IMG/VR virus record: IMGVR_UViG_3300038463_000101
Span: 1-58,538 of that record
Origin: a virus
Lineage: Duplodnaviria; Caudoviricetes
Length of the DNA stretch: 58,538 nt
Strand: one strand, 5' to 3'
Shown here: piece by piece, positions 1 through 58,538 of the stretch
Layout: every line of letters starts with the position of its first letter
Numbering within the stretch: the stretch's first letter is position 1
Made by a program: the position numbers and the translations under genes
The notes under the pieces: model-generated
The model's input: the letters and a program-made list of their open reading frames with translations, nothing else
Told to the model about the DNA's origin: nothing
Database searches by the model: none

Positions 1-1
1 C

Positions 2-442
2 CGAGCGCTACATCACCCATATGGCTTCTTTGAAGACGAGGTGCCCTGGCAACTCGAAGGAGAACCCATCCGCCAGCGCGGGCCGGGGGAGATAGCGGAC
101 TCGGTAACGACGTGTAAAGTGGCCGGCATCGTGAACGGCATGCGGCAGTTGCCCTGTTACGCCACGTTCAAGCCTGGGCCGAAGGTTTGCCCGTATTGTG
201 GTCTGCCGATATTTACCCAACCCCGCAAGGTGTCTGTCGTGGAGGGCGAGCTGCAACAGGTGCAAGGGCCGATGGTGGCGGCGAACAATGGGCGTATCAT
301 GCGGGCGCTGTACGAGTCGCTCTACCAAGATCACAAAAGACGCTGGAAGCCTGGGTATAAACCAAACTATGCGCGGACGGCAGCGGCGCATGTGTTTAAG
401 AAGAAGTATGGGATTTTTCCGCCGAGGGAGTGGACAGCGTAA
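2..442 (+). CDS. C-terminal part of SF2 (YejH/RadD-like) phage helicase, 5'-truncated by window
   Basis: Open frame from base 2; HPYGFFEDEVPWQLEG followed by zinc-ribbon CYATFKPGPKVCPYCG; context upstream of VRR-NUC and primase zinc finger. Confidence 0.55.
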   Translation, partial: RALHHPYGFFEDEVPWQLEGEPIRQRGPGEIADSVTTCKVAGIVNGMRQLPCYATFKPGPKVCPYCGLPIFTQPRKVSVVEGELQQVQGPMVAANNGRIMRALYESLYQDHKRRWKPGYKPNYARTAAAHVFKKKYGIFPPREWTA

Positions 443-676
443 ATGGCGCTCACCATCGAAATGCACGACCCTGCAGGCACAATACTGCAGGAAATCGCTG
501 ACGGCTATCCACAGCGCTCCGTGGCTTTGACCTACGCTTTCTGTATCGCGCAGGGCCATAAGGATTTCGCGGGAATCAACGCCGCTATTCGCAAGCGATG
601 GAAGGGCAAATCGGCGTTGGAGCGAGTCAAGAAAATGGCGTGGAAGCAGATTGACGTATGGTGGGGTAAGGCGTGA
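443..676 (+). CDS. hypothetical protein
   Basis: 77 aa ORF whose ATG immediately follows the previous TAA. Confidence 0.6.
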   Translation: MALTIEMHDPAGTILQEIADGYPQRSVALTYAFCIAQGHKDFAGINAAIRKRWKGKSALERVKKMAWKQIDVWWGKA

Positions 677-941
677 GCTTGCTACTAGTGATGTGCCTCA
701 AGTGTTACTTGACTTTTTGGGAAGGACCGGACTGTTGCCCGTTTTGCCACATCAAGTTGAATAAGCGCACCTGCCGCAAAAGCAAGCCGGAGCCAACAGA
801 ACCGGATTCTCGGCGTACCGTAGGGGGGCCGCGAAGTGTCTGACTGGATTTGGTGCCGATTAGGGAATATCGCCTATCCTGGGCTGGGACGGCAGGGTAC
901 GTGGCGCTATCGGCTGGCGATCTGGCTATGGAGCCGTTGCC

Positions 942-1310
942 ATGTCTGACGCCAACGCCCTCACCGCCAAACTTCTGATCGAGATTCCCGCTCGGTTCCC
1001 GAACATCCGCGTGTGGCGTAACAACAGAGTTGACGCCATGCTCCCCGGATTTAACGGAAGGATGCGCCGCGTCCAGGCGGGTATCGACGGGCAAGCGGAC
1101 ATCTCCGGCATCGTCGGGCCGTCAGGAAAAAGATTGGAATTGGAAGTAAAATGCGGCAAGGATCGCCAAAGTTTAGAGCAGATAGCGTTTGAGCGCATGA
1201 TACGCGAGCGTGGCGGTGTGTACGTTCTCGTGGCCTATCAGCGCGATAACGGCGGCATGACGATGGACGGCGTGGTGAAGTGGACGCTGGAGATGCTGGC
1301 GGATTTATGA
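942..1310 (+). CDS. VRR-NUC domain nuclease
   Basis: VWRNN...GIDGQADISG...LELEVK...QSLEQIAF...RGGVY pattern; RBS GGAG upstream. Confidence 0.85.
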   Translation: MSDANALTAKLLIEIPARFPNIRVWRNNRVDAMLPGFNGRMRRVQAGIDGQADISGIVGPSGKRLELEVKCGKDRQSLEQIAFERMIRERGGVYVLVAYQRDNGGMTMDGVVKWTLEMLADL

Positions 1311-1936
1311 TTTCGGCGCACACCCTTTCTGCCATCAAAGCCGCCACCGACCTGCAAGCGCTGGCGGCCGAGTACGTTGTGGTGAAGAAGTCAGGTGCTC
1401 AGTACTTGTGCCTTTGCCCCTTCCATAACGACCGCGAGCCGTCCTGCCGGATCTACCGCGAGCACTACTACTGCTTTTCCTGTCAATCGACGGGCTCGGC
1501 GGTGGACTGGGTGATGCACCACGAGAAGATACGCTTCTCCGAGGCCATACGCTTCCTGGCCGACCGCGCCGGAATCTCGCTCGATGAGAAGCCGCTGACC
1601 CGGAAGGCGCTCGCTTACGCGGTCGATGAAGCGCAGTTTTGCGCTTGGTGGTGGCGACGGCAGACTGATATAGTAGCGACTAGCGTTCAGGATGCCTTGA
1701 GCGAGGATGACGAGGAATGGCTGGGGTGCTTAGAGCGCATAACGGGCTGGATGCGAGCGCTACCTGCGGCTGAGAAGTTCTCGGTCTTCCGCGAGCGCAG
1801 GACGGAAGCCGAACGCAAACAGTGGAGGGAGGAACTTGCTTGTGAAGAAACGCTTAAAGATTGGCTGTTTGGTTTGTTTGATTCTCATTGGCGGGCCGGT
1901 CTGGGCCATGCCTGCGGTCGTCAAGAAGCCTGCTAA
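1307..1936 (+). CDS. CHC2 zinc-finger (DnaG N-terminal-like) protein
   Basis: CPFHNDREPSC...YYCFSC...GSAVDWVM...FSEAIRFLA; ATGA overlap with VRR-NUC; no TOPRIM domain evident. Confidence 0.85.
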   Translation: MISAHTLSAIKAATDLQALAAEYVVVKKSGAQYLCLCPFHNDREPSCRIYREHYYCFSCQSTGSAVDWVMHHEKIRFSEAIRFLADRAGISLDEKPLTRKALAYAVDEAQFCAWWWRRQTDIVATSVQDALSEDDEEWLGCLERITGWMRALPAAEKFSVFRERRTEAERKQWREELACEETLKDWLFGLFDSHWRAGLGHACGRQEAC

Positions 1937-2099
1937 GGCTGTCGTTCATCACGTCAACCGGCACCGGAGCATGTATATCTCCGGCGCGTCCTCGTTCTTT
2001 ATGGGGTACAGAATTGGGCGGAAGGTGACGAAGTGACGGACGCCTACGGCCATACGCACTGCTTGAGCAACACCCTGTTCTAGTCCTCACCAAGCGGCT

Positions 2100-3536
2100 A
2101 TGGACCCCAACCCATTCCTTGACGCCGCCGTCCATGCCGCCACTGGAGCCGGAACCAATGGCAACGTCACCGGCACTCTCACCTTCCTCCTCACCCGCCT
2201 TCTGACCACCAAAGACGCCACGCAACTCTACGCGCCGGAACTGATGCGGGCCGTGGCTGCGGCGCCGGGGGCTGAACAGCGCGGCGTGCAGCGCAAGCTC
2301 AAGGCGGCTTTTGGCCGGGATATGAACTCGCAGCAGTGGTGGGCAGACGTGAAAGAAGCTGGGGCCACCCTCGCCACAGCGCTGCCAAGCCATCTGCAAA
2401 CCTCACAAAACGGGACAGTTAAGCCGAACCTTGCCAACGCTATCACCATCGTCAGGCAGGAACTCAAGCTGGGCTACGACCAATTCGCCAACAGGGTCAT
2501 GCTCCTGGGGCCTACGCAATGGGGGCCACCACGCGCCTGGTGCGACCACGACGACATCGGGCTAGTCAACTACCTCCAACAGCAGGGAGTGAATCTGAGC
2601 GCTACGCAGACGGCAAATGACGCGGCTTTATACGTGGCTCGCGAGTCTTCCTTCCATCCAGTCAGAGACTGGCTAACCGGCCTCAAATGGGACGGCACGC
2701 ATCGCCTGGACTCCTGGATGGCACGGCATTTGGGTGTAACTGACTCTCAAATCAACTACTTGCGTAAGATAAGCTCGGCTTGGTGCATATCCGCCGTGGC
2801 CCGTATCCTGAATCCGGGGTGCCAGTCTAAGAACCTCATCGTCTTGGAAGGACCGCAAGACGTGGGCAAGTCCAAGGCGCTGCGGGCGCTGACGAACGGC
2901 CATCTCAGCGCGGATTCCGGGATTCAGTGGTTTCGCGACCAGCTTCCCGACATTGACCACGCGGAAATAGGCTCCTACATGCAAGGCGTCTGGATTTACG
3001 AGATAGGCGAGCTGGCCGCCATCCGTGGCAAGCGATGGGAGCGCGTGAAAGACTTCATCTCCTCCCAGGCTGACATTTTCCGGCGCAAATATGGCCGCAA
3101 TCTCGAAACGTATCCGCGCCAATGCCTCTTCGCTGGCTCAACGAACGAGACACGCTGGGGCGGCGATCCGACCGGCCTGGTGCGCTTCTGGCCGGCCTAC
3201 GTTAATCGCGTTGACGTGGACGGCATTCTCCGCGAGCGCGACCAGATTTGGGCTGAAGCTGTCTTCCGCTATCAGGACGGCGAGGACTGGTGGGGGGATG
3301 AGAACTTCAAGGAACTCGCGCGAGTCGAGCAGGAAAAGCGCCAACCTGACGATGCCTGGACCGATAAAGTCCAACGTGCTTGCTCGTTAAAGACCGATGT
3401 TTCCGTATTAGAAATTATGGAAGCTCTGAACATCCCGCTGGAGAGGCAGGACCAAGTGGCGCATCGCATCACGCGAGCGCTGGGGGTGTTGGGGTGGAAG
3501 AGGGAAGGACGGCGTTACACGAGGGAGGGTTTGTAG
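2100..3536 (+). CDS. VapE/VirE-family primase-associated helicase
   Basis: FHPVRDWL..LKWDG..RL, Walker A GPQDVGKS, WIYEIGEL, YPRQCLFAGSTN, DPTG..RFWP, RDQIWAEA. Confidence 0.9.
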   Translation: MDPNPFLDAAVHAATGAGTNGNVTGTLTFLLTRLLTTKDATQLYAPELMRAVAAAPGAEQRGVQRKLKAAFGRDMNSQQWWADVKEAGATLATALPSHLQTSQNGTVKPNLANAITIVRQELKLGYDQFANRVMLLGPTQWGPPRAWCDHDDIGLVNYLQQQGVNLSATQTANDAALYVARESSFHPVRDWLTGLKWDGTHRLDSWMARHLGVTDSQINYLRKISSAWCISAVARILNPGCQSKNLIVLEGPQDVGKSKALRALTNGHLSADSGIQWFRDQLPDIDHAEIGSYMQGVWIYEIGELAAIRGKRWERVKDFISSQADIFRRKYGRNLETYPRQCLFAGSTNETRWGGDPTGLVRFWPAYVNRVDVDGILRERDQIWAEAVFRYQDGEDWWGDENFKELARVEQEKRQPDDAWTDKVQRACSLKTDVSVLEIMEALNIPLERQDQVAHRITRALGVLGWKREGRRYTREGL

Positions 3537-3548
3537 ACGCGGGCGGCT

Positions 3549-3713
3549 TTACCCGCCACCATCCCGAATCTCCTTCAGCGCCTCGATAAACTCCCGCACT
3601 GCCGCCTTCTTCTCTTCCTCGCTCCACTCAGCGGGCGCGATATCCTCCGCGGCGCCCCATTCATCCGGCGCAAAGCACTCCTCGCCGTAGAGGTTGTAGA
3701 CGATATCAGGCAT
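3549..3713 (-). CDS. small acidic hypothetical protein (54 aa)
   Basis: Hand translation MPDIVYNLYGEE...; start overlaps stop of upstream ORF. Confidence 0.5.
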   Translation of the reverse strand: MPDIVYNLYGEECFAPDEWGAAEDIAPAEWSEEEKKAAVREFIEALKEIRDGGG

Positions 3714-3873
3714 GGTCTGACCGCCATCCCACCATCACCGGCTTCGGTTGGCGCTTCCAACCCTTGAATGGGCGAAACCGCACTTCCCAAGAGCCGATGG
3801 ACTTATCGAAGCCCGGAACCAACCGCAGACTGCGTAACTCCCGGCTCATCTTGCGTGCTGCACTCAGAGTCAT
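3706..3873 (-). CDS. small hypothetical protein (55 aa)
   Basis: Hand translation MTLSAARK...; preceded by the same leader GGATAACGAGAAAATGAC as ORF 4271-4537. Confidence 0.5.
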   Translation of the reverse strand: MTLSAARKMSRELRSLRLVPGFDKSIGSWEVRFRPFKGWKRQPKPVMVGWRSDHA

Positions 3874-3912
3874 TTTCTCGTTATCCTCTCAAAGTTCCAG
3901 ATTCTAAAAACT
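3869..3912. repeat. dispersed direct repeat copy 1 (CTCGTT..TC[AG]AAGTT..A-tract)
   Basis: GTCATTTTCTCGTTATCCT identical at 3869-3887 and 4533-4551; similarity continues ~25 nt. Confidence 0.8.
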
Positions 3913-4165
3913 TACTGTCATACTTCCTACGCGCCCGCGCCCGCACACTCGGCACGTAGCGCTGCCGGTTATACTCCCGCATTGCCTTCTTGCACGCGGC
4001 GCATCGGCACCCCAGCCCCGCGTACCGGCTGATTGTGCCGTGCTGCGCCTTCGTCTCGGCCTTGAGTTTCGGAGCGCGTTTAGGAGCCGCGCCCCGTCTC
4101 ATACGCTGGCGTTCCGCCCAGTCGTAAGCCGCCTCAATCATCGCGTCGAGCGTCACTGGTAGCAT
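3881..4165 (-). CDS. hypothetical Cys-cluster protein
   Basis: HGTISRYAGLGCRCAACK motif typical of small phage DNA-binding proteins. Confidence 0.6.
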   Translation of the reverse strand: MLPVTLDAMIEAAYDWAERQRMRRGAAPKRAPKLKAETKAQHGTISRYAGLGCRCAACKKAMREYNRQRYVPSVRARARRKYDSKFLESGTLRG

Positions 4166-4270
4166 CCAGCATAGCCATTAACCGGCGCACCCGGCAACGC
4201 GCGTCCAGAATGCCCATGACCGCGATACCAACCATTGCGACGAATGGCGGGATGAGCACGATCAAATACT

Positions 4271-4537
4271 TCATATCGGCGTCACGTCCGGTTCGTAGTC
4301 GGTCGGCGCGTCCTGGGTGATGGCGTCGGATGCTCGCGCCAGTTCTACGAAATTCAGGTAGTTCCGCAGCGTCTTCTCCAATGCCGCAATATGCTCGTTG
4401 GTCATGTGAAATGAGATTTGCGAATCGCCAAGCGGACAAAAGACAATTAAATTTTCGGAATGCTTGGTTACTGTCGGCTCAATCACCTTATCGGCGTCAA
4501 GCAAGATCGAAGTGGTGCTGTACTGCTGATGTGTCAT
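4271..4537 (-). CDS. hypothetical protein
   Basis: 88 aa ORF with repeat-derived RBS. Confidence 0.6.
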   Translation of the reverse strand: MTHQQYSTTSILLDADKVIEPTVTKHSENLIVFCPLGDSQISFHMTNEHIAALEKTLRNYLNFVELARASDAITQDAPTDYEPDVTPI

Positions 4538-4575
4538 TTTCTCGTTATCCTTCCGAAGTTTGAAATTTAAAAAAC
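4533..4575. repeat. dispersed direct repeat copy 2
   Basis: See copy 1. Confidence 0.8.
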
Positions 4576-4709
4576 CCTGACTACACTGCGGTCAATCTCC
4601 CCCATCGCGCGGCCCAAACGAATCCGTCCAGTACCGCGAAGCCACACGCGCCCACGCTAAACCCGCCGGCAACCACGCCCACACCGGCAGGCAGACAACC
4701 ACCAGCACC

Positions 4710-5396
4710 CTACGCCATCGCACGGTTAGCCTCCAGCCGCCGCGCCAGCCGCTCCTCACCATCGACCACATTCTTGACGCTGCTGGCGTACCACTGCTTG
4801 CCGCGCCTCGGCTTAACTTTGTTAGCGTTGAGCGCTTGCGCGATAGCCAGGAGTGTATAGCCGTCATCACGTAACGCGCGTATCTGGCTCGCCACTTCCG
4901 CCTCGCCTTCCAACTCGCCATAGTACTTCTGCCCCTCGTTCCTGCCATCCCTTCGGCGTGCTCGGTCCCGGCTGGCCTTGAGTTTGCGAACGGTCATCAC
5001 GCGATCATATTCCGCGAGACTGCCAAGGATCTGGCGAAACAATACCCGCGTGGGGTCTTCATTGCTCGTGTCCTCGCCCGCGGCCGTCATTAACTCAACC
5101 TCTCTGCGCCGCAAGTCGCGAAGAATGTACTCCTGCACAAACAGCTCACGCGCAAGCCTATCTAATTTCTCAACGATGATCGTTCGCACGCCGTTCAGCG
5201 CCTCGATCATTTCCGACCATGCCGGCCTATCTTCCCACTCGGTCGCGCCGCACACGCCTTTTTCCTCGTACCAGGCTACGATTTCATAGCCGTGCGATTT
5301 GGCGTAGCCTTCGATGGCCGCGCGCTGCCTGACCGGGCCATCACCCGCGACCTGGCCTAAGCCAGAGACGCGGATGTAGCCAAAGGCGGGTTTCAC
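4710..5396 (-). CDS. serine recombinase (resolvase catalytic domain + Recombinase domain)
   Basis: GYIRVS catalytic motif, RPAW, KLDRLAR, C-terminal IAQALN...PRRGKQWYASSV; GTG start overlapping upstream TGA. Confidence 0.9.
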   Translation of the reverse strand: MKPAFGYIRVSGLGQVAGDGPVRQRAAIEGYAKSHGYEIVAWYEEKGVCGATEWEDRPAWSEMIEALNGVRTIIVEKLDRLARELFVQEYILRDLRRREVELMTAAGEDTSNEDPTRVLFRQILGSLAEYDRVMTVRKLKASRDRARRRDGRNEGQKYYGELEGEAEVASQIRALRDDGYTLLAIAQALNANKVKPRRGKQWYASSVKNVVDGEERLARRLEANRAMA

Positions 5397-5704
5397 TGCC
5401 CGCTGCCTTCCGCCATTTGTGAGGCGAAACGGTCTTTTGCAACCAAGACGGCCCAGACGCACGCTGGCCGATGCGAACTAACAAAGCTCGCCAAGTCCAG
5501 CCAATTCAATTTAACGGCGTACTCATCTCCATCTTTGAGCCAACTCCTAACGCGGTCAGTGGCAAGCTCTACCGATTTGGCGTAGCGGATTAGCTTACCA
5601 TTTTCACGAATGTCAGCGGCCTCAAGGTCAATCGCCTTGCGTGCGTCTTCTTCGCGTACTCCGAACTCTTTTGCTAATGCAAAACCTGCTTCGATACTGT
5701 CCAT
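5393..5704 (-). CDS. hypothetical protein
   Basis: 103 aa, RBS GAGG, coupled to recombinase. Confidence 0.6.
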   Translation of the reverse strand: MDSIEAGFALAKEFGVREEDARKAIDLEAADIRENGKLIRYAKSVELATDRVRSWLKDGDEYAVKLNWLDLASFVSSHRPACVWAVLVAKDRFASQMAEGSGQ

Positions 5705-5726
5705 TTCCTCTGCGCCTCCCAGCGCT

Positions 5727-5815
5727 CAAAACTCGTTTAACTCTCGAAGTTCCAAAATTCAAAAAATTTACGACAAAAACTCGTTTAAAGTCTCGAAGTT
5801 CCAAAACCTAAAAAG
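5727..5815. repeat. tandem pair of the same ~45-bp repeat (copies 3 and 4)
   Basis: AAAACTCGTTTAA..TCTCGAAGTTCCAAAA..AAAAA twice, ~47-48 bp apart. Confidence 0.8.
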
Positions 5816-5827
5816 ATTGTATGCCCA

Positions 5828-6040
5828 CTACCGCTGTATGTCAACACCTTTTTTCTTGCAGCAGTCGAAAGACCGGGAGCGGGCGCGTTTCAAGCTGTTC
5901 TGTCCACAAGGGCATCGCTCGGCAGCTCTGGGTGGCCCGCCGCGCGTAACTCTCATAGCGTTTATTTGCCGCATCCACCGCGAGACGGCCGCCGGCGGGC
6001 GGGCGGGCTTGATTACCTTCTTATCGTTTACCTTTGCCAT
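5828..6040 (-). CDS. small basic Cys-containing protein
   Basis: 70 aa, CPCG...CC; CATACT-like -10 just upstream. Confidence 0.5.
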   Translation of the reverse strand: MAKVNDKKVIKPARPPAAVSRWMRQINAMRVTRGGPPRAAERCPCGQNSLKRARSRSFDCCKKKGVDIQR

Positions 6041-6117
6041 ACATCCCTAGTATGTCCTACCATTGCCGATACTTAGCATTTATTTTCATTTTTTCTTACA
6101 GGAAACAAGAAAAACTA

Positions 6118-6146
6118 TTGACAAACTACGGTAGATTGCATAAACT
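6118..6146 (+). promoter_or_regulatory. sigma70-type promoter for DUF932 gene
   Basis: TTGACA-17 bp-TAAACT with AT-rich upstream region. Confidence 0.75.
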
Positions 6147-6174
6147 GTAATTGACCCGTTTAGGAGCGGATCAA

Positions 6175-7215
6175 ATGCACAATATCAACACTTACATCGG
6201 CCGCCAGAGCGCATGGCACAATCTGGGAACGGTCACTGGGAACTACATGAGCTGGGCCGAGATTTTACAGCACGGCGGGCTTGACTTTGAGGTGGTGAAA
6301 AACCAACTCGAATACAACGGTATGCCCGTTGCAGCTTGGGGTATCTTCCGGAATGACAATGGCGCGTTTCTCGGAGCTGTTGGAGAACAGTACACTCCGA
6401 TTCAGCATCAACGCGGATTCGAGATGATCGATGCCCTGGTACGGAGCAAAGACGGCGCCCACTATGAAACTGCCGGCGTGCTCGGCGAGGGCGAAAAGGT
6501 TTGGGGACTCGCTGATTTAAAGCTAGCGGTTACCGTGGGCGATGATGTTCAGAATGGTTATCTGCTTTTCAGCACTTCGCATGACGGCAGCATGTCGCAT
6601 CAATATAAGACATGCTTAACGCGCGTGGTTTGCCAAAACACGTTGAACGTTGCTCTGGGCGAAAAGACTAAATCGGTTTTCCGCATCAAGCATACTCGCA
6701 ACAATGGCGACAAGATCGCCGATGCTCACCAAGCTCTTGCCGGCATCTCGGCGGATGTTTCCAGCATGGAACAAAAGCTGAACTTTCTCGCCGGCCGCAA
6801 GGTTACTAAAGAAGCGATGGTATCGGTTCTGGACCGTCTCTTTCCCGCCAAAAAAGACGATGATGGCAAGCCCGTTGACAGTACGCGCCGCGATAACATC
6901 CTGACTGCGATTCTCCACAATTACGAGTCAAATGATCACAACGCGTTCCCGGAGCAACGCGGGACCGCCTATAACCTGCTAAACTCGATAACCGAGCATA
7001 CCGATCATGAGCGTTCAACGCGCGGCAATGGGCGGGCGGAATCCGCTCTTTTCGGTTCGGGAGATGCACTCAAGTCGAAAGCGTTCGAGGTGCTGTTAGA
7101 GACGGCCGCCGGGCTACCTGAACGTCCCACGGTTACCAGGATGCCCGTCTATTCCGACATCCGCCCGTTCGCCGGCGGGCTCTTAGACTCAGTGTTGGCA
7201 GGGATGACAGCATGA
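6175..7215 (+). CDS. DUF932 family phage protein
   Basis: AWHNLG, YETAGVL, LLFSTSHDGS, RVVCQNTL, IKHT, GTAYNLLNSITE; RBS AGGAG. Confidence 0.9.
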   Translation: MHNINTYIGRQSAWHNLGTVTGNYMSWAEILQHGGLDFEVVKNQLEYNGMPVAAWGIFRNDNGAFLGAVGEQYTPIQHQRGFEMIDALVRSKDGAHYETAGVLGEGEKVWGLADLKLAVTVGDDVQNGYLLFSTSHDGSMSHQYKTCLTRVVCQNTLNVALGEKTKSVFRIKHTRNNGDKIADAHQALAGISADVSSMEQKLNFLAGRKVTKEAMVSVLDRLFPAKKDDDGKPVDSTRRDNILTAILHNYESNDHNAFPEQRGTAYNLLNSITEHTDHERSTRGNGRAESALFGSGDALKSKAFEVLLETAAGLPERPTVTRMPVYSDIRPFAGGLLDSVLAGMTA

Positions 7216-7361
7216 ACGCCCGCAAGCTTTATCCTCAAGTCATCCTAGCCCGCGTTGCTCAAGAGCATGATTGCAGAGATGGCGAAGTATCCGCCATCTC
7301 CGCTCATGTCTGCTTCCGGGCTATCCTCGCCATGGCAGTCTAGCCCGCCCTAAGCCCTTAA

Positions 7362-7394
7362 AGCCCACGGTTAACCGCCGTGGGCTCTTTTTAT
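7362..7394 (+). terminator. intrinsic terminator
   Basis: AGCCCACGG/CCGTGGGCT stem followed by CTTTTTATT, between convergent genes. Confidence 0.75.
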
Positions 7395-7609
7395 TGCCGC
7401 GCGGTCAAACCTTCCCCTCCTTCATTAGCCTGCTATACAAAGCATGGGCGTCTTTATCGGTAGCAGTTCCCGCCGCGATCATCCGCAAGCACTCCAAAGC
7501 TTCGTAACCAGCCAAGAGCCCGCCGTACAAACGATCAACCCTCGCAAACTCTTTCGGCACATCGGCGCGTAGGATAGCCGCATCGAACAGAAGTTTATAG
7601 AGAGCACGT

Positions 7610-8029
7610 TCAGCCCGCAGCTGCATTGGCGTCGATGACACCAAACACCTCCGGCGGCCGTACACAGAGTTCCTCGCCAGTGCTGAGAACCTTCCCGTAT
7701 TGATCGGTCACGACCGGGCCTGGTAACGGAATGCCCAACTTTTCGCGGCAATGCTTGCAAATGCAAATGTAGCGAATACGTCTCTCCTTGCCAGCTCCCC
7801 TTCGGCTATTCGCAAGGTCTGCCCCGATCAGGATATTCCTGCCCTCGCAGTGCTTTCCACCCGCCTTACACTCCGGGCAGATGAAAAACTCATCCTCGAT
7901 CGGGAATCCCAGCAGCGCGAACCGACGGATAGCGTAACGCAGCACGGCCGCCACGCTCATTCCCATCTCAGTCGCCTTACCGTCCAATATGTCTAAGATA
8001 TCGTCTCCAACGTCAACAGTCTTGTGCAT
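7610..8029 (-). CDS. ribbon-helix-helix (CopG-like) + zinc-finger protein
   Basis: N-term KTVDVGDDILDILDGKATEMGMSVAAVLRYAIRR; CPEC...HC...CICKHC; RBS GAGG. Confidence 0.6.
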   Translation of the reverse strand: MHKTVDVGDDILDILDGKATEMGMSVAAVLRYAIRRFALLGFPIEDEFFICPECKAGGKHCEGRNILIGADLANSRRGAGKERRIRYICICKHCREKLGIPLPGPVVTDQYGKVLSTGEELCVRPPEVFGVIDANAAAG

Positions 8030-8401
8030 CGTGTATCGTTCTCCTCTTTATACGACCTTGCGTATGACCAGATGATACCTTATCTTCCAATGTTTTCTCA
8101 AGCCCGCAAATCCGGCCCTGCCATCCTTGCTAAAACCTCAATCGTCCCAAAATTGGAAATACCAATGCAATCAACATCTTACCAGATAACATACTGTAAT
8201 AATATCTCATATGATAATTCAGTAAGGGCATTTGAAACATATGAAAGAATGGGTGGACTGATGGAGGAGGTAAGGATGTTAGAGGAGGAGTGTAGGAGGA
8301 GTGTTAACTCTAACATCAGTCCAGTGGTTTTGTCGAATGTTGGGAAGTGGCACTCCTAGAGAGCACTAGTATGGACTAATGGAAGATACCGAATAATAGA
8401 G

Positions 8402-8767
8402 CTATTCCAGCTTCAGCCCGTCCAGCTGCTTCCCCGCAGCTCTGATATGCGCCCTCAGATATTGCGCGGCCGCCCGATGCTTACACGCGAACGAAAGCGT
8501 ATCAAGAGCCCGCCCGTTATCGTCTAGCAATAGCAACTTAATCCGCTGATTCGATTGATACACGCGAGCATTAGGACGCGGACCCTTACGAGGTGCCGGC
8601 AGCGCGATGATATCCGAACTCAATGCTCCGCTACTCTGAAAAACATTCCCAAACCCATCTCTTTCGATTGTTCCACGTGAAACACCCCGCTCCATATCGG
8701 GCTCGATTGGCGCAATAGCGTTTGTCTGGACGCGATTGTCAGGTTGTTTGGCAGGCTTGCCTGGCAT
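8402..8767 (-). CDS. hypothetical protein (contains parS)
   Basis: 121 aa ORF with TAGAAT upstream of ATG. Confidence 0.45.
   Translation of the reverse strand: MPGKPAKQPDNRVQTNAIAPIEPDMERGVSRGTIERDGFGNVFQSSGALSSDIIALPAPRKGPRPNARVYQSNQRIKLLLLDDNGRALDTLSFACKHRAAAQYLRAHIRAAGKQLDGLKLE
8669..8684. other. parS: parS-like ParB binding site
   Basis: TGTTCCACGTGAAACA, exact match to consensus TGTTNCACGTGAAACA. Confidence 0.7.
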
Positions 8768-8980
8768 CTGACCGCGATTCTAGCGCAAACGCGCCATAAA
8801 CGCATATCGGCCGCCCGCCAGCACCCGCGCATACATTCTTCTTCAGAACTTTGTATAGATAGGTCGATAGTCTGGTAATTTTGCTAGTCCATAGTCTGCC
8901 GCCGAGTTGTCGGTTATGGGGAGGCGCAGGAAAATTCGCGGCATGTTCGAGATGCAGAAAAGGGTTGGTGCAGATCCCGG

Positions 8981-9037
8981 CTGGTAGCGTGTGGGGGGTT
9001 GACAGGGCGGCTGGTAGCGTGTAGACTGGTAGCGTGT
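8981..9037 (+). promoter_or_regulatory. sigma70 promoter with three CTGGTAGCGTGT boxes
   Basis: TTGACA(8999)-17-TAGACT(9022); CTGGTAGCGTGT at 8981, 9011, 9026. Confidence 0.75.
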
Positions 9038-9145
9038 AGGCGCATAGCCACAGCTCAGGTACGTTCGGCTTTGCACCCGAAACGTGGAGAGAAGCCTGAT
9101 CGGCCTACGCTTTGCTTTTGATTCGACCAGGGGAAGGAAGGGTAG

Positions 9146-9496
9146 ATGTTAAGTGAGCAGATAGCGCAGGTATGCCATGAGGCGAACCGGGCGTATTGTA
9201 GAACGATAGGCGATTATTCGCAGGCTTCATGGGATGAGGCTGCGGAATGGCAGCGGGAGTCGGCGATAGCTGGCGTTAAGTTTGCGCGGGAGAACCCCAA
9301 CGCTCCGATCAGTGCGTTGCATGAGGCGTGGGTGGCGGATAAGGAGGCGGCGGGCTGGGTTTATGGGTCGGTGAAGGACGCAGAGAAAAAGACGCATCCG
9401 TGCATCGTGGTGTATGCGGAGTTGCCGGATGAGCAAAAAGTGAAGGATGCGTTGTTTCGCGGGATAGTGTTGGCGTTGACGAGTGACGACCGATGA
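9146..9496 (+). CDS. phage RyR-domain protein
   Basis: IAQVCHEANRAYC...HEAW...GWVYG.VKD...KTHPCIV.YAELP.EQK.KD.LF. Confidence 0.85.
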   Translation: MLSEQIAQVCHEANRAYCRTIGDYSQASWDEAAEWQRESAIAGVKFARENPNAPISALHEAWVADKEAAGWVYGSVKDAEKKTHPCIVVYAELPDEQKVKDALFRGIVLALTSDDR

Positions 9497-9502
9497 GAGG
9501 CA

Positions 9503-9532
9503 TTGACACGTTCATCTGGTAGCGACTACACT
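9503..9532 (+). promoter_or_regulatory. sigma70 promoter with CTGGTAGCGACTA box
   Basis: TTGACA-18-TACACT, motif at 9516-9528. Confidence 0.75.
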
Positions 9533-9541
9533 TGAGCGTAG

Positions 9542-9754
9542 ATGGGAAAGGCACAGGAGAGGACGGCAGAGACGTACCCCGTAGGGACGGAGTTTCACTG
9601 CTTGCGATGTGGATTCAAGTGGCAGAGCCGGAAGGAGTGGCCGAAGCCGAAAGGACCGGATGCCTGCGGTAATTGCAAGAGTGGGCAGTGGTATCGGCCG
9701 CCGCAACGGGTGCCACATGCGAGTAGGGGCGTGGGGGCGGAGCCGGCGGGGTAA
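9542..9754 (+). CDS. small zinc-finger protein
   Basis: CLRCGFKW...PDACGNCKSGQW. Confidence 0.7.
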   Translation: MGKAQERTAETYPVGTEFHCLRCGFKWQSRKEWPKPKGPDACGNCKSGQWYRPPQRVPHASRGVGAEPAG

Positions 9755-10133
9755 GGCTGTGGCACCCTCATGGGCAGTTAGGCTGCGCACGTTGTTAGAC
9801 GCGACCGGCTGGACGCAGGAGCAGGCATCGGCGCGGTTTAAGCGGTCGTGGTCATCATTGGCGCGGGTCTTGAAGGGTAATAAGACCGTAAAGATGGTGG
9901 AGTTAGTGGTGCGGTTGAAGGAGTTGGAGGAGGCACATGCGGGAGAGATTGAAGCGCTCAGGGCAGGGGTCATCAGTTACCGGAGGCACCGCGGCCGTGA
10001 TGGGAAGCTTAAGAGGAGAGTCCGGTATGACTTCCGGGCGAGAGTCAGAGCGCAAGGGGAGCGCGTTAGTCGGCCTGCTGACCTCGCGGCGATGGGAGCG
10101 GTGGGCGGGGGTAATGAGGGTGAGGGGGTTTGA
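9717..10133 (+). CDS. XRE-type HTH protein
   Basis: LRTLLDATGWTQEQASARFKRSWSSLARVLKG; start uncertain. Confidence 0.65.
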   Translation: MRVGAWGRSRRGKAVAPSWAVRLRTLLDATGWTQEQASARFKRSWSSLARVLKGNKTVKMVELVVRLKELEEAHAGEIEALRAGVISYRRHRGRDGKLKRRVRYDFRARVRAQGERVSRPADLAAMGAVGGGNEGEGV

Positions 10134-10243
10134 CGTGGAGGAGACGCAGAGGCGGCATGACGCGGCGGTATTATGGCTGCTTCGGCGCGGCATAGACATG
10201 CACACCATAAGACGGCGGGACTTGGATGATCCCAGGTTGAGTA

Positions 10244-10534
10244 ATGAGGAAAGGGAGATGCTGCTTGCCGGTAATTAAGCCCCGGACACAGGAGGACTAC
10301 GACCGCGAGGTGCGCGAGAGCGCGGTGGCGGCGTTGGCCGAGAAGCTGTTTGTGGCTAAGTTCGACAGCATCTACCTTGGCGATCCTTTAGACCCTAAGT
10401 TACTGGCGCACTGCTTCAATTACGCCGAAGCGTTCCTAAAGGAAGCGGCGCGGAGGCGGGAAGCGGTTCTTTCGTGGCCAGCACCCGACCCGAGGGCCGG
10501 GTATATAGCAGGAATAGCCTATGCCTCGGAGTAA
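10244..10534 (+). CDS. hypothetical protein
   Basis: Overlapping run of small + strand ORFs; start uncertain. Confidence 0.5.
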   Translation: MRKGRCCLPVIKPRTQEDYDREVRESAVAALAEKLFVAKFDSIYLGDPLDPKLLAHCFNYAEAFLKEAARRREAVLSWPAPDPRAGYIAGIAYASE

Positions 10535-10787
10535 CGGACGCCCGCCGGACAGACAGCCGCTTGTGCTGGAGGACGTGCCGCAGCCCTCTCTGCCGGTGTG
10601 CGGTTTTTGCGGCATGTCGCCGGCGATGATCCAGACCGCGTTTCTGAACACGCCGTGGGGAGCGCGACTGGCGACATTCTTTTGCGAGAGTTGCAAGGCA
10701 GTGTTTGGGGTGCAAGTGGTGGCGATGGAGCAGCCGAGGCAGGCAGAGCCACTGATCATGACGCCGGGGGAGGCGTTCAGGCCGTGA
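10521..10787 (+). CDS. zinc-ribbon hypothetical protein
   Basis: CGFC...CESC. Confidence 0.55.
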   Translation: MPRSNGRPPDRQPLVLEDVPQPSLPVCGFCGMSPAMIQTAFLNTPWGARLATFFCESCKAVFGVQVVAMEQPRQAEPLIMTPGEAFRP

Positions 10788-10928
10788 GTGTTGACAAGTG
10801 TAGGTATCGAGACGATGAGTTACCGCCGAAGTACGCCTTCCCCGCCGGCTTTGCGGACTGTCGGTTTTGCCGAGGCAAGGGCTGTTTTAGTTGCGACGAA
10901 AGAGCGGTAAGGATAAAGAAAGAGCAGG

Positions 10929-11513
10929 ATGCCGTTAAAAAGCCAGACATTACCAAATAAGCGTCTCACCGGCCTCGAACTGATGGCAATTTTGAAAAAG
11001 CATTTCCACGAGATGCTGTCTCGTGATTATGCGTTCACGCCAAACGTGGCTTACGGCCGCGTGGCGGTGAATCTCACAGTGACGCTGCACATTGCCGGGG
11101 TGACCTCCGAGCATGTGGTGCGGTCGTATACCAAGGCGGATGGCGTTATTGAAGGTGAGCCTCCGCTGGCCGACCCGGTGGAAGAGGATGCCGCGCTGAT
11201 TGCGTTGAGCCGGGATTTGAAGATTGATAATCCGAACTTGGAGCGTGTTGCGGCAGATTTGCCCATCGTGTTTCAGCAGCGAGCACAGCAACAGGCCCCG
11301 CAGGAATGGACCCCGCCATTGCCGGGGGAGCCGCCGCCGGATGCGATTATCAAGCCGTATGACGTGGAGACGGTGGAGGTGCGGTATGACAAGGCGCAGT
11401 ATCCAGCGGCGCCGGAGCCGGTAGACCGGGACGTGTCGGCGGAGAAGGGTAAGGAGTTGGGTGTGCCGCATCATGTACGGAAGGGAGCGATGATGAAGGA
11501 GCGGAAAGGATAG
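10929..11513 (+). CDS. hypothetical protein
   Basis: 194 aa ORF in operon orientation. Confidence 0.65.
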   Translation: MPLKSQTLPNKRLTGLELMAILKKHFHEMLSRDYAFTPNVAYGRVAVNLTVTLHIAGVTSEHVVRSYTKADGVIEGEPPLADPVEEDAALIALSRDLKIDNPNLERVAADLPIVFQQRAQQQAPQEWTPPLPGEPPPDAIIKPYDVETVEVRYDKAQYPAAPEPVDRDVSAEKGKELGVPHHVRKGAMMKERKG

Positions 11514-11517
11514 AGCG

Positions 11518-11808
11518 ATGAGCCAGCCAGACGAGTTTTTATTAAAACAGATGTTGGAGAAAGAAGCCGCCGCGGAGCTAAACCGGGATTGTTTCGGGTC
11601 AAAAGCGGAGGGTGGTCTTGGGTATTGTGACCAAGCAGCTACCTCCAATTTATGCGCGTCTCCCAGCCTTGACGAACAGATCAAGAATCTTGAGTACCGG
11701 ACGCAGTATGATCGCGAGGAGTTGAACCGGCTGCGGGAACTTAAGTTTCTGCTAGAGAAAAACCCGGAGACTGGCCGTATTCTGAAGCTACTGCGTCTAC
11801 AGCCATGA
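11518..11808 (+). CDS. hypothetical protein
   Basis: 96 aa, coupled to neighbours. Confidence 0.55.
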   Translation: MSQPDEFLLKQMLEKEAAAELNRDCFGSKAEGGLGYCDQAATSNLCASPSLDEQIKNLEYRTQYDREELNRLRELKFLLEKNPETGRILKLLRLQP

Positions 11809-12032
11809 GGCGCTGGCGTCTACTTCTCGGCTTCCGCACGCTTCGCCGTATTGCCGTGGCTCTGGAAAAGCTTGTGGCCATCGAGGAGCAACGCTTGGAG
11901 ATAGAGCGGCAACGTGTGAGCCCTGTGCGACCGAAGCGGCCCAAGATAGCCGAGGTATTTGTGCCTTCGATTGAGGACGCGAACGAGATTTACCGGGAGG
12001 AGCATGGGTATGGGCCGTGGGAGGAAGGATAA
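11805..12032 (+). CDS. hypothetical protein
   Basis: ATGA overlap with previous ORF. Confidence 0.55.
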   Translation: MRRWRLLLGFRTLRRIAVALEKLVAIEEQRLEIERQRVSPVRPKRPKIAEVFVPSIEDANEIYREEHGYGPWEEG

Positions 12033-12729
12033 GCCTAACGGTCCCGGCCCCATTGCCGTGCCTTCCTTGGCCGAGCAAGCCGACCTAGCGGCGAAAGCCA
12101 TCGTTTCCCTGACCAATTACCGCGAGCAGGCATTGATATTGCTCGACGTGACGGAGGATCAAGTGGACGCCTGCCCAAAGATCGGCCATCTCTTCAAAGG
12201 TATCGGCGGCAAGGATCGGGTATTGGAGTTCCTGGAAGGGAGCGAGGAGCCGGATGCGCGGCTGTTGCTGGCGCAGGCAAAGAAGCTCACCACACATCAG
12301 TTGGACGCGGCGCCGTTTGAAGCGCTGTGCTTGGCGGCTGGCTTGACGACGAAACGGGCGTTCGGCCTCGTGGCGGAAGAAGCTACAACGCAGTCGGCGG
12401 CAGCGTCGATGCTGGTGGCTAAGGCCGCAAGAGCGGACGTAGTGAAGGCGACCGTAGACTCGGCATTGACGCCGTTCGGCGTGAAGGACCGCGAGATGCT
12501 GCACAAGGCGGAAGGGTTTGTGCCGGTGCCGAAGACGCAGACAACGTTTGTGCGCGGCGATCAGGTGGTGGATGCGCGGGTGCAAACACAGGTTACGGTA
12601 TTGCCGGCGCTTGAGGCGACGATGCGGAAGCTGGGCGACCGCTTCATGGAGATGACGGAAGCGCAGGTGAAGGCACTGCCGCCGGTCGAGGTTGAGGAAG
12701 TGGAGAGCGAGGAAGAAGATGAAGAGTGA
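11959..12729 (+). CDS. putative terminase small subunit
   Basis: Position directly upstream of TerL, acidic C-terminal tail; true start probably ~12004-12010; function by synteny only. Confidence 0.45.
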   Translation: MCLRLRTRTRFTGRSMGMGRGRKDKPNGPGPIAVPSLAEQADLAAKAIVSLTNYREQALILLDVTEDQVDACPKIGHLFKGIGGKDRVLEFLEGSEEPDARLLLAQAKKLTTHQLDAAPFEALCLAAGLTTKRAFGLVAEEATTQSAAASMLVAKAARADVVKATVDSALTPFGVKDREMLHKAEGFVPVPKTQTTFVRGDQVVDARVQTQVTVLPALEATMRKLGDRFMEMTEAQVKALPPVEVEEVESEEEDEE

Positions 12730-12798
12730 GCACTGGCACGGCCTCAAGCCCTACGTCATCATCGACCTGCCCGACCGCTGGCCGTGGGAAACTGAGGC

Positions 12799-15045
12799 GT
12801 GTATGCCAACGCCATCACCGAAGAACGTCTCGGCATCGCCGAAAACGACCTGCGATTCCGGCTTGAGTACCACTCTCCCGGCGAAATTGACGCCTTCAAC
12901 CAACAGTTAGAGGCAAAGTACTCAGCCGAATACGCCGCCGCGCAAGTAGCGGCAGCAGGCACCGAAGACCCCGCGAAGTCCTTCCAGGTGTCTCTCCAGC
13001 GAGCTTTGTGCGGGACGACGCCCCGGCTGTCCAGCGAGGAAGTGCGGTTCATCCAGAATGAACGGGCGCTGGTGATGATCGACTGCGCGTACTTCCTGAC
13101 GCGCTACTACTTCATCAAGACGCCGCAGGCCATTCAGCGGTTTACCTTCCTTCCCGGTCAGCGGGCTTACTTCAACGTCATCGCAGAGCTAGAGTCGCGC
13201 TATTCGCCTATCGAGATGATTATTTGCAAGGCGCGGCAGCACGGCATCAGCACGGCTACCGAAGGGATCATTTTGCACCGGGCGGTCACCCATTACGGCG
13301 TGAACGCGGTCGTCGCCAGCGCACAGCGGCAGTCAACCGGCAAGATGGCGCAAATGACCTTTCTTGGTTATGACCGCTTGCCGTGGTGGGTCAGGCCGCT
13401 CAGCACGCGCCGGGTGGAGTCGGATCAAGGCATGTTGGTGTTTGGGTCTTCCGAGTCGGGAATCAGCTTCCAGCACGGTAACCAGCGGTACGGCATCGCG
13501 CGTGGCGACACGGTTAAAATCTACCATCTCTCTGAGGTGGCGTCTTATTCAAATGCCGTCGATTTGATCGAGGCTTCGCTATTTCGTTGCGTCCATCCGC
13601 ACCCGGACGTGTTCGGCGCTCTGGAATCCACGGCGGAAGGCGACACCGGCTGGTGGTACGACAAGTACGGGCAGGCGAAGAAGGACTGGAAGAATAACCG
13701 CTCGCGGCTGTGTCCGCTGTTTTTGCCCTGGTTTATCGGCACCGACAAGTATCCGACGCCAACATGGGCTAGAAATCACCCCGTCCCGACGAACTGGCGG
13801 CCATCGCAAGAAACCCGGCAGATGATGGCGAAGGCTGAATTGTATGTGCGGTCGGCTCCGGTACTCGGAAAGGTGTTGGGAGCCAACTGGACACTGCCGC
13901 GCATTCAAGCCTATTACTGGGAGATCCACTTCCAGGAAGCGCGGGCCACCGGCACGGAAAAAAAGTTTTTCCAGGAAATGCCGACCGACGATGTGGACGC
14001 TTTCCAGGGGTCTTACGATAACGTGTTTGGCCGGGAAGTGATCGCCGATGTCTGGACCAAGCGCAAGACTTCTTACGCCGTCTACGGCTTGGTGGGCCAG
14101 TCTATCGAGGCACGCCACGAGCCGGATAACGACGACGTGGATTTAAGCGAGCGCATTGTGCCGGTGACGTATGTGAACCGGAAAGGGCCAACGTATCGCT
14201 GGGAATTGTGGCCGTTGCAGTGGGCCGAGCCGTTTGGTGAGTTGACCGATATTCGCGATGATGAATCCCACATGGGCAAGCTGTTCGTGTGGGAAGCGCC
14301 AGTGCCGGGGTACGACTACGCGATTGGGGTGGATACCGGCGGTGGGACCGGCGGCGACTCGACGTGCATCTCTGTGGCGCGGCGTGGCCGAAGCCCGCAG
14401 GAGCAGGACGTGCAGGTGGCCGAGTGGCGGTCGAACCTGGTGGGCCACGTCGAAGCGTTCGCCTTTGTGATGCCGATTGCCGCTTACTACGCCCGCTATA
14501 TGGAGGAAACGACGAACTACCGCGAGCCTTACGTAGCGGTCGAGCAAGTGGCCAGCGTGGGCGACACGGTAAACGTGCAGATGAGCAACATGGGCTATGC
14601 GCGGTTCCATAAAATGATCCGGTATGACAGCGTGCCAAAGCAGATGCGGAGAGCGAAGGCGCATAAGCGCGGCTGGTTCACGCACGGCTGGTCGCGGCCC
14701 ATCCTCACTGACGGCTTTGTGATCCTTGTGAAAAATGGCTGGTATGTGGTCAACTCGCCCTACACCATCCGCGAGATGAGCCAGTGGGAAGTGCATTTCA
14801 CGGCTGGCGACAAAGAGAAATTCGAGCACTCCGAAGATTTCACCGACGATGGAATCTTTGCTAACGCGATGGCCGGCTTCTGCCCGAACGATACGAAGAC
14901 GCAGGCGGAACGCACAACCAAGCAATTTACGGCGCAAGACAAGCTTCCAGCGCTGGACATTGCCCCGTTTTGCGGCATAACGTTGTGTCCAGATGGGCAT
15001 GGGGTCGAGGACGCTACCGGGTTAAGGGGTATGATGAGGAGATAA
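12799..15045 (+). CDS. terL: terminase large subunit
   Basis: KARQHGIST (Walker A variant), HLSE (Walker B), ALESTAEG, FLPW, FFQEMP, AIGVDTGGG nuclease Asp, DDGIFA. Confidence 0.9.
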   Translation: MYANAITEERLGIAENDLRFRLEYHSPGEIDAFNQQLEAKYSAEYAAAQVAAAGTEDPAKSFQVSLQRALCGTTPRLSSEEVRFIQNERALVMIDCAYFLTRYYFIKTPQAIQRFTFLPGQRAYFNVIAELESRYSPIEMIICKARQHGISTATEGIILHRAVTHYGVNAVVASAQRQSTGKMAQMTFLGYDRLPWWVRPLSTRRVESDQGMLVFGSSESGISFQHGNQRYGIARGDTVKIYHLSEVASYSNAVDLIEASLFRCVHPHPDVFGALESTAEGDTGWWYDKYGQAKKDWKNNRSRLCPLFLPWFIGTDKYPTPTWARNHPVPTNWRPSQETRQMMAKAELYVRSAPVLGKVLGANWTLPRIQAYYWEIHFQEARATGTEKKFFQEMPTDDVDAFQGSYDNVFGREVIADVWTKRKTSYAVYGLVGQSIEARHEPDNDDVDLSERIVPVTYVNRKGPTYRWELWPLQWAEPFGELTDIRDDESHMGKLFVWEAPVPGYDYAIGVDTGGGTGGDSTCISVARRGRSPQEQDVQVAEWRSNLVGHVEAFAFVMPIAAYYARYMEETTNYREPYVAVEQVASVGDTVNVQMSNMGYARFHKMIRYDSVPKQMRRAKAHKRGWFTHGWSRPILTDGFVILVKNGWYVVNSPYTIREMSQWEVHFTAGDKEKFEHSEDFTDDGIFANAMAGFCPNDTKTQAERTTKQFTAQDKLPALDIAPFCGITLCPDGHGVEDATGLRGMMRR

Positions 15046-15049
15046 ACGC

Positions 15050-15535
15050 ATGTCCTCAGACCGTACCGGCCACGCCCTCGGCACCCTTGAGCCAGTGATT
15101 TACTTCATCAACGCCGCTGGCCACATCCTTCTCCCTCCCCAGGAAATCGGCCAAGGCACCGTCACCCCGCGCGAGATGTACGAACGGCGCTATCGAGCGC
15201 AGGGCTACGAGTGGCGCGAAGCTGGCACCATTTACGAAGTAGACAAGCTGCAGAATCGCCTTGTGGCGCAAGAGGCTAAAGTGGCCGGCGCTCAGTCCGC
15301 ACGGATGGATGAGATTCGGGAGCGGGCAAGGCGGGAAACGGCATCCAACCTTCGCCAGCGCATGTGCTCAAGTTCCTGTTCGGCCTACGAGCGCGAGTTT
15401 ATCTCGCTGTGGCTGGGCATGGAAGAGGAGAAGCGGAAGAAGTACACGCAGCGGTGGAGCGAGCGCGTGGGTTACATCTGGAGCCGCGAGATGGATGCGA
15501 AGACAAAGGTTGAGGACCGGATGGGTGACGGATGA
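15050..15535 (+). CDS. hypothetical head-region protein
   Basis: 161 aa between TerL and portal, RBS AGGAG. Confidence 0.7.
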   Translation: MSSDRTGHALGTLEPVIYFINAAGHILLPPQEIGQGTVTPREMYERRYRAQGYEWREAGTIYEVDKLQNRLVAQEAKVAGAQSARMDEIRERARRETASNLRQRMCSSSCSAYEREFISLWLGMEEEKRKKYTQRWSERVGYIWSREMDAKTKVEDRMGDG

Positions 15536-15744
15536 TGCCTGCACTCAAGTCCATCCTCGATATCAAGATGCGGTGCAACCTTTGCGGCAAAGAAAGCAGG
15601 GTCGGCGACATGGAGCCATCGCCTAGCGGCGGTAGCACTTTAGTATGCCCGACTCCCGATTGTGGCGGTACGCCGTACTTGACTAACGCCGAGATGGACT
15701 CGTGGCCTTCTACGCATTGGGTCGAAGGAGATGCTCTTGTCTAG
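15532..15744 (+). CDS. small zinc-ribbon protein
   Basis: CNLC...CPTPDC. Confidence 0.5.
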   Translation: MMPALKSILDIKMRCNLCGKESRVGDMEPSPSGGSTLVCPTPDCGGTPYLTNAEMDSWPSTHWVEGDALV

Positions 15745-17824
15745 CGCCCTCATGGGCTCGATGCCCGACGCATGGCGCGAATGGCAAGCGCCGGTTTACA
15801 ACGCCACCGAAGATCGCAAAATCGGTTGGCTGAACGAGGCGTGCCAAGAGGGCAACTCGTGGCAGCAAGGGCAGCGCGGCTTCGATGATTGGAGCAAGGC
15901 GCTCGACATCTTCGCCGGAACCTACTCCGACAAGAACGCCTTGCAGTACCGCAGCCAGTTCACAGGAAACCGGCTGAAGACGAATATCCGCGTGACCGTG
16001 GCGGGCCTCTCCGCCATCCGGCCTTGGTCGGGGTACACCGCGAGCGATGCTTTCAAAAAAGAAGCGCTCATGATGAACCTCACCACGCGGTCGCTGTATC
16101 TGGCGAACCACTGGGATCTGAGCATCAAAGAAGCGCTGTGGTGGGCGAGTGTAACCGGCGGCGGCTTTGTGCGGCCTGTGTTCCGGCGCGACATGGCAGG
16201 GCAAGGCCACGGCAGCATCCAGTTCGATACTTGCGGCTGGCCCAACGTATTGCCCGTTCAACTGCCTTCAAACGGGGACTTAAACCGCGCGTATGCGGTC
16301 ACTTACCTTGACGAGAAGCCGATATGGGAGGCGCACGGCATCTTTCGGGACTTTCAAGACCGCCTGAAGCCCACGAGCAGCAAGTATTGGTACTCGAATC
16401 AAATCCGTAAGGCCAGTCAAGCGAACGCCGAGCGGCGGTTTTGGACGAATCCTTTTAAGAAACGCGAGCAGTCGGACTCGGCCAAGCTCCTCATTCCGAT
16501 TCGATACACGCGCATCAACGACCTAGCCATCAATACGACGGGCAAAACGATTTACATGGGAGAGGAAGGCGCAAGCTGGGCCTATGAAGTGCCGAGCTTT
16601 GGCGCGGAGATTCCGACCGGGACCGATAGGGACGGCCACCCGACCTACCGCAAGGCAGAGATTCCCGACTGCCGGCTGTATCCCTACGGTCGCATGATGA
16701 TCAGTTCGGAAAACTGCGTGATGTACGACGGTCCCGACTTCAACTGGCACGGCGAGCTTGACCTGATTCTGTTCTCGCTGGAACGCTACCCTTGGGAGCC
16801 GATGGGCTTCTCGATGGTGCATGACGGTTGGGGCTTCCAAAAGGCCATCGACGGGCTGGACCGCGGCAATCTCGACAAAGCGAACGCCGACATGGATAGA
16901 CCGTTGGCGTACAACATGAACGCGGTCGGCAAGCGTGAGGCTAATCAGGTTGACTTGATGCAGCCCCGGCAGCGCATCGCCTTCGACGGGGACGCGGTAG
17001 ACAGGCCGTTCACGCAAATCGCCCCTGACGACGTTTATAAGATCAGCCCAGAGTCCTTGGCGCTGAAAGACAAGTTCGAGCAGGGCATGGACTACACGCT
17101 GCAAACCCGCGACGTGGTGGAACTGGCGAAGGCCCGCGCACTTGGAAAGGGCATCGACCAACTCGAAGCGCTCATCAGCGCATCCGGCCCACTGGTGAAA
17201 GAGATGTCGCACGGCATGGAAAAGCCGATTTGCCAGCTTGCGAACCAAGTCAAATACTTGGTCCTGCAATATATGGACACGTCGCAACTCATCCCGTTTA
17301 TCACGGAATCTGGCGCGGCGCATGTGTTTGACTACAATCCTTCTGAGCTAACACCGTCGCACCTCCCCGGCGAGTTGACGACCGACGCCAACGGCCAGCC
17401 GGTCGGCTCACCCACCACACGCATCAACCGGGCTCGTTGGTTTGCCCGCAACCTTCCTTTCGTCTGCACGCCGCACAGTATTCATGAGATTCACCAGATT
17501 CAGCACATTCTCATGAAGATGCAGATGAAGCAGCGTGGCGCCCCAATACCGTGGGCGGATATTATGGAAGCAGCCAGCTTCGAGGACGTGAAGCGGCCAA
17601 CAGGGTCCACGATCCAAGAGCGCTTTTTCAGCGAGACTGAGGAGCAAATCGAGTTCCAAATGCGGCTGGCGAAGGCCGCGCAGGGCTTGGGCATTGATAT
17701 TGGGCAGTTGATGGGTGCGGGTGGTGCGGGGAAGAAGCCGGAAGGCCGGCCGCCCAGCGGACAAACTAGCCCAAAAATGGAACAAAAAGGCGATGGCCGT
17801 CCTGTTATTTCCGAGAGTGGTTGA
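15731..17824 (+). CDS. portal protein
   Basis: ~690 aa after TerL, YPYGR motif, low-complexity C-terminus ending GRPVISESG; assignment by size and synteny. Confidence 0.75.
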   Translation: MLLSSALMGSMPDAWREWQAPVYNATEDRKIGWLNEACQEGNSWQQGQRGFDDWSKALDIFAGTYSDKNALQYRSQFTGNRLKTNIRVTVAGLSAIRPWSGYTASDAFKKEALMMNLTTRSLYLANHWDLSIKEALWWASVTGGGFVRPVFRRDMAGQGHGSIQFDTCGWPNVLPVQLPSNGDLNRAYAVTYLDEKPIWEAHGIFRDFQDRLKPTSSKYWYSNQIRKASQANAERRFWTNPFKKREQSDSAKLLIPIRYTRINDLAINTTGKTIYMGEEGASWAYEVPSFGAEIPTGTDRDGHPTYRKAEIPDCRLYPYGRMMISSENCVMYDGPDFNWHGELDLILFSLERYPWEPMGFSMVHDGWGFQKAIDGLDRGNLDKANADMDRPLAYNMNAVGKREANQVDLMQPRQRIAFDGDAVDRPFTQIAPDDVYKISPESLALKDKFEQGMDYTLQTRDVVELAKARALGKGIDQLEALISASGPLVKEMSHGMEKPICQLANQVKYLVLQYMDTSQLIPFITESGAAHVFDYNPSELTPSHLPGELTTDANGQPVGSPTTRINRARWFARNLPFVCTPHSIHEIHQIQHILMKMQMKQRGAPIPWADIMEAASFEDVKRPTGSTIQERFFSETEEQIEFQMRLAKAAQGLGIDIGQLMGAGGAGKKPEGRPPSGQTSPKMEQKGDGRPVISESG

Positions 17825-18636
17825 TGAGTAGAAGCGTAAACATCTATACATTACTCGATCCCGTTTCCGGAGAGCCGCGCTATGTCGGCCTAACTCGCGA
17901 CATGAAAAAGCGGATGCAGAACTACGCTTACAAAGCACACAATAAACACCTCGATAGATGGCTGAAGAAGTTGAAGGCTGAAGGTAGCGGGCCGCGCGTT
18001 GTCATTCTCTGCGTCATACCGGAAGAAGTGGCGGATAAGTTCGAACGTCGCTGGATTCGCCGGATGCGACAACGCGGCTTCAACCTCATGAACTACACAG
18101 ATGGTGGCGAAGGTGCGTTTGAGTTCTCTTTAGAATCCAGAAAAAAACTGTCGGATTTGATGAAAAATAGGTGGGCAGATAATCGCGAAAAGATGATGGC
18201 TGAGTGCCAAAGCCCAGAAGTAGCGGCGAAGCGAGCATCGACTCGCGGCCCACGATCCGGCAGACATAACGCGATCTGCGGTGAGCGGATTACCAAGCTA
18301 AACAAGTCTCGGCGTGGCGTGCCGCTTTCGGTTGAGCATGTGGAAAAAGTTAGACAATCAATTCTTAGCAAGAAGATCGTTAAAACGCCGGAAGAGAGGG
18401 CCGCTATATCAGAAAGAATGAAAAAGCGTTGGCGCGAAAACGAAGCCTATCGAGCGGCCGCCATCGCAAGGCTCAGTACGACCCAATTCAAGGCCGGTAA
18501 TGCGGAAATAGCACGGCGTGGCGGATTAGCTTCTCACGCAAAAAATCCAGACAACGCGAGAAAAGCAGCATTAGCGGCGATGGCCGTGATGGAGCGAGAT
18601 CCTAAGACGGGCAGGCTGGTAGGCAGGAAGCGATGA
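17821..18636 (+). CDS. GIY-YIG homing endonuclease with NUMOD3-like repeats
   Basis: IYTLLDP...YVGLT...R...E...N.TDGGEG; SLESRKKLS and EERAAISE repeats. Confidence 0.85.
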   Translation: MMSRSVNIYTLLDPVSGEPRYVGLTRDMKKRMQNYAYKAHNKHLDRWLKKLKAEGSGPRVVILCVIPEEVADKFERRWIRRMRQRGFNLMNYTDGGEGAFEFSLESRKKLSDLMKNRWADNREKMMAECQSPEVAAKRASTRGPRSGRHNAICGERITKLNKSRRGVPLSVEHVEKVRQSILSKKIVKTPEERAAISERMKKRWRENEAYRAAAIARLSTTQFKAGNAEIARRGGLASHAKNPDNARKAALAAMAVMERDPKTGRLVGRKR

Positions 18637-18821
18637 AAGAACTTCTCACCACCCGCACTGTAACCCGAAAGCGCACCTTCGAGGCCAAAACATCGGATGA
18701 CGTGAAGCATGTTGTCGATAAGCTCTGCCATGAGAATCACACTGGCCCAGTGCGTATCGAGATGTCGCAAGGCGGCCTCAGAGCGGTCATAGCGGAGGAC
18801 CATGCTACGCTATCTACTTGA
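18633..18821 (+). CDS. hypothetical protein
   Basis: 62 aa, ATGA overlap; TG.V.I..SQGG pattern. Confidence 0.55.
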   Translation: MKELLTTRTVTRKRTFEAKTSDDVKHVVDKLCHENHTGPVRIEMSQGGLRAVIAEDHATLST

Positions 18822-18847
18822 CAGGCGCGTAACGCAAGCCGTATGAT
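18818..18847 (+). promoter_or_regulatory. sigma70 promoter for head genes
   Basis: TTGACA-18-TATGAT, flanked by CTTGACA/TGTCAAG inverted repeat. Confidence 0.7.
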
Positions 18848-18908
18848 TTTGTCAAGCGCGTAAGTTATAGGCAGCGGGCGGTAGAGTAGGCCGCACGCAG
18901 CCACTAAA

Positions 18909-18949
18909 AAGGGATTCTTATTGAACCCGAAAGGGTCAACATAAGCCCC
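18909..18949 (+). ncRNA. structured RNA leader motif copy A
   Basis: AAGGGATTCTTA-TTGAACCC-GAAA-GGGTCAACATAAGCCCC; second copy at 30547. Confidence 0.6.
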
Positions 18950-18980
18950 GGAGCCGAAAGGTTTCCGGGGCTTTTTGTAT
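18943..18980 (+). terminator. intrinsic terminator overlapping motif A
   Basis: AAGCCCCGGAGCC-GAAA-GGTTTCCGGGGCTT followed by TTTGTATTT. Confidence 0.8.
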
Positions 18981-19002
18981 TTGCAGGGAAGGGAGGTAGC
19001 CA

Positions 19003-19068
19003 ATGAACGATTTTGGTAAAGTTGCCAATCGCCACAAAAAGGGCGGCAAGAAAAAGCACAAAAAGTAA
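19003..19068 (+). CDS. 21-aa Lys-rich peptide
   Basis: MNDFGKVANRHKKGGKKKHKK; RBS GGGAGG. Confidence 0.6.
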   Translation: MNDFGKVANRHKKGGKKKHKK

Positions 19069-19189
19069 TCCCACCCTTGCCCACCGGACAACGATAGGCT
19101 CTGGCCTATCCCCGATGCACAAGGGTCAACCGTAGGTCAGGGGCGGGCGTAGGACGACGTACCGCCTCATAAAAACAAGGAGCCATGTC

Positions 19190-19267
19190 ATGAAGAAGAT
19201 GGGCAGGAAAAAGAGCAAGATGAAGGGCGACCTTCACAGTAAGGGCGGCATCGGTAAGGGCAAATAA
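19190..19267 (+). CDS. 25-aa Lys-rich peptide
   Basis: MKKMGRKKSKMKGDLHSKGGIGKGK; RBS AAGGAG; TAATG coupling to next gene. Confidence 0.65.
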   Translation: MKKMGRKKSKMKGDLHSKGGIGKGK

Positions 19268-19551
19268 TGGCATCGCAGCCCATCCCGGCCCCCAGCGGCG
19301 GCAGTCCCAGCCCGGAGTCAAACCCCGGACCTGGCGGTGGCTTTCCGTCACCGGCTCCCGCGCAGACGGACCCGAATGCGGCAGCAGCCACAGAAGCGGT
19401 CATCAAAACCGTGCAGTCAATGCGCATGGTCGGCGAGAAATACCCGCAGACCGTGAGCAAGGTGAAACAGATTAACGATTTGATCGCGCAAATCATTCAG
19501 GACATTAAGGGTGGACAGGGGCCAACGGAACCGAAGGCACCGCCAGTGTAA
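19267..19551 (+). CDS. Pro-rich hypothetical head-region protein
   Basis: 94 aa upstream of scaffold. Confidence 0.7.
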   Translation: MASQPIPAPSGGSPSPESNPGPGGGFPSPAPAQTDPNAAAATEAVIKTVQSMRMVGEKYPQTVSKVKQINDLIAQIIQDIKGGQGPTEPKAPPV

Positions 19552-19554
19552 TTT

Positions 19555-20409
19555 ATGCCGAAACTAGAAGAACTTTATAAAGCCAAAGGGTTTACGGATG
19601 CGGACCTTGAACTACTCAAGCCGCTCCTGACCGACCAGCGCTACCGCAGCGTGGTCGAGGAAACCCTGCAAAATCTTGAGACTGAAGCCACTCTATTCAA
19701 GACCGAGAACGAGCGTTGGGACGCATGGCACAAAGGCGACGGCCAAAAGCTCATGAACGACCTGGAGCGCGAGAAGCTGGAAGCCATCGAACGCGCGGCC
19801 TCCCTCGAAGCTCGACTGAAGGAAGCGGAGAAATCCGGCTTTTCTCCTCGCCGTGAAGACCCCGCGCCGAACCCAAACCCCGCCACTCCCGCAACGCCGG
19901 CCTTCGACGCTAAAAAGCTCGGACTGGTCACGATGGATGACGCCAAGCGTTTTCTTGAAGCGGAAGGGCAGGCCATCGCGCAAGCCGCCGACATCATCGA
20001 AGAGTACCGCATCCTATCCGGCGGCAAGTCGCTATTCGACTACGAATACCGGACGCAGGATGGCCGCACGCTGCGCGGCATGGAAGCGATACGCGCCGAG
20101 AAGACGGACCCGAACATCAGCCTCAAGCAGTTCGCAGCCAAGAAATTCGACTTTGAAGGCAAGCGCAACGCCATCGCGGAGAAACAAAGACTGGCGGCCG
20201 AAGAAGCCATCCGCGCCGACGAACGCGCCAAATTCGTTCAGCAATACGGCCAGCCGGGGCAAGGCCCGATGATGCCGTCGAAAGAGCCGTTCATCCCCCG
20301 CCCGCGCGAAGGCACAACCGGCCATCCGTGGGAACGCGGCAGCGCCTCGGAACAACGAGCGCAGCGCATTGAACGCGCGATGAAAACGCAGATACAGGCA
20401 GTGAATTAA
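19555..20409 (+). CDS. putative capsid scaffolding protein
   Basis: Charged helical/coiled-coil 284 aa directly upstream of the capsid gene. Confidence 0.65.
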   Translation: MPKLEELYKAKGFTDADLELLKPLLTDQRYRSVVEETLQNLETEATLFKTENERWDAWHKGDGQKLMNDLEREKLEAIERAASLEARLKEAEKSGFSPRREDPAPNPNPATPATPAFDAKKLGLVTMDDAKRFLEAEGQAIAQAADIIEEYRILSGGKSLFDYEYRTQDGRTLRGMEAIRAEKTDPNISLKQFAAKKFDFEGKRNAIAEKQRLAAEEAIRADERAKFVQQYGQPGQGPMMPSKEPFIPRPREGTTGHPWERGSASEQRAQRIERAMKTQIQAVN

Positions 20410-20420
20410 GGTAACCAACT

Positions 20421-21590
20421 ATGGCAAGCCCGGACCCTTTGTTTGACCAAATTTCCGCTACCACTCTCAGCGATCTCCGACGCGATGCTGTGCAAGATAA
20501 CTTCTTTGTCGAGGGCGCATGGCAGCGCATCACGCGCTACTACCACGCGGAAGATCCATTCTTCGGCGGGACATGGATGCAAGAGCCGTTCATGTTCAAC
20601 CGCGTGAATGGCGGCGCGTACAACCCCGGACAGGACGTCGAGGTAGCGCAGGTGCAAATCCTCGCGGCAATGGCCTTCCAGCCACGCGCCTACAAGGAAG
20701 ACGTTCCGATCAATATGTGGCAGACGGAGGTGATTAACGCGGGACCGGCAGCGGCAGTGAGCACCTACGACACGTATATGACGAACGCGGTCCAAGCGCT
20801 GTCAACCGATTTGAATATCGACGCCTACCAGCATGGCCAGCCAGCCAGTGCCACCGTCACCAATAACCGCGTCATCTTCATGAACGGTATTGACGAGGCA
20901 CTGAACGATGGCGTCAACCCGACCGTCTACGGCAACATCTACACCACCTATGGCGGGCAGACGCGCAATGGGCAAGTCGGCAACGTGCTGAATGCGATTC
21001 CGATTTGGGCGGGCGACTCCAACGGCAATACCGGCCCCGTCTCCTACGGTCTTCTGTTCGGCGGGTCTTACCTGAATTGCGTGCAAGAACCGGACACCGG
21101 TCTTTGCAATAAAGCGGCTTTTGGCTACATTGCCAACCGCAACGAGCCGAAACAGCGGTTCGCGCAGGAAGAGAAGGATGTTCGTATCGGCTTGACCGGC
21201 TTCCGAATCATGGACGCCATGATTCACGTTGACAAGCTGGCGCCCTCGACCAAGTTCGGAAACATTCTGCCTTCCGGCCTCTCGCAGACGACTCCTGGCC
21301 CGCTGTCCAACTTCACCAGCCCGTCGTATTCCCCGGTTGTTGGGTCTAGCAACACGGTATCCAACTTTCCGGCCTCGAAGACCTGCCAGCCCGGTGAGCC
21401 GTTCTACTGGCTCCGGTTGCAGGACTTCAAGTTGCGGCCCGCGCGTAGCCCGGAGTACAACCACAATTTCACGCCGCCGATTCGGACGCAGAACAACCCG
21501 GATTTGATCGTAATGTTTTACAAAGCCGCCACAAATTATTACACGACAAGTCCAAGAGATAACAGCATGGTAGTTGGAATCGGCTCATAA
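20421..21590 (+). CDS. major capsid protein
   Basis: 389 aa after scaffold; QISATT...DNFF...GGT...EPF N-terminal pattern of HK97-fold capsids; synteny. Confidence 0.8.
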   Translation: MASPDPLFDQISATTLSDLRRDAVQDNFFVEGAWQRITRYYHAEDPFFGGTWMQEPFMFNRVNGGAYNPGQDVEVAQVQILAAMAFQPRAYKEDVPINMWQTEVINAGPAAAVSTYDTYMTNAVQALSTDLNIDAYQHGQPASATVTNNRVIFMNGIDEALNDGVNPTVYGNIYTTYGGQTRNGQVGNVLNAIPIWAGDSNGNTGPVSYGLLFGGSYLNCVQEPDTGLCNKAAFGYIANRNEPKQRFAQEEKDVRIGLTGFRIMDAMIHVDKLAPSTKFGNILPSGLSQTTPGPLSNFTSPSYSPVVGSSNTVSNFPASKTCQPGEPFYWLRLQDFKLRPARSPEYNHNFTPPIRTQNNPDLIVMFYKAATNYYTTSPRDNSMVVGIGS

Positions 21591-21608
21591 AGTGTTATAC
21601 TAAGACAC

Positions 21609-22268
21609 ATGAGACAGACACAACGTATGGCTAGTTTGATTGGCAAGGCTGGTGAGCACGCGGTGGCCGCGCAACTCATGATAAGGGGCATGGGAATATA
21701 TTTTCCCGCGTCCGATTATGGCGTTGACTTGATTGCCGAAAATGGTTGCCGCATTCAGGTGAAGTCTTCGCACTTAGCGACTACCGAAAAAATGATTGCG
21801 AAGCGTGGCGAGACGAGTTATACGTTCCCGCTGCGTAGGCAGAAACGAATCGCAGTGGCTGACTCTAAGTGCCGCATGATCGATCGGCCTAAATTGGCTG
21901 AAGTTTGCGATGTCCTCGCGTGCTGGGGTATTGACCAGAATCGATTTTGGCTTATTCCATCAGCGGTGGCGGATAAATCGAGTTGCCTGATTCTGGGTCG
22001 TCCGCAGCCGCGCAAGTTCGTTGGCTCGATGGAAGACGTTCGGCAGATGGTGAAGCTTGGCTATACCCATCAGCAAATCGCCAATCACTATGGCGTAGCC
22101 AGAACGTCAATCACGATTTTCCTTAACCGGGAAAACTTTGAGAGCCAAGAGGCTGACGGCACGATGATAGCGCGGCAGTGCGAGAACGCCTGGGAAAACA
22201 TCATCGACTTCAAACGAGAGGATTCCGTAGTTGCCGTGCAAGAACGCGCGGCGCAAGAGGAGACTTAA
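21609..22268 (+). CDS. PD-(D/E)XK homing endonuclease with C-terminal HTH
   Basis: GKAGEHAVAAQL...DYGVDLI...RIQVKS; THQQIANHYGVARTSI; own TGnTATACT promoter. Confidence 0.8.
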   Translation: MRQTQRMASLIGKAGEHAVAAQLMIRGMGIYFPASDYGVDLIAENGCRIQVKSSHLATTEKMIAKRGETSYTFPLRRQKRIAVADSKCRMIDRPKLAEVCDVLACWGIDQNRFWLIPSAVADKSSCLILGRPQPRKFVGSMEDVRQMVKLGYTHQQIANHYGVARTSITIFLNRENFESQEADGTMIARQCENAWENIIDFKREDSVVAVQERAAQEET

Positions 22269-23042
22269 ATGGCATCAGGACGTTTCTCAAAACAGGCGGT
22301 TTGGACCGGCCCCCGGCAAATCAACAGCAATAACGCCTTCGACAACCAGATTGGCGGGACGCTGAACACGTTCCCCGGCGGCGTAACGGCGACCGGCGCG
22401 AACCAAGGATTCCAAACCCTCCCTGGCGACCGCGTGATTTTATCGCCTTCGGACGCCCTCGTTTGGTCGAACAACAACGTCGGCAACCTGTATACCGGCA
22501 CATTCCGGTATGTGTCGATGCGGAACAACTCGACGGCCACGCCGGAGCGAGCACGCGCGGCATTCTGGGATCTGAACGCGGCTGGCGGAAACAACAACGT
22601 TTCGAGCGAGGCGTCCGATGCGCTCTATCAGGTGACCCCGGACGAAGGGGCGAATAGCTCTGTGGCGTTCATGGCGGGCGTTTATATCAACAACGTTTCG
22701 GTGAACAACAACAATTCCTGGTACTGGTGGATTCAGGAATCTGGCAAGACGAGTGTGCGCTTCGTTGGGAACAACGGAACTGTGGTTTACGGGTCGGGAG
22801 CGAATAACAACCTGGCGGCCGGAGCGGCGATTGCCAGTGGCGTTTACCTCGCGGCGGCCAGCAACGCGAACAACCAGCTCACCGTGGGCCTGTTCAACAC
22901 GTCAGGAAACGCGAACGCGACAACGAACAACCTGATCGACAATATGCTGGTGCGCTACGTTGGGCCGGCGGAAACGGCTCCGACGAACGGGAATATCTCG
23001 CTGGTGGACATCACGTTGGCCAGAGCATCGTTCCGGTGGTAG
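22269..23042 (+). CDS. Asn-rich putative capsid decoration/minor head protein
   Basis: Follows the capsid gene; FRYV and WWIQESG features; ~15% Asn by hand count. Confidence 0.6.
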   Translation: MASGRFSKQAVWTGPRQINSNNAFDNQIGGTLNTFPGGVTATGANQGFQTLPGDRVILSPSDALVWSNNNVGNLYTGTFRYVSMRNNSTATPERARAAFWDLNAAGGNNNVSSEASDALYQVTPDEGANSSVAFMAGVYINNVSVNNNNSWYWWIQESGKTSVRFVGNNGTVVYGSGANNNLAAGAAIASGVYLAAASNANNQLTVGLFNTSGNANATTNNLIDNMLVRYVGPAETAPTNGNISLVDITLARASFRW

Positions 23043-23077
23043 AATAGCCGTAATCGTAAACATTCCTCCGAAGCGAG

Positions 23078-23116
23078 AACCGCCAGTAGCCGAGCCCCTC
23101 GGACTGGCGGTTTTTG
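23078..23116 (+). terminator. intrinsic terminator
   Basis: AACCGCCAGT...ACTGGCGGTT followed by TTTG. Confidence 0.75.
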
Positions 23117-23131
23117 TTATGATTGAGCCGT

Positions 23132-23311
23132 ATGCCAGCCCCGCCGTTCTACGACAAAACCTACATGGATGCGATAGAAACGCGCTTGGCAGCGCTCGAA
23201 GCCGCCAATAGCCAACCAGCCATCGAACCCCGCGTGGCCGCAATAGAGAACACGCTGGAGAAGGTAGACGCGGCTTTACAACCCACGCCAGCACCGAAGG
23301 CCGCCAAGTGA
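23132..23311 (+). CDS. small coiled-coil protein
   Basis: IETRLAALE / IEPRVAAIE internal repeat; TATGAT upstream. Confidence 0.6.
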   Translation: MPAPPFYDKTYMDAIETRLAALEAANSQPAIEPRVAAIENTLEKVDAALQPTPAPKAAK

Positions 23312-23529
23312 GGAACCCGGAAGACCGGACTCCCGCCGAAGCCCGCGAGATTGGGCGGCTCATGACGGCGCATAAAGTGGCGACGGACCCAGAAGCGAAG
23401 GCAAGGGTGGAGTCTGTTTACGGGGTAGCTTACTGCCAACAGAGGTATCCAGAGGCGTATGTAAGCACCAATAACCGGGCGGGATTCTCGAAGATGTTAG
23501 ATAGGGTGAGGGCGGCGATTCCGTGGTGA
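23308..23529 (+). CDS. hypothetical protein
   Basis: GTGA overlap, 73 aa. Confidence 0.55.
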   Translation: MRNPEDRTPAEAREIGRLMTAHKVATDPEAKARVESVYGVAYCQQRYPEAYVSTNNRAGFSKMLDRVRAAIPW

Positions 23530-23593
23530 GGTTTTGGTGGTGGTTGCGGCATAGCTCCAACAGCGCGTGTGAATCTTAACCTTAACACGGCTG

Positions 23594-23622
23594 TTGCGTC
23601 TTGGTAGCGACTAGGGTAGAAT
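23594..23622 (+). promoter_or_regulatory. sigma70 promoter with TGGTAGCGACTAGG spacer
   Basis: TTGCGT-CTTGGTAGCGACTAGGG(17)-TAGAAT. Confidence 0.8.
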
Positions 23623-23632
23623 TATTTTCAGA

Positions 23633-23881
23633 ATGGATTTTACCCGTAGTTCAGTCCTTACCCCTGAAGTATCTACCGCCATTGATGATGCTTTTGAGTA
23701 TCACAAATGGACAGATGAGCAAGTCGAGGCAGGCAAAGCGATTCGCCAAGCCTTAGCCGATGCAGTCAAAGCCATTATAAAAGGCGCTCCTCCCTGTCCA
23801 GACCGGACGACCGCGATTCGCAAGTTGAGGGAAGCACGGATGGATGCAAACTCCGCGATTACGCACGGAGGCAAATACTAA
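23633..23881 (+). CDS. Acb2/Tad1-like hairpin protein (putative cyclic-nucleotide sponge)
   Basis: F.YH....EQ...IR...P.CPDRTTAIRKLREARMDANSAI resembles the Acb2/Tad1 helical-hairpin signature. Confidence 0.65.
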   Translation: MDFTRSSVLTPEVSTAIDDAFEYHKWTDEQVEAGKAIRQALADAVKAIIKGAPPCPDRTTAIRKLREARMDANSAITHGGKY

Positions 23882-23884
23882 GCC

Positions 23885-24082
23885 TTGCCGATGGATAGTC
23901 CAGACGTTTACACCCCTCCCAGCCGCGAGCAGGCCATCAAATACCTAGTGGAAGCGGCAGATGAAGTCATCGCAATTAACGCCGAATCCCACTTCACCGG
24001 ATCTCGCCTGAACCATGCCATAGGCAAGCTTGATGGCGCGTTTCAGACCTTCAAGATGGTCGATGAGGAGGCGGGGAAGTGA
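23885..24082 (+). CDS. hypothetical protein
   Basis: 65 aa, overlaps glycosyltransferase start. Confidence 0.5.
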   Translation: MPMDSPDVYTPPSREQAIKYLVEAADEVIAINAESHFTGSRLNHAIGKLDGAFQTFKMVDEEAGK

Positions 24083-24912
24083 GAAAAACTTTATACACCC
24101 TCAACATCGACAATTACGAGCCCGCCATCTGCGATCTGACCTACCCGCTGATGAAGCACTATGCCAATAAAATCGGCGCTCAGTTCCACATCATCTCCGA
24201 ACGGAAGTTCCCGGACTGGCCGGTGACGTATGAGAAGTTGCAAGTGGCCGAGTTCGCGAGCGCCTTCGATGACGAGTGGAGCATCTTTATAGACTCCGAC
24301 ACACTGATCAATCCAGAAATGTTCGACGTGACCGAGCAGATGGGCAAGGATACCGTCTGCCACAACGGTAAGGACTTCGCCAACGTCCGATGGTCCTACG
24401 ACAAGTATTTCCGCCGCGACGGGCGTGGCTGGGGCTCCTGCAACTGGTTTACGGTCGGATCTGAATGGACCCGCGACGACCTCTGGCGGCCGCTCGATGA
24501 CCTCACCCTTGAGCAAGCGCTGGCCAATATCCACATCACGGTCGGAGAGCACAACAGCGGGCATTGCAAGACAGAGCATCTGATTGACGACTACACCCTC
24601 AGCCGCAATATCGCCCGCTTCGGCCTCAAAGCCACTACCGTAGGCGACATCTGCGGTAACCTTGGATGGAAAGGCCCGGATGGTAAAGGCTTCAGCCCGT
24701 TCCTGTTCCATCTCTACACTTTGTCTTCCGCCGACAAATTGAAACGCATGATCGCCGTACTCACAACGCCGAACGGAAAACCCTACTGGGAAGATGGCCG
24801 CGGCGGGTTTCAGCAGCAGCCCACCGTGGCAGGGCAACCGCCGGCTGGCGCGGGGTGGGGGTTGATGACGCCAGAGGATTTGGGGAAGTTTAAGGAGAAG
24901 TGGGGAGTATGA
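24079..24912 (+). CDS. GT-A fold glycosyltransferase-like protein
   Basis: P.MKHYA.KIGA.F, YEKLQV, IFIDSDTLI (DxD motif), FLFH. Confidence 0.7.
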   Translation: MRKTLYTLNIDNYEPAICDLTYPLMKHYANKIGAQFHIISERKFPDWPVTYEKLQVAEFASAFDDEWSIFIDSDTLINPEMFDVTEQMGKDTVCHNGKDFANVRWSYDKYFRRDGRGWGSCNWFTVGSEWTRDDLWRPLDDLTLEQALANIHITVGEHNSGHCKTEHLIDDYTLSRNIARFGLKATTVGDICGNLGWKGPDGKGFSPFLFHLYTLSSADKLKRMIAVLTTPNGKPYWEDGRGGFQQQPTVAGQPPAGAGWGLMTPEDLGKFKEKWGV

Positions 24913-25042
24913 AGCGTTTCGCTGTTCGTCGCTGTGGCGATATCTGGTATGCGGTTGACACGCTAATGCACCGCGTTTGGACCCGCAAGACGTGGAAGCA
25001 AGCGTTTAATTGCTTACTGTTTGAGTATGGAGCAGAGTACAA

Positions 25043-25390
25043 ATGAAGGAAGGGCAGTTCGTCGCACTGGTGGCGGTAATCGCTTGGGCGTCCTGGGTCG
25101 TTTGGATAGGAGTCAGGTCATTGAAACGCCAGCCCCGACTTAAGCCCTCCGACATCCCCGTAGCTCGGCTAAACAAAGGCCCTTTGCTGATTCTATTTGA
25201 CCAGAATTTAGTCAGCAAGTCGAACATCAACGAAGCACAACTTTGGATGAAGCGCAAAGGCATCGACTGCTTGGCGCTTGGCACGTTCGATACATTCCAA
25301 ATCAACATCGTGGATCTTGGGCAAGTGCCCGACGCCGACATCAACGAAATACGCCGCTTGATTGCGGAGAAAGTGACGGTGAGCGCGTGA
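25043..25390 (+). CDS. membrane-anchored hypothetical protein
   Basis: N-terminal hydrophobic helix. Confidence 0.5.
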   Translation: MKEGQFVALVAVIAWASWVVWIGVRSLKRQPRLKPSDIPVARLNKGPLLILFDQNLVSKSNINEAQLWMKRKGIDCLALGTFDTFQINIVDLGQVPDADINEIRRLIAEKVTVSA

Positions 25391-25974
25391 GCGAGCGCCC
25401 CGGCATCATCTACCTTGCGGTGAACCGCGTAAATGGTAAAAAGTACGTTGGGCAAACCACGCGCTCTATGTGGGCCAGAATCAGGGAGCATAAATACAAG
25501 TCCCAAAGTGGCCGTTTCCGGCAATTATTTTCCAAGGCAGTTGCTGAGTTCGGACTATCCACCTTTGAGTTTTCCGAGCTTGAAGTGTGTAGGCAATCAG
25601 AACTTACTGACCGCGAGACTTTCTGGATAGCCCATCACGATTGCGTCTCACCGAATGGATATAACGTTTCGGCTGGCGGTTCCGGCTTGGGTTGCAAGCG
25701 CTCACCAGAACACGTCAACAGTATCAGAATGGCTTTTCTTGGCAAACCCAAGTCCGAAGAGCACAAAGCTAAACTATGTGGCCCTAAGACGGCGGAGCAC
25801 ATCGCCAATTCCTCAAAGGCTAGGCAGTCAGAAGAATATAAGCGTCGAGCCTCCGACAGCCAACTGGCGGCGTGGGGAAAACGTGACCGCGAAGCTCAAC
25901 GCCAACGCACATTAGCGCAGTGGGCGAAGAGAAAAGCCGAAGGCTACACTCGGTTGAAGAGGGAAACAGCATGA
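25387..25974 (+). CDS. GIY-YIG homing endonuclease (NUMOD3)
   Basis: GIIYLAVNRVNGKKYVGQT, ETFWI, PNGYN..AGG, SEEHKAKL; GTG start overlapping upstream TGA. Confidence 0.9.
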   Translation: MSERPGIIYLAVNRVNGKKYVGQTTRSMWARIREHKYKSQSGRFRQLFSKAVAEFGLSTFEFSELEVCRQSELTDRETFWIAHHDCVSPNGYNVSAGGSGLGCKRSPEHVNSIRMAFLGKPKSEEHKAKLCGPKTAEHIANSSKARQSEEYKRRASDSQLAAWGKRDREAQRQRTLAQWAKRKAEGYTRLKRETA

Positions 25975-27050
25975 AGTCACCAGCCGAGCACGTAACGATC
26001 CAAATCGAATTAACTTCGGCGTGCGTTAAGCGCTGCTCAAATTGCACCAGATTTTCAGGAACAAAACAGCGCGAATCGTTTATCACCGAAGAAAACTTCA
26101 AAAAGGCGATTGACTCTCTTGTAGAGTACTCTAAGCAACCGCATGCGCTAGTTGGGTTTATGGGCGGCGAAAGTTTGCTGCACCCTGCATTTCCTGAATT
26201 TTGCGAATATGCTTTAGCAAAGATTGGCCGCGAAAAACTGGGGCTTTGGTCAACATTTCCCGACGCGCCAAAATACATCGGGTATCGTGAGATCATTTGC
26301 AAGACATTTTCTTGCGTTTTGTTGAACGATCATAGCCGTGACGACATTCTCCACGCGCCAGTGCTGATGGCGAGCGAAGAATACTTTCAGGTGACTTGCA
26401 ATACATGCGGAGGGTTGCCCGCACATTCGCCCGACGAAGTCTGTCCGACGTGCCAAGGCAAAGGCACCGTGACCGATGATCGCGCCTTATTCCTCGCTAC
26501 CGAGCATTGCTGGATTCAAGAGCGCTGGTCTTCATCCATCAACAATAAGGGCGCATGGTTCTGTGAAGTAGCGGCAGCTCTCGCTGATTTGTTTGACGGT
26601 CCCGATGGGTGGGACGTGGAGGCTGGCTGGTGGAGACGCACGCCGATGGACTTCAAGGAACAGCGCGAGTGGGCGTGTAAAAAGTGCGGCGCTGCGTTGC
26701 CGTTAGAGCGAGTCCGCAACAGCCAAGACAATCGGGATGACGTGTCTCCCGGCAATCTGGAAAGACTGAAGGCCATCAAGTCGCGCAAAGTGGCGAAGGG
26801 CGAGTATGAGGTGCGCGATAAATTCGTGTTTGATCGAGCACTGATCGAGAACGGCACGTATCCGAGACAGACTTATCAAGATGAAATGTACCGCAGGGGC
26901 ATAGCCGCCCGCTACGGTATTGAACTTGTAATGAACAAGCGCGGATACTGGGAACCCGTTCTTATGAAAGGTGACTGGCGTAACCAGCAAGCGCCGATGC
27001 CCGCCCCGCCGCCGCCGAGCCTGTACCAGATTATGAGCAGTCAAGGGTAA
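25971..27050 (+). CDS. radical SAM protein with SPASM/twitch-like C-terminus
   Basis: IQIELTSACVKRCSNC (CX3CX2C), GGESLLHP, CWIQ..W, WFCEVA, CKKCG. Confidence 0.9.
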   Translation: MKSPAEHVTIQIELTSACVKRCSNCTRFSGTKQRESFITEENFKKAIDSLVEYSKQPHALVGFMGGESLLHPAFPEFCEYALAKIGREKLGLWSTFPDAPKYIGYREIICKTFSCVLLNDHSRDDILHAPVLMASEEYFQVTCNTCGGLPAHSPDEVCPTCQGKGTVTDDRALFLATEHCWIQERWSSSINNKGAWFCEVAAALADLFDGPDGWDVEAGWWRRTPMDFKEQREWACKKCGAALPLERVRNSQDNRDDVSPGNLERLKAIKSRKVAKGEYEVRDKFVFDRALIENGTYPRQTYQDEMYRRGIAARYGIELVMNKRGYWEPVLMKGDWRNQQAPMPAPPPPSLYQIMSSQG

Positions 27051-27238
27051 CGATGGCACGCCATCCCATCACTTGCACGTGCAAGCAGTGTGAAGACAAC
27101 TTCAAGCAACTTGAGCGCTTGATGGAGTGGATAAAAAAGCACGGCGCAACGGCTGCATCCATCAACGACTTTGCCGAATCAGAGGGCGAAACGCCCGATA
27201 AGTTTACCGTCAGCGTGTGCAAAAGGTAAACTTATCTC

Positions 27239-27604
27239 ATGCCCCAGCTTCCCAAAATGAACATCCCCTGCGACGGCTACCCGGCCTCCGCAGCGCTGTG
27301 CGTAAAGAAGCATTACGTGGGCGATCATTTCGGAAGCAACAACTACCAGCAGGGCGGCTACAACATCAACGCCAGCGACTTAGCGATGTCTGGATTCGAG
27401 TGGGTGAACTTTACAGCAGGCAGTAATTCCGGCAATTACACGGCCTCGGCCACGCTCGCGGGCGCTTCCGGAAACATGGAACAGCGGGCGCGGGTGTTTC
27501 CTTCCATTGCGATGCAGTGGTATTACGCGAACAACAGCAACGAAGTGGCGAACAATACCGACCTGAGCGCGGAGTGTATCCGGCTGTTTGGGATAGGGTT
27601 ATGA
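27239..27604 (+). CDS. virion/decoration paralog 1
   Basis: Shares GDHFG..NY..GY, GMSGFE, WYYA.N...VANNTDLS.E with paralogs 2 and 3. Confidence 0.7.
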   Translation: MPQLPKMNIPCDGYPASAALCVKKHYVGDHFGSNNYQQGGYNINASDLAMSGFEWVNFTAGSNSGNYTASATLAGASGNMEQRARVFPSIAMQWYYANNSNEVANNTDLSAECIRLFGIGL

Positions 27605-27825
27605 AGGAGCAAGATCAGCACCCGCACGATTACGGTTGTCGCTGCCAACAGTGTTGCGCCATGAGCGCGGCCATTACCGCCGAGAATCCAGACGGCACGC
27701 CGTTCTTCAGCGATGAAGAATTATATGCACTGTCTGTAGCCAGCAATAACCCGATGCCCATGAGCGACCCGGAGCGCGATGCCTTCATGATGCGTGAGTG
27801 GATGGAGGCTAATCGACTACCATGA
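27601..27825 (+). CDS. small hypothetical protein
   Basis: ATGA overlaps at both ends. Confidence 0.45.
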   Translation: MKEQDQHPHDYGCRCQQCCAMSAAITAENPDGTPFFSDEELYALSVASNNPMPMSDPERDAFMMREWMEANRLP

Positions 27826-28025
27826 AGGAACGCTCGAAGAAAGGAATCCGCGCGGCACGTAAGGCACCTAAGCCGGTCATCGTTGTGAACCTTCCGATTC
27901 CCAACACGCCGCGGACCCTCTGGCCGAACTGGAGACGGATGACAGCGCGGGTGCGGTTAGGCGGTTCGCCAGTGCAGCGCATACAGCAGATTTTAGGGAC
28001 AGGGGTGACTGAGCAGGATGCCTAA
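27822..28025 (+). CDS. small basic hypothetical protein
   Basis: RBS GGAGG, overlaps paralog 2 start. Confidence 0.45.
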   Translation: MKERSKKGIRAARKAPKPVIVVNLPIPNTPRTLWPNWRRMTARVRLGGSPVQRIQQILGTGVTEQDA

Positions 28026-28374
28026 ACAGAACGTCGCTTGCGATGCGTACCCCAGCCCCGGCGCGATGGCCGTCAAGATTCCGTGGATTGGCGACCATTT
28101 CGGCCCCCAGAATTATCAGGCGAACGGATACAGTTTGACCGCATTCGCCCTGGGCATGTCCGGTTTCGAGTGGGTGGAGTTTACGGCCAGTTCAAACTCC
28201 GGCAATTACTTGGTGTCGGGGATACTCCCAGGCGGTGCAGGAAACACGGAATTTCGCGCGGTGACCTACCCCTACGTCACAGTTCAGTGGTTTTACGCGG
28301 CGAATGGAAATCAGGTGGCGAACAATACGAACTTGAGCGCGGAGCAGATTCGTTTGTTCGCGATAGGAATTTAG
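28018..28374 (+). CDS. virion/decoration paralog 2
   Basis: See paralog 1. Confidence 0.7.
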   Translation: MPKQNVACDAYPSPGAMAVKIPWIGDHFGPQNYQANGYSLTAFALGMSGFEWVEFTASSNSGNYLVSGILPGGAGNTEFRAVTYPYVTVQWFYAANGNQVANNTNLSAEQIRLFAIGI

Positions 28375-28417
28375 GGGGGGGCGCACCGCACCGCCTCAAT
28401 GGGCTACACTGAAACTT

Positions 28418-28795
28418 ATGGGCCGTCAATCAATTCCTTACGATCCGTACCCCGGACCTGGTGTAGTCGCCGTGAAGCTCGAATGGGCCGGCGACCACTT
28501 CGGCCCCGGCACCGCTGGCAATACCGGAGCCAACTACAACCAGAACGGCTACACACTCACCGCCGCGTCTCTTGGCATGTCGGGCTTCGAGCGGGTCGAT
28601 TTGGGGTATTCGTTATCGCAAAATTACTACGCACGCGCCTACTACCCGGCGAACAGCAGCAACGCCAGCGAGACACGCGCCTCGACTGCGGCCAATGTGA
28701 CGGTGACTTGGTATTACGCCGCGAACTCGGTCCAGGTGGCGAACAACACGGACTTGAGCGGCGAGTGCGTGAAGATGTATGCGCTAGGAATCTGA
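28418..28795 (+). CDS. virion/decoration paralog 3
   Basis: See paralog 1. Confidence 0.7.
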   Translation: MGRQSIPYDPYPGPGVVAVKLEWAGDHFGPGTAGNTGANYNQNGYTLTAASLGMSGFERVDLGYSLSQNYYARAYYPANSSNASETRASTAANVTVTWYYAANSVQVANNTDLSGECVKMYALGI

Positions 28796-28881
28796 TTCTG
28801 CCGCCTGCGGAAGCGGTTAGTTAAGCGGCGTCGGGCCGTCGCGAGTCAGAAAAGCCCGGTTGAGAGTGCTCCAACCCTAAC

Positions 28882-28918
28882 GGGCCGTCTTTCCTACCAG
28901 AGACGGCCCTTGTTTTTG
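28882..28918 (+). terminator. intrinsic terminator preceded by structured RNA (28791-28885)
   Basis: GGGCCGTCT/AGACGGCCC followed by TTGTTTTT. Confidence 0.7.
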
Positions 28919-28930
28919 CGATACTGAAGC

Positions 28931-29929
28931 ATGGCGTTTTTGGACATGTATCAAGAAATAACCGGCTTGATACCGAAAATGTCAGTGGATTACGCCATGA
29001 CGCTCGTGAATAGGGCATGGCGCGACATCCGGCGTCAAAATCTTTGGTCATTCCAACTCTTCGACGCCAATTGGGTGAGCCCGAATCTCATTTCAGGCGT
29101 AGGCACCTGCACCACCGTTCAAGGATCGAATCAGGTAGTTTTCAATTCGACGGCCGCCGCCGCGCTGAACGCCATTTACCCCGGAGGGCCACTACCGAAC
29201 GGCTTGCTTTCCAGGCAATTCCGCGTTGGCATCTCCACCATCTACAACATTTGGGCTTGGAACAGCGGCACATTAACCATGACGCTCGACCGGCCTTTCA
29301 CCGATGTCGGCGGGAGCGGGCAGGGATTCACCATTTTCCAGTGCTATTACGCGGCCCCGTATCAAGACTTCCGGTGTTGGATCAACATTCGGGATATCGT
29401 CAATTTCAACAATCTGAACATCAACGGCACGCGCGAGCAAGTGGACAAGATGGACCCGCAGCGCACGCTTTTCTATCTGCCGACATGGTGCGTCCCGTAT
29501 CAGCAAGACATGAATCCGGCCTCGGCGACGTACACTTGGCCGATGTTCGAGTTGTGGGGGCAACCGCAATACTCGCTGGTCTACCAACTTTACGGCATCC
29601 GGCGCGGAGTGCCGCTCGTAAACGATACGGACACGCTGCCGCCACCCATCGGAGAGGACGTGGTGATTGCGCTCGCCGGTTCTTACGCCTACCGGTGGGC
29701 GGAAGGAACGAAAGGCGACATGCCGCGCAACGTGGGTGCCGACTTCAAATTCCTCATCGGCTCAACGATGGCGGAATACAAGAGGCTTTATAGGGACTAT
29801 CGGCTGCAGGACCGAGAGCTTGTCGATAACTGGTACAACGTTTATAATCGACCGCAGGTGTTCACAAATTTATGGGGTTACTACAACTCGATCGGAATGA
29901 CTGCTAATCCAGGCGCGGCCTGGGATTGA
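28931..29929 (+). CDS. putative head-tail adaptor protein
   Basis: LVNRAWRDIR...WSF N-terminus, inserted beta-rich domain, FELWGQP; podophage adaptor-like. Confidence 0.6.
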   Translation: MAFLDMYQEITGLIPKMSVDYAMTLVNRAWRDIRRQNLWSFQLFDANWVSPNLISGVGTCTTVQGSNQVVFNSTAAAALNAIYPGGPLPNGLLSRQFRVGISTIYNIWAWNSGTLTMTLDRPFTDVGGSGQGFTIFQCYYAAPYQDFRCWINIRDIVNFNNLNINGTREQVDKMDPQRTLFYLPTWCVPYQQDMNPASATYTWPMFELWGQPQYSLVYQLYGIRRGVPLVNDTDTLPPPIGEDVVIALAGSYAYRWAEGTKGDMPRNVGADFKFLIGSTMAEYKRLYRDYRLQDRELVDNWYNVYNRPQVFTNLWGYYNSIGMTANPGAAWD

Positions 29930-30261
29930 CCGAGTATAAAACAGTGGAACTCATACCACCACCTCCCGACGACGGGCGCGGCGCCATCGCGCATTGGATC
30001 GACTATCTCTTCGGCAACCACTGGCGGCAACGCCTGCGGAGCGCGTTTGGATACGGCCAAGCGGCCTGTGGCCTACTCTCCGGCAGTTCTATTCTCTCCT
30101 CGCAAATCCACGCTCTGGGCATTCCGTGGCTCGACCATAACTGGCCGAAAATAACCGGAATCAGTTTGGTCCTGACGGGTCTAATGAGCGGGGTTTACAT
30201 GCGCATGTCGCTACCGCATCAAGGAAATGGTACTACGGAAGGAACTAGTACTAAGGTTTGA
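29926..30261 (+). CDS. membrane protein (holin candidate)
   Basis: Two hydrophobic segments. Confidence 0.5.
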   Translation: MTEYKTVELIPPPPDDGRGAIAHWIDYLFGNHWRQRLRSAFGYGQAACGLLSGSSILSSQIHALGIPWLDHNWPKITGISLVLTGLMSGVYMRMSLPHQGNGTTEGTSTKV

Positions 30262-30286
30262 CGTATGGTGATAAAGTTAACTCAGT

Positions 30287-30526
30287 ATGCCTCAACCACA
30301 AGAAAGGCTGGCCGCTTTGGAAGCATGGTGTAAGGCATTCGATCAAAAGCTAGACGACCGGCACGAGGAAAACGCCAAAAAGCTCGACGGCATTTTGGAA
30401 GAAGCCAAGAAAACAAACGGTCGCGTGCTGAAGCTCGAAACATGGAAAAGTCGTATCGAGGGCGGCTGGTGGGTCATTGCCCTTATCGCCGGCGTTGTCG
30501 GCTGGCTGCTCCACGGCAAAGCTTAA
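30287..30526 (+). CDS. coiled-coil + C-terminal TM protein (XhlA/holin-like)
   Basis: KKTNGRVLKLE.W then GGWWVIALIAGVVGWLL. Confidence 0.6.
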   Translation: MPQPQERLAALEAWCKAFDQKLDDRHEENAKKLDGILEEAKKTNGRVLKLETWKSRIEGGWWVIALIAGVVGWLLHGKA

Positions 30527-30546
30527 TTCGCTACAATCAACCATGT

Positions 30547-30596
30547 AAGGGATTCTTAGCGAACCCGGCTTGCTTGCGCGGGTGAACACAAGCCCC
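30547..30596 (+). ncRNA. structured RNA leader motif copy B
   Basis: AAGGGATTCTTA-GCGAACCC-(13 nt)-GGGTGAACACAAGCCCC; TACAAT -10 at 30532. Confidence 0.6.
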
Positions 30597-30607
30597 TGTC
30601 TCGATTT

Positions 30608-30781
30608 ATGAAAGACAGGGCAAAAGACCGCAGAATCCTCGAAAGCGTGGGGAAAGAGCTTCGCGATAATCCACCGCGCCAGCTCGCCAAAACCGCTAAG
30701 AAATCCGGCAAGAAACGCGCCAATAAACAGCGTGTCGCCATTCTGCTTTCCAAAGCTCGGTCCAAAGGGGCCAGCGTGTGA
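30608..30781 (+). CDS. small basic protein (57 aa)
   Basis: Hand translation MKDRAKDRR...KQRVAILLSKARSKGASV; GTGA overlap with next gene. Confidence 0.65.
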   Translation: MKDRAKDRRILESVGKELRDNPPRQLAKTAKKSGKKRANKQRVAILLSKARSKGASV

Positions 30782-31530
30782 GGTACATTCTTGCGACGGC
30801 GCTTTTGCTTATCCTCGGCGGAGTGTGGGTTGCAGGGCAGCGGGTGGCTCCCCCTAACCGTGGCGGGGCCAGCTTCAGCCTGACCACATCCGGCACGTCC
30901 GGGGCATCAACGTATGTGGGCGGAGTGCTCAACATCCCGGTTTATGCAGGCACCACGTACACCGGCACGCCGCCCATTGTCATCTCCGGTAGCGCCATCA
31001 GCGTGAGCAACGCCACCAGTTCCACCGTTGGCGTCATCAAACCAGACAACTCGACGTGCTCCGTCTCCGCTGGCGTCCTGACGTGCGTGGGAAGTTCCGG
31101 GTTGTCGGTCGGACCTTCCGGCGCCTTGAGCATCGTGGCTGGCGTAATCGACGGCGTAAGCTCCGTTATCGCGTATCTGGCGAACGCAAATCCGTGGACG
31201 GGCAAGAATACGTTCCAGCAGGGGATTTTCACGTATGGGGCGCCAACTGGGCTGACTGGTTTCGGCACTTCACCATCAATCAGTTCGGCAAGCGGCCCCG
31301 GCGGTGGAAGGATCACGGTGGGAACCGGCAATACTGCGACGACGGGCTCCGTTACGTGGGCCATCTCGCCATCGGTCGCTCCTGCTTGCACAGCCAATGA
31401 TGAAACCACGATCTTGCTAGTCCAGGCGGCTGCGACAACGAGCGGGTTAACCCTCACATCGGCCTCGCACTGGACGGCTGGCGACACCCTAACCTACACA
31501 TGCACCGGACTGTCCACAACACTGCCATGA
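30778..31530 (+). CDS. signal-peptide-bearing tail fibre-like protein
   Basis: MRYILATALLLILGGVWVAG-Q; LTTSGTSGAST...LNIPVY and ANPWTGKNTF fibre motifs. Confidence 0.7.
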   Translation: MRYILATALLLILGGVWVAGQRVAPPNRGGASFSLTTSGTSGASTYVGGVLNIPVYAGTTYTGTPPIVISGSAISVSNATSSTVGVIKPDNSTCSVSAGVLTCVGSSGLSVGPSGALSIVAGVIDGVSSVIAYLANANPWTGKNTFQQGIFTYGAPTGLTGFGTSPSISSASGPGGGRITVGTGNTATTGSVTWAISPSVAPACTANDETTILLVQAAATTSGLTLTSASHWTAGDTLTYTCTGLSTTLP

Positions 31531-34100
31531 GATTCCTGATTATCCTCGCCTTTCTTTCCTTGCCCGCATTCGGCCAGATAATAAACCCCATCGGCAAAGG
31601 CGGCTGCTTGACCGGCAGCGTCACCGCCGGTAACATCCTCACTGCCTCCGGCTCCGGCGGGTGCGCGGATGGAGGGGTGAATGTTGCGGCGATTGTGCTC
31701 GCGGCGGGAAACAACACCCTCTCCGGCGCGAACAGCGTCACCGGATCGATTGGGCCGAGCGGGAGCGGTACGGTACAAGCTAACCAAATCAACGCTAATG
31801 GCTCTACGTCACGCAATTTCACCACGATTAACGGAAAAGCGACTTTGACAGACTTCCCAAGCGTCAAAGATTACGGCGCAGTGGCGGATCGAGTGGACTT
31901 GGCTGATGCGGGAATGACGGCTAGCAGCGCATTGCTGAGTACGGCCCACACGTTTACACAAGCCGATGTTGGCAAGGTCATCATAGTTGGCGGGGCCGGG
32001 GCGGTTGGATACCCAAACAATCTCATAACCACCATCGCGTCCGTCAACGGTGGGAGTGGAACAGGAGCGGCTACACTGGCGTCAGTTGCGGCCAATACGG
32101 TGAGCGGCGCGGTCGCTAACTTCGGCACAGAAAACGTCACTGCTTTCGCGAGCGCCGTAGCTGCTGCTAATGGGTCAGGCTTATATATCCCCGGGGGGAA
32201 TTACCTGTTAAGCAACGTCGCATCCTCGGCAATATTCCTGGGGTTTCCGTCCAGTTGGTCGGGCACGGTCCAATTTGGGACCGGAGCAAATCTAATGTGT
32301 GAAAGTATCTCCGCTTTCCCATGCTTCAATATTCAGTCCTCTTCTAATATCACGGTAGTAAATCCAACCATCTCTTTTGCCGGGACTGTCGGTGGCCCCA
32401 AAACCTCTGGTTACAACTCAGTCGGATTCCAGGTCGGCTCAGCAACCAATGTGGTTGTGAATAACCCGACGATCAGCAATGGCGGAAGCGCGTGTTTCTC
32501 GGAAGTGAACAATATTAATTTACAGGTGTCCAACCTAACGATAAATCGCTGCAATTCGAACGGCTTCTACTCGTCCAATTCGCAGGACACCATACTCGTC
32601 GGAGAGAACGCGCAGGGCTGCGGCGACTACTGCTTGGAAATTGACAACAAGTCTGGGGCGGGGACGACCAATACCGGTTTTACCGCGACTGGAATCCACG
32701 CCAATAAATCCTTTGGCGGATTACTTATAGACTCAAAGCAAAAGGCTTCCATCTCTGACATCGAGATAACCAACACATGCGACGGAGGTATTAAGGTTTT
32801 ATCCTCATTTGAAAACCCACTCGGCATAAACATTGGTAAATTCCATGTGGACGGGGCGGGGCAGTATTGGATTTCGGATTGGAATGTAGCGGGCGGCTGC
32901 GCGTCAACCGGACATGGGGCGGGAATAGGAATGACTGGCGCGACCTCGGCCCATCCGACAAGCGGCGATTTGGTGCTGGCTGGTGGCTACGTTAATAACA
33001 CAAACGGCAGTGTGTTTGGTGTTAATAACTGGTACTCCGCTACAGTGGCCGATGTTTCGTTTGACACCGGGATTGGCCCGATCATCTTGACCGGAAACAC
33101 TAATTTATTTCTGAATACGTTGAGTATGCGAACGATGAACTACGGCATCGTTTCGGACAACAACACCAACATTCAAGGCTCCCTCTTAACTCTTAAAAAT
33201 ATGTGCACATCTACCACGAATTGCGCCAGCGGCGGGTATGCTCTCGATCTTGGAAAGGTGACTGGAAACAATAAATTCAACCTATACGGGATTACGGTGG
33301 ATGACAGCCAGGGAACTCCGACAGGTTACAAGGTTCGCACCCAAAACACAGTCAGCACTTCGACGATAAATAATATACAAGGACTGATTACAAGTGGCAC
33401 ACTCAGTACCACATTGGACGCTAACACTGTGCTTGACGCTCTCTCTCTTGGGCAAGCCGCCCCGTCTAGTTCGACCCCCACCCTCGACCAGATCCTTAGT
33501 CCAGTTGCTAGCCATTCGGTGAGTCTTACCAGTTTTCCTTGGACACTCGGAGCTACTTTGTTTAACACGAGTGGCCAACTTGTCAACACCACGACAAGTG
33601 GAGGATGCACGACCCCGGCGTACTCTTGGAGTGGCGCGACGAATAGCGGCATAGGCTTCTCTAGTGGATTGACTCGTTTTTGCTCAAGTGGTAATAACGG
33701 GTTCTCTGTGGCGGCGACAGGTGCGCTGTTCGCGAATACCAATGGACTAGTAGATCAAAATGGGAATATGGCCTTGGCGATCTTTGCAGTATCCTCTGCG
33801 GTCAACCACTTTGAGGTTTTAGATCAAGCGACAGGAGCCGCTCCCGAATTGGCGGCGGTGGGAAGTGATACCAATATCAACATAAATCTAACACCCAAAG
33901 GCAACGGCAACGCTTATATCACAACAGGTATGATTCTCAACTACAGCAACGCCTCCCAGCCAACGTGCTCGGCTACGGCTGGGCCAGGAAGTACCTCTAC
34001 CGAGGGTTTGCAGTGGTACACCAAAGGGTCTGGAGTGGCAAACGGCGTTTACCAAATTTGTCAAAACCAGAGCGGCACTTATACATGGGTGACTCACTAG
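31527..34100 (+). CDS. signal-peptide-bearing tailspike with right-handed beta-helix (pectate-lyase-like)
   Basis: MRFLIILAFLSLPAFG-Q; SVKDYGAVAD...LYIPGGNY; GSDTNININLTPKGNG. Confidence 0.8.
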   Translation: MRFLIILAFLSLPAFGQIINPIGKGGCLTGSVTAGNILTASGSGGCADGGVNVAAIVLAAGNNTLSGANSVTGSIGPSGSGTVQANQINANGSTSRNFTTINGKATLTDFPSVKDYGAVADRVDLADAGMTASSALLSTAHTFTQADVGKVIIVGGAGAVGYPNNLITTIASVNGGSGTGAATLASVAANTVSGAVANFGTENVTAFASAVAAANGSGLYIPGGNYLLSNVASSAIFLGFPSSWSGTVQFGTGANLMCESISAFPCFNIQSSSNITVVNPTISFAGTVGGPKTSGYNSVGFQVGSATNVVVNNPTISNGGSACFSEVNNINLQVSNLTINRCNSNGFYSSNSQDTILVGENAQGCGDYCLEIDNKSGAGTTNTGFTATGIHANKSFGGLLIDSKQKASISDIEITNTCDGGIKVLSSFENPLGINIGKFHVDGAGQYWISDWNVAGGCASTGHGAGIGMTGATSAHPTSGDLVLAGGYVNNTNGSVFGVNNWYSATVADVSFDTGIGPIILTGNTNLFLNTLSMRTMNYGIVSDNNTNIQGSLLTLKNMCTSTTNCASGGYALDLGKVTGNNKFNLYGITVDDSQGTPTGYKVRTQNTVSTSTINNIQGLITSGTLSTTLDANTVLDALSLGQAAPSSSTPTLDQILSPVASHSVSLTSFPWTLGATLFNTSGQLVNTTTSGGCTTPAYSWSGATNSGIGFSSGLTRFCSSGNNGFSVAATGALFANTNGLVDQNGNMALAIFAVSSAVNHFEVLDQATGAAPELAAVGSDTNININLTPKGNGNAYITTGMILNYSNASQPTCSATAGPGSTSTEGLQWYTKGSGVANGVYQICQNQSGTYTWVTH

Positions 34101-34102
34101 CT

Positions 34103-37100
34103 ATGCGCTTCTTCATCCTCGCCCTCGCCGCGTCCTGCTACGGGCAGACGTGCACGCCGATCAACGTATCGGCCCAGATCCACCAAGGATCAACTTTTCA
34201 ACCGGCCATTGTAAACGGAATTGACAACGTTGGTTATTCCTCTGTGCGCTTTCAGTGGACCTCGGACGCATTAACGAATCCGGTTTACTATCAGCGGATC
34301 GTCTATACTACCGCCGCTCAGTACGCCATCAATGGCAACGTGATCGTAACCGGAACGCCAGGAACAAATTACTGGATCTGGCAGTTCGGCGGCTCGACAG
34401 TCACCGCAAACAACACCATCCAGGGCGCGAACGTCTCTAACCTAGCGGCCAGCACTCACTACTACATCGCTGGCCAATCGAGCGCAAATAACTCGACATG
34501 GTGTCCCGAAGTTGACGAGAACTTCACAACCACGGCGTTTACCGGAGCAGTGCATCCGACCGCGCCAGCAACTTTTACCATCACGCGGCCAACTGTCACG
34601 CATACCGATTACACGCTTGGAACGGCCCCATGCACTGACTTGCAGACGTGCTTGAATTTGGTAGTCCCAGGCGACGGCATCGGCATCCCTCCCGGTTCAC
34701 CGGCAGTACTCACTACCGCCGCAATTCCAGCTAGAACGGCTGGCTATGCGGTGAGCCTCGCGAGTAGCATCTTCACTTCGGCGCACACGTTCACTAACAA
34801 CCAACAAATCACGATGGCGGCAAATATCAACAACTCCAACTATCCGCCTGCGCCACTGTTAACAGCCACGGTTTATAGCGTGCTGTGCAATCCAGTCGCA
34901 TCGACTTGCACCACATTCAATGTGAGCTTGGACGGCACTAATCCCGTCACAGTCACCGGCAGCGACAGCGGGGACGTTTATGCGATTCCCTATCCGATTT
35001 CTCAGGATTATGTGGTGATTCACTCTACGGCTTCAGCGTCTAACCTTCCGCCTCCCGGAGTTCGACTCGACCCAGTGGCATACGGCCCATACCTCGGAAA
35101 GATTCAACTGAGCGCGCCCTATAGTCCGGGCGGCAATTTGATGAACTTATCACGGATTTCGGCTTACTATTATTTTGAAAACATTGTGTTCCAGACTTTG
35201 CCGAATGCGCCGAGTGGCGAGAGTGACCCATTTCCGTACAACCAACTCGTGACGACCGGCTCGCAGACAGATCATATCGTCTTCGATCAGTGCTGGTTTC
35301 ATCCTGCCCCTCCACCGGATCGCATGGTAGCGATGATGTATCTGGAGGGGACAAATCTCGCAGTCATCAACTCCTATGCCGACAATGCCGTTCTGTGGGC
35401 AGCAGTGCGAACACCAAGCACTGCGACTACTTCCACGAGTTCGACGCTTACGATACCGGCGCACACCTACAGCTTCCCGGTATCGGGCAACACCTATTCG
35501 GCCTGCACCTTGGCATCTCCTGCGACTCTGACGTTTACGGGAAGTTCGACGCCCGTTTATGTGTATTGGACCTTTCCGGCCTGCGTACTCACGGCGAATA
35601 TCCAGACCGGATCTAGCGCTACGGGCAGCGCCTTTAGTATTGTAACTACCGCTTCCCCAGCCTTCCCACTCTCGGCTTCCGCCGCGCCCGATGGAATCCA
35701 CGATAAGATATCTCTCGAAATCGCTTATGGGACGGGCGGCGGCGGGTCAGTAAGTGTTGCCGATGCTAGCCAACTTGGACTCGGTACTGGTTGTTGCGTA
35801 AACCCGAATCGATTCTCTACCGAGTGGAACGCTGGATACCAGCTTGGTCTAAACTCTCCCGGCCCAACGATCATCACAAACAATCGATTAGGTGGGCAGG
35901 AAATTGTGGTGTTCAAGGACGAGTGGCTGAATAATACAATCCTAAGCAACACCAACAATCTTACGTTGCAGCGGAACACGATTGTGCAGGAGCCATACCT
36001 GCAACCGTATCAAGCGAACTATAGCGGATCTGCATGGGTAGGCCGCAACATGGTCGAGTTTAAGTTTGGCCGATACACCCTAGTAGATGGAAACATCGTA
36101 GGTCCGGGGAACGGTGGCGTTGCACCTGGAGATTGCATACTGTTTGAGAATTTCTTTGCGAATCAGAATGCCGGTGCGCCATCTACCGTCAACATACAGG
36201 ACGGCAGCGACACCGAAGTTTCCAACAATACTTGCATCAATACGCCTGGAGATTTTGAAGTTTCCGGTGATAGTTCGCTGGTAGCCATCAACCCAACCAA
36301 TACGAGAAGGCGAACTTGGGTGCATAACAACCTATTCAATCAAACTAACGGATACTCTTTCGCTCCCGATCCAACGGCGCGGAATCCCGATGGACGTGGA
36401 GCCTTCATATCTCTGGTCGAATCCACTATCTTCGATCACAACACGTATTACGAGACGGGTGGGGCCAGCGCTACGGGCGGTCCATCGTGGCAGTTTCACT
36501 TGAGCGGTGGCAATCTGATTGCCAACAATATCTTTAACTACAATGCCGACCAAGCCTATACGCCATTTTTAATCTATGGCAATTCGGAGAGCAGTACGAT
36601 GGACCCAGCGAACAACACGCTCGGCTCCGCTCTCTTGGCGTACCTGAACGAAACCACCTGGGCTAACAACGTATCGCTTTGCCAGTGGAGCAACAGCAAC
36701 CCTGCAAGCTATGCCGAAATCTCAAGCGCAACTTGCGTCACGGATGCCAGTGCGTATCCTGGTACGGTGTTTTGGCCGACAGGATCGACGCTGGCGAACC
36801 GAGTAGCCGCGATTCATTGGTACGTTCCTGGAACCGACTTCCATCTTAACTACCAGTCTCCATACATCAGCGGAGGGTCTAATCGGGGAAGTGATGGCAA
36901 AGATATCGGCGTAGACTATAACGCCCTCAATGCCGCACAAGGAGCAGTTCAAAATGTTCACATGGCCGGATCAACCCTAGTGTGGTTTGCGGCCCCTAAC
37001 GACTCGGCTGGGTGTAGCGTCGATTACGCAACCACCAACGGGTTCATCACCGGCTCGGCGGCAAGGTCTACCGCAACGACGGTCAGCGCGACTGTGGGGG

Positions 37101-37198
37101 CGCTCGGCGCTTACGGCTCGGTCCAGACGGCGACGCTATCAGGGCATGGGTATTATCGCATTAACTGCCAAGTGATGCAGCCTACGGGGACGTTTTGA
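34103..37198 (+). CDS. signal-peptide-bearing large beta-helix/FN3 protein
   Basis: MRFFILALAASCYG-Q; NLAASTHYY FN3-like; HIVFDQCWFH, EFKFGR..LVDGN, FDHNT, SDGKDIG. Confidence 0.75.
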   Translation: MRFFILALAASCYGQTCTPINVSAQIHQGSTFQPAIVNGIDNVGYSSVRFQWTSDALTNPVYYQRIVYTTAAQYAINGNVIVTGTPGTNYWIWQFGGSTVTANNTIQGANVSNLAASTHYYIAGQSSANNSTWCPEVDENFTTTAFTGAVHPTAPATFTITRPTVTHTDYTLGTAPCTDLQTCLNLVVPGDGIGIPPGSPAVLTTAAIPARTAGYAVSLASSIFTSAHTFTNNQQITMAANINNSNYPPAPLLTATVYSVLCNPVASTCTTFNVSLDGTNPVTVTGSDSGDVYAIPYPISQDYVVIHSTASASNLPPPGVRLDPVAYGPYLGKIQLSAPYSPGGNLMNLSRISAYYYFENIVFQTLPNAPSGESDPFPYNQLVTTGSQTDHIVFDQCWFHPAPPPDRMVAMMYLEGTNLAVINSYADNAVLWAAVRTPSTATTSTSSTLTIPAHTYSFPVSGNTYSACTLASPATLTFTGSSTPVYVYWTFPACVLTANIQTGSSATGSAFSIVTTASPAFPLSASAAPDGIHDKISLEIAYGTGGGGSVSVADASQLGLGTGCCVNPNRFSTEWNAGYQLGLNSPGPTIITNNRLGGQEIVVFKDEWLNNTILSNTNNLTLQRNTIVQEPYLQPYQANYSGSAWVGRNMVEFKFGRYTLVDGNIVGPGNGGVAPGDCILFENFFANQNAGAPSTVNIQDGSDTEVSNNTCINTPGDFEVSGDSSLVAINPTNTRRRTWVHNNLFNQTNGYSFAPDPTARNPDGRGAFISLVESTIFDHNTYYETGGASATGGPSWQFHLSGGNLIANNIFNYNADQAYTPFLIYGNSESSTMDPANNTLGSALLAYLNETTWANNVSLCQWSNSNPASYAEISSATCVTDASAYPGTVFWPTGSTLANRVAAIHWYVPGTDFHLNYQSPYISGGSNRGSDGKDIGVDYNALNAAQGAVQNVHMAGSTLVWFAAPNDSAGCSVDYATTNGFITGSAARSTATTVSATVGALGAYGSVQTATLSGHGYYRINCQVMQPTGTF

Positions 37199-37365
37199 TG
37201 GCCTGGTCAAATGGTGAGCGGCTGATAGTACGCCAGTCAAAACTCCGCGAGAAGTGCAAGAGCGGCGACGTTTCCACGAGAAACAATCGAAGCCGATCAC
37301 TTCAGCGATGGAATGCCGCCGTTCCGAAAGCGGCGAAGCAAGTGCATACCGCATTAAACTAGAAA

Positions 37366-38745
37366 GTGTCCTACAACTACGCCAACCTTTCCGACACGCT
37401 TTCGACGCTTTCCGCGCGGCTGTACGATGACGGGGTGGCGGGCCAGCCGGCCTTCCAGCAGTGGAATCGAACGGAGCTCACCGGCTACGTGCAAGAAAGC
37501 CTGCGGACATGGAATGCGCTTTCCGGTTTCTGGCGCACCGCTTTCAATTTCAACCTCACGCAATTCCAGACTTTCTACGACCTTCACTCGCAAAACGGGA
37601 GCCCTTGGCCGTACACGGTCACGCAAGAGCAACTGATAGCGCAAATCGAGAACCACCTGCTCGAACCGCCTACCACGTCGTACCCGTTGACATGGGCCGG
37701 AAGTAACCAGTTTGCGCTCCAGGACATCCTTTCAGCCCTGCAACGGCGGCAGGATGAAACTCTGGGGACGACGGCTTTCAGCTTGAACACGAGCAATACG
37801 ACCGCGCCGCTCAACACCGGGCCTGTTGCGCTCAACAGCAACGTGATCGACATTCGCCGCGTGGCGTGGCTTCCCGGAAACAACAACTACGCCGTCAAGA
37901 TTCTCCGGCAGGCCGACCTGTTCGCCCAACGCGCTTTCAATCCCGGCTACGTGAGCGCGAACAGCCAGCCGCCGCGCACCTGGTTTCAGAGCACGGACCC
38001 GCCGATAAGCTTTTCGGTGGATTTCACCCCGCCGGTGGCAGGGAATTACAACCTGTTGACCGTAAATGCTGGCAATAACTGGACAGCCAACAATGCCTCG
38101 AATCTGCAAATTCCCGACGATTGGGCATGGGTGCTGAAGTGGGGGGCGCTGTACGACCTCCTGAGTCGGGAAAGTAGCGCCAAAGACGCCCTACGCGCGG
38201 AGTATTGCCTTCGCCGCTACAAAGAGGGGTTAGCCATGCTAACCGTGGCCCCGACCGTCCTGGCGCTGTTTCTGAATGGTTCCCCGATGGCCGTAGACCC
38301 GCTGGCGGCCGGTGACGCCTTCAACCCGTCATGGCAGCAAGCGGGTAACCTGGCTCCCACCGCGGCGTACCTCGCGGCTAACGTGCTGGCGTTTGGCGTG
38401 CGCCGGGGCCAAAATGCGGCATGGTCCGGGAACTATACGGCCACAGTGAACATGGTGCAGAACGCGCCGGTTCCCGCAAACAACAACGATTACATCCAAG
38501 TGGCCAAGGACGATTACGACACGGTGATAGACTACGCGCAACATTTGGCGATGTTCAAACTCGGCGGCGCAGAGTTCGGAGCCACGGTGAGCTTGTACCA
38601 AAAGTTCCAGCGCAAGGCCGCGCAGTATAACGGCAAGCTGGCCGAGATGGGCTTCTTCGAGTGGGACATGCAGGATTTAGGGACGAACGAGGAGGCGGTA
38701 AATGCGAGGTATGCGCCGGGAAGCGGTCCCGCAGCGAAGGATTAG
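37366..38745 (+). CDS. putative adaptor/tail structural protein
   Basis: LSARLYD...WN..EL..YVQE.LRTW, IPDDWAWVLKWGAL adaptor-like repeats; leaderless GTG. Confidence 0.6.
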   Translation: MSYNYANLSDTLSTLSARLYDDGVAGQPAFQQWNRTELTGYVQESLRTWNALSGFWRTAFNFNLTQFQTFYDLHSQNGSPWPYTVTQEQLIAQIENHLLEPPTTSYPLTWAGSNQFALQDILSALQRRQDETLGTTAFSLNTSNTTAPLNTGPVALNSNVIDIRRVAWLPGNNNYAVKILRQADLFAQRAFNPGYVSANSQPPRTWFQSTDPPISFSVDFTPPVAGNYNLLTVNAGNNWTANNASNLQIPDDWAWVLKWGALYDLLSRESSAKDALRAEYCLRRYKEGLAMLTVAPTVLALFLNGSPMAVDPLAAGDAFNPSWQQAGNLAPTAAYLAANVLAFGVRRGQNAAWSGNYTATVNMVQNAPVPANNNDYIQVAKDDYDTVIDYAQHLAMFKLGGAEFGATVSLYQKFQRKAAQYNGKLAEMGFFEWDMQDLGTNEEAVNARYAPGSGPAAKD

Positions 38746-39209
38746 GACGCAGCGTCCATCCGGCAATAAGGAACTGGGGCGTTCGTATAGCCTACCCGCC
38801 CAGGGTGAACCGGCATACCAAGCTTGGTGACACCTATACAAGCGACATGGTTAACATTTCGGAGCACTTCGAGCACTTCCTGGCCGCGTCGATAAATTCC
38901 TCCATGATTTCCCCATGCCGCGCAAATCATACTAGCTCTTCGTGCGGTAGTTAAGATGGAAGCGTCATTGTCTGGGCCTATCGCCGATGCTGGCGAAACC
39001 CGGAGTAATTCGGTTGGATCGGTCGCACGCATTGCGAACAAGTTGGTGACTTCCATCGAGGAGAAGCTCCACCGCTTAGAAAAGCCGATGCACTTGCGAA
39101 TTGTTGGGTCATCGAAGAAATCGTCTGCCGTACTTGGATTCAGCATGATCCAGTTAACCATGCCGCCAGCGCCTAGCCACTCACGCTTTAATGTGTAGCG
39201 ATAAACCAT
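38742..39209 (-). CDS. DUF1643 protein
   Basis: YRYTL.R.W, WIMLNPSTAD...DDPTIRKC, VTNLFA.RATDP, AAWG, TK.G.P.HP. Confidence 0.9.
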   Translation of the reverse strand: MVYRYTLKREWLGAGGMVNWIMLNPSTADDFFDDPTIRKCIGFSKRWSFSSMEVTNLFAMRATDPTELLRVSPASAIGPDNDASILTTARRASMICAAWGNHGGIYRRGQEVLEVLRNVNHVACIGVTKLGMPVHPGRVGYTNAPVPYCRMDAAS

Positions 39210-39221
39210 AAAATAAACTCA

Positions 39222-39494
39222 ATGCACCGCCTCGAAGACCTGCCCGACTGGGCGCTCACCCCCGCGCAACTCAACCAGCGCTACAAACGGATGCCGGTGC
39301 ATGACCCGTTTGGCACGCATCCCGGCGAGGCGGAAATCCTTACCGAGATACTAACCCTTCACCGCCAGCAAGTCCCCGCATGGATGATCGCGCATCGGCT
39401 GAACGAGCGCAAGGTGCGGGCGCGGGGTAAGCGGTGGTATGAGACGAGCGTGAGACGCATCATTGAACGCGTCGATACTCCCCCCTGCCAGTAA
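39222..39494 (+). CDS. stand-alone Recombinase DNA-binding domain protein
   Basis: PGEAEIL...IAHRLNERKVRARGKRWYETSVRRII aligns to the C-terminus of the 4710-5396 recombinase. Confidence 0.65.
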   Translation: MHRLEDLPDWALTPAQLNQRYKRMPVHDPFGTHPGEAEILTEILTLHRQQVPAWMIAHRLNERKVRARGKRWYETSVRRIIERVDTPPCQ

Positions 39495-39692
39495 ACTCGA
39501 TAAATCCCATATCGCGCAAGTGCTGCAATGTGCGGCGCAGGCCGGCGGCGATCTGGCCAGCCCGTTCTCCGTGCCACCCAACGGGCAGGGGTCCAGCGTG
39601 AAGCTAAACTCAGCGTTAAGTTGGTCGTAGAGTGCCGTGGGCGTCGGCCACTCGACGGACTGGCGGGAAAAGACTACGCGATCAATGGGCAT
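39351..39692 (-). pseudogene. N-terminal fragment of phage DNA N6-adenine methyltransferase
   Basis: FS..S.EWPTP..LY..LNAEF.FTLDPC...NGL then loses similarity; no NPPY motif. Confidence 0.65.
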
Positions 39693-39975
39693 TCGACCGC
39701 TTCTCCATCTCGGCCCATACTTGTCTGCCCTTGTCGCTCAGTACTGAACTGCCGATGTTGGAGCCGTGATCAATTAGCTGAAGCGAATCAAACCAATGCG
39801 CCATCAGTTCGTGATAGCTATCCGCGAATATCTCCGCATGAGCACAACGCTTGGCAATGGCCGAAAACAATGTTGCTGTTTCGACGCCGATAACGTCGGC
39901 ATTGCCGCAACCACAACCGCCAAGAACGTCAAACCAAAGATAGTAGGCCGCGCTGCACTCTTCCATTACGTCCAC
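39682..39975 (-). CDS. hypothetical protein
   Basis: GCGCG...LIDHGSNIG motif; coupled to neighbours. Confidence 0.6.
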   Translation of the reverse strand: MDVMEECSAAYYLWFDVLGGCGCGNADVIGVETATLFSAIAKRCAHAEIFADSYHELMAHWFDSLQLIDHGSNIGSSVLSDKGRQVWAEMEKRSNAH

Positions 39976-40928
39976 CCCAACTGCCGAAACTGCTCATCCT
40001 GCAACTCCACAATCTCCTGCGCATCGCGCCACGGCCACTCGCCATAAGTGAGCTTGCATTCGGCGTAAAGCTCGATCAGGCGGCGCACTTCGAGTTCGGT
40101 TTGCTTGTAGTAGAGCGAGTCGCCAAACTGGAAGCGGCGCAGGCGAACCTCGTGCGGTGGCTCGGATTCAACGAAGGCGAAGAGGAAGGGCTTTTTAACG
40201 GCAGTCCCGCCGCCTTGCAATGTTAGCCTGTTCAGCAGTTCGCCCTCGGTGTAAAAAAAGCCTTGCCGCAAGTAGCCTTCCCACCAGATCGCATCGGCCA
40301 CGGATTCATCAATGGACTTCCGGGCCTTTTGCTGGAATGTCTTTAGGTCGAGGATGAAGTCTGGGGCAAGCCAGTCCAATCGACACTTACAGGGTTGGCC
40401 GGTATCGCAGTCATCCCAAAACAACTCAACCTCCGGCTGTCCAGTCTCAAGCACGGACTGAAGCCGTGGCTCACTCTTCAGCGCTTCCGTACACCCAGCG
40501 ATGCGGTCGAAGTCCGCGCAGGAAATCATCGTTTTGCCGACGTTGCGGGAGTAGTGCTGCGTCTCTAGCACTTCCCAGATGGGCCAGTTGGGGTCGCAAG
40601 CCTGCACTTGCGCGATAACCTCCTCTTTCTTGGTCCCTTTCGGCTTGTAGCCCTTGTCGGTCAGCCACTCGCGCATGTCGCCGATGGTCACCAGCAAATC
40701 GGGGATCTTGTCTTTATCCAACTCGCAAGCATACTGGTCATCCCACACATCGGGCGGTTGCAGCACCGCGCAGTGCAGCGCTTGCCCAAATGCCTGCTCT
40801 TTCGTTGGCTCGATCTTGGGCCGGTTAGGGTTCACATGCAGATACCAGAAGCGGTATGGCGAGACAGCCAGATCCTTCATGGAAGAGAAGGATAAGGCGG
40901 GGATGGCGCGGTATTCGGATTCGGTCAT
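39966..40928 (-). CDS. RecE/ExoVIII-like PD-(D/E)XK exonuclease (DUF3799-like)
   Basis: Y.AIPALSFS..K.L..SP, FG.ALH..VL.P, E...W...CKCRLD...DLKT, Y..Q..FY, F.FVE..PP. Confidence 0.85.
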   Translation of the reverse strand: MTESEYRAIPALSFSSMKDLAVSPYRFWYLHVNPNRPKIEPTKEQAFGQALHCAVLQPPDVWDDQYACELDKDKIPDLLVTIGDMREWLTDKGYKPKGTKKEEVIAQVQACDPNWPIWEVLETQHYSRNVGKTMISCADFDRIAGCTEALKSEPRLQSVLETGQPEVELFWDDCDTGQPCKCRLDWLAPDFILDLKTFQQKARKSIDESVADAIWWEGYLRQGFFYTEGELLNRLTLQGGGTAVKKPFLFAFVESEPPHEVRLRRFQFGDSLYYKQTELEVRRLIELYAECKLTYGEWPWRDAQEIVELQDEQFRQLGWT

Positions 40929-41191
40929 TGCTTCACCGCCGTCCGCTCCACATACGTTCCCAAGTTCCGCGCGATGAACTCCTGCATGGCCGCCAGCATG
41001 TCGGGCCGTTCTGCGTTTGAAATGTAGTTCATTCGGCTTTTGATAGCCGGGTCGAACGGAAAGACCAAGAGCGCAAAACCCCAGTCTTTTTGACTGACCG
41101 CCTTCTCGTTGATCACTTCGTCAATTACTCGCGCCAGCGCTTGCATCTGCGCCACAACTTCGGGCTGAATGCCCTCTTGAATCTCCATCAC
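40925..41191 (-). CDS. conserved phage hypothetical protein
   Basis: GFALLVFPF...NYISNAER.DM..AMQEFI. Confidence 0.65.
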   Translation of the reverse strand: MMEIQEGIQPEVVAQMQALARVIDEVINEKAVSQKDWGFALLVFPFDPAIKSRMNYISNAERPDMLAAMQEFIARNLGTYVERTAVKQ

Positions 41192-42159
41192 GCCATCCTC
41201 CTCGAATACAACCCACTCAATTCAATGTTCGTCACGCCCGATGGACAATAGCAAAGATCCTGCCACGGACACGGCGGAATGTCGCACTGGGGCCGCTCCA
41301 TAATCTCGTCTTCCCAGTCGCCCTCTAGTCTTCCTGTGATCGGAGACACTACTTCTGACATCCGCTGCATCCTGGCGGCCAACCGCGTTGCGTCGTAATG
41401 AAAGCGCTCAACATGCTCTTTCCCTAACTCCTTCACGTCCACCGTCCTCACCCCCACCACGTTATCCGCCTCCATCATGTCTACCCAATCCGAAGCGTTG
41501 TTCTTATCGCTGTCCTGATACCACTTCGGCTTCCATGCGCCTTCCAGCTTCGTGCCGTCCGTCTGTTGGAAGCGGTGATGCCCATGTATCGCCGGATGCG
41601 CGTAAATCCTGGCCCACGGCGTATGCTGATGGCCGCCGGCCATGCGGCCTATCTCAATCACATGCAGTGTCATGCCAACCTGATTCGCCGCGCAGTCGCC
41701 GAAGACTTCCCACGAATGAAGCTTCTGCGCCATCGTGTCGCGGTCCCACCGCTCGACGGCGAACCATGCGTGCAGGAGGCCGGATTCATCAACGAAGGCT
41801 GAGGTTTGCCAACCGTGGTCGCCAATCGTGACGGGTAGCGGCAGTTCGTAACTCAATAGTCCCGCTCGGCTGATAGCCTCTAAGCTTGTGCAAAAGATCG
41901 AACAGTAGTCCCTTGCGATGGTGTATGGGTCCGTTAAAATGTCGAGGCCCGGTCGCGCGGCCTGCTCCAAGAACAGCGTGCAGGCTTCCTGCGCGGCTTG
42001 GTTGGGAGCCTCGCCGTTGCTCATGCGGTATACAGCCTCCCGCCAAAGCTTCTCGAACAACTGCCGTGGCCGCCATCTATCCACCTTCCAGTCGCGCTCA
42101 AGGGCATAACGCCGCTTGCAGCGCTGGAAGGTGGTCAGGAGTTGGTGGTTGAGGAGCAA
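41188..42159 (-). CDS. Cas4/AddB-like nuclease-fold protein with Cys staple
   Basis: TFQRCKRRY N-terminal Cys and C-terminal C...PCPWQDLC. Confidence 0.55.
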   Translation of the reverse strand: MLLNHQLLTTFQRCKRRYALERDWKVDRWRPRQLFEKLWREAVYRMSNGEAPNQAAQEACTLFLEQAARPGLDILTDPYTIARDYCSIFCTSLEAISRAGLLSYELPLPVTIGDHGWQTSAFVDESGLLHAWFAVERWDRDTMAQKLHSWEVFGDCAANQVGMTLHVIEIGRMAGGHQHTPWARIYAHPAIHGHHRFQQTDGTKLEGAWKPKWYQDSDKNNASDWVDMMEADNVVGVRTVDVKELGKEHVERFHYDATRLAARMQRMSEVVSPITGRLEGDWEDEIMERPQCDIPPCPWQDLCYCPSGVTNIELSGLYSRRMA

Positions 42160-42161
42160 GG

Positions 42162-42308
42162 TTAGCTCTGCGCTGGCGGCTCGGTCGGCAACGTCTGCGT
42201 TGAAAGATACGCCACTTCAATGCCCAACTTCTTCAGCGCATTCGCAATCTTAATCAACAGGTCAGTGGAAAACTCCGGCACGCGGAGCTTGATTGTGATC
42301 TCGGTCAT
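42162..42308 (-). CDS. small hypothetical protein (48 aa)
   Basis: Leaderless ATG 6 nt after TATCAT -10. Confidence 0.55.
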   Translation of the reverse strand: MTEITIKLRVPEFSTDLLIKIANALKKLGIEVAYLSTQTLPTEPPAQS

Positions 42309-42314
42309 GCAGCC

Positions 42315-42343
42315 ATGATATCCTAGTCGCTACCAGGATGCAA
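42315..42343 (-). promoter_or_regulatory. sigma70 promoter with CTGGTAGCGACTAGG spacer
   Basis: TTGCAT-CCTGGTAGCGACTAGGA(17)-TATCAT. Confidence 0.8.
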
Positions 42344-42349
42344 CTGTTT

Positions 42350-43990
42350 TTATCGGGTATTCAGCGCCATGATGCCGTCGATGGCGTTCGGGTCGTTCGT
42401 CACATCGGAAGTGTGGCCGCGCACTTTCCGTGCTTGCTGAAGTTCCTGAATGGCCTGCTTGAGTTGCGCGTCGGTTAAGTTTGGTAACTCTTCCCGCAAC
42501 CGTTTGACGGTGATCGGGTAGTCGGGCATCTCTTTTTCGAGACGGGTTACCGTGTCGAGAACGCGCTGGGCGGGCTTACTGGTGGGCGGGCTCGCGGGCT
42601 TGGCTTGCTGGGGCTGGGAAGGCTGCGGGGCCATCTCCGGTTCTGGCTTCACCTTGCCGGTTTCAAGGCCGCGCAGTTCAAACAAGATGCGGTTGAAAGT
42701 CTCTTCGCTATTCTTCCCCAGCGCTTTCGTGCGCTCCTCTGGGCTGAGAGACTTCAGTTGCTCAACAGTCACGCCTTGCTTGTGAAGGTCGTTTGCTGAA
42801 CGGATAGCTTTCTTTACTTGCGCGTGGACCTTGTAGTATTCGTCGGTCGGACGCGGAGCACGGCCACCAGCGGCTGGTGCTTCGGTTGGTGCTTCGGTCT
42901 TAGCGCTGGCAGCTTCCTCCGTTACCGGACCTTGCCGGAACTTCACCGCCGGGGCCGGGTAGACCTTCCGTGGCGCTTCTGGCTCCGGTTCCTTGAACTT
43001 CACCGGGGGCGCGGGCTTGGGCTCCGTCTTCGGTTCGGACCTGAACTTCACCGGGGGCGCGGGCTTGGGTGCGGGCGGCTCATGGCTCTTGAACGTTACG
43101 GGCGGCGGCGGTACCGGCTTACCCGGCTTCGGATCGCCCTCCCCCGCCGTGTGCCAGTTCTTTATCGGTGGCGGCTTGACGGGCTTGCGGGGCGGTGCAT
43201 CCTCCACGCCGTTCGCTTTCTTCAGCGCTTTGATGAGTCCTTCCTTGGCCGACTTGTAGATTTCCGGCGCGGCTCCAACGATGCCGCCGATGGTAGCGCC
43301 GGTTTCCGAGTGGCCGGCGATGGCACCGATATGCTTACCAACTTCAACGCCGACTAAGCCGCCGCCGTAAGTGCGGAGCTTGCCCATCGCCTTGGCGGCG
43401 CCGGATACTGCGCCACCAGTAGCTTTAGCCGCCGTCCGTACCGCCGGGGCTTTCGCAATCTTAACCGCCCTCGCCGCATCCGTACCGACCAACTCCAACA
43501 GGTGAGCGCTGGCTTGGCCGTACTGCTCGTTCTGAATTTCCCGCGAGATTTGATTTGCCATCGGGCCAAAGACAGGGATTAGGCTTTCGACAGCCTTGAT
43601 GGTTCCCTGCCCAACGTTGCCTTCCTTTAGATCGGAATATGCTTGCTTGGCGGTGTCGATGTGGGACTGAAGGATTCCACCAGCGGTATTCTTAGCAAAC
43701 GTGCCGACCGGACCAAGCGCGTAATCGGCAATACCCTTTGGTGCGGCGGCTTCGCCCATTCCCTTGATGTCGCTGCCGAGTGTCGAGAAAAAGCCCTTAT
43801 CTGGCGGGTTCTGGTTTGCGCCGGTTCCCTGGCCGAGAAACTTTAGGTGAGCCTTGGCGACAACAAGCCCCTGCTCCTTGGGCGGTAACCCGGCAAAGTT
43901 AGGGTCGAGAGTTCGCATTACCTTCAACTGCTCACCGGAAGGGAGAGCGTGAAAGTTAGGATCGACCAAAACTTCTTGCGGCGTGGGCAT
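42350..43990 (-). CDS. putative DNA ejection/internal virion protein
   Basis: DPNF.ALP N-terminal repeats, Gly/Ala-rich helices, KPAPPVKF repeats; last gene of ejection cluster. Confidence 0.55.
   Translation of the reverse strand: MPTPQEVLVDPNFHALPSGEQLKVMRTLDPNFAGLPPKEQGLVVAKAHLKFLGQGTGANQNPPDKGFFSTLGSDIKGMGEAAAPKGIADYALGPVGTFAKNTAGGILQSHIDTAKQAYSDLKEGNVGQGTIKAVESLIPVFGPMANQISREIQNEQYGQASAHLLELVGTDAARAVKIAKAPAVRTAAKATGGAVSGAAKAMGKLRTYGGGLVGVEVGKHIGAIAGHSETGATIGGIVGAAPEIYKSAKEGLIKALKKANGVEDAPPRKPVKPPPIKNWHTAGEGDPKPGKPVPPPPVTFKSHEPPAPKPAPPVKFRSEPKTEPKPAPPVKFKEPEPEAPRKVYPAPAVKFRQGPVTEEAASAKTEAPTEAPAAGGRAPRPTDEYYKVHAQVKKAIRSANDLHKQGVTVEQLKSLSPEERTKALGKNSEETFNRILFELRGLETGKVKPEPEMAPQPSQPQQAKPASPPTSKPAQRVLDTVTRLEKEMPDYPITVKRLREELPNLTDAQLKQAIQELQQARKVRGHTSDVTNDPNAIDGIMALNTR
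42994..43069. repeat. 28-bp direct repeat encoding KPAPPVKF
   Basis: TGAACTTCACCGGGGGCGCGGGCTTGGG at 42994 and 43042. Confidence 0.8.
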
Positions 43991-45783
43991 TATTGTGAAA
44001 TCGACTTCAGGTAATCTTCGGCGGTCTTCGGAACACTCCCCGGCGCTTTCTTCGGTGTGCTCGTGGCACCACCCCTACTTGCCTCCCCAATCGACCCGGA
44101 GCCCAACTTGCTCCGCAACCCCGCAATTTGGTTCTGGAACGCCTTCTGCTCCGTATCGGCCTCAATCTTCAACTGATCGACGGCGGCTATCACGTCCTTG
44201 ATCGTGGCGTCTTTGCGTAGAACTTGCTCACCCTTCTCTGTGGCGGATACAGGAAGCATCGCGCGTGATTGCACGCCACCGGCCACCAAGCGGCCATATT
44301 CGCGCTGTACGGCGTTCAGTGCGATGATGTAGCGTTGCAGTTCCGGGTGTGAACTGGCATTCTGTTGTAGCCATTGCACGGTGCGGTTGGCTAGCGGAAT
44401 CCCGCCGGGTCCGTAATCCTGCGCGGCTTTTAACAGCACATCGCTATGCGCCTTCAACGTTTCCTGCACACGCCCGAACGCGCCGGAGACTTCCACGGCT
44501 TGCGCGAGAGCTTTCCCTGTGGCTTTGTCTTCGACCAGCGCGGCGTTGAGTGCCATCGGGTCGAGGCCAGTGATGCGGGCGAGGGCACGCATACCCGCGA
44601 TCTTTCGGGCGCTGCCCTTAGTCGGAACCTTCATGGTGCCTAAAAGATCGCCAAGATACGTGTCGATATTGTCCTGGTCGGTCGGAGTCAGACCAGACGG
44701 CGTATTCTTTGTGTCGAGCTTTGACGTTGGGGCGGGCTTTGGGCCACCACCGCCACCCGTAGACGCAGAGGGAGCGGAGCCGCCACCACCGATACCAGAA
44801 ATAGCTTGGTCGATGGCGATGTTCTGCTCTTGACGTTCAAGCCTCACGTTGAACTCGCGGTCCACCTTGCTTGCCGCTTCAGCGCGTGCCTGCTCTGCCG
44901 TCATGCCCTTGCCAAGAGCCGCACGATAGTAGTTCCCGAACGAACCATAGGAGTCCTGCCGCATCTGCGCGGTGACTTCGGACGGGTTGTATTGCTCCGT
45001 TCCTTCCGGCACTGGTTGGCCAGTATTGGCGTTGAAAACCTTGCCTGGGTCTTGCGGGTCGATGCGAACGGCGATGGTTTTACCGTCTGGGGTCTTGGCC
45101 CATCCAGCTTGCAGGTTATGCTTCTTGACGCCCTCCTGCTTGTCCACTTCCGTTTTGGCCAGCCGCTTCTCTGCTTCCTCATGGCTCACGTTGTACGTTT
45201 CCATATAGGACTGGATTAGGCTCTCTCGCCTCTGCGCCACGCTGGCGACCTTCGCCCGCTCCTGCCCAATCTTCAGGTCGGACTCGTACTTGAGCATCGA
45301 ACGCTTGCGTGCGTCTTCTCGCGCCTCCGCATCGCTGCCATACCCCTGCATCATCCCGGCAAAATCCGGCCCTTGCTTGAAGCGCTGGCTCGCGGCCTGT
45401 GGCTGCGGCTGTTGCTGCGGCGCTGGCACCTGCGTACCGGGGGGAACCTGGCCGGAAGTGGCGGCTTGCGTCTGTGGGGCCGGGGCCGGCTGCTGGCCCT
45501 GCGGCTGCTGCTTGCCTTGCTGTCCGCGTATCTTCTGGAAAATTTGGCTCAGTTGCGGAGCAATCTTCGCCAACCCCTTTTTGCTTTCAGGGTTGTAAAG
45601 CTTTTGCAACTGCTCCATCGCCATCTGGTGACCGGCATCGGACACCTGGGGGTTCAGCAAAATAGAGTACAGCGCGTCTCGCTGTTCTTTCTTGCGGCCC
45701 TCTTCCTCTTGGTGCTTCTCTTCGAGCTTCTTACCAAGCGTGTTTTGGATGCCTTGCGCGAATGCGCCGATTGCGCTGCCCAT
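43990..45783 (-). CDS. putative DNA ejection protein
   Basis: MGSAIGAFAQG start, Gln-rich, helical. Confidence 0.6.
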   Translation of the reverse strand: MGSAIGAFAQGIQNTLGKKLEEKHQEEEGRKKEQRDALYSILLNPQVSDAGHQMAMEQLQKLYNPESKKGLAKIAPQLSQIFQKIRGQQGKQQPQGQQPAPAPQTQAATSGQVPPGTQVPAPQQQPQPQAASQRFKQGPDFAGMMQGYGSDAEAREDARKRSMLKYESDLKIGQERAKVASVAQRRESLIQSYMETYNVSHEEAEKRLAKTEVDKQEGVKKHNLQAGWAKTPDGKTIAVRIDPQDPGKVFNANTGQPVPEGTEQYNPSEVTAQMRQDSYGSFGNYYRAALGKGMTAEQARAEAASKVDREFNVRLERQEQNIAIDQAISGIGGGGSAPSASTGGGGGPKPAPTSKLDTKNTPSGLTPTDQDNIDTYLGDLLGTMKVPTKGSARKIAGMRALARITGLDPMALNAALVEDKATGKALAQAVEVSGAFGRVQETLKAHSDVLLKAAQDYGPGGIPLANRTVQWLQQNASSHPELQRYIIALNAVQREYGRLVAGGVQSRAMLPVSATEKGEQVLRKDATIKDVIAAVDQLKIEADTEQKAFQNQIAGLRSKLGSGSIGEASRGGATSTPKKAPGSVPKTAEDYLKSISQ

Positions 45784-45927
45784 TTAGCGCCACCTCATTC
45801 TACGCAAAATGCGCTTCCCGCGTCCGCAACTAATCATGTAGTGGCCCCATCGCCCTTGGTTACAACCCGGCACCATATACTTGCCGTCCAGGTAATTCCA
45901 GTCTATCCAGCCGATTGCGCTGCCCAT
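45784..45927 (-). CDS. 47-aa ORF sharing first 18 nt with the downstream ejection gene
   Basis: ATGGGCAGCGCAATCGGC duplicated; leaderless after TAAACT. Confidence 0.45.
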   Translation of the reverse strand: MGSAIGWIDWNYLDGKYMVPGCNQGRWGHYMISCGRGKRILRRMRWR

Positions 45928-45933
45928 GCGTTT

Positions 45934-45972
45934 AGTTTACCCTTGCGTTCTGGTAGCGACTAGGGTTATAGT
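45934..45972. promoter_or_regulatory. bidirectional promoter with CTGGTAGCGACTAGG core
   Basis: + TTGCGT-18-TATAGT; - TAAACT 6 nt before ATG 45927. Confidence 0.75.
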
Positions 45973-45979
45973 GAATGTT

Positions 45980-46178
45980 ATGGAAAATGAATACTCAGTT
46001 TTGGTTGGAAAAACGATTGTGGGGGCTGAAACGGTAGGAGAAGAACCCGCTACAGAAACCAGTAGCGCAACGGAAGGGCAATCTTAAATTATCTTTTTCG
46101 GACGGAACATTTGTCTTAATGTACGCATCTTGCCACGGCACGGTCGAGGTGGGATTACTGAATGACCAAACGATATAA
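45980..46178 (+). pseudogene. small gene apparently frameshifted
   Basis: MENEYSVLVGKTIVGAE... stops at 46087; +1 frame continues GNLKLSFSDGTFVLMY to 46178. Confidence 0.4.
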
Positions 46179-46306
46179 TGTAAATGGTCAGGCGGCAACT
46201 TCGGTTGCTGGTGCGCGAGTCACGGAAAACCGATTGTAGGATCTTTTGCGTTTCGCTAGAGCCGTCAATCGGCTACCGCCGCATTTATTAGCTAACGCCT
46301 GACCAG

Positions 46307-46597
46307 TTACTTCCCGCGCATCTTGCTGTAGCGCTTGTTCTGCTTCTTTGTCAGTACCCGCTCGCCCTTATGCACCTTGGCCATGCCGGTCTTCTTCACC
46401 ATGCCGCCTTTTTTGAAGGAGCCGGCATCGCCAGCATCGCCTACATCGGAAGCGGGGGAGCCGCCAGAGGTGGTGTCGCTACCGCCGCTGCTGGAAGGCT
46501 TCCAATTCTTCAGCTTTTTGGCGGCTTTCTTGGCAGCATCACCACCACCACCACCACCACCCGTCAAGCCCGACATAAACCCGCCCAATGCGCCCAT
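46307..46597 (-). CDS. small internal virion protein
   Basis: MGALGGF...; GSFKKGGMVKKTGMAKVHKGERVL motif; RBS AAAGGAG. Confidence 0.65.
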   Translation of the reverse strand: MGALGGFMSGLTGGGGGGGDAAKKAAKKLKNWKPSSSGGSDTTSGGSPASDVGDAGDAGSFKKGGMVKKTGMAKVHKGERVLTKKQNKRYSKMRGK

Positions 46598-46615
46598 TTT
46601 TAAGAGGTCTCCTTT

Positions 46616-47229
46616 TTACAACAGCGCCAACATCAACAACTCCCCAGCCGCCTGCCCATACCCTTGTGCTGTCTGCTGGTTCTCCTTGAACGACTCCGCG
46701 CGGCTATCGGTTGCGTTCTGCAAAACATCGGTGTTTGCCGACGAACCTAACCCTAACAAATTCAAAGCATTAACTTCCTGAGCCTGCCCCACTTTCGCCA
46801 ACCCTTCCGCCCCGGCAATCTGCTTTTGCGTCTGCAAATTCTGCTGGATGCCGAGCTGCTGGCTGATGATGCTGTCGATATTCGCGTTGGTCGTCGCGCC
46901 GGCCTCGCGGTTTAGTTCCGCCGTGCCGCCCGTCCTGCCGGTCCCGCTTGCGGCTTCTGCGCGTCTGGTGGCATCCGCTTGACTCTGTGCGGCATTGATG
47001 GCGGGCGCGGCGTTCTGCTGGATTTGCGTGCGCCCTGGCACCGTCGCCGATAGCAAGCTGGAGAAGGCGTTACCGGCCTGGCCAAGTGTGCTCTGTCCGG
47101 TCGTTTGCTGGTTCTGTCCGAGGCCGAAGCCGTAGGAAAACACGTTTCCCGCGTTCTGCGTTGCTTGCAGTTGGTCGGCACGGTCTGTCTTGGCTGAAGA
47201 TCCGCCAATGCCTAGAGGAATCCGCCCAT
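46616..47229 (-). CDS. putative DNA pilot/ejection protein with frame disruption at codon 5-6
   Basis: RBS AAAGGAG-ATG GGC GGA TTC CTC TAG; Gln/Ala/Gly-rich long frame continues LGIGGSSAKTDR. Confidence 0.6.
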
Positions 47230-47244
47230 GGTACGCTCTCCTTT

Positions 47245-47943
47245 CTATGCCACCATGGCTGTTTGCCACGACTCGCCACGCACAATTCGGCTGATTTGGG
47301 ACTGCCCAAGTCCAACCGATTTAGCAACGGCGCGTTGGGTTTCTCCGGCACGTACCCGCTTACGGATTTCGTCCGCTTGCTCCGAAGAAATTTTAAGGTT
47401 ACGATCCCGGCGACATTCCACCTTGATGCCAAGGCGCGACCGTCGAAGGCCGTTTAAGATTCGGCTTACCTGTACTTGTCCGACGCCAAGCATCTCGCCG
47501 ATAATTCTCTGAGACTTACCTTCTGAGTACAAAACTGGAATGCTCTGCGCCTGCTCTGTCGTGAGCGCTCCAAGTTCCCCGCGTCGGATGTTCTCGGATT
47601 GCGTGACCAATTCGGCGTGTTCAGGGTTGACGCATCGGCGCACTCGGCAAAGATGATCGAGTTCCGCGCGTTCCCCGTCGAGTGTTGCGGGAATCGGACC
47701 AACAAACTGCTCGTAGTAGTAGCGGTGCGCGGCGCACGTCTTCCCTTCGTGCTTGACCTTGCCGTACCCCCACTTGTTTATGCCAAGATTCCAAACCCAA
47801 CACGGCGTTTTGTACCCACGGTCTTCAATGCGGTAGTCTTGGGGCTGCTTACGTGTGGTTTTGCCGTAATGGTGATTGACCAGTAGTTGATCGCCACAGG
47901 GACGAAGACAGCCACACGCGCAGATGTTTGGCGAACCACCCAT
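47245..47943 (-). CDS. HNH homing endonuclease with two HTH motifs
   Basis: CWVW...GYG...AHRYYYE...DHLCRVRRCVNPEH...EN; SQRIIGEMLGV.Q..VSRI and TQRAVAKSVGL.QSQISRI. Confidence 0.9.
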   Translation of the reverse strand: MGGSPNICACGCLRPCGDQLLVNHHYGKTTRKQPQDYRIEDRGYKTPCWVWNLGINKWGYGKVKHEGKTCAAHRYYYEQFVGPIPATLDGERAELDHLCRVRRCVNPEHAELVTQSENIRRGELGALTTEQAQSIPVLYSEGKSQRIIGEMLGVGQVQVSRILNGLRRSRLGIKVECRRDRNLKISSEQADEIRKRVRAGETQRAVAKSVGLGQSQISRIVRGESWQTAMVA

Positions 47944-47970
47944 ACGGGTAGTTTAGCTTACGCGCGGGTG

Positions 47971-48363
47971 CTACTGCACATCGTACCCGCTCTGCGCCGG
48001 AATCGTCACAAACACCGGACTCTCCACCTTCTGCATCCCGTACCGCGCACAAAGGCGCTCAGTGAAGGGGCTGTCGGCAATGCAAAGAAGGCCGCGAGTT
48101 TCGTGTTGCTTGAGATAGGTTTGCATCTCTTCGACCAGCCTCCGCGTCGTCTCACCAGCATCTCGCTGTTCATTGTCATGCCGCGTCAATGGTCCGAGCA
48201 CCGGGAAAAGCTGTATCGCCAACGACTCCACCAATGCCCCTTTATCGTCAAATGCGCCGAGAACACTGGCGCACAGCACGGAAAGCATGGCCTGACCGCG
48301 CATGGCCAGTGCGGGGTTGAGCACGTTCTGTACCTCGTCGTCGGTGAGGAAGCGGTAGGTCAT
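47971..48363 (-). CDS. GNAT-like virion assembly protein (T7 gp13/P22 gp14 position)
   Basis: Upstream of ejection genes; R.AG..RRLVEEM...RLCARYGM. Confidence 0.5.
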   Translation of the reverse strand: MTYRFLTDDEVQNVLNPALAMRGQAMLSVLCASVLGAFDDKGALVESLAIQLFPVLGPLTRHDNEQRDAGETTRRLVEEMQTYLKQHETRGLLCIADSPFTERLCARYGMQKVESPVFVTIPAQSGYDVQ

Positions 48364-48364
48364 G

Positions 48365-48617
48365 AAAGTTTTTTACCCGGAATCTTGGCACCGCTCCGGG
48401 TGGGCGGTTAGGAGGTACGTGTGTGTTTCATGAGCCAATCTCGCACGGCGCTCACGCTACGCCGCCTACAAAGCCTTGCCGGGATCTCCCCGGACAACAT
48501 GCACACGCCCGCCAAAACTTAGAACGGGACGGGTTGCCAAGCCGCCCCAGTGCCGCGCCACCATCTATGGCAGTGAGTTTATTGCGTAGGCACTCAATAC
48601 GGACGAGACGCCCGTAA
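48365..48617 (-). ncRNA. candidate structured ncRNA (~250 nt)
   Basis: Multiple stems with G-U pairs only on the minus strand; loop-loop CUUGGCA/UGCCAAG complementarity. Confidence 0.55.
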
Positions 48618-48619
48618 TC

Positions 48620-49093
48620 TCACCCTCTACTACAATTCACCAGCACCACGTTCGCTCCATCGCCGTTCGTATCGGCGTCAATCACATACCCATACGGGCT
48701 GATCGTGGGGCCGTCAAACTCCATTGACGGGAGATTCACGAACCCGCCTGGAAGCAGCATGGCGATTAAAACTCCCGAATCCGCCTTATTTCCCGCTCCA
48801 CCGCTGTTCTGGTTTCCGGGTCCAAGCGGCATCAAAACATAAACATTGCCGGTGGTGTTCTGCCAACCAATGTTGGCGTTCCCCGGCTTAACCGCCTGAA
48901 TCCAGATGCGGTGGCAAGTGGGCGAGAACTCCGCGCCTTGCCCAGAACCCGGTCCAGTTGGCGTCCACGGCGCATTATTCATGCCGGGGTCCACGACGCT
49001 CATGATGTTTACCGGAACGCCGTTGTTCGCGACCGGAACAAAACCGAGCGGCCAAAACGTTCCTTGCGGGTTCTGGAGTACGCTGTTCGACAT
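48620..49093 (-). CDS. putative virion protein
   Basis: 157 aa beta-rich, IWIQA..N.GNVYV pattern. Confidence 0.6.
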   Translation of the reverse strand: MSNSVLQNPQGTFWPLGFVPVANNGVPVNIMSVVDPGMNNAPWTPTGPGSGQGAEFSPTCHRIWIQAVKPGNANIGWQNTTGNVYVLMPLGPGNQNSGGAGNKADSGVLIAMLLPGGFVNLPSMEFDGPTISPYGYVIDADTNGDGANVVLVNCSRG

Positions 49094-49109
49094 AATACCC
49101 TTAGCTTAC

Positions 49110-49574
49110 CTAAGCAGCGGGCTTCGCGGCGGCAAGGGCTGCTGCTGCGGCTTCTTCCTGGTGGGCCTTGTTCGGATGCGCCAGCTTGAACAGGAAGCGC
49201 GGGTGGGCGTTGGGTACGATCTGCGGAGCGGCCGGCGCCGTTGCCGTTGTCCCGGTGGCACTGGGAACGACCGTCTCACCGGAAGCGTTCTTGAACACGC
49301 CAACTTCGGCCGCCACGATTTGCTCGATCAGGGAAGCAAGGCTTGCGTAAGCCCCGATGTTCCCGCCGAGCTGCGAGGCAATGCCGGTCAGATTGTTGAT
49401 GGTTGAAAACGTGTTGGATAACGCACTCGTTCCGGCGAGGGGATGGACCGCTTGCGCGATAGTCGCGACTATCTGCGATTCCGGCGTCAAATAATCCATA
49501 ATGTCGGTTGATACGGCGGCTACCGTCTTTTGCGCGGCTGTCTCTGCGGGTTGCGCGATGCCTGCTGTGCTCAT
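49110..49574 (-). CDS. Ala/Thr-rich hypothetical protein
   Basis: RBS AAAGGAAA before ATG 49574. Confidence 0.6.
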   Translation of the reverse strand: MSTAGIAQPAETAAQKTVAAVSTDIMDYLTPESQIVATIAQAVHPLAGTSALSNTFSTINNLTGIASQLGGNIGAYASLASLIEQIVAAEVGVFKNASGETVVPSATGTTATAPAAPQIVPNAHPRFLFKLAHPNKAHQEEAAAAALAAAKPAA

Positions 49575-49589
49575 TTGATTTCCTTTCGT

Positions 49590-49637
49590 GTCAAGATTAT
49601 CATGGTCAAGATTATCATGGTCGCTACCAGAAAGCAA
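49590..49637 (-). promoter_or_regulatory. sigma70 promoter with CTGGTAGCGAC spacer and 15-bp tandem duplication
   Basis: TTGCTT-17-TAATCT; GTCAAGATTATCATG repeated at 49590 and 49605. Confidence 0.7.
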
Positions 49638-49741
49638 GAGTCTTGGCTTGGCGGGTAGAGCGGCTTTATTTGCCGCCCCACCTACGCCAAACAAGTACAA
49701 TCGCAGAGAGTGGAACAAAGATCCAGAGCGCATCCATCCCC

Positions 49742-50194
49742 TTATGCGGCGACGGGCGACTGGAAGCTGATGGTTAAACTCGTGGCTCCGCTGGGGCCGG
49801 TGGTCGATGTGACGGTCAAGGTGGCGCTGTCAACCAAGATGGTCGGGTTGGCCGAGTCCACGGCGCTGATAATAGTCGAGCCCGCTTTCAATGGCGTCCA
49901 GACCGCCGAGCCATCCGTGCTGTCCACAACGAAGCTGGCAATGGTCGCATCGGCAATGGTATAGCTGATGTCGGAGCCGACGAAGGCAACGCCGCCGCCC
50001 GCATTTGCTTCGCTGATAACGGATTTAATCGTCTGATTGAGGGCAACGGTGCCCACGGTAGAAACTGGCATGTTTTCTCCTTTGAAGAAAATTTTCAGGG
50101 TAGTCGGTTTAGCTAGAATGGCGAGAATGCGCTGTAGAAGCTGAAGCAGGTGTTCTTCGCCCCTGCGTATTTCGCGCTCATCTAATCTTGACAT
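49742..50194 (-). CDS. Ig-like domain protein with second in-frame start at 50071
   Basis: Y..AD.TIA...G...PLKAGST.ISA pattern; AAAGGAG RBS before Met42. Confidence 0.6.
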   Translation of the reverse strand: MSRLDEREIRRGEEHLLQLLQRILAILAKPTTLKIFFKGENMPVSTVGTVALNQTIKSVISEANAGGGVAFVGSDISYTIADATIASFVVDSTDGSAVWTPLKAGSTIISAVDSANPTILVDSATLTVTSTTGPSGATSLTISFQSPVAA

Positions 50195-50204
50195 TTCGTA
50201 ATCG

Positions 50205-50242
50205 AGTTTACCCTAGTCGCTACCAGAACGCAAGGGTAAACT
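50205..50242. promoter_or_regulatory. bidirectional promoter with CTGGTAGCGACTAGG core
   Basis: AGTTTACCCT...AGGGTAAACT perfect 10-bp inverted repeat; - TTGCGT-17-TAAACT; + TAAACT before ATG 50250. Confidence 0.8.
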
Positions 50243-50249
50243 GAAAAGG

Positions 50250-50549
50250 ATGGGGCCGCCAGACGCTACACCGCCGAACACTACCGAAGAACAGAACTTG
50301 ACGTTTGCGGGTCAACGCAAGGTCAACTTAATTTGGGAATATACCCAAGCCGCGATTGCCATTTTGGTCGTTGGATGCACAATGGCGGCGGGGCTCAAGG
50401 CGGCATTCGCGCCAGCGCCGGGGAGGGAAATACCGACCATCCTTGGAACCGGCTTCGGCCTCGTTGTCGGTTTTTATTTTTCCCGGACTAATCACAGTGC
50501 CATCGGTGGCATTGGCGACAAGCCGAAACAGGAGTATCAAGGAAGATGA
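50250..50549 (+). CDS. two-TM membrane protein (holin candidate)
   Basis: GQR.VNLIWE.TQA.IA, VVGFYFSRTNH. Confidence 0.65.
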   Translation: MGPPDATPPNTTEEQNLTFAGQRKVNLIWEYTQAAIAILVVGCTMAAGLKAAFAPAPGREIPTILGTGFGLVVGFYFSRTNHSAIGGIGDKPKQEYQGR

Positions 50550-52666
50550 AACTTGCCCTCGGCCTGCTGGCCGCATCCCTCTACGCGCAAACTCTTCCCC
50601 CCATCTGGCCCAACGCCGTTGCCACGAACAACAACCTTCTCGTGGCCGGAAACGGCGCGACCGCTACGCTCGCCGCCCCGATCACCACTACGACCGGACT
50701 GAGCTTCACCATCACTAGCCCCACCAGTTTTGCCGCGAACATGGTGGTGCAGGTCGATAACGAACAAATGCTAATCTGCACCTACAGCTATCCCACGGTG
50801 ACCATTTGCTCCGGGGGCCGCGGCTTCGGCGGAACGACGGCGGCCACGCATCTTGTGACGCATGTGGTGGCGAACTACGTTTTCTCGCAGTATCACAACG
50901 GGTTGAGCACGGAGTTGCAGGCGGTGGAGAGTTGGCTCAATGGCTACACGCCACCCAATGCAACCACGGCGTTACCGCTTGTCGATCAGTTGCTAGCCCA
51001 GATTCAAAACGATCCGCGCAACTGGGGAGCGGTTGGCGTGGTAGCGCCATCTTCACAGGGCTGCTCATCCTCGACGGTGGACGATAAAACGGCAATTCAG
51101 TTGGCGCTCACGGCCGCATCGACTTACGGGCCACCGGATGTTTATTTGCCGATTGGTTACTGCTGGCCGATTCAGACCCACATCTGGGTACCACCGGGCG
51201 TACATTTTCACAGCATTGGCCGCACGAGCGGGTACGAACAAAGTAGCGCAACGGGAGCCGTTTTACTCGCGAACGCAAACTGGGCCGCCACGAACACAAC
51301 ATTTCCATATTCTCAAATGGTCTGGAATAGCGGATCTGACTGCACAAGCGGGACATGCACCTTTAGCGGAGTGACATTCGCTAGCGAAATCGACCACTTG
51401 GAAATAAACTGCAATGACCAAGTTGGTTGCGGCAACCTGCTTGGCATCGGAAGGCAGGAGAAATCCACCTTCCACGATTTGCTTCTCACTGGCTCGGTTC
51501 CATTTGGAAGCGGCGGATACAGCCACGCATGGTTTGAGCAAGGGGTCGATTGTGGAGGGTATAGCCCCGGTGTGGATGGTTGCCTTTTGAATGAATCCGG
51601 CCAAGCGGGTACGGGGCCAGCCGGTCCAGACTACAACATCGAAGTCTACCCGTCGTATAACAACTGTCAAGCTAACGTTGTCCCGATCAGCTTGCAAGGT
51701 CTAAACGGGTACAAGGGCTTGTCGAGCATTACGGTCGGCGGCGTTTGCGGACTAATCCCCTACGCTGGCTACGTTTGGGGTAGTTCGTTCTCGCTTGGAA
51801 CAAATGGCTTGATGCACGATGAGACAACGACAAATGGCTGGTATATCGGAAGCGATCCTGCGGGGACTGGATGTAACGGCGCGAACAACGCGCTTTTTGA
51901 GAACTTCGAGCACGCTATCACCATCGCTCACTGCGGAGCGCAATACGCGCTCACCTTCATAAACGCCAGTGGTGGCGTGATAAACAACCAGGCAACCGTC
52001 CCATATACGACCTCATCCTTAGATCATTACTTTGATTCGGGGCCGCCGCAGACATATGGATGGCCTGGAATTTCTTACCCGGCGTTCTCGGAGTCAACGC
52101 TCACATACAGCGATCCTGGTGCCATAAATTTCGTTGGTCACAACGGAATCAGCCTTTACGCCACCACTCCGCACGCGGGACTAAACGAGCAATTTCTGCT
52201 CGATACTGGAAGCATCTACATGCGGGCCTCGCTCTGTTCTGACGGCTGGTGGAATACTTCAACGCAACTGTGGAACGTAGGGTCGAATGGTGCCGGAGAC
52301 GTGAGTTGTTGGGTGGCGGGTAACGGCTGGAATGGACTGGTGGCTTATCCCGGTACGGTCAATACCACCATCTCGCAGACCACGCTCAATAACAACGTGG
52401 CGATGGCGACGAATACTTCAGGGCATACGGTCGTCGGTAAGGGAATCATAGACAACGGTTCGGGCGCGTTGCTGGACGACGGCAATACCCTGCAAGTGGG
52501 CGGTGGTATTTCCATCGGCGTCATTGGTGGCACACGCCCCACATGGAAAACCGGCAGCGGCAACCCCGCCGGCGGCTGTACGAAGGGGTCGATTTACAGC
52601 GACTACAGCGGTGGAGCGCTATGGTTCTGCACGTCGAGCGGCTGGTCGGCGGTAACAATTCCTTAA
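50546..52666 (+). CDS. signal-peptide-bearing tailspike (pectate-lyase-like)
   Basis: MKLALGLLAASLYA-Q; RGFGGTTAATH; DPRNWGAVG...DDKTAIQ...VYLP; GSGNP.G.C..GSIY C-terminus. Confidence 0.8.
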   Translation: MKLALGLLAASLYAQTLPPIWPNAVATNNNLLVAGNGATATLAAPITTTTGLSFTITSPTSFAANMVVQVDNEQMLICTYSYPTVTICSGGRGFGGTTAATHLVTHVVANYVFSQYHNGLSTELQAVESWLNGYTPPNATTALPLVDQLLAQIQNDPRNWGAVGVVAPSSQGCSSSTVDDKTAIQLALTAASTYGPPDVYLPIGYCWPIQTHIWVPPGVHFHSIGRTSGYEQSSATGAVLLANANWAATNTTFPYSQMVWNSGSDCTSGTCTFSGVTFASEIDHLEINCNDQVGCGNLLGIGRQEKSTFHDLLLTGSVPFGSGGYSHAWFEQGVDCGGYSPGVDGCLLNESGQAGTGPAGPDYNIEVYPSYNNCQANVVPISLQGLNGYKGLSSITVGGVCGLIPYAGYVWGSSFSLGTNGLMHDETTTNGWYIGSDPAGTGCNGANNALFENFEHAITIAHCGAQYALTFINASGGVINNQATVPYTTSSLDHYFDSGPPQTYGWPGISYPAFSESTLTYSDPGAINFVGHNGISLYATTPHAGLNEQFLLDTGSIYMRASLCSDGWWNTSTQLWNVGSNGAGDVSCWVAGNGWNGLVAYPGTVNTTISQTTLNNNVAMATNTSGHTVVGKGIIDNGSGALLDDGNTLQVGGGISIGVIGGTRPTWKTGSGNPAGGCTKGSIYSDYSGGALWFCTSSGWSAVTIP

Positions 52667-52872
52667 GGTGTCAACGTCTTCACCGTCTGCAACCGCTGAT
52701 ACTCCGCAAACTGCTTGTTAAGTTTATCCATACCTGTTTGCAAGTCGCCGACTGTAGACTCCAAGCTTGACGCTCTTTGCTGCAAGGCGTCGATGTTCTG
52801 CTTCAGGCGCAAATAGGAATCCGGCGTGGGCTGATTGCCGAGAGGTGGGCCTTGAATGGGCTGGCTTGGCAT
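52663..52872 (-). CDS. small coiled-coil tail-region protein
   Basis: MPSQPIQ...; heptad pattern. Confidence 0.5.
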   Translation of the reverse strand: MPSQPIQGPPLGNQPTPDSYLRLKQNIDALQQRASSLESTVGDLQTGMDKLNKQFAEYQRLQTVKTLTP

Positions 52873-52883
52873 ACAATAAAACC

Positions 52884-53339
52884 ATGATAGACCCAGCCAA
52901 GCTATCGGAAGCGGCACAGGCTGCGCGGGATACCGAAGCAACAACGGGTTTCCCAGCGCAGGTAACGCTCTGTCAATGGGCGCTCGAATCGGGGTGGGGC
53001 GAGCATTGTCCGATGAATAATTGTTTCGGGATCAAAGAATATCCGGGCTGCTACGGGCAACAGCAACTCCTCACCACTGAGGTTTTCCACGGTGTTGCGA
53101 AGAAGGTCTATCAGTGGTTCGCGACCTTTCCCACGCTCACTGCCTGCTTTCAGAAGCACGCCGCACTCATTACCGAGTCGCCGCGCTACTCGATTCCGTG
53201 GGGCAACTGGCTGGCGAATGGCGACCTCGATCAGTTTATCGACGGGGTAGCGCAGATTTACGCCACGGACCCTGAGTATGCAAACAAGCTGCGCGAGGTG
53301 TTGGGCATGAGCGAGGTAGTGGGGGCATTGGAAGCATGA
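52884..53339 (+). CDS. endolysin, glucosaminidase (GH73/FlgJ-like)
   Basis: QWALESGWG, NNCFGIK, TTE, YATDPEYA; TACAAT 6 nt before ATG. Confidence 0.9.
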   Translation: MIDPAKLSEAAQAARDTEATTGFPAQVTLCQWALESGWGEHCPMNNCFGIKEYPGCYGQQQLLTTEVFHGVAKKVYQWFATFPTLTACFQKHAALITESPRYSIPWGNWLANGDLDQFIDGVAQIYATDPEYANKLREVLGMSEVVGALEA

Positions 53340-53473
53340 AGCACGTTTTCGCGGTTTTGTTCTTGGCGGTCGCGGCGCATGGGCAGATTATAAACCCGCC
53401 GAGCGGAGGTGGCGGCGGTACCGGCAACGTCACCGGTCCCGGCTCCTCGACCTCGGGCGATCTACCTAACTAA
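53336..53473 (+). pseudogene. 45-aa stub of a signal-peptide tail fibre gene
   Basis: MKHVFAVLFLAVAAHG-QIINP...GNVTGPGSSTSGD*; GQIINP shared with the 31527 gene. Confidence 0.55.
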
Positions 53474-53504
53474 TGCCCTCCCCATCCCTCATCCTCGCGC
53501 CCCC

Positions 53505-56500
53505 TCAGATCCGAGCCTTATCCCCAAACTCCGCGCCAAGGTTGTTGTATGCTCTCATCTCCCCTTGCCGTCCCCAATCGTAAACATGCACGATGAAGTC
53601 GTTGGCGAAGACCTGAAACGGAGCGGGTGAAGTTAGCTGAAACTGGTAAAGTTGCCCTTTGTTGAACGAGAGAGTCAGTAAAACCCTTTGCATCACCACG
53701 CCTGTAGCTGGCAATGTCAAAGCAACCGGCGACTGCCCATCGTATGAAGTAATCGTCAATGTGACTGATTGCGTGGACGCATACGCCGCCTCGATGCGCG
53801 GGATGGACTTGTACCCCTTGCTGCCGAGCGCGGTCCATTGCGTAATCCAAACAGCCGCGAGTTCCGGCGTTTCTTCCCAGATCCAAACTATCTCGTCATC
53901 CCAATAGCGGCAGGGCGCGAGTGGGTTTAGTTGGAACTCATGGCCGATGATCGGAGAAAACGAGAACGGCACGGCGGTCTTCTCTGCCGGGGGCGTTGAG
54001 ACTGGCGGAAGAGTGATGACCGCTCCATCTGAGCTTACGATTTGAATGGAAACCCCATTCGCTCCCACATTGTTGTTACCCCACAGGATGCCGCCAAACT
54101 CGCTGTTGTTGCCCCAATAGCCGCCGTTTCCAGCGTTATTGGCGTTACCGCCATTCGTATCCAGCGGGATGACGCACCCTTGCAGGAACTTGGCGGCCGT
54201 CGTTCCCATGTTGAACCACTTCGAGGGCAACTGAGATATCTCTGGCCACGGATCGCGTATCCACTCGATGCCGAACTTTTGCCACGGTATCAAATCCTGC
54301 GACTCATCGCGGACCATGTGAGCGACAAAGGGCGGGTTGAAGAAGTAGGCTATTTCCTGCTCGCCGTTGTGATTGATTAAACCGTTCCCAAGGATGCCGG
54401 AGAACTGCACGAGGGTATTCGAGTCCCCGTTGCGGATGGAAATGTTCTTGTTCGCGCCGTTCGTGTTCGCGTGAATGATGCACCCGCGCACGTAAGACGC
54501 TTGGCCGAAGTCCACCCAATCTCCGTAACGGTCCTTGATGATTTCCGGCTTGTCAACGAACGAGGGTTGCCAAACGTGGATGCTGGTGTAGTTGTTCTGT
54601 GTGGCGAAGTTGTCAGACCACGAGAGTTGCAGGCCGATGAAGTTGACCAGTGAGGCGCCACCGACGCTTACGGGGACGAACTGGCGGTTATTGTTAGCGG
54701 CAATGGTGGTGTTGTTCGCCACATTAGCCCCCTGGCTCACTGGCGTTACGCTCATGCCGGCGGGCGCGAACACGTCCACGTACTGATCACCCCACTGCGT
54801 CTGAGCCCGCGCATCTCCGCCATCCCATTCGGCTGTGTAGACCAAGCTCGATATCGGCGTGCCGTTGTTGTTGCCGCCATCGTTGGTCAAGTCCTGAAGC
54901 TTAACCACATTGCCGTTCATCGTTCCCATGACGACTGCCGGGTAGAGTGACGGGCTGGTGGTGAGCGTTCCCTTCGGCTGCTCCAGCGCATAAACCGCCG
55001 TCATCGTGGCCGCGTACACGTCGTTCTCCCACGCCACGGAGTCGCCTTTTATCTCTCCGATCAACATCCGGTATGTATTGCTGACATCGACGTACAGCGC
55101 GTACAGAAGCCCCTCGCGGACGGCAAGCCGGAACTGCGAAGCTCTGGAATAATCGGGGGCGTAGTAGGTGACGGGGCCGCGCGTTACGTTCTTGCCTTGA
55201 ATGCCACCATGCGGAAAGAGCGTAAATAAATCCGTATCGGTGAGGCTGATGGCTGGCCCACCGCCGGTAACCGCGATACAGTCCGTCGCCCAGAAATAGA
55301 GCTTGGAGCCGTCCGCGCATTTCCCATAGGGGCTCGCCAGCCGCTTGCCCACTGCTATCTCGACCTGTTGGTAACGTTGTGCCTGATTGCCCGCCTGGAA
55401 GTACAGCGCCCACCAGCGGTTTGAACTGGCCACGATGTCAATACCGCCAAGCGTGGCCCCACCCAGCAGCGGCTCGGACGGTGGGCATAGGTCAAGCGTA
55501 TTCTTTGTTGGCGCGGCGTCTGGGGCGTAAGGCTTGGCCCACTGCACCACGCCGGGGCGCAGGACGCCGCCGCACGAGAAGAAGTCGCCATACTCGTTTG
55601 GACCCCAAGCGTAGGGGAGTGGTTGGGCGGCGACGTTGGGTTCGAGGACGAACACAGACGAAGGTGCTATGCCGCCAATGCACTCCTCGAATTGGAATAA
55701 ATAGGTGTTGTTTCCGAGGGATGTAGGGCGATAGCGCAAAGTGAAGGCTTCACCGCCGAGGGGACCGCCCCCTGTTTGAGTGAGCCCTAGCTGAAACAGT
55801 GTCCCCGGAAGCCATTCGCCAATCAAGGAGGGCCATGCGTTGCCGCCGGTCAACTGTGTTGTGAGTTGATAGCCGTAAGCGTTTAGCGTGGCCGCGAATC
55901 CGTTACTACCTCCGATTAGCAGCGGCAAATCTAATGTGGGCCACGGTTGCGTATTGTCGATAGACACCTGCGGAACGTCGCCACTCACGGCATCATCGAA
56001 ATAGTTGTCTACGAAATCAGAGCCAATGGGGGCCGTTCCCAGGAAACGATAGGAAAACACCGAGCCGCCATAGCGGTAAATCTCCCACGTGTCAATTTGC
56101 GAATCATAAGCGGCTGACAGGGCGCTCGTCTTAACATTCACCGACTGGCGCTTGGGCGTTACCCCATAGCGCATCAGAGCCGTGGGGTTTCCTCGCACTC
56201 CAGTTAGGCTCGATAGCGGCACGGCTTGATATTTATAAGTAGATCCGTTGTTTCCCGTATCCGGTTGCCCGCCGGAGCCGATCCAGATGGAGCCGAACTG
56301 CACGCTGATGTTGTTCGATACGTTGAACTGCAACTGCATTCCGGTTACGTTGGCGAGGGTAAGCCCTTGGTTGCCGCCCAACTGTGTCAACTGCGATAGG
56401 TTGAAGAGAATTTCGCTATAAGCGTTGTTTCCGGCTACCGCATAACCGGGCGCAGCGACCCCCGTTTCGAGTCCCGCTATGATCTGGCCTTCTGCGGCCT

Positions 56501-57866
56501 GAAGGATGGAATCTAGCTGCGTTGAGTTGTTGTTTCCGCCGGTAATGTCAACCAAATCGCTCGGCTGCACTGCATAGTAAAACAGGTCGTTGTTGTAGTT
56601 GTTACCCGAATCTAGATTGAAAAGGATGAGCAACTGAATCAATTTCGTCGGGTCAGACATTGCCAATGAGATGTGAAAGTAATCGTCCTCCTGCGGATAG
56701 CTGAAGTTGGCTGGATAAGGGCTCGTGAATGGATTCCCAACCAAAGGGAAAGTAGTGCTGATAGTGCCGATGCCGGTTGCCAAATTAGCGGAGATGATGG
56801 TGGAGTTGATCGCGGTGTTGTGCGCGTAGGGGCCACCCGCTACCGCTATCGTTGGTTGCCCTAATAGGCCAGGAAGGGCGCTGGCGTAGTTTCCGACCGT
56901 AGATGTGTCGATGCAAAGCTGTCCGTTTGGGCCAGAAACGGCGTCTAGTACGAGAATGTTTTCGGTGACCACGTTGTTATTGGCCGAGGTATAAAGAGTG
57001 CAGACAGACCCTCTCCGCAAAGCTCCGACCTGATTACCCGAAAGCGGCACATTGCCGAGAGCCATCACGCAATTCCCGTTGTTGCCGGATGCGTACCGTA
57101 CCGATTGCACAGCTATGCTACTGCTGCTGAACGAGGGGAGTACGTCTTCGACGATTACGGGAGTTCCGCCACCCATCGAAACCAATTCTCCAACCGCGAA
57201 AGGATTCAGCACCGTTGGGCAGTAGGACCGATTTGCAAAGGCTGGATCTTGAAACGAGTTCGCATAGGTTTGCGTTGCGAAGTAGCGGTTGCCGTCCGCA
57301 AGTCCGCTGGCATTTCCGCCCGCCGTCCAGTTTCCGGCATTGCCGGTCATGTTGTGGATATAGATGGCTGTTTGCGGACAGGCGTCGAGGCTTTGCTGTG
57401 GCTCCGCGATGCCGACGTTATAGACGACGCAATTATTGTTCGCGTTCGGCGCTTGGATCTTAACGTAATTCCCGTTTTGACCAGCGACGTACATCCATGC
57501 CTGCGGGCTTTCGGCGGGGCGGAACGGGAGCATCGAGAAACCGTTGCCGCCAGCCGTCAGGTTGACAACATCCACGCCAGTATCCAAAAATACTTCGCCG
57601 AAAATGTCAACCGCGAGTAGTCGTGGCAGGTTATCGGTGCCGAGCGCGGTAAAGGCGCGGATATCGATCACGCCAGCTCCCCCGTTGTTCAGCGCGAACA
57701 AGTTGACATACCCCGGCCTCGTCCGCATCGCCTTCGCGCCTGTCGAGCGGATATTCTGCGCCGCGCAATACTTATTCAGTGGCAGGGCGTCGGGAACGTC
57801 GCGGATGTTGACGCCGCCGAACTCGAAACGGAAACCAGGCTTGTCGCGGTTGAACTCAGGAGCCAT
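53505..57866 (-). CDS. putative tail nozzle / tail tubular protein
   Basis: 1453 aa; FGGVN.RD.PD.LP...AQNIR...RPG N-terminus typical of podophage nozzle proteins; Asn-rich. Confidence 0.65.
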   Translation of the reverse strand: MAPEFNRDKPGFRFEFGGVNIRDVPDALPLNKYCAAQNIRSTGAKAMRTRPGYVNLFALNNGGAGVIDIRAFTALGTDNLPRLLAVDIFGEVFLDTGVDVVNLTAGGNGFSMLPFRPAESPQAWMYVAGQNGNYVKIQAPNANNNCVVYNVGIAEPQQSLDACPQTAIYIHNMTGNAGNWTAGGNASGLADGNRYFATQTYANSFQDPAFANRSYCPTVLNPFAVGELVSMGGGTPVIVEDVLPSFSSSSIAVQSVRYASGNNGNCVMALGNVPLSGNQVGALRRGSVCTLYTSANNNVVTENILVLDAVSGPNGQLCIDTSTVGNYASALPGLLGQPTIAVAGGPYAHNTAINSTIISANLATGIGTISTTFPLVGNPFTSPYPANFSYPQEDDYFHISLAMSDPTKLIQLLILFNLDSGNNYNNDLFYYAVQPSDLVDITGGNNNSTQLDSILQAAEGQIIAGLETGVAAPGYAVAGNNAYSEILFNLSQLTQLGGNQGLTLANVTGMQLQFNVSNNISVQFGSIWIGSGGQPDTGNNGSTYKYQAVPLSSLTGVRGNPTALMRYGVTPKRQSVNVKTSALSAAYDSQIDTWEIYRYGGSVFSYRFLGTAPIGSDFVDNYFDDAVSGDVPQVSIDNTQPWPTLDLPLLIGGSNGFAATLNAYGYQLTTQLTGGNAWPSLIGEWLPGTLFQLGLTQTGGGPLGGEAFTLRYRPTSLGNNTYLFQFEECIGGIAPSSVFVLEPNVAAQPLPYAWGPNEYGDFFSCGGVLRPGVVQWAKPYAPDAAPTKNTLDLCPPSEPLLGGATLGGIDIVASSNRWWALYFQAGNQAQRYQQVEIAVGKRLASPYGKCADGSKLYFWATDCIAVTGGGPAISLTDTDLFTLFPHGGIQGKNVTRGPVTYYAPDYSRASQFRLAVREGLLYALYVDVSNTYRMLIGEIKGDSVAWENDVYAATMTAVYALEQPKGTLTTSPSLYPAVVMGTMNGNVVKLQDLTNDGGNNNGTPISSLVYTAEWDGGDARAQTQWGDQYVDVFAPAGMSVTPVSQGANVANNTTIAANNNRQFVPVSVGGASLVNFIGLQLSWSDNFATQNNYTSIHVWQPSFVDKPEIIKDRYGDWVDFGQASYVRGCIIHANTNGANKNISIRNGDSNTLVQFSGILGNGLINHNGEQEIAYFFNPPFVAHMVRDESQDLIPWQKFGIEWIRDPWPEISQLPSKWFNMGTTAAKFLQGCVIPLDTNGGNANNAGNGGYWGNNSEFGGILWGNNNVGANGVSIQIVSSDGAVITLPPVSTPPAEKTAVPFSFSPIIGHEFQLNPLAPCRYWDDEIVWIWEETPELAAVWITQWTALGSKGYKSIPRIEAAYASTQSVTLTITSYDGQSPVALTLPATGVVMQRVLLTLSFNKGQLYQFQLTSPAPFQVFANDFIVHVYDWGRQGEMRAYNNLGAEFGDKARI

Positions 57867-57868
57867 GC

Positions 57869-58072
57869 CTACAGCATAAATCGGTGAGACAGCGATGGTC
57901 CGGGCGAAATGAGGCCTGCCAGCAGGTAGACAACCCAGATCACAACGAATACAATCACAACGACACGGATGATTTGCTTGATTTTGGCGTCGATCGGCAG
58001 TTGCTCAAGGAGCCACAGGAGAAGGCCAACCACGATGAGCGCGATGACCACGGAAACTAAAAGTGAAAGCAT
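57869..58072 (-). CDS. small two-TM membrane protein (Thivi_2564-like)
   Basis: LIVVGLLLWLL..LPID..IK.II.VVVIV. Confidence 0.7.
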   Translation of the reverse strand: MLSLLVSVVIALIVVGLLLWLLEQLPIDAKIKQIIRVVVIVFVVIWVVYLLAGLISPGPSLSHRFML

Positions 58073-58078
58073 CCCTCA

Positions 58079-58115
58079 AGTTTAGCTTGATTCCTGGTAG
58101 CGACTAGGATATGAT
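58079..58115. promoter_or_regulatory. bidirectional promoter with CTGGTAGCGACTAGG spacer
   Basis: + TTGATT-CCTGGTAGCGACTAGGA(17)-TATGAT; - TAAACT 6 nt before ATG 58072. Confidence 0.8.
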
Positions 58116-58135
58116 GCGGGGTATGGAATCCCTCA

Positions 58136-58538
58136 ATGTGTAACTTTGCCTCATTCGTTCTCACCAAGGATCGTGTTTTCTGGCTCGAAGACTTCGATTC
58201 GCATTCCGAAATCATCAGACATTTTAAATTGCACGAGCAGGGAGCTAGGGACGTCAACGTGCTTAACGTCGAAATTACCCCAACTGACCGTGTGAAGCAA
58301 TGGCCAGATTTGCGAGCGTGGAAATACAAAGTAGACCAAGATTTACGCCCAGAGTGGCACGATCCAGTAAAGGATGAAAAACGCGCACGGTCTGCGCTTA
58401 GAGAACGATTCAAAAAAGGTTTCAAGACCGTGGACGCCAGGGGTTGCACGGCTTTGACCGAGTTGAAGGCCGACGCGGCTGAGTACGTGGACGCCAGGGG
58501 TTGCACGGCTTTGACCGAGTTGAAGGCCGACGCGGCAA
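58136..58538 (+). CDS. LRR-like repeat protein, 3'-truncated
   Basis: MCNFASF...DSHSEII...; 19-aa repeat VDARGCTALTELKADAAEY. Confidence 0.7.
   Translation, partial: MCNFASFVLTKDRVFWLEDFDSHSEIIRHFKLHEQGARDVNVLNVEITPTDRVKQWPDLRAWKYKVDQDLRPEWHDPVKDEKRARSALRERFKKGFKTVDARGCTALTELKADAAEYVDARGCTALTELKADAA
58429..58536 (+). repeat. 57-bp tandem repeat
   Basis: CGTGGACGCCAGGGGTTGCACGGCTTTGACCGAGTTGAAGGCCGACGCGGC at 58429 and 58486. Confidence 0.9.

Follow-up and report, generated by a model that had tools for sequence, protein, structure and literature searches.

Why does a structured RNA element that occurs twice in one phage genome lie, in its first copy, across an intrinsic terminator ahead of the scaffold and capsid genes? 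The question arises from an original prediction on IMGVR_UViG_3300038463_000101, a whole IMG/VR virus of 58.5 kb with an estimated completeness of 93%, which we analysed over its full length (58,538 nucleotides, here called the window). The prediction described two related leaders, copies A and B, and read them as a two-state switch gating the head and tailspike operons. Following the element through the relatives of this phage, we find that the interpretation as a gated, conserved and structured leader of the head operon is partly supported.

The phage and its transcription

A search of the GenBank phage collection found no record related to this phage. Pfam and PHROG scans identified a primase zinc finger, a VapE-like helicase, a serine recombinase and a glucosaminidase, and the record further encodes a large terminase (12799-15045), a portal-sized protein of 697 amino acids, a homing-endonuclease-like insert (17821-18636) and scaffold-like and capsid proteins (19555-21590). 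The head genes beyond the terminator discussed here comprise a 94-aa ORF, a 284-aa scaffold-like protein and a 389-aa major capsid protein (19267-21590, plus strand), the names 'capsid' and 'scaffold' being taken from position and number of relatives, as PHROG gave no match.

At E <= 1e-10 the capsid protein has 474 relatives, and its alignment was used to fetch 126 loci, 46 of them viral and 80 from metagenomes. The cassette described below is present in relatives whose capsids are as little as ~55% identical. Identical DNA occurs in peat and permafrost metagenomes. A contig labelled Terriglobales carries one capsid relative, which hints weakly at the host; among the GTDB species genomes there was no prophage relative of the capsid.

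Seven promoters of the consensus form TTGACA...TAnnnT are found in the window. Among about 40 ORFs scanned with Pfam and PHROG there was neither a phage RNA polymerase nor a known antiterminator, and searching the record in six frames for NusG (PF02357), sigma region 2 and two Q families gave no match. Because no phage polymerase was found and these searches yielded nothing, transcription of the phage appears to rely on the RNA polymerase of the host.

Two copies of one element

The two loci with a common gapped motif were recovered where the original prediction had placed them. Copy A (18911-18949) and copy B (30549-30596) both lie on the plus strand and are identical at 34 of 38 non-loop positions by hand count. 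Their first shared block, GGGATTCTTA, agrees over 12 nt if the two A residues ahead of it are included; GAACCCG is the second and GGGT-N-AACA-N-AAGCCCC the third, and the loop between these last two measures 3 nt in copy A and 12 nt in copy B. The complete pattern, GGGATTCTTA-NN-GAACCCG-N(3-12)-GGGT-N-AACA-N-AAGCCCC, has exactly two matches in the window, none in 100 dinucleotide shuffles of the window and none in the 219 other loci fetched. The resemblance of A and B is far beyond chance. The unpaired bases that had been taken as conserved (AACA and others) turned out to be common to the two copies of this genome only and are not a feature of the family.

Simpler search words proved less useful. 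The 18-mer at the 5' end has no further match in the window, even with three mismatches allowed, and this 18-nt half was rejected in IMG/VR, where it occurs at nine loci that are all coding or otherwise unrelated and that lack the 3' half. The exact 8-mer GGGATTCT was likewise discarded as a marker, being found mostly in coding sequence and not in leaders (five distant whole genomes and three records); by itself it is not diagnostic.

Copies within a genome are more alike than orthologues are, as seen for A and B in the window and for locus L068 with the second copy in L069. Such likeness would be expected if one genome-specific factor read both sites, as with nut sites, and it would look the same after a recent duplication. 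As predicted, the element matches no recognised family: Rfam 15 gave none at gathering score over the whole window, only noise far under the gathering scores at E <= 10 around A and B, and only tRNAs in 14 related loci. A limited literature search found no paper on this motif or phage family.

The leader ahead of the head genes

All parts of leader A lie on the plus strand. The predicted promoter is confirmed as a host sigma-70-type site, TTGACA-18-TATGAT (18818-18847), with 11 of 12 consensus matches and a -35 element that overlaps the stop codon of an upstream 62-aa ORF. Behind it lies an additional 5' hairpin with TAGAGT in its loop (18870-18902; RNAfold of 18854-18985, z = -4.5), which is particular to the longer leader of this genome and absent from L012 and L013. 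Then come box A (GGGAUUCU, 18911-18918), the sole element conserved in sequence throughout the family, and the hairpin P2 (18921-18939) with its core ACCC/GGGU and a GAAA loop. The following AAGCCCC (18943-18949) is the possible 3' strand of an outer helix, P1, whose 5' strand would be formed by CUU and GGG in the box region; it also starts an intrinsic terminator, just as had been proposed. This terminator (18945-18982) has its stem at 18945-18971, closed by a GAAA loop and followed by UUUUUGUAUUU, with the U-tract at 18972-18976; RNAfold gives -30.9 kcal/mol for a 66-mer of the leader that includes it. A simple terminator scan overlooked it, apparently owing to a bulge in the stem. The first gene past the terminator is a polybasic micro-ORF of 21 aa with a strong Shine-Dalgarno site (19003-19068), whose start lies 31 nt after the U-tract begins.

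A peat metatranscriptome contig, 100% identical to 18877-19205, comprises box, terminator and micro-ORF. Because it spans all three, RNA that reads through the terminator probably exists, the contig being a single one of low depth that could stem from DNA in the library. RNA cover of the late region consists of sparse contigs, and gaps in it mean nothing.

Two likenesses to known elements were dropped. L012 and L013 do not conserve the ops-like word at 18877-18888, and no NusG paralogue was found; a likeness to boxA is not conserved in relatives either.

A cassette conserved in a large phage family

In related loci the cassette follows a common order: a consensus promoter, the G-rich box, the P2 hairpin, an A-rich linker of 3-6 nt and a strong terminator with its U-tract, beyond which lie a Shine-Dalgarno site with a tiny, very basic ORF, then the 94-aa ORF, scaffold and capsid. 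For counting, one locus was kept per distinct capsid start with at least 2.3 kb upstream, which left 48 non-redundant loci from 83 (82 fetched plus the window); the strongest terminator in the interval 1150-2600 nt ahead of the capsid gene was then called. Such a terminator was called in 45 of the 48, the picks in L016, L030, L051, L055, L070 and L071 being spurious or missing the true leader; the leaders of L071 and L030 were recovered by other routes. Family terminators are predicted at -20 to -47 kcal/mol, carry U-tracts and mostly begin G(G)CCC.

The box, with at most one mismatch to GGGATTC, lies within 85 nt before the terminator in 29 of the 45 loci compared with 12.1% of random windows (binomial P ~2e-16), the loci behind this and the following counts not being phylogenetically independent and including near-duplicates such as L031 with L038 and L035 with L098. 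Remoter subfamilies carry the variants GGATTCG, GGGACCCA, GGGTTCCA and GGCATCCT. Upstream of the leader, TTGACA-N15-19-TAnnnT is present in 23 of 45 loci, as against 1.5% of random 130-nt windows, and in 20 of these 23 the -10 element ends 5-15 nt before the box. The exceptions are L013 and L015, at 35 nt, and the window, whose promoter-to-box distance of 63 nt makes copy A atypical. Behind the called terminator, a micro-ORF of at most 30 aa with at least eight K, R or H residues was found in 35 of the 45 loci; across the family these lysine- and histidine-rich products have 12-28 aa. Likewise in 35 of 45 loci, only 14-51 nt separate the U-tract from the next start codon with a Shine-Dalgarno site, so that most loci have no room for a separate promoter between the terminator and the first start codon.

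Whole genomes give the same picture. In four of four distant ones, the single consensus promoter followed by leader and terminator is the one upstream of the capsid gene, and the window likewise has one such promoter, at A; early promoters have no box. Locus L069 carries a second cassette, with promoter-like site, box, P2 and terminator, before the orthologue of the window gene at 28931. In L182 a box stands 22 nt before an ATG, with no terminator, ahead of a gene distantly related to that at 10929-11513 of the window. Of the switch originally postulated at the head operon, the leader with promoter and terminator before scaffold and capsid thus stands and is conserved in a large family, while an aptamer at its centre is unlikely.

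Helices in the leader RNA

RNAfold of 22 leaders gave one common layout throughout. At least five pairs form between box and terminator in 27 of 29 leaders, and the median z relative to shuffles is -2.4. A covariance model seeded with four sequences (window A, window B, L012 and L013) retrieved 12 more matches, representing nine distinct sequences, at E <= 1 in 718 kb. These lie on the coding strand at leader positions and include both L069 cassettes, a few sources not having been cross-checked individually. A further 578 kb, made up of four complete distant genomes, loci of the 57-aa protein discussed below and the nine chance 18-mer loci, added one match, to a known leader.

When 13 distinct leaders are aligned, compensatory changes are seen in all four pairs of the P2 core, and G-U pairs are present as well. 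Of the P2 cells, 92% are paired, compared with 77% in column shuffles (0 of 500 reach the observed value) and 56% when the alignment is slid by one column, figures that lean towards structure in that the alignment was fitted to the model. A MAFFT alignment of 13 leaders, in which P2 was poorly aligned and L017 misaligned, was not used for the model. The covariation argues that P2 is a real RNA helix, and the structured leader with homologues that had been predicted is borne out. The helix varies from ~5 to >12 pairs among genomes, and its loops are unrelated.

The outer helix P1 is possible, and it is neither supported nor refuted because its pairs never vary: GGG/CCC and the C-G pair are invariant across the 13 leaders. 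In copy A it overlaps the terminator by 3-4 nt. A nascent 39-45-mer of A is predicted to fold as P1 plus P2 (-12.1 to -13.8 kcal/mol), so the fold proposed for both copies holds for nascent A, but it is not the predicted fold of B. At about -14 kcal/mol, P1 plus P2 would be far weaker than the terminator, whose fold is predicted to win once its 3' arm is made. A second subfamily offers an analogous helix, which joins the box region to bases immediately ahead of and within the terminator and shows one compensatory change. Local pairing of the box with GAAC(C/U)C, in competition with P2, is a further possibility in the window, L012 and L013. Pairing between the 5' segment and the pre-terminator region was slightly better for cognate than for non-cognate combinations in 37 hand-picked leaders (P ~0.015-0.02), a result that we rejected as support for P1, as it reflects mainly the base of P2, L020 was mis-set and only 4 of the 37 beat shuffles.

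Copy B and other sites in the late block

On the plus strand at 30549-30596, copy B combines a box (30549-30556), a longer P2 stem-loop (30563-30583) and AAGCCCC (30590-30596); its 46.1 bits with the covariance model, R1, arise by construction, B being one of the four seeds. Of the promoter suggested for it, TACAAT is present as a possible -10 element (30532-30537), but the promoter scan lists none at copy B and no convincing -35 element was seen by eye. The hairpin postulated around the start codon is indeed predicted: CCCUGUCU (30594-30601) pairs with AGACAGGG (30613-30620) over 7-8 bp, with AUG 30608 in the 11-nt loop. Because no U-tract follows, this hairpin (30594-30620) is not a terminator.

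The AUG opens an ORF for a basic protein of 57 aa (30608-30781, plus strand) with 70 homologues, whose N-termini align to this codon; it is a genuine member of a widespread small-protein family. Its match to DUF6496 is weak and below the cut-off. By eye, the ORF has no Shine-Dalgarno site. Within it, AGAAUCC (30632-30638) is complementary to box B, and the minimum-energy fold of 30545-30650 pairs the two (z = -1.95). The complementary stretch encodes a conserved R-I-L, which accounts for it.

Among the 57-aa homologues, none of 36 distinct upstream regions in other loci carries a box leader, IMG/VR yielded no relatives of the genes on either side of copy B, and a B-like site is missing from L014. 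Judged by these comparisons, copy B is a lineage-specific paralogue, within this genome, of the recognition element of A. It lies in the 5' UTR of the 57-aa protein and the tail genes that follow, where it cannot act on a terminator and would more probably affect mRNA folding around the start codon. Gating of a tailspike operon by copy B is therefore best regarded as conjecture, since B has no terminator and no orthologues and its best fold differs from that of A. As the box also precedes genes without a terminator, both here and in L182, it may have a role other than antitermination, for instance in mRNA stability, processing or translation.

Two other sites in the late gene block contain terminators. 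At 23016-23118 (plus strand) a promoter-like site, weaker than the consensus promoter at A, is followed within ~35 nt by a terminator (stem 23080-23110), with no box. At 28858-28918 (plus strand) a hairpin and an intrinsic terminator (28882-28909) end 22 nt before ATG 28931, again with no box and with no room for a promoter. With these further intrinsic terminators between late genes, repeated read-through would therefore be needed.

Proposed antitermination and competing explanations

We give about even credence to the reading in which copy A is the leader of a late operon that terminates by default and is read through under a putative factor recognising box and P2. The head operon would then be arranged much like lambda PR'/tR'. 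Its strong host-type promoter would fire constitutively from the start of infection, the nascent RNA would bear the G-rich box and P2 and then meet the strong intrinsic terminator, and the default product would be a short RNA only, of about 65-125 nt. Scaffold, capsid and micro-ORF, with no promoter of their own behind the terminator, would be expressed solely when the polymerase reads through. The factor, phage-encoded or phage-induced, could render the polymerase resistant to terminators in a nut-, put- or Q-like manner, or it could keep the box base-paired with the start of the terminator (P1) and so prevent the terminator from forming. We favour a box that is read as RNA rather than as DNA, because its distance from the promoter varies and it is internal in the leader of the window. 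The observations are the sequence and its conservation, the matches to promoter and terminator, the covariation of P2 and the RNA-library contig across the terminator; from these we infer that termination takes place in vivo, that antitermination is required, that a factor exists and of what kind it would be, and what copy B may do.

A self-contained form of such a switch, which strikes us as very improbable, would have the 12-28-aa polybasic micropeptide behind the terminator as its effector. Basal read-through would make the peptide, which, like an isolated arginine-rich motif, would bind the RNA of box and P2 and lock either the outer helix or the polymerase so that the terminator is overcome. 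The head genes would thereby be placed under all-or-none positive feedback, and copy B would tie the tail genes to the same peptide.

A promoter, a seed-like box, a hairpin and a Rho-independent terminator with U-tail are also the typical architecture of a base-pairing sRNA. The cassette could thus be primarily a small-RNA gene, with a short RNA acting in trans on host or phage mRNAs and head genes expressed by terminator leakage, a reading that we consider unlikely. Its resemblance to sRNA genes is one of architecture only, in the shared promoter, conserved seed and terminator hairpin, yet it has a precedent in Stx phages, where the short terminated late (PR') transcript is reported to be a functional Hfq-binding sRNA, StxS (PMC7547250). 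In 14 of 29 predicted leader folds no base of the box is paired, and in most relatives the box begins a few nucleotides from the predicted start site, as a seed might; against this, it is predicted to be paired in several subfamilies, and in the window it is not 5'-terminal, with the promoter 63 nt upstream and the RNA contig starting at 18877. The 57-aa ORF contains a 7-nt complement of the box, 75 nt downstream of copy B, but this site is explained by the R-I-L codons, and the window has no excess of AGAATCC (7 copies, 6.1 expected). An sRNA also leaves unexplained why the cassette keeps a constant position before the most-needed late genes, which have no other promoter. The sRNA and antitermination readings are compatible in that the terminated RNA could itself be regulatory, as StxS is.

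It is similarly doubtful that there is no switch at all and that the terminator serves as a constitutive partial attenuator or insulator setting the ratio of packaging to head genes, with the box as a promoter-proximal or 5'-UTR element for promoter escape, mRNA stability, processing or translation. The boxes that stand in 5' UTRs without a terminator, in copy B and L182, would fit such a role, as would the location of the box, for 20 of 23 promoters, between about -2 and +9 relative to the predicted start, and the failure of the NusG, Q and sigma searches to find a regulator. The enrichment of anti-Shine-Dalgarno-like CCUCC in leader hairpin loops (21 of 45, against a background of 16%) hints at translational coupling. 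However, strong terminators behind consensus promoters would be wasteful for the most-needed genes unless regulated, and the covarying P2 between box and terminator is given no role. Least likely of all, because only a word of 7-8 nt is conserved, would be a riboswitch in which box, P2 and P1 form a small-molecule aptamer whose ligand stabilises P1 against the terminator; we regard it as highly improbable. The overlap of P1 with the terminator in A, the P1-plus-P2 fold predicted for the nascent 39-45-mer and the single compensatory change in the P1-like helix of the second subfamily are what such a device would show. Yet neither the window nor the 14 related loci has an Rfam match, P2 ranges from ~5 to >12 pairs with unrelated loops, no junction or internal loop is conserved beyond a single genome, and a single hairpin extended by 3-7 pairs would offer little binding pocket.

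Relation to known antitermination systems

If the antitermination reading is right, the cassette would be a variant within the known late-leader and antitermination systems and not a new category. In layout the cassette parallels the lambdoid system of PR', its short terminated transcript, tR' and Q (PMC7547250). There the antiterminator Q is loaded at qut. Common to both are a constitutive host-type promoter, an immediate intrinsic terminator before the late (head) genes, a short terminated RNA as the default (6S RNA or StxS there) and further terminators down the late block. The phages studied here differ in several points: no gene of the Q family was found in the window (PF06530 and PF03589 negative in six frames at E <= 1), no -10-like pause element is recognisable after the start site, the promoter-to-box distance varies in a way that suits recognition of RNA better than loading on DNA, and some genomes (the window and L069) have two cassettes. 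The box itself is not clearly -10-like.

The lambda N/nut system resembles the cassette in another respect, namely that a linear word is followed by a hairpin which varies between phages and is common to the copies within one phage. In both, the polymerase transcribes the element soon after leaving a promoter and ahead of the terminators, a match of architecture only, and a gene for a small, very basic peptide lies immediately downstream here. Unlike N, the basic peptide is encoded behind the terminator and not before it, and the polybasic micro-ORFs have no detectable homology. The 12-28-aa product is presumably too small to bridge NusA and the polymerase as N does, and we take the box to be unlike boxA of lambda nut.

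Structured nascent RNA near the start of long mobile-element operons is a further point of likeness, shared with put of HK022, EAR, canT and conAn2. The put element consists of two stem-loops, whereas the cassette has a linear word and, after it, one variable hairpin. Similarity in sequence or in Rfam was not found, and, were the element self-acting, a terminator placed only 3-6 nt behind it would have no use as a switch. HK022 put, B. subtilis EAR, Tn916 canT and pLS20 conAn2 are reported to be antiterminator RNAs that cause read-through of terminators, and put to require no phage protein (PMC11658703; PMC9378689).

Protein-bound RNA switches of another kind come close to the P1 variant of the mechanism. 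The cassette shares with LicT/BglG-RAT and ANTAR systems that the possible 3' strand of P1 has its last 3-4 bases in common with the 5' arm of the terminator, and a bound protein could block each terminator separately, which would fit a promoter per cassette. The regulators of these systems stabilise antiterminator hairpins that overlap a terminator. Here, in contrast, the overlap comprises only 3-4 invariant G-C pairs, neither the two-hexaloop pattern of ANTAR targets nor RAT-like internal loops are present, and none of the ORFs scanned contains a regulator domain of these types. RfaH and other NusG paralogues acting at ops differ in that no NusG-like gene (PF02357) was found here.

Late-gene antitermination is well understood only in a few model phages of enterobacteria and Firmicutes. 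On the antitermination reading, the same logic would operate, with a different RNA element, in a large and abundant family of uncultured peat and soil phages, and on a host polymerase from a poorly studied phylum. The lack of a recognisable Q, N, NusG or sigma gene points to another factor or to an RNA-only mechanism. At ~150 bp the cassette is compact and easily tested by reporter or in vitro transcription, the covariance model lends itself to annotating the late operons of soil viromes, and the polybasic micro-ORF represents an unannotated gene family of interest in its own right.

A conserved small ORF upstream of the leader

The 62-aa ORF just upstream of leader A keeps its position in five distinct relatives (seven loci matched). 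As a Q-like candidate it was set aside: it gave no PDB match at E <= 0.001 and no family match, a result that is uninformative. Its predicted model, with a pLDDT of 83, has a small alpha/beta fold of beta-alpha-beta-beta order.

Genes flanking the leader

The first gene 3' of the leader terminator is, in 35 of the 45 loci with a terminator call upstream of the capsid gene, a polybasic micro-ORF preceded by a strong Shine-Dalgarno site. In the window it occupies 19003-19068 on the + strand; here and in its equivalents in related loci the product comprises 12-28 aa, about 50% of them K, R or H, and often ends in a K/H/G-rich tail. This conserved family is currently without annotation, and its product may serve as a counter-ion for packaged DNA or as a regulator. 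Among the related loci, subtypes of the micro-ORF parallel those of the box, the GGGATTC-like word of the leader, a correspondence that probably reflects phylogeny.

On the other side of the leader, a conserved ORF of 62-75 aa (window 18633-18821; also L012, L013, L068, L070 and L073) immediately precedes the leader promoter, whose -35 element shares bases with the stop codon of the ORF; in related loci it also directly adjoins the portal-sized gene. Its product is predicted to adopt a beta-alpha-beta-beta fold (pLDDT 83) and has no match in the PDB or to any family. In the window a 271-aa ORF (17821-18636) with a weak homing-endonuclease PHROG match separates the portal-sized gene from the conserved ORF, here of 62 aa. 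As tblastn found no match to it in any related locus searched, this ORF is probably a mobile insertion.

In the phage of locus L071 three tRNA genes (3021-3343) lie immediately 5' of the leader, with the box at 3404. Upstream of its head genes, genome G005 (L171-L174) carries at about 29480-29760 a tandem pair of promoter-plus-terminator units with a spacing of some 150 nt; the box is missing from the first unit.

Sequence words within the leaders

The anti-Shine-Dalgarno-like word CCUCC, frequently as CCUCCGAG, is enriched in leaders of related loci (for example L035, L048, L054, L117 and L023), with 30 occurrences in 21 of the 45 loci against a background of 16%. It is mostly located in the apical loops of the terminator hairpin and of P2, the hairpin between box and terminator; its complement GGAGG is rare (2/45). 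Neither window copy, A ahead of the head genes or B, contains CCUCC; it is found in another window leader, 23052-23079.

In leader A, a word at 18877-18888 resembles the ops loading site of the NusG paralogue RfaH. The word is not kept in the relatives L012 and L013, and no NusG paralogue was found in the phage genome.

The 57-aa protein family and early promoters

The 57-aa basic protein encoded downstream of copy B (30608-30781, + strand) belongs to a widespread family (loci L183-L221) carried by very different phages, in which the central and C-terminal motif is nearly invariant. Often another lysine-rich ORF or an AT-rich, promoter-like stretch lies 5' of the gene.

Within 8960-9530 a CTGGTAGCGTGTAG-like word forms three or four direct repeats. 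These overlap the early consensus promoters at 8999 and 9503 and, by appearance, look like operators.
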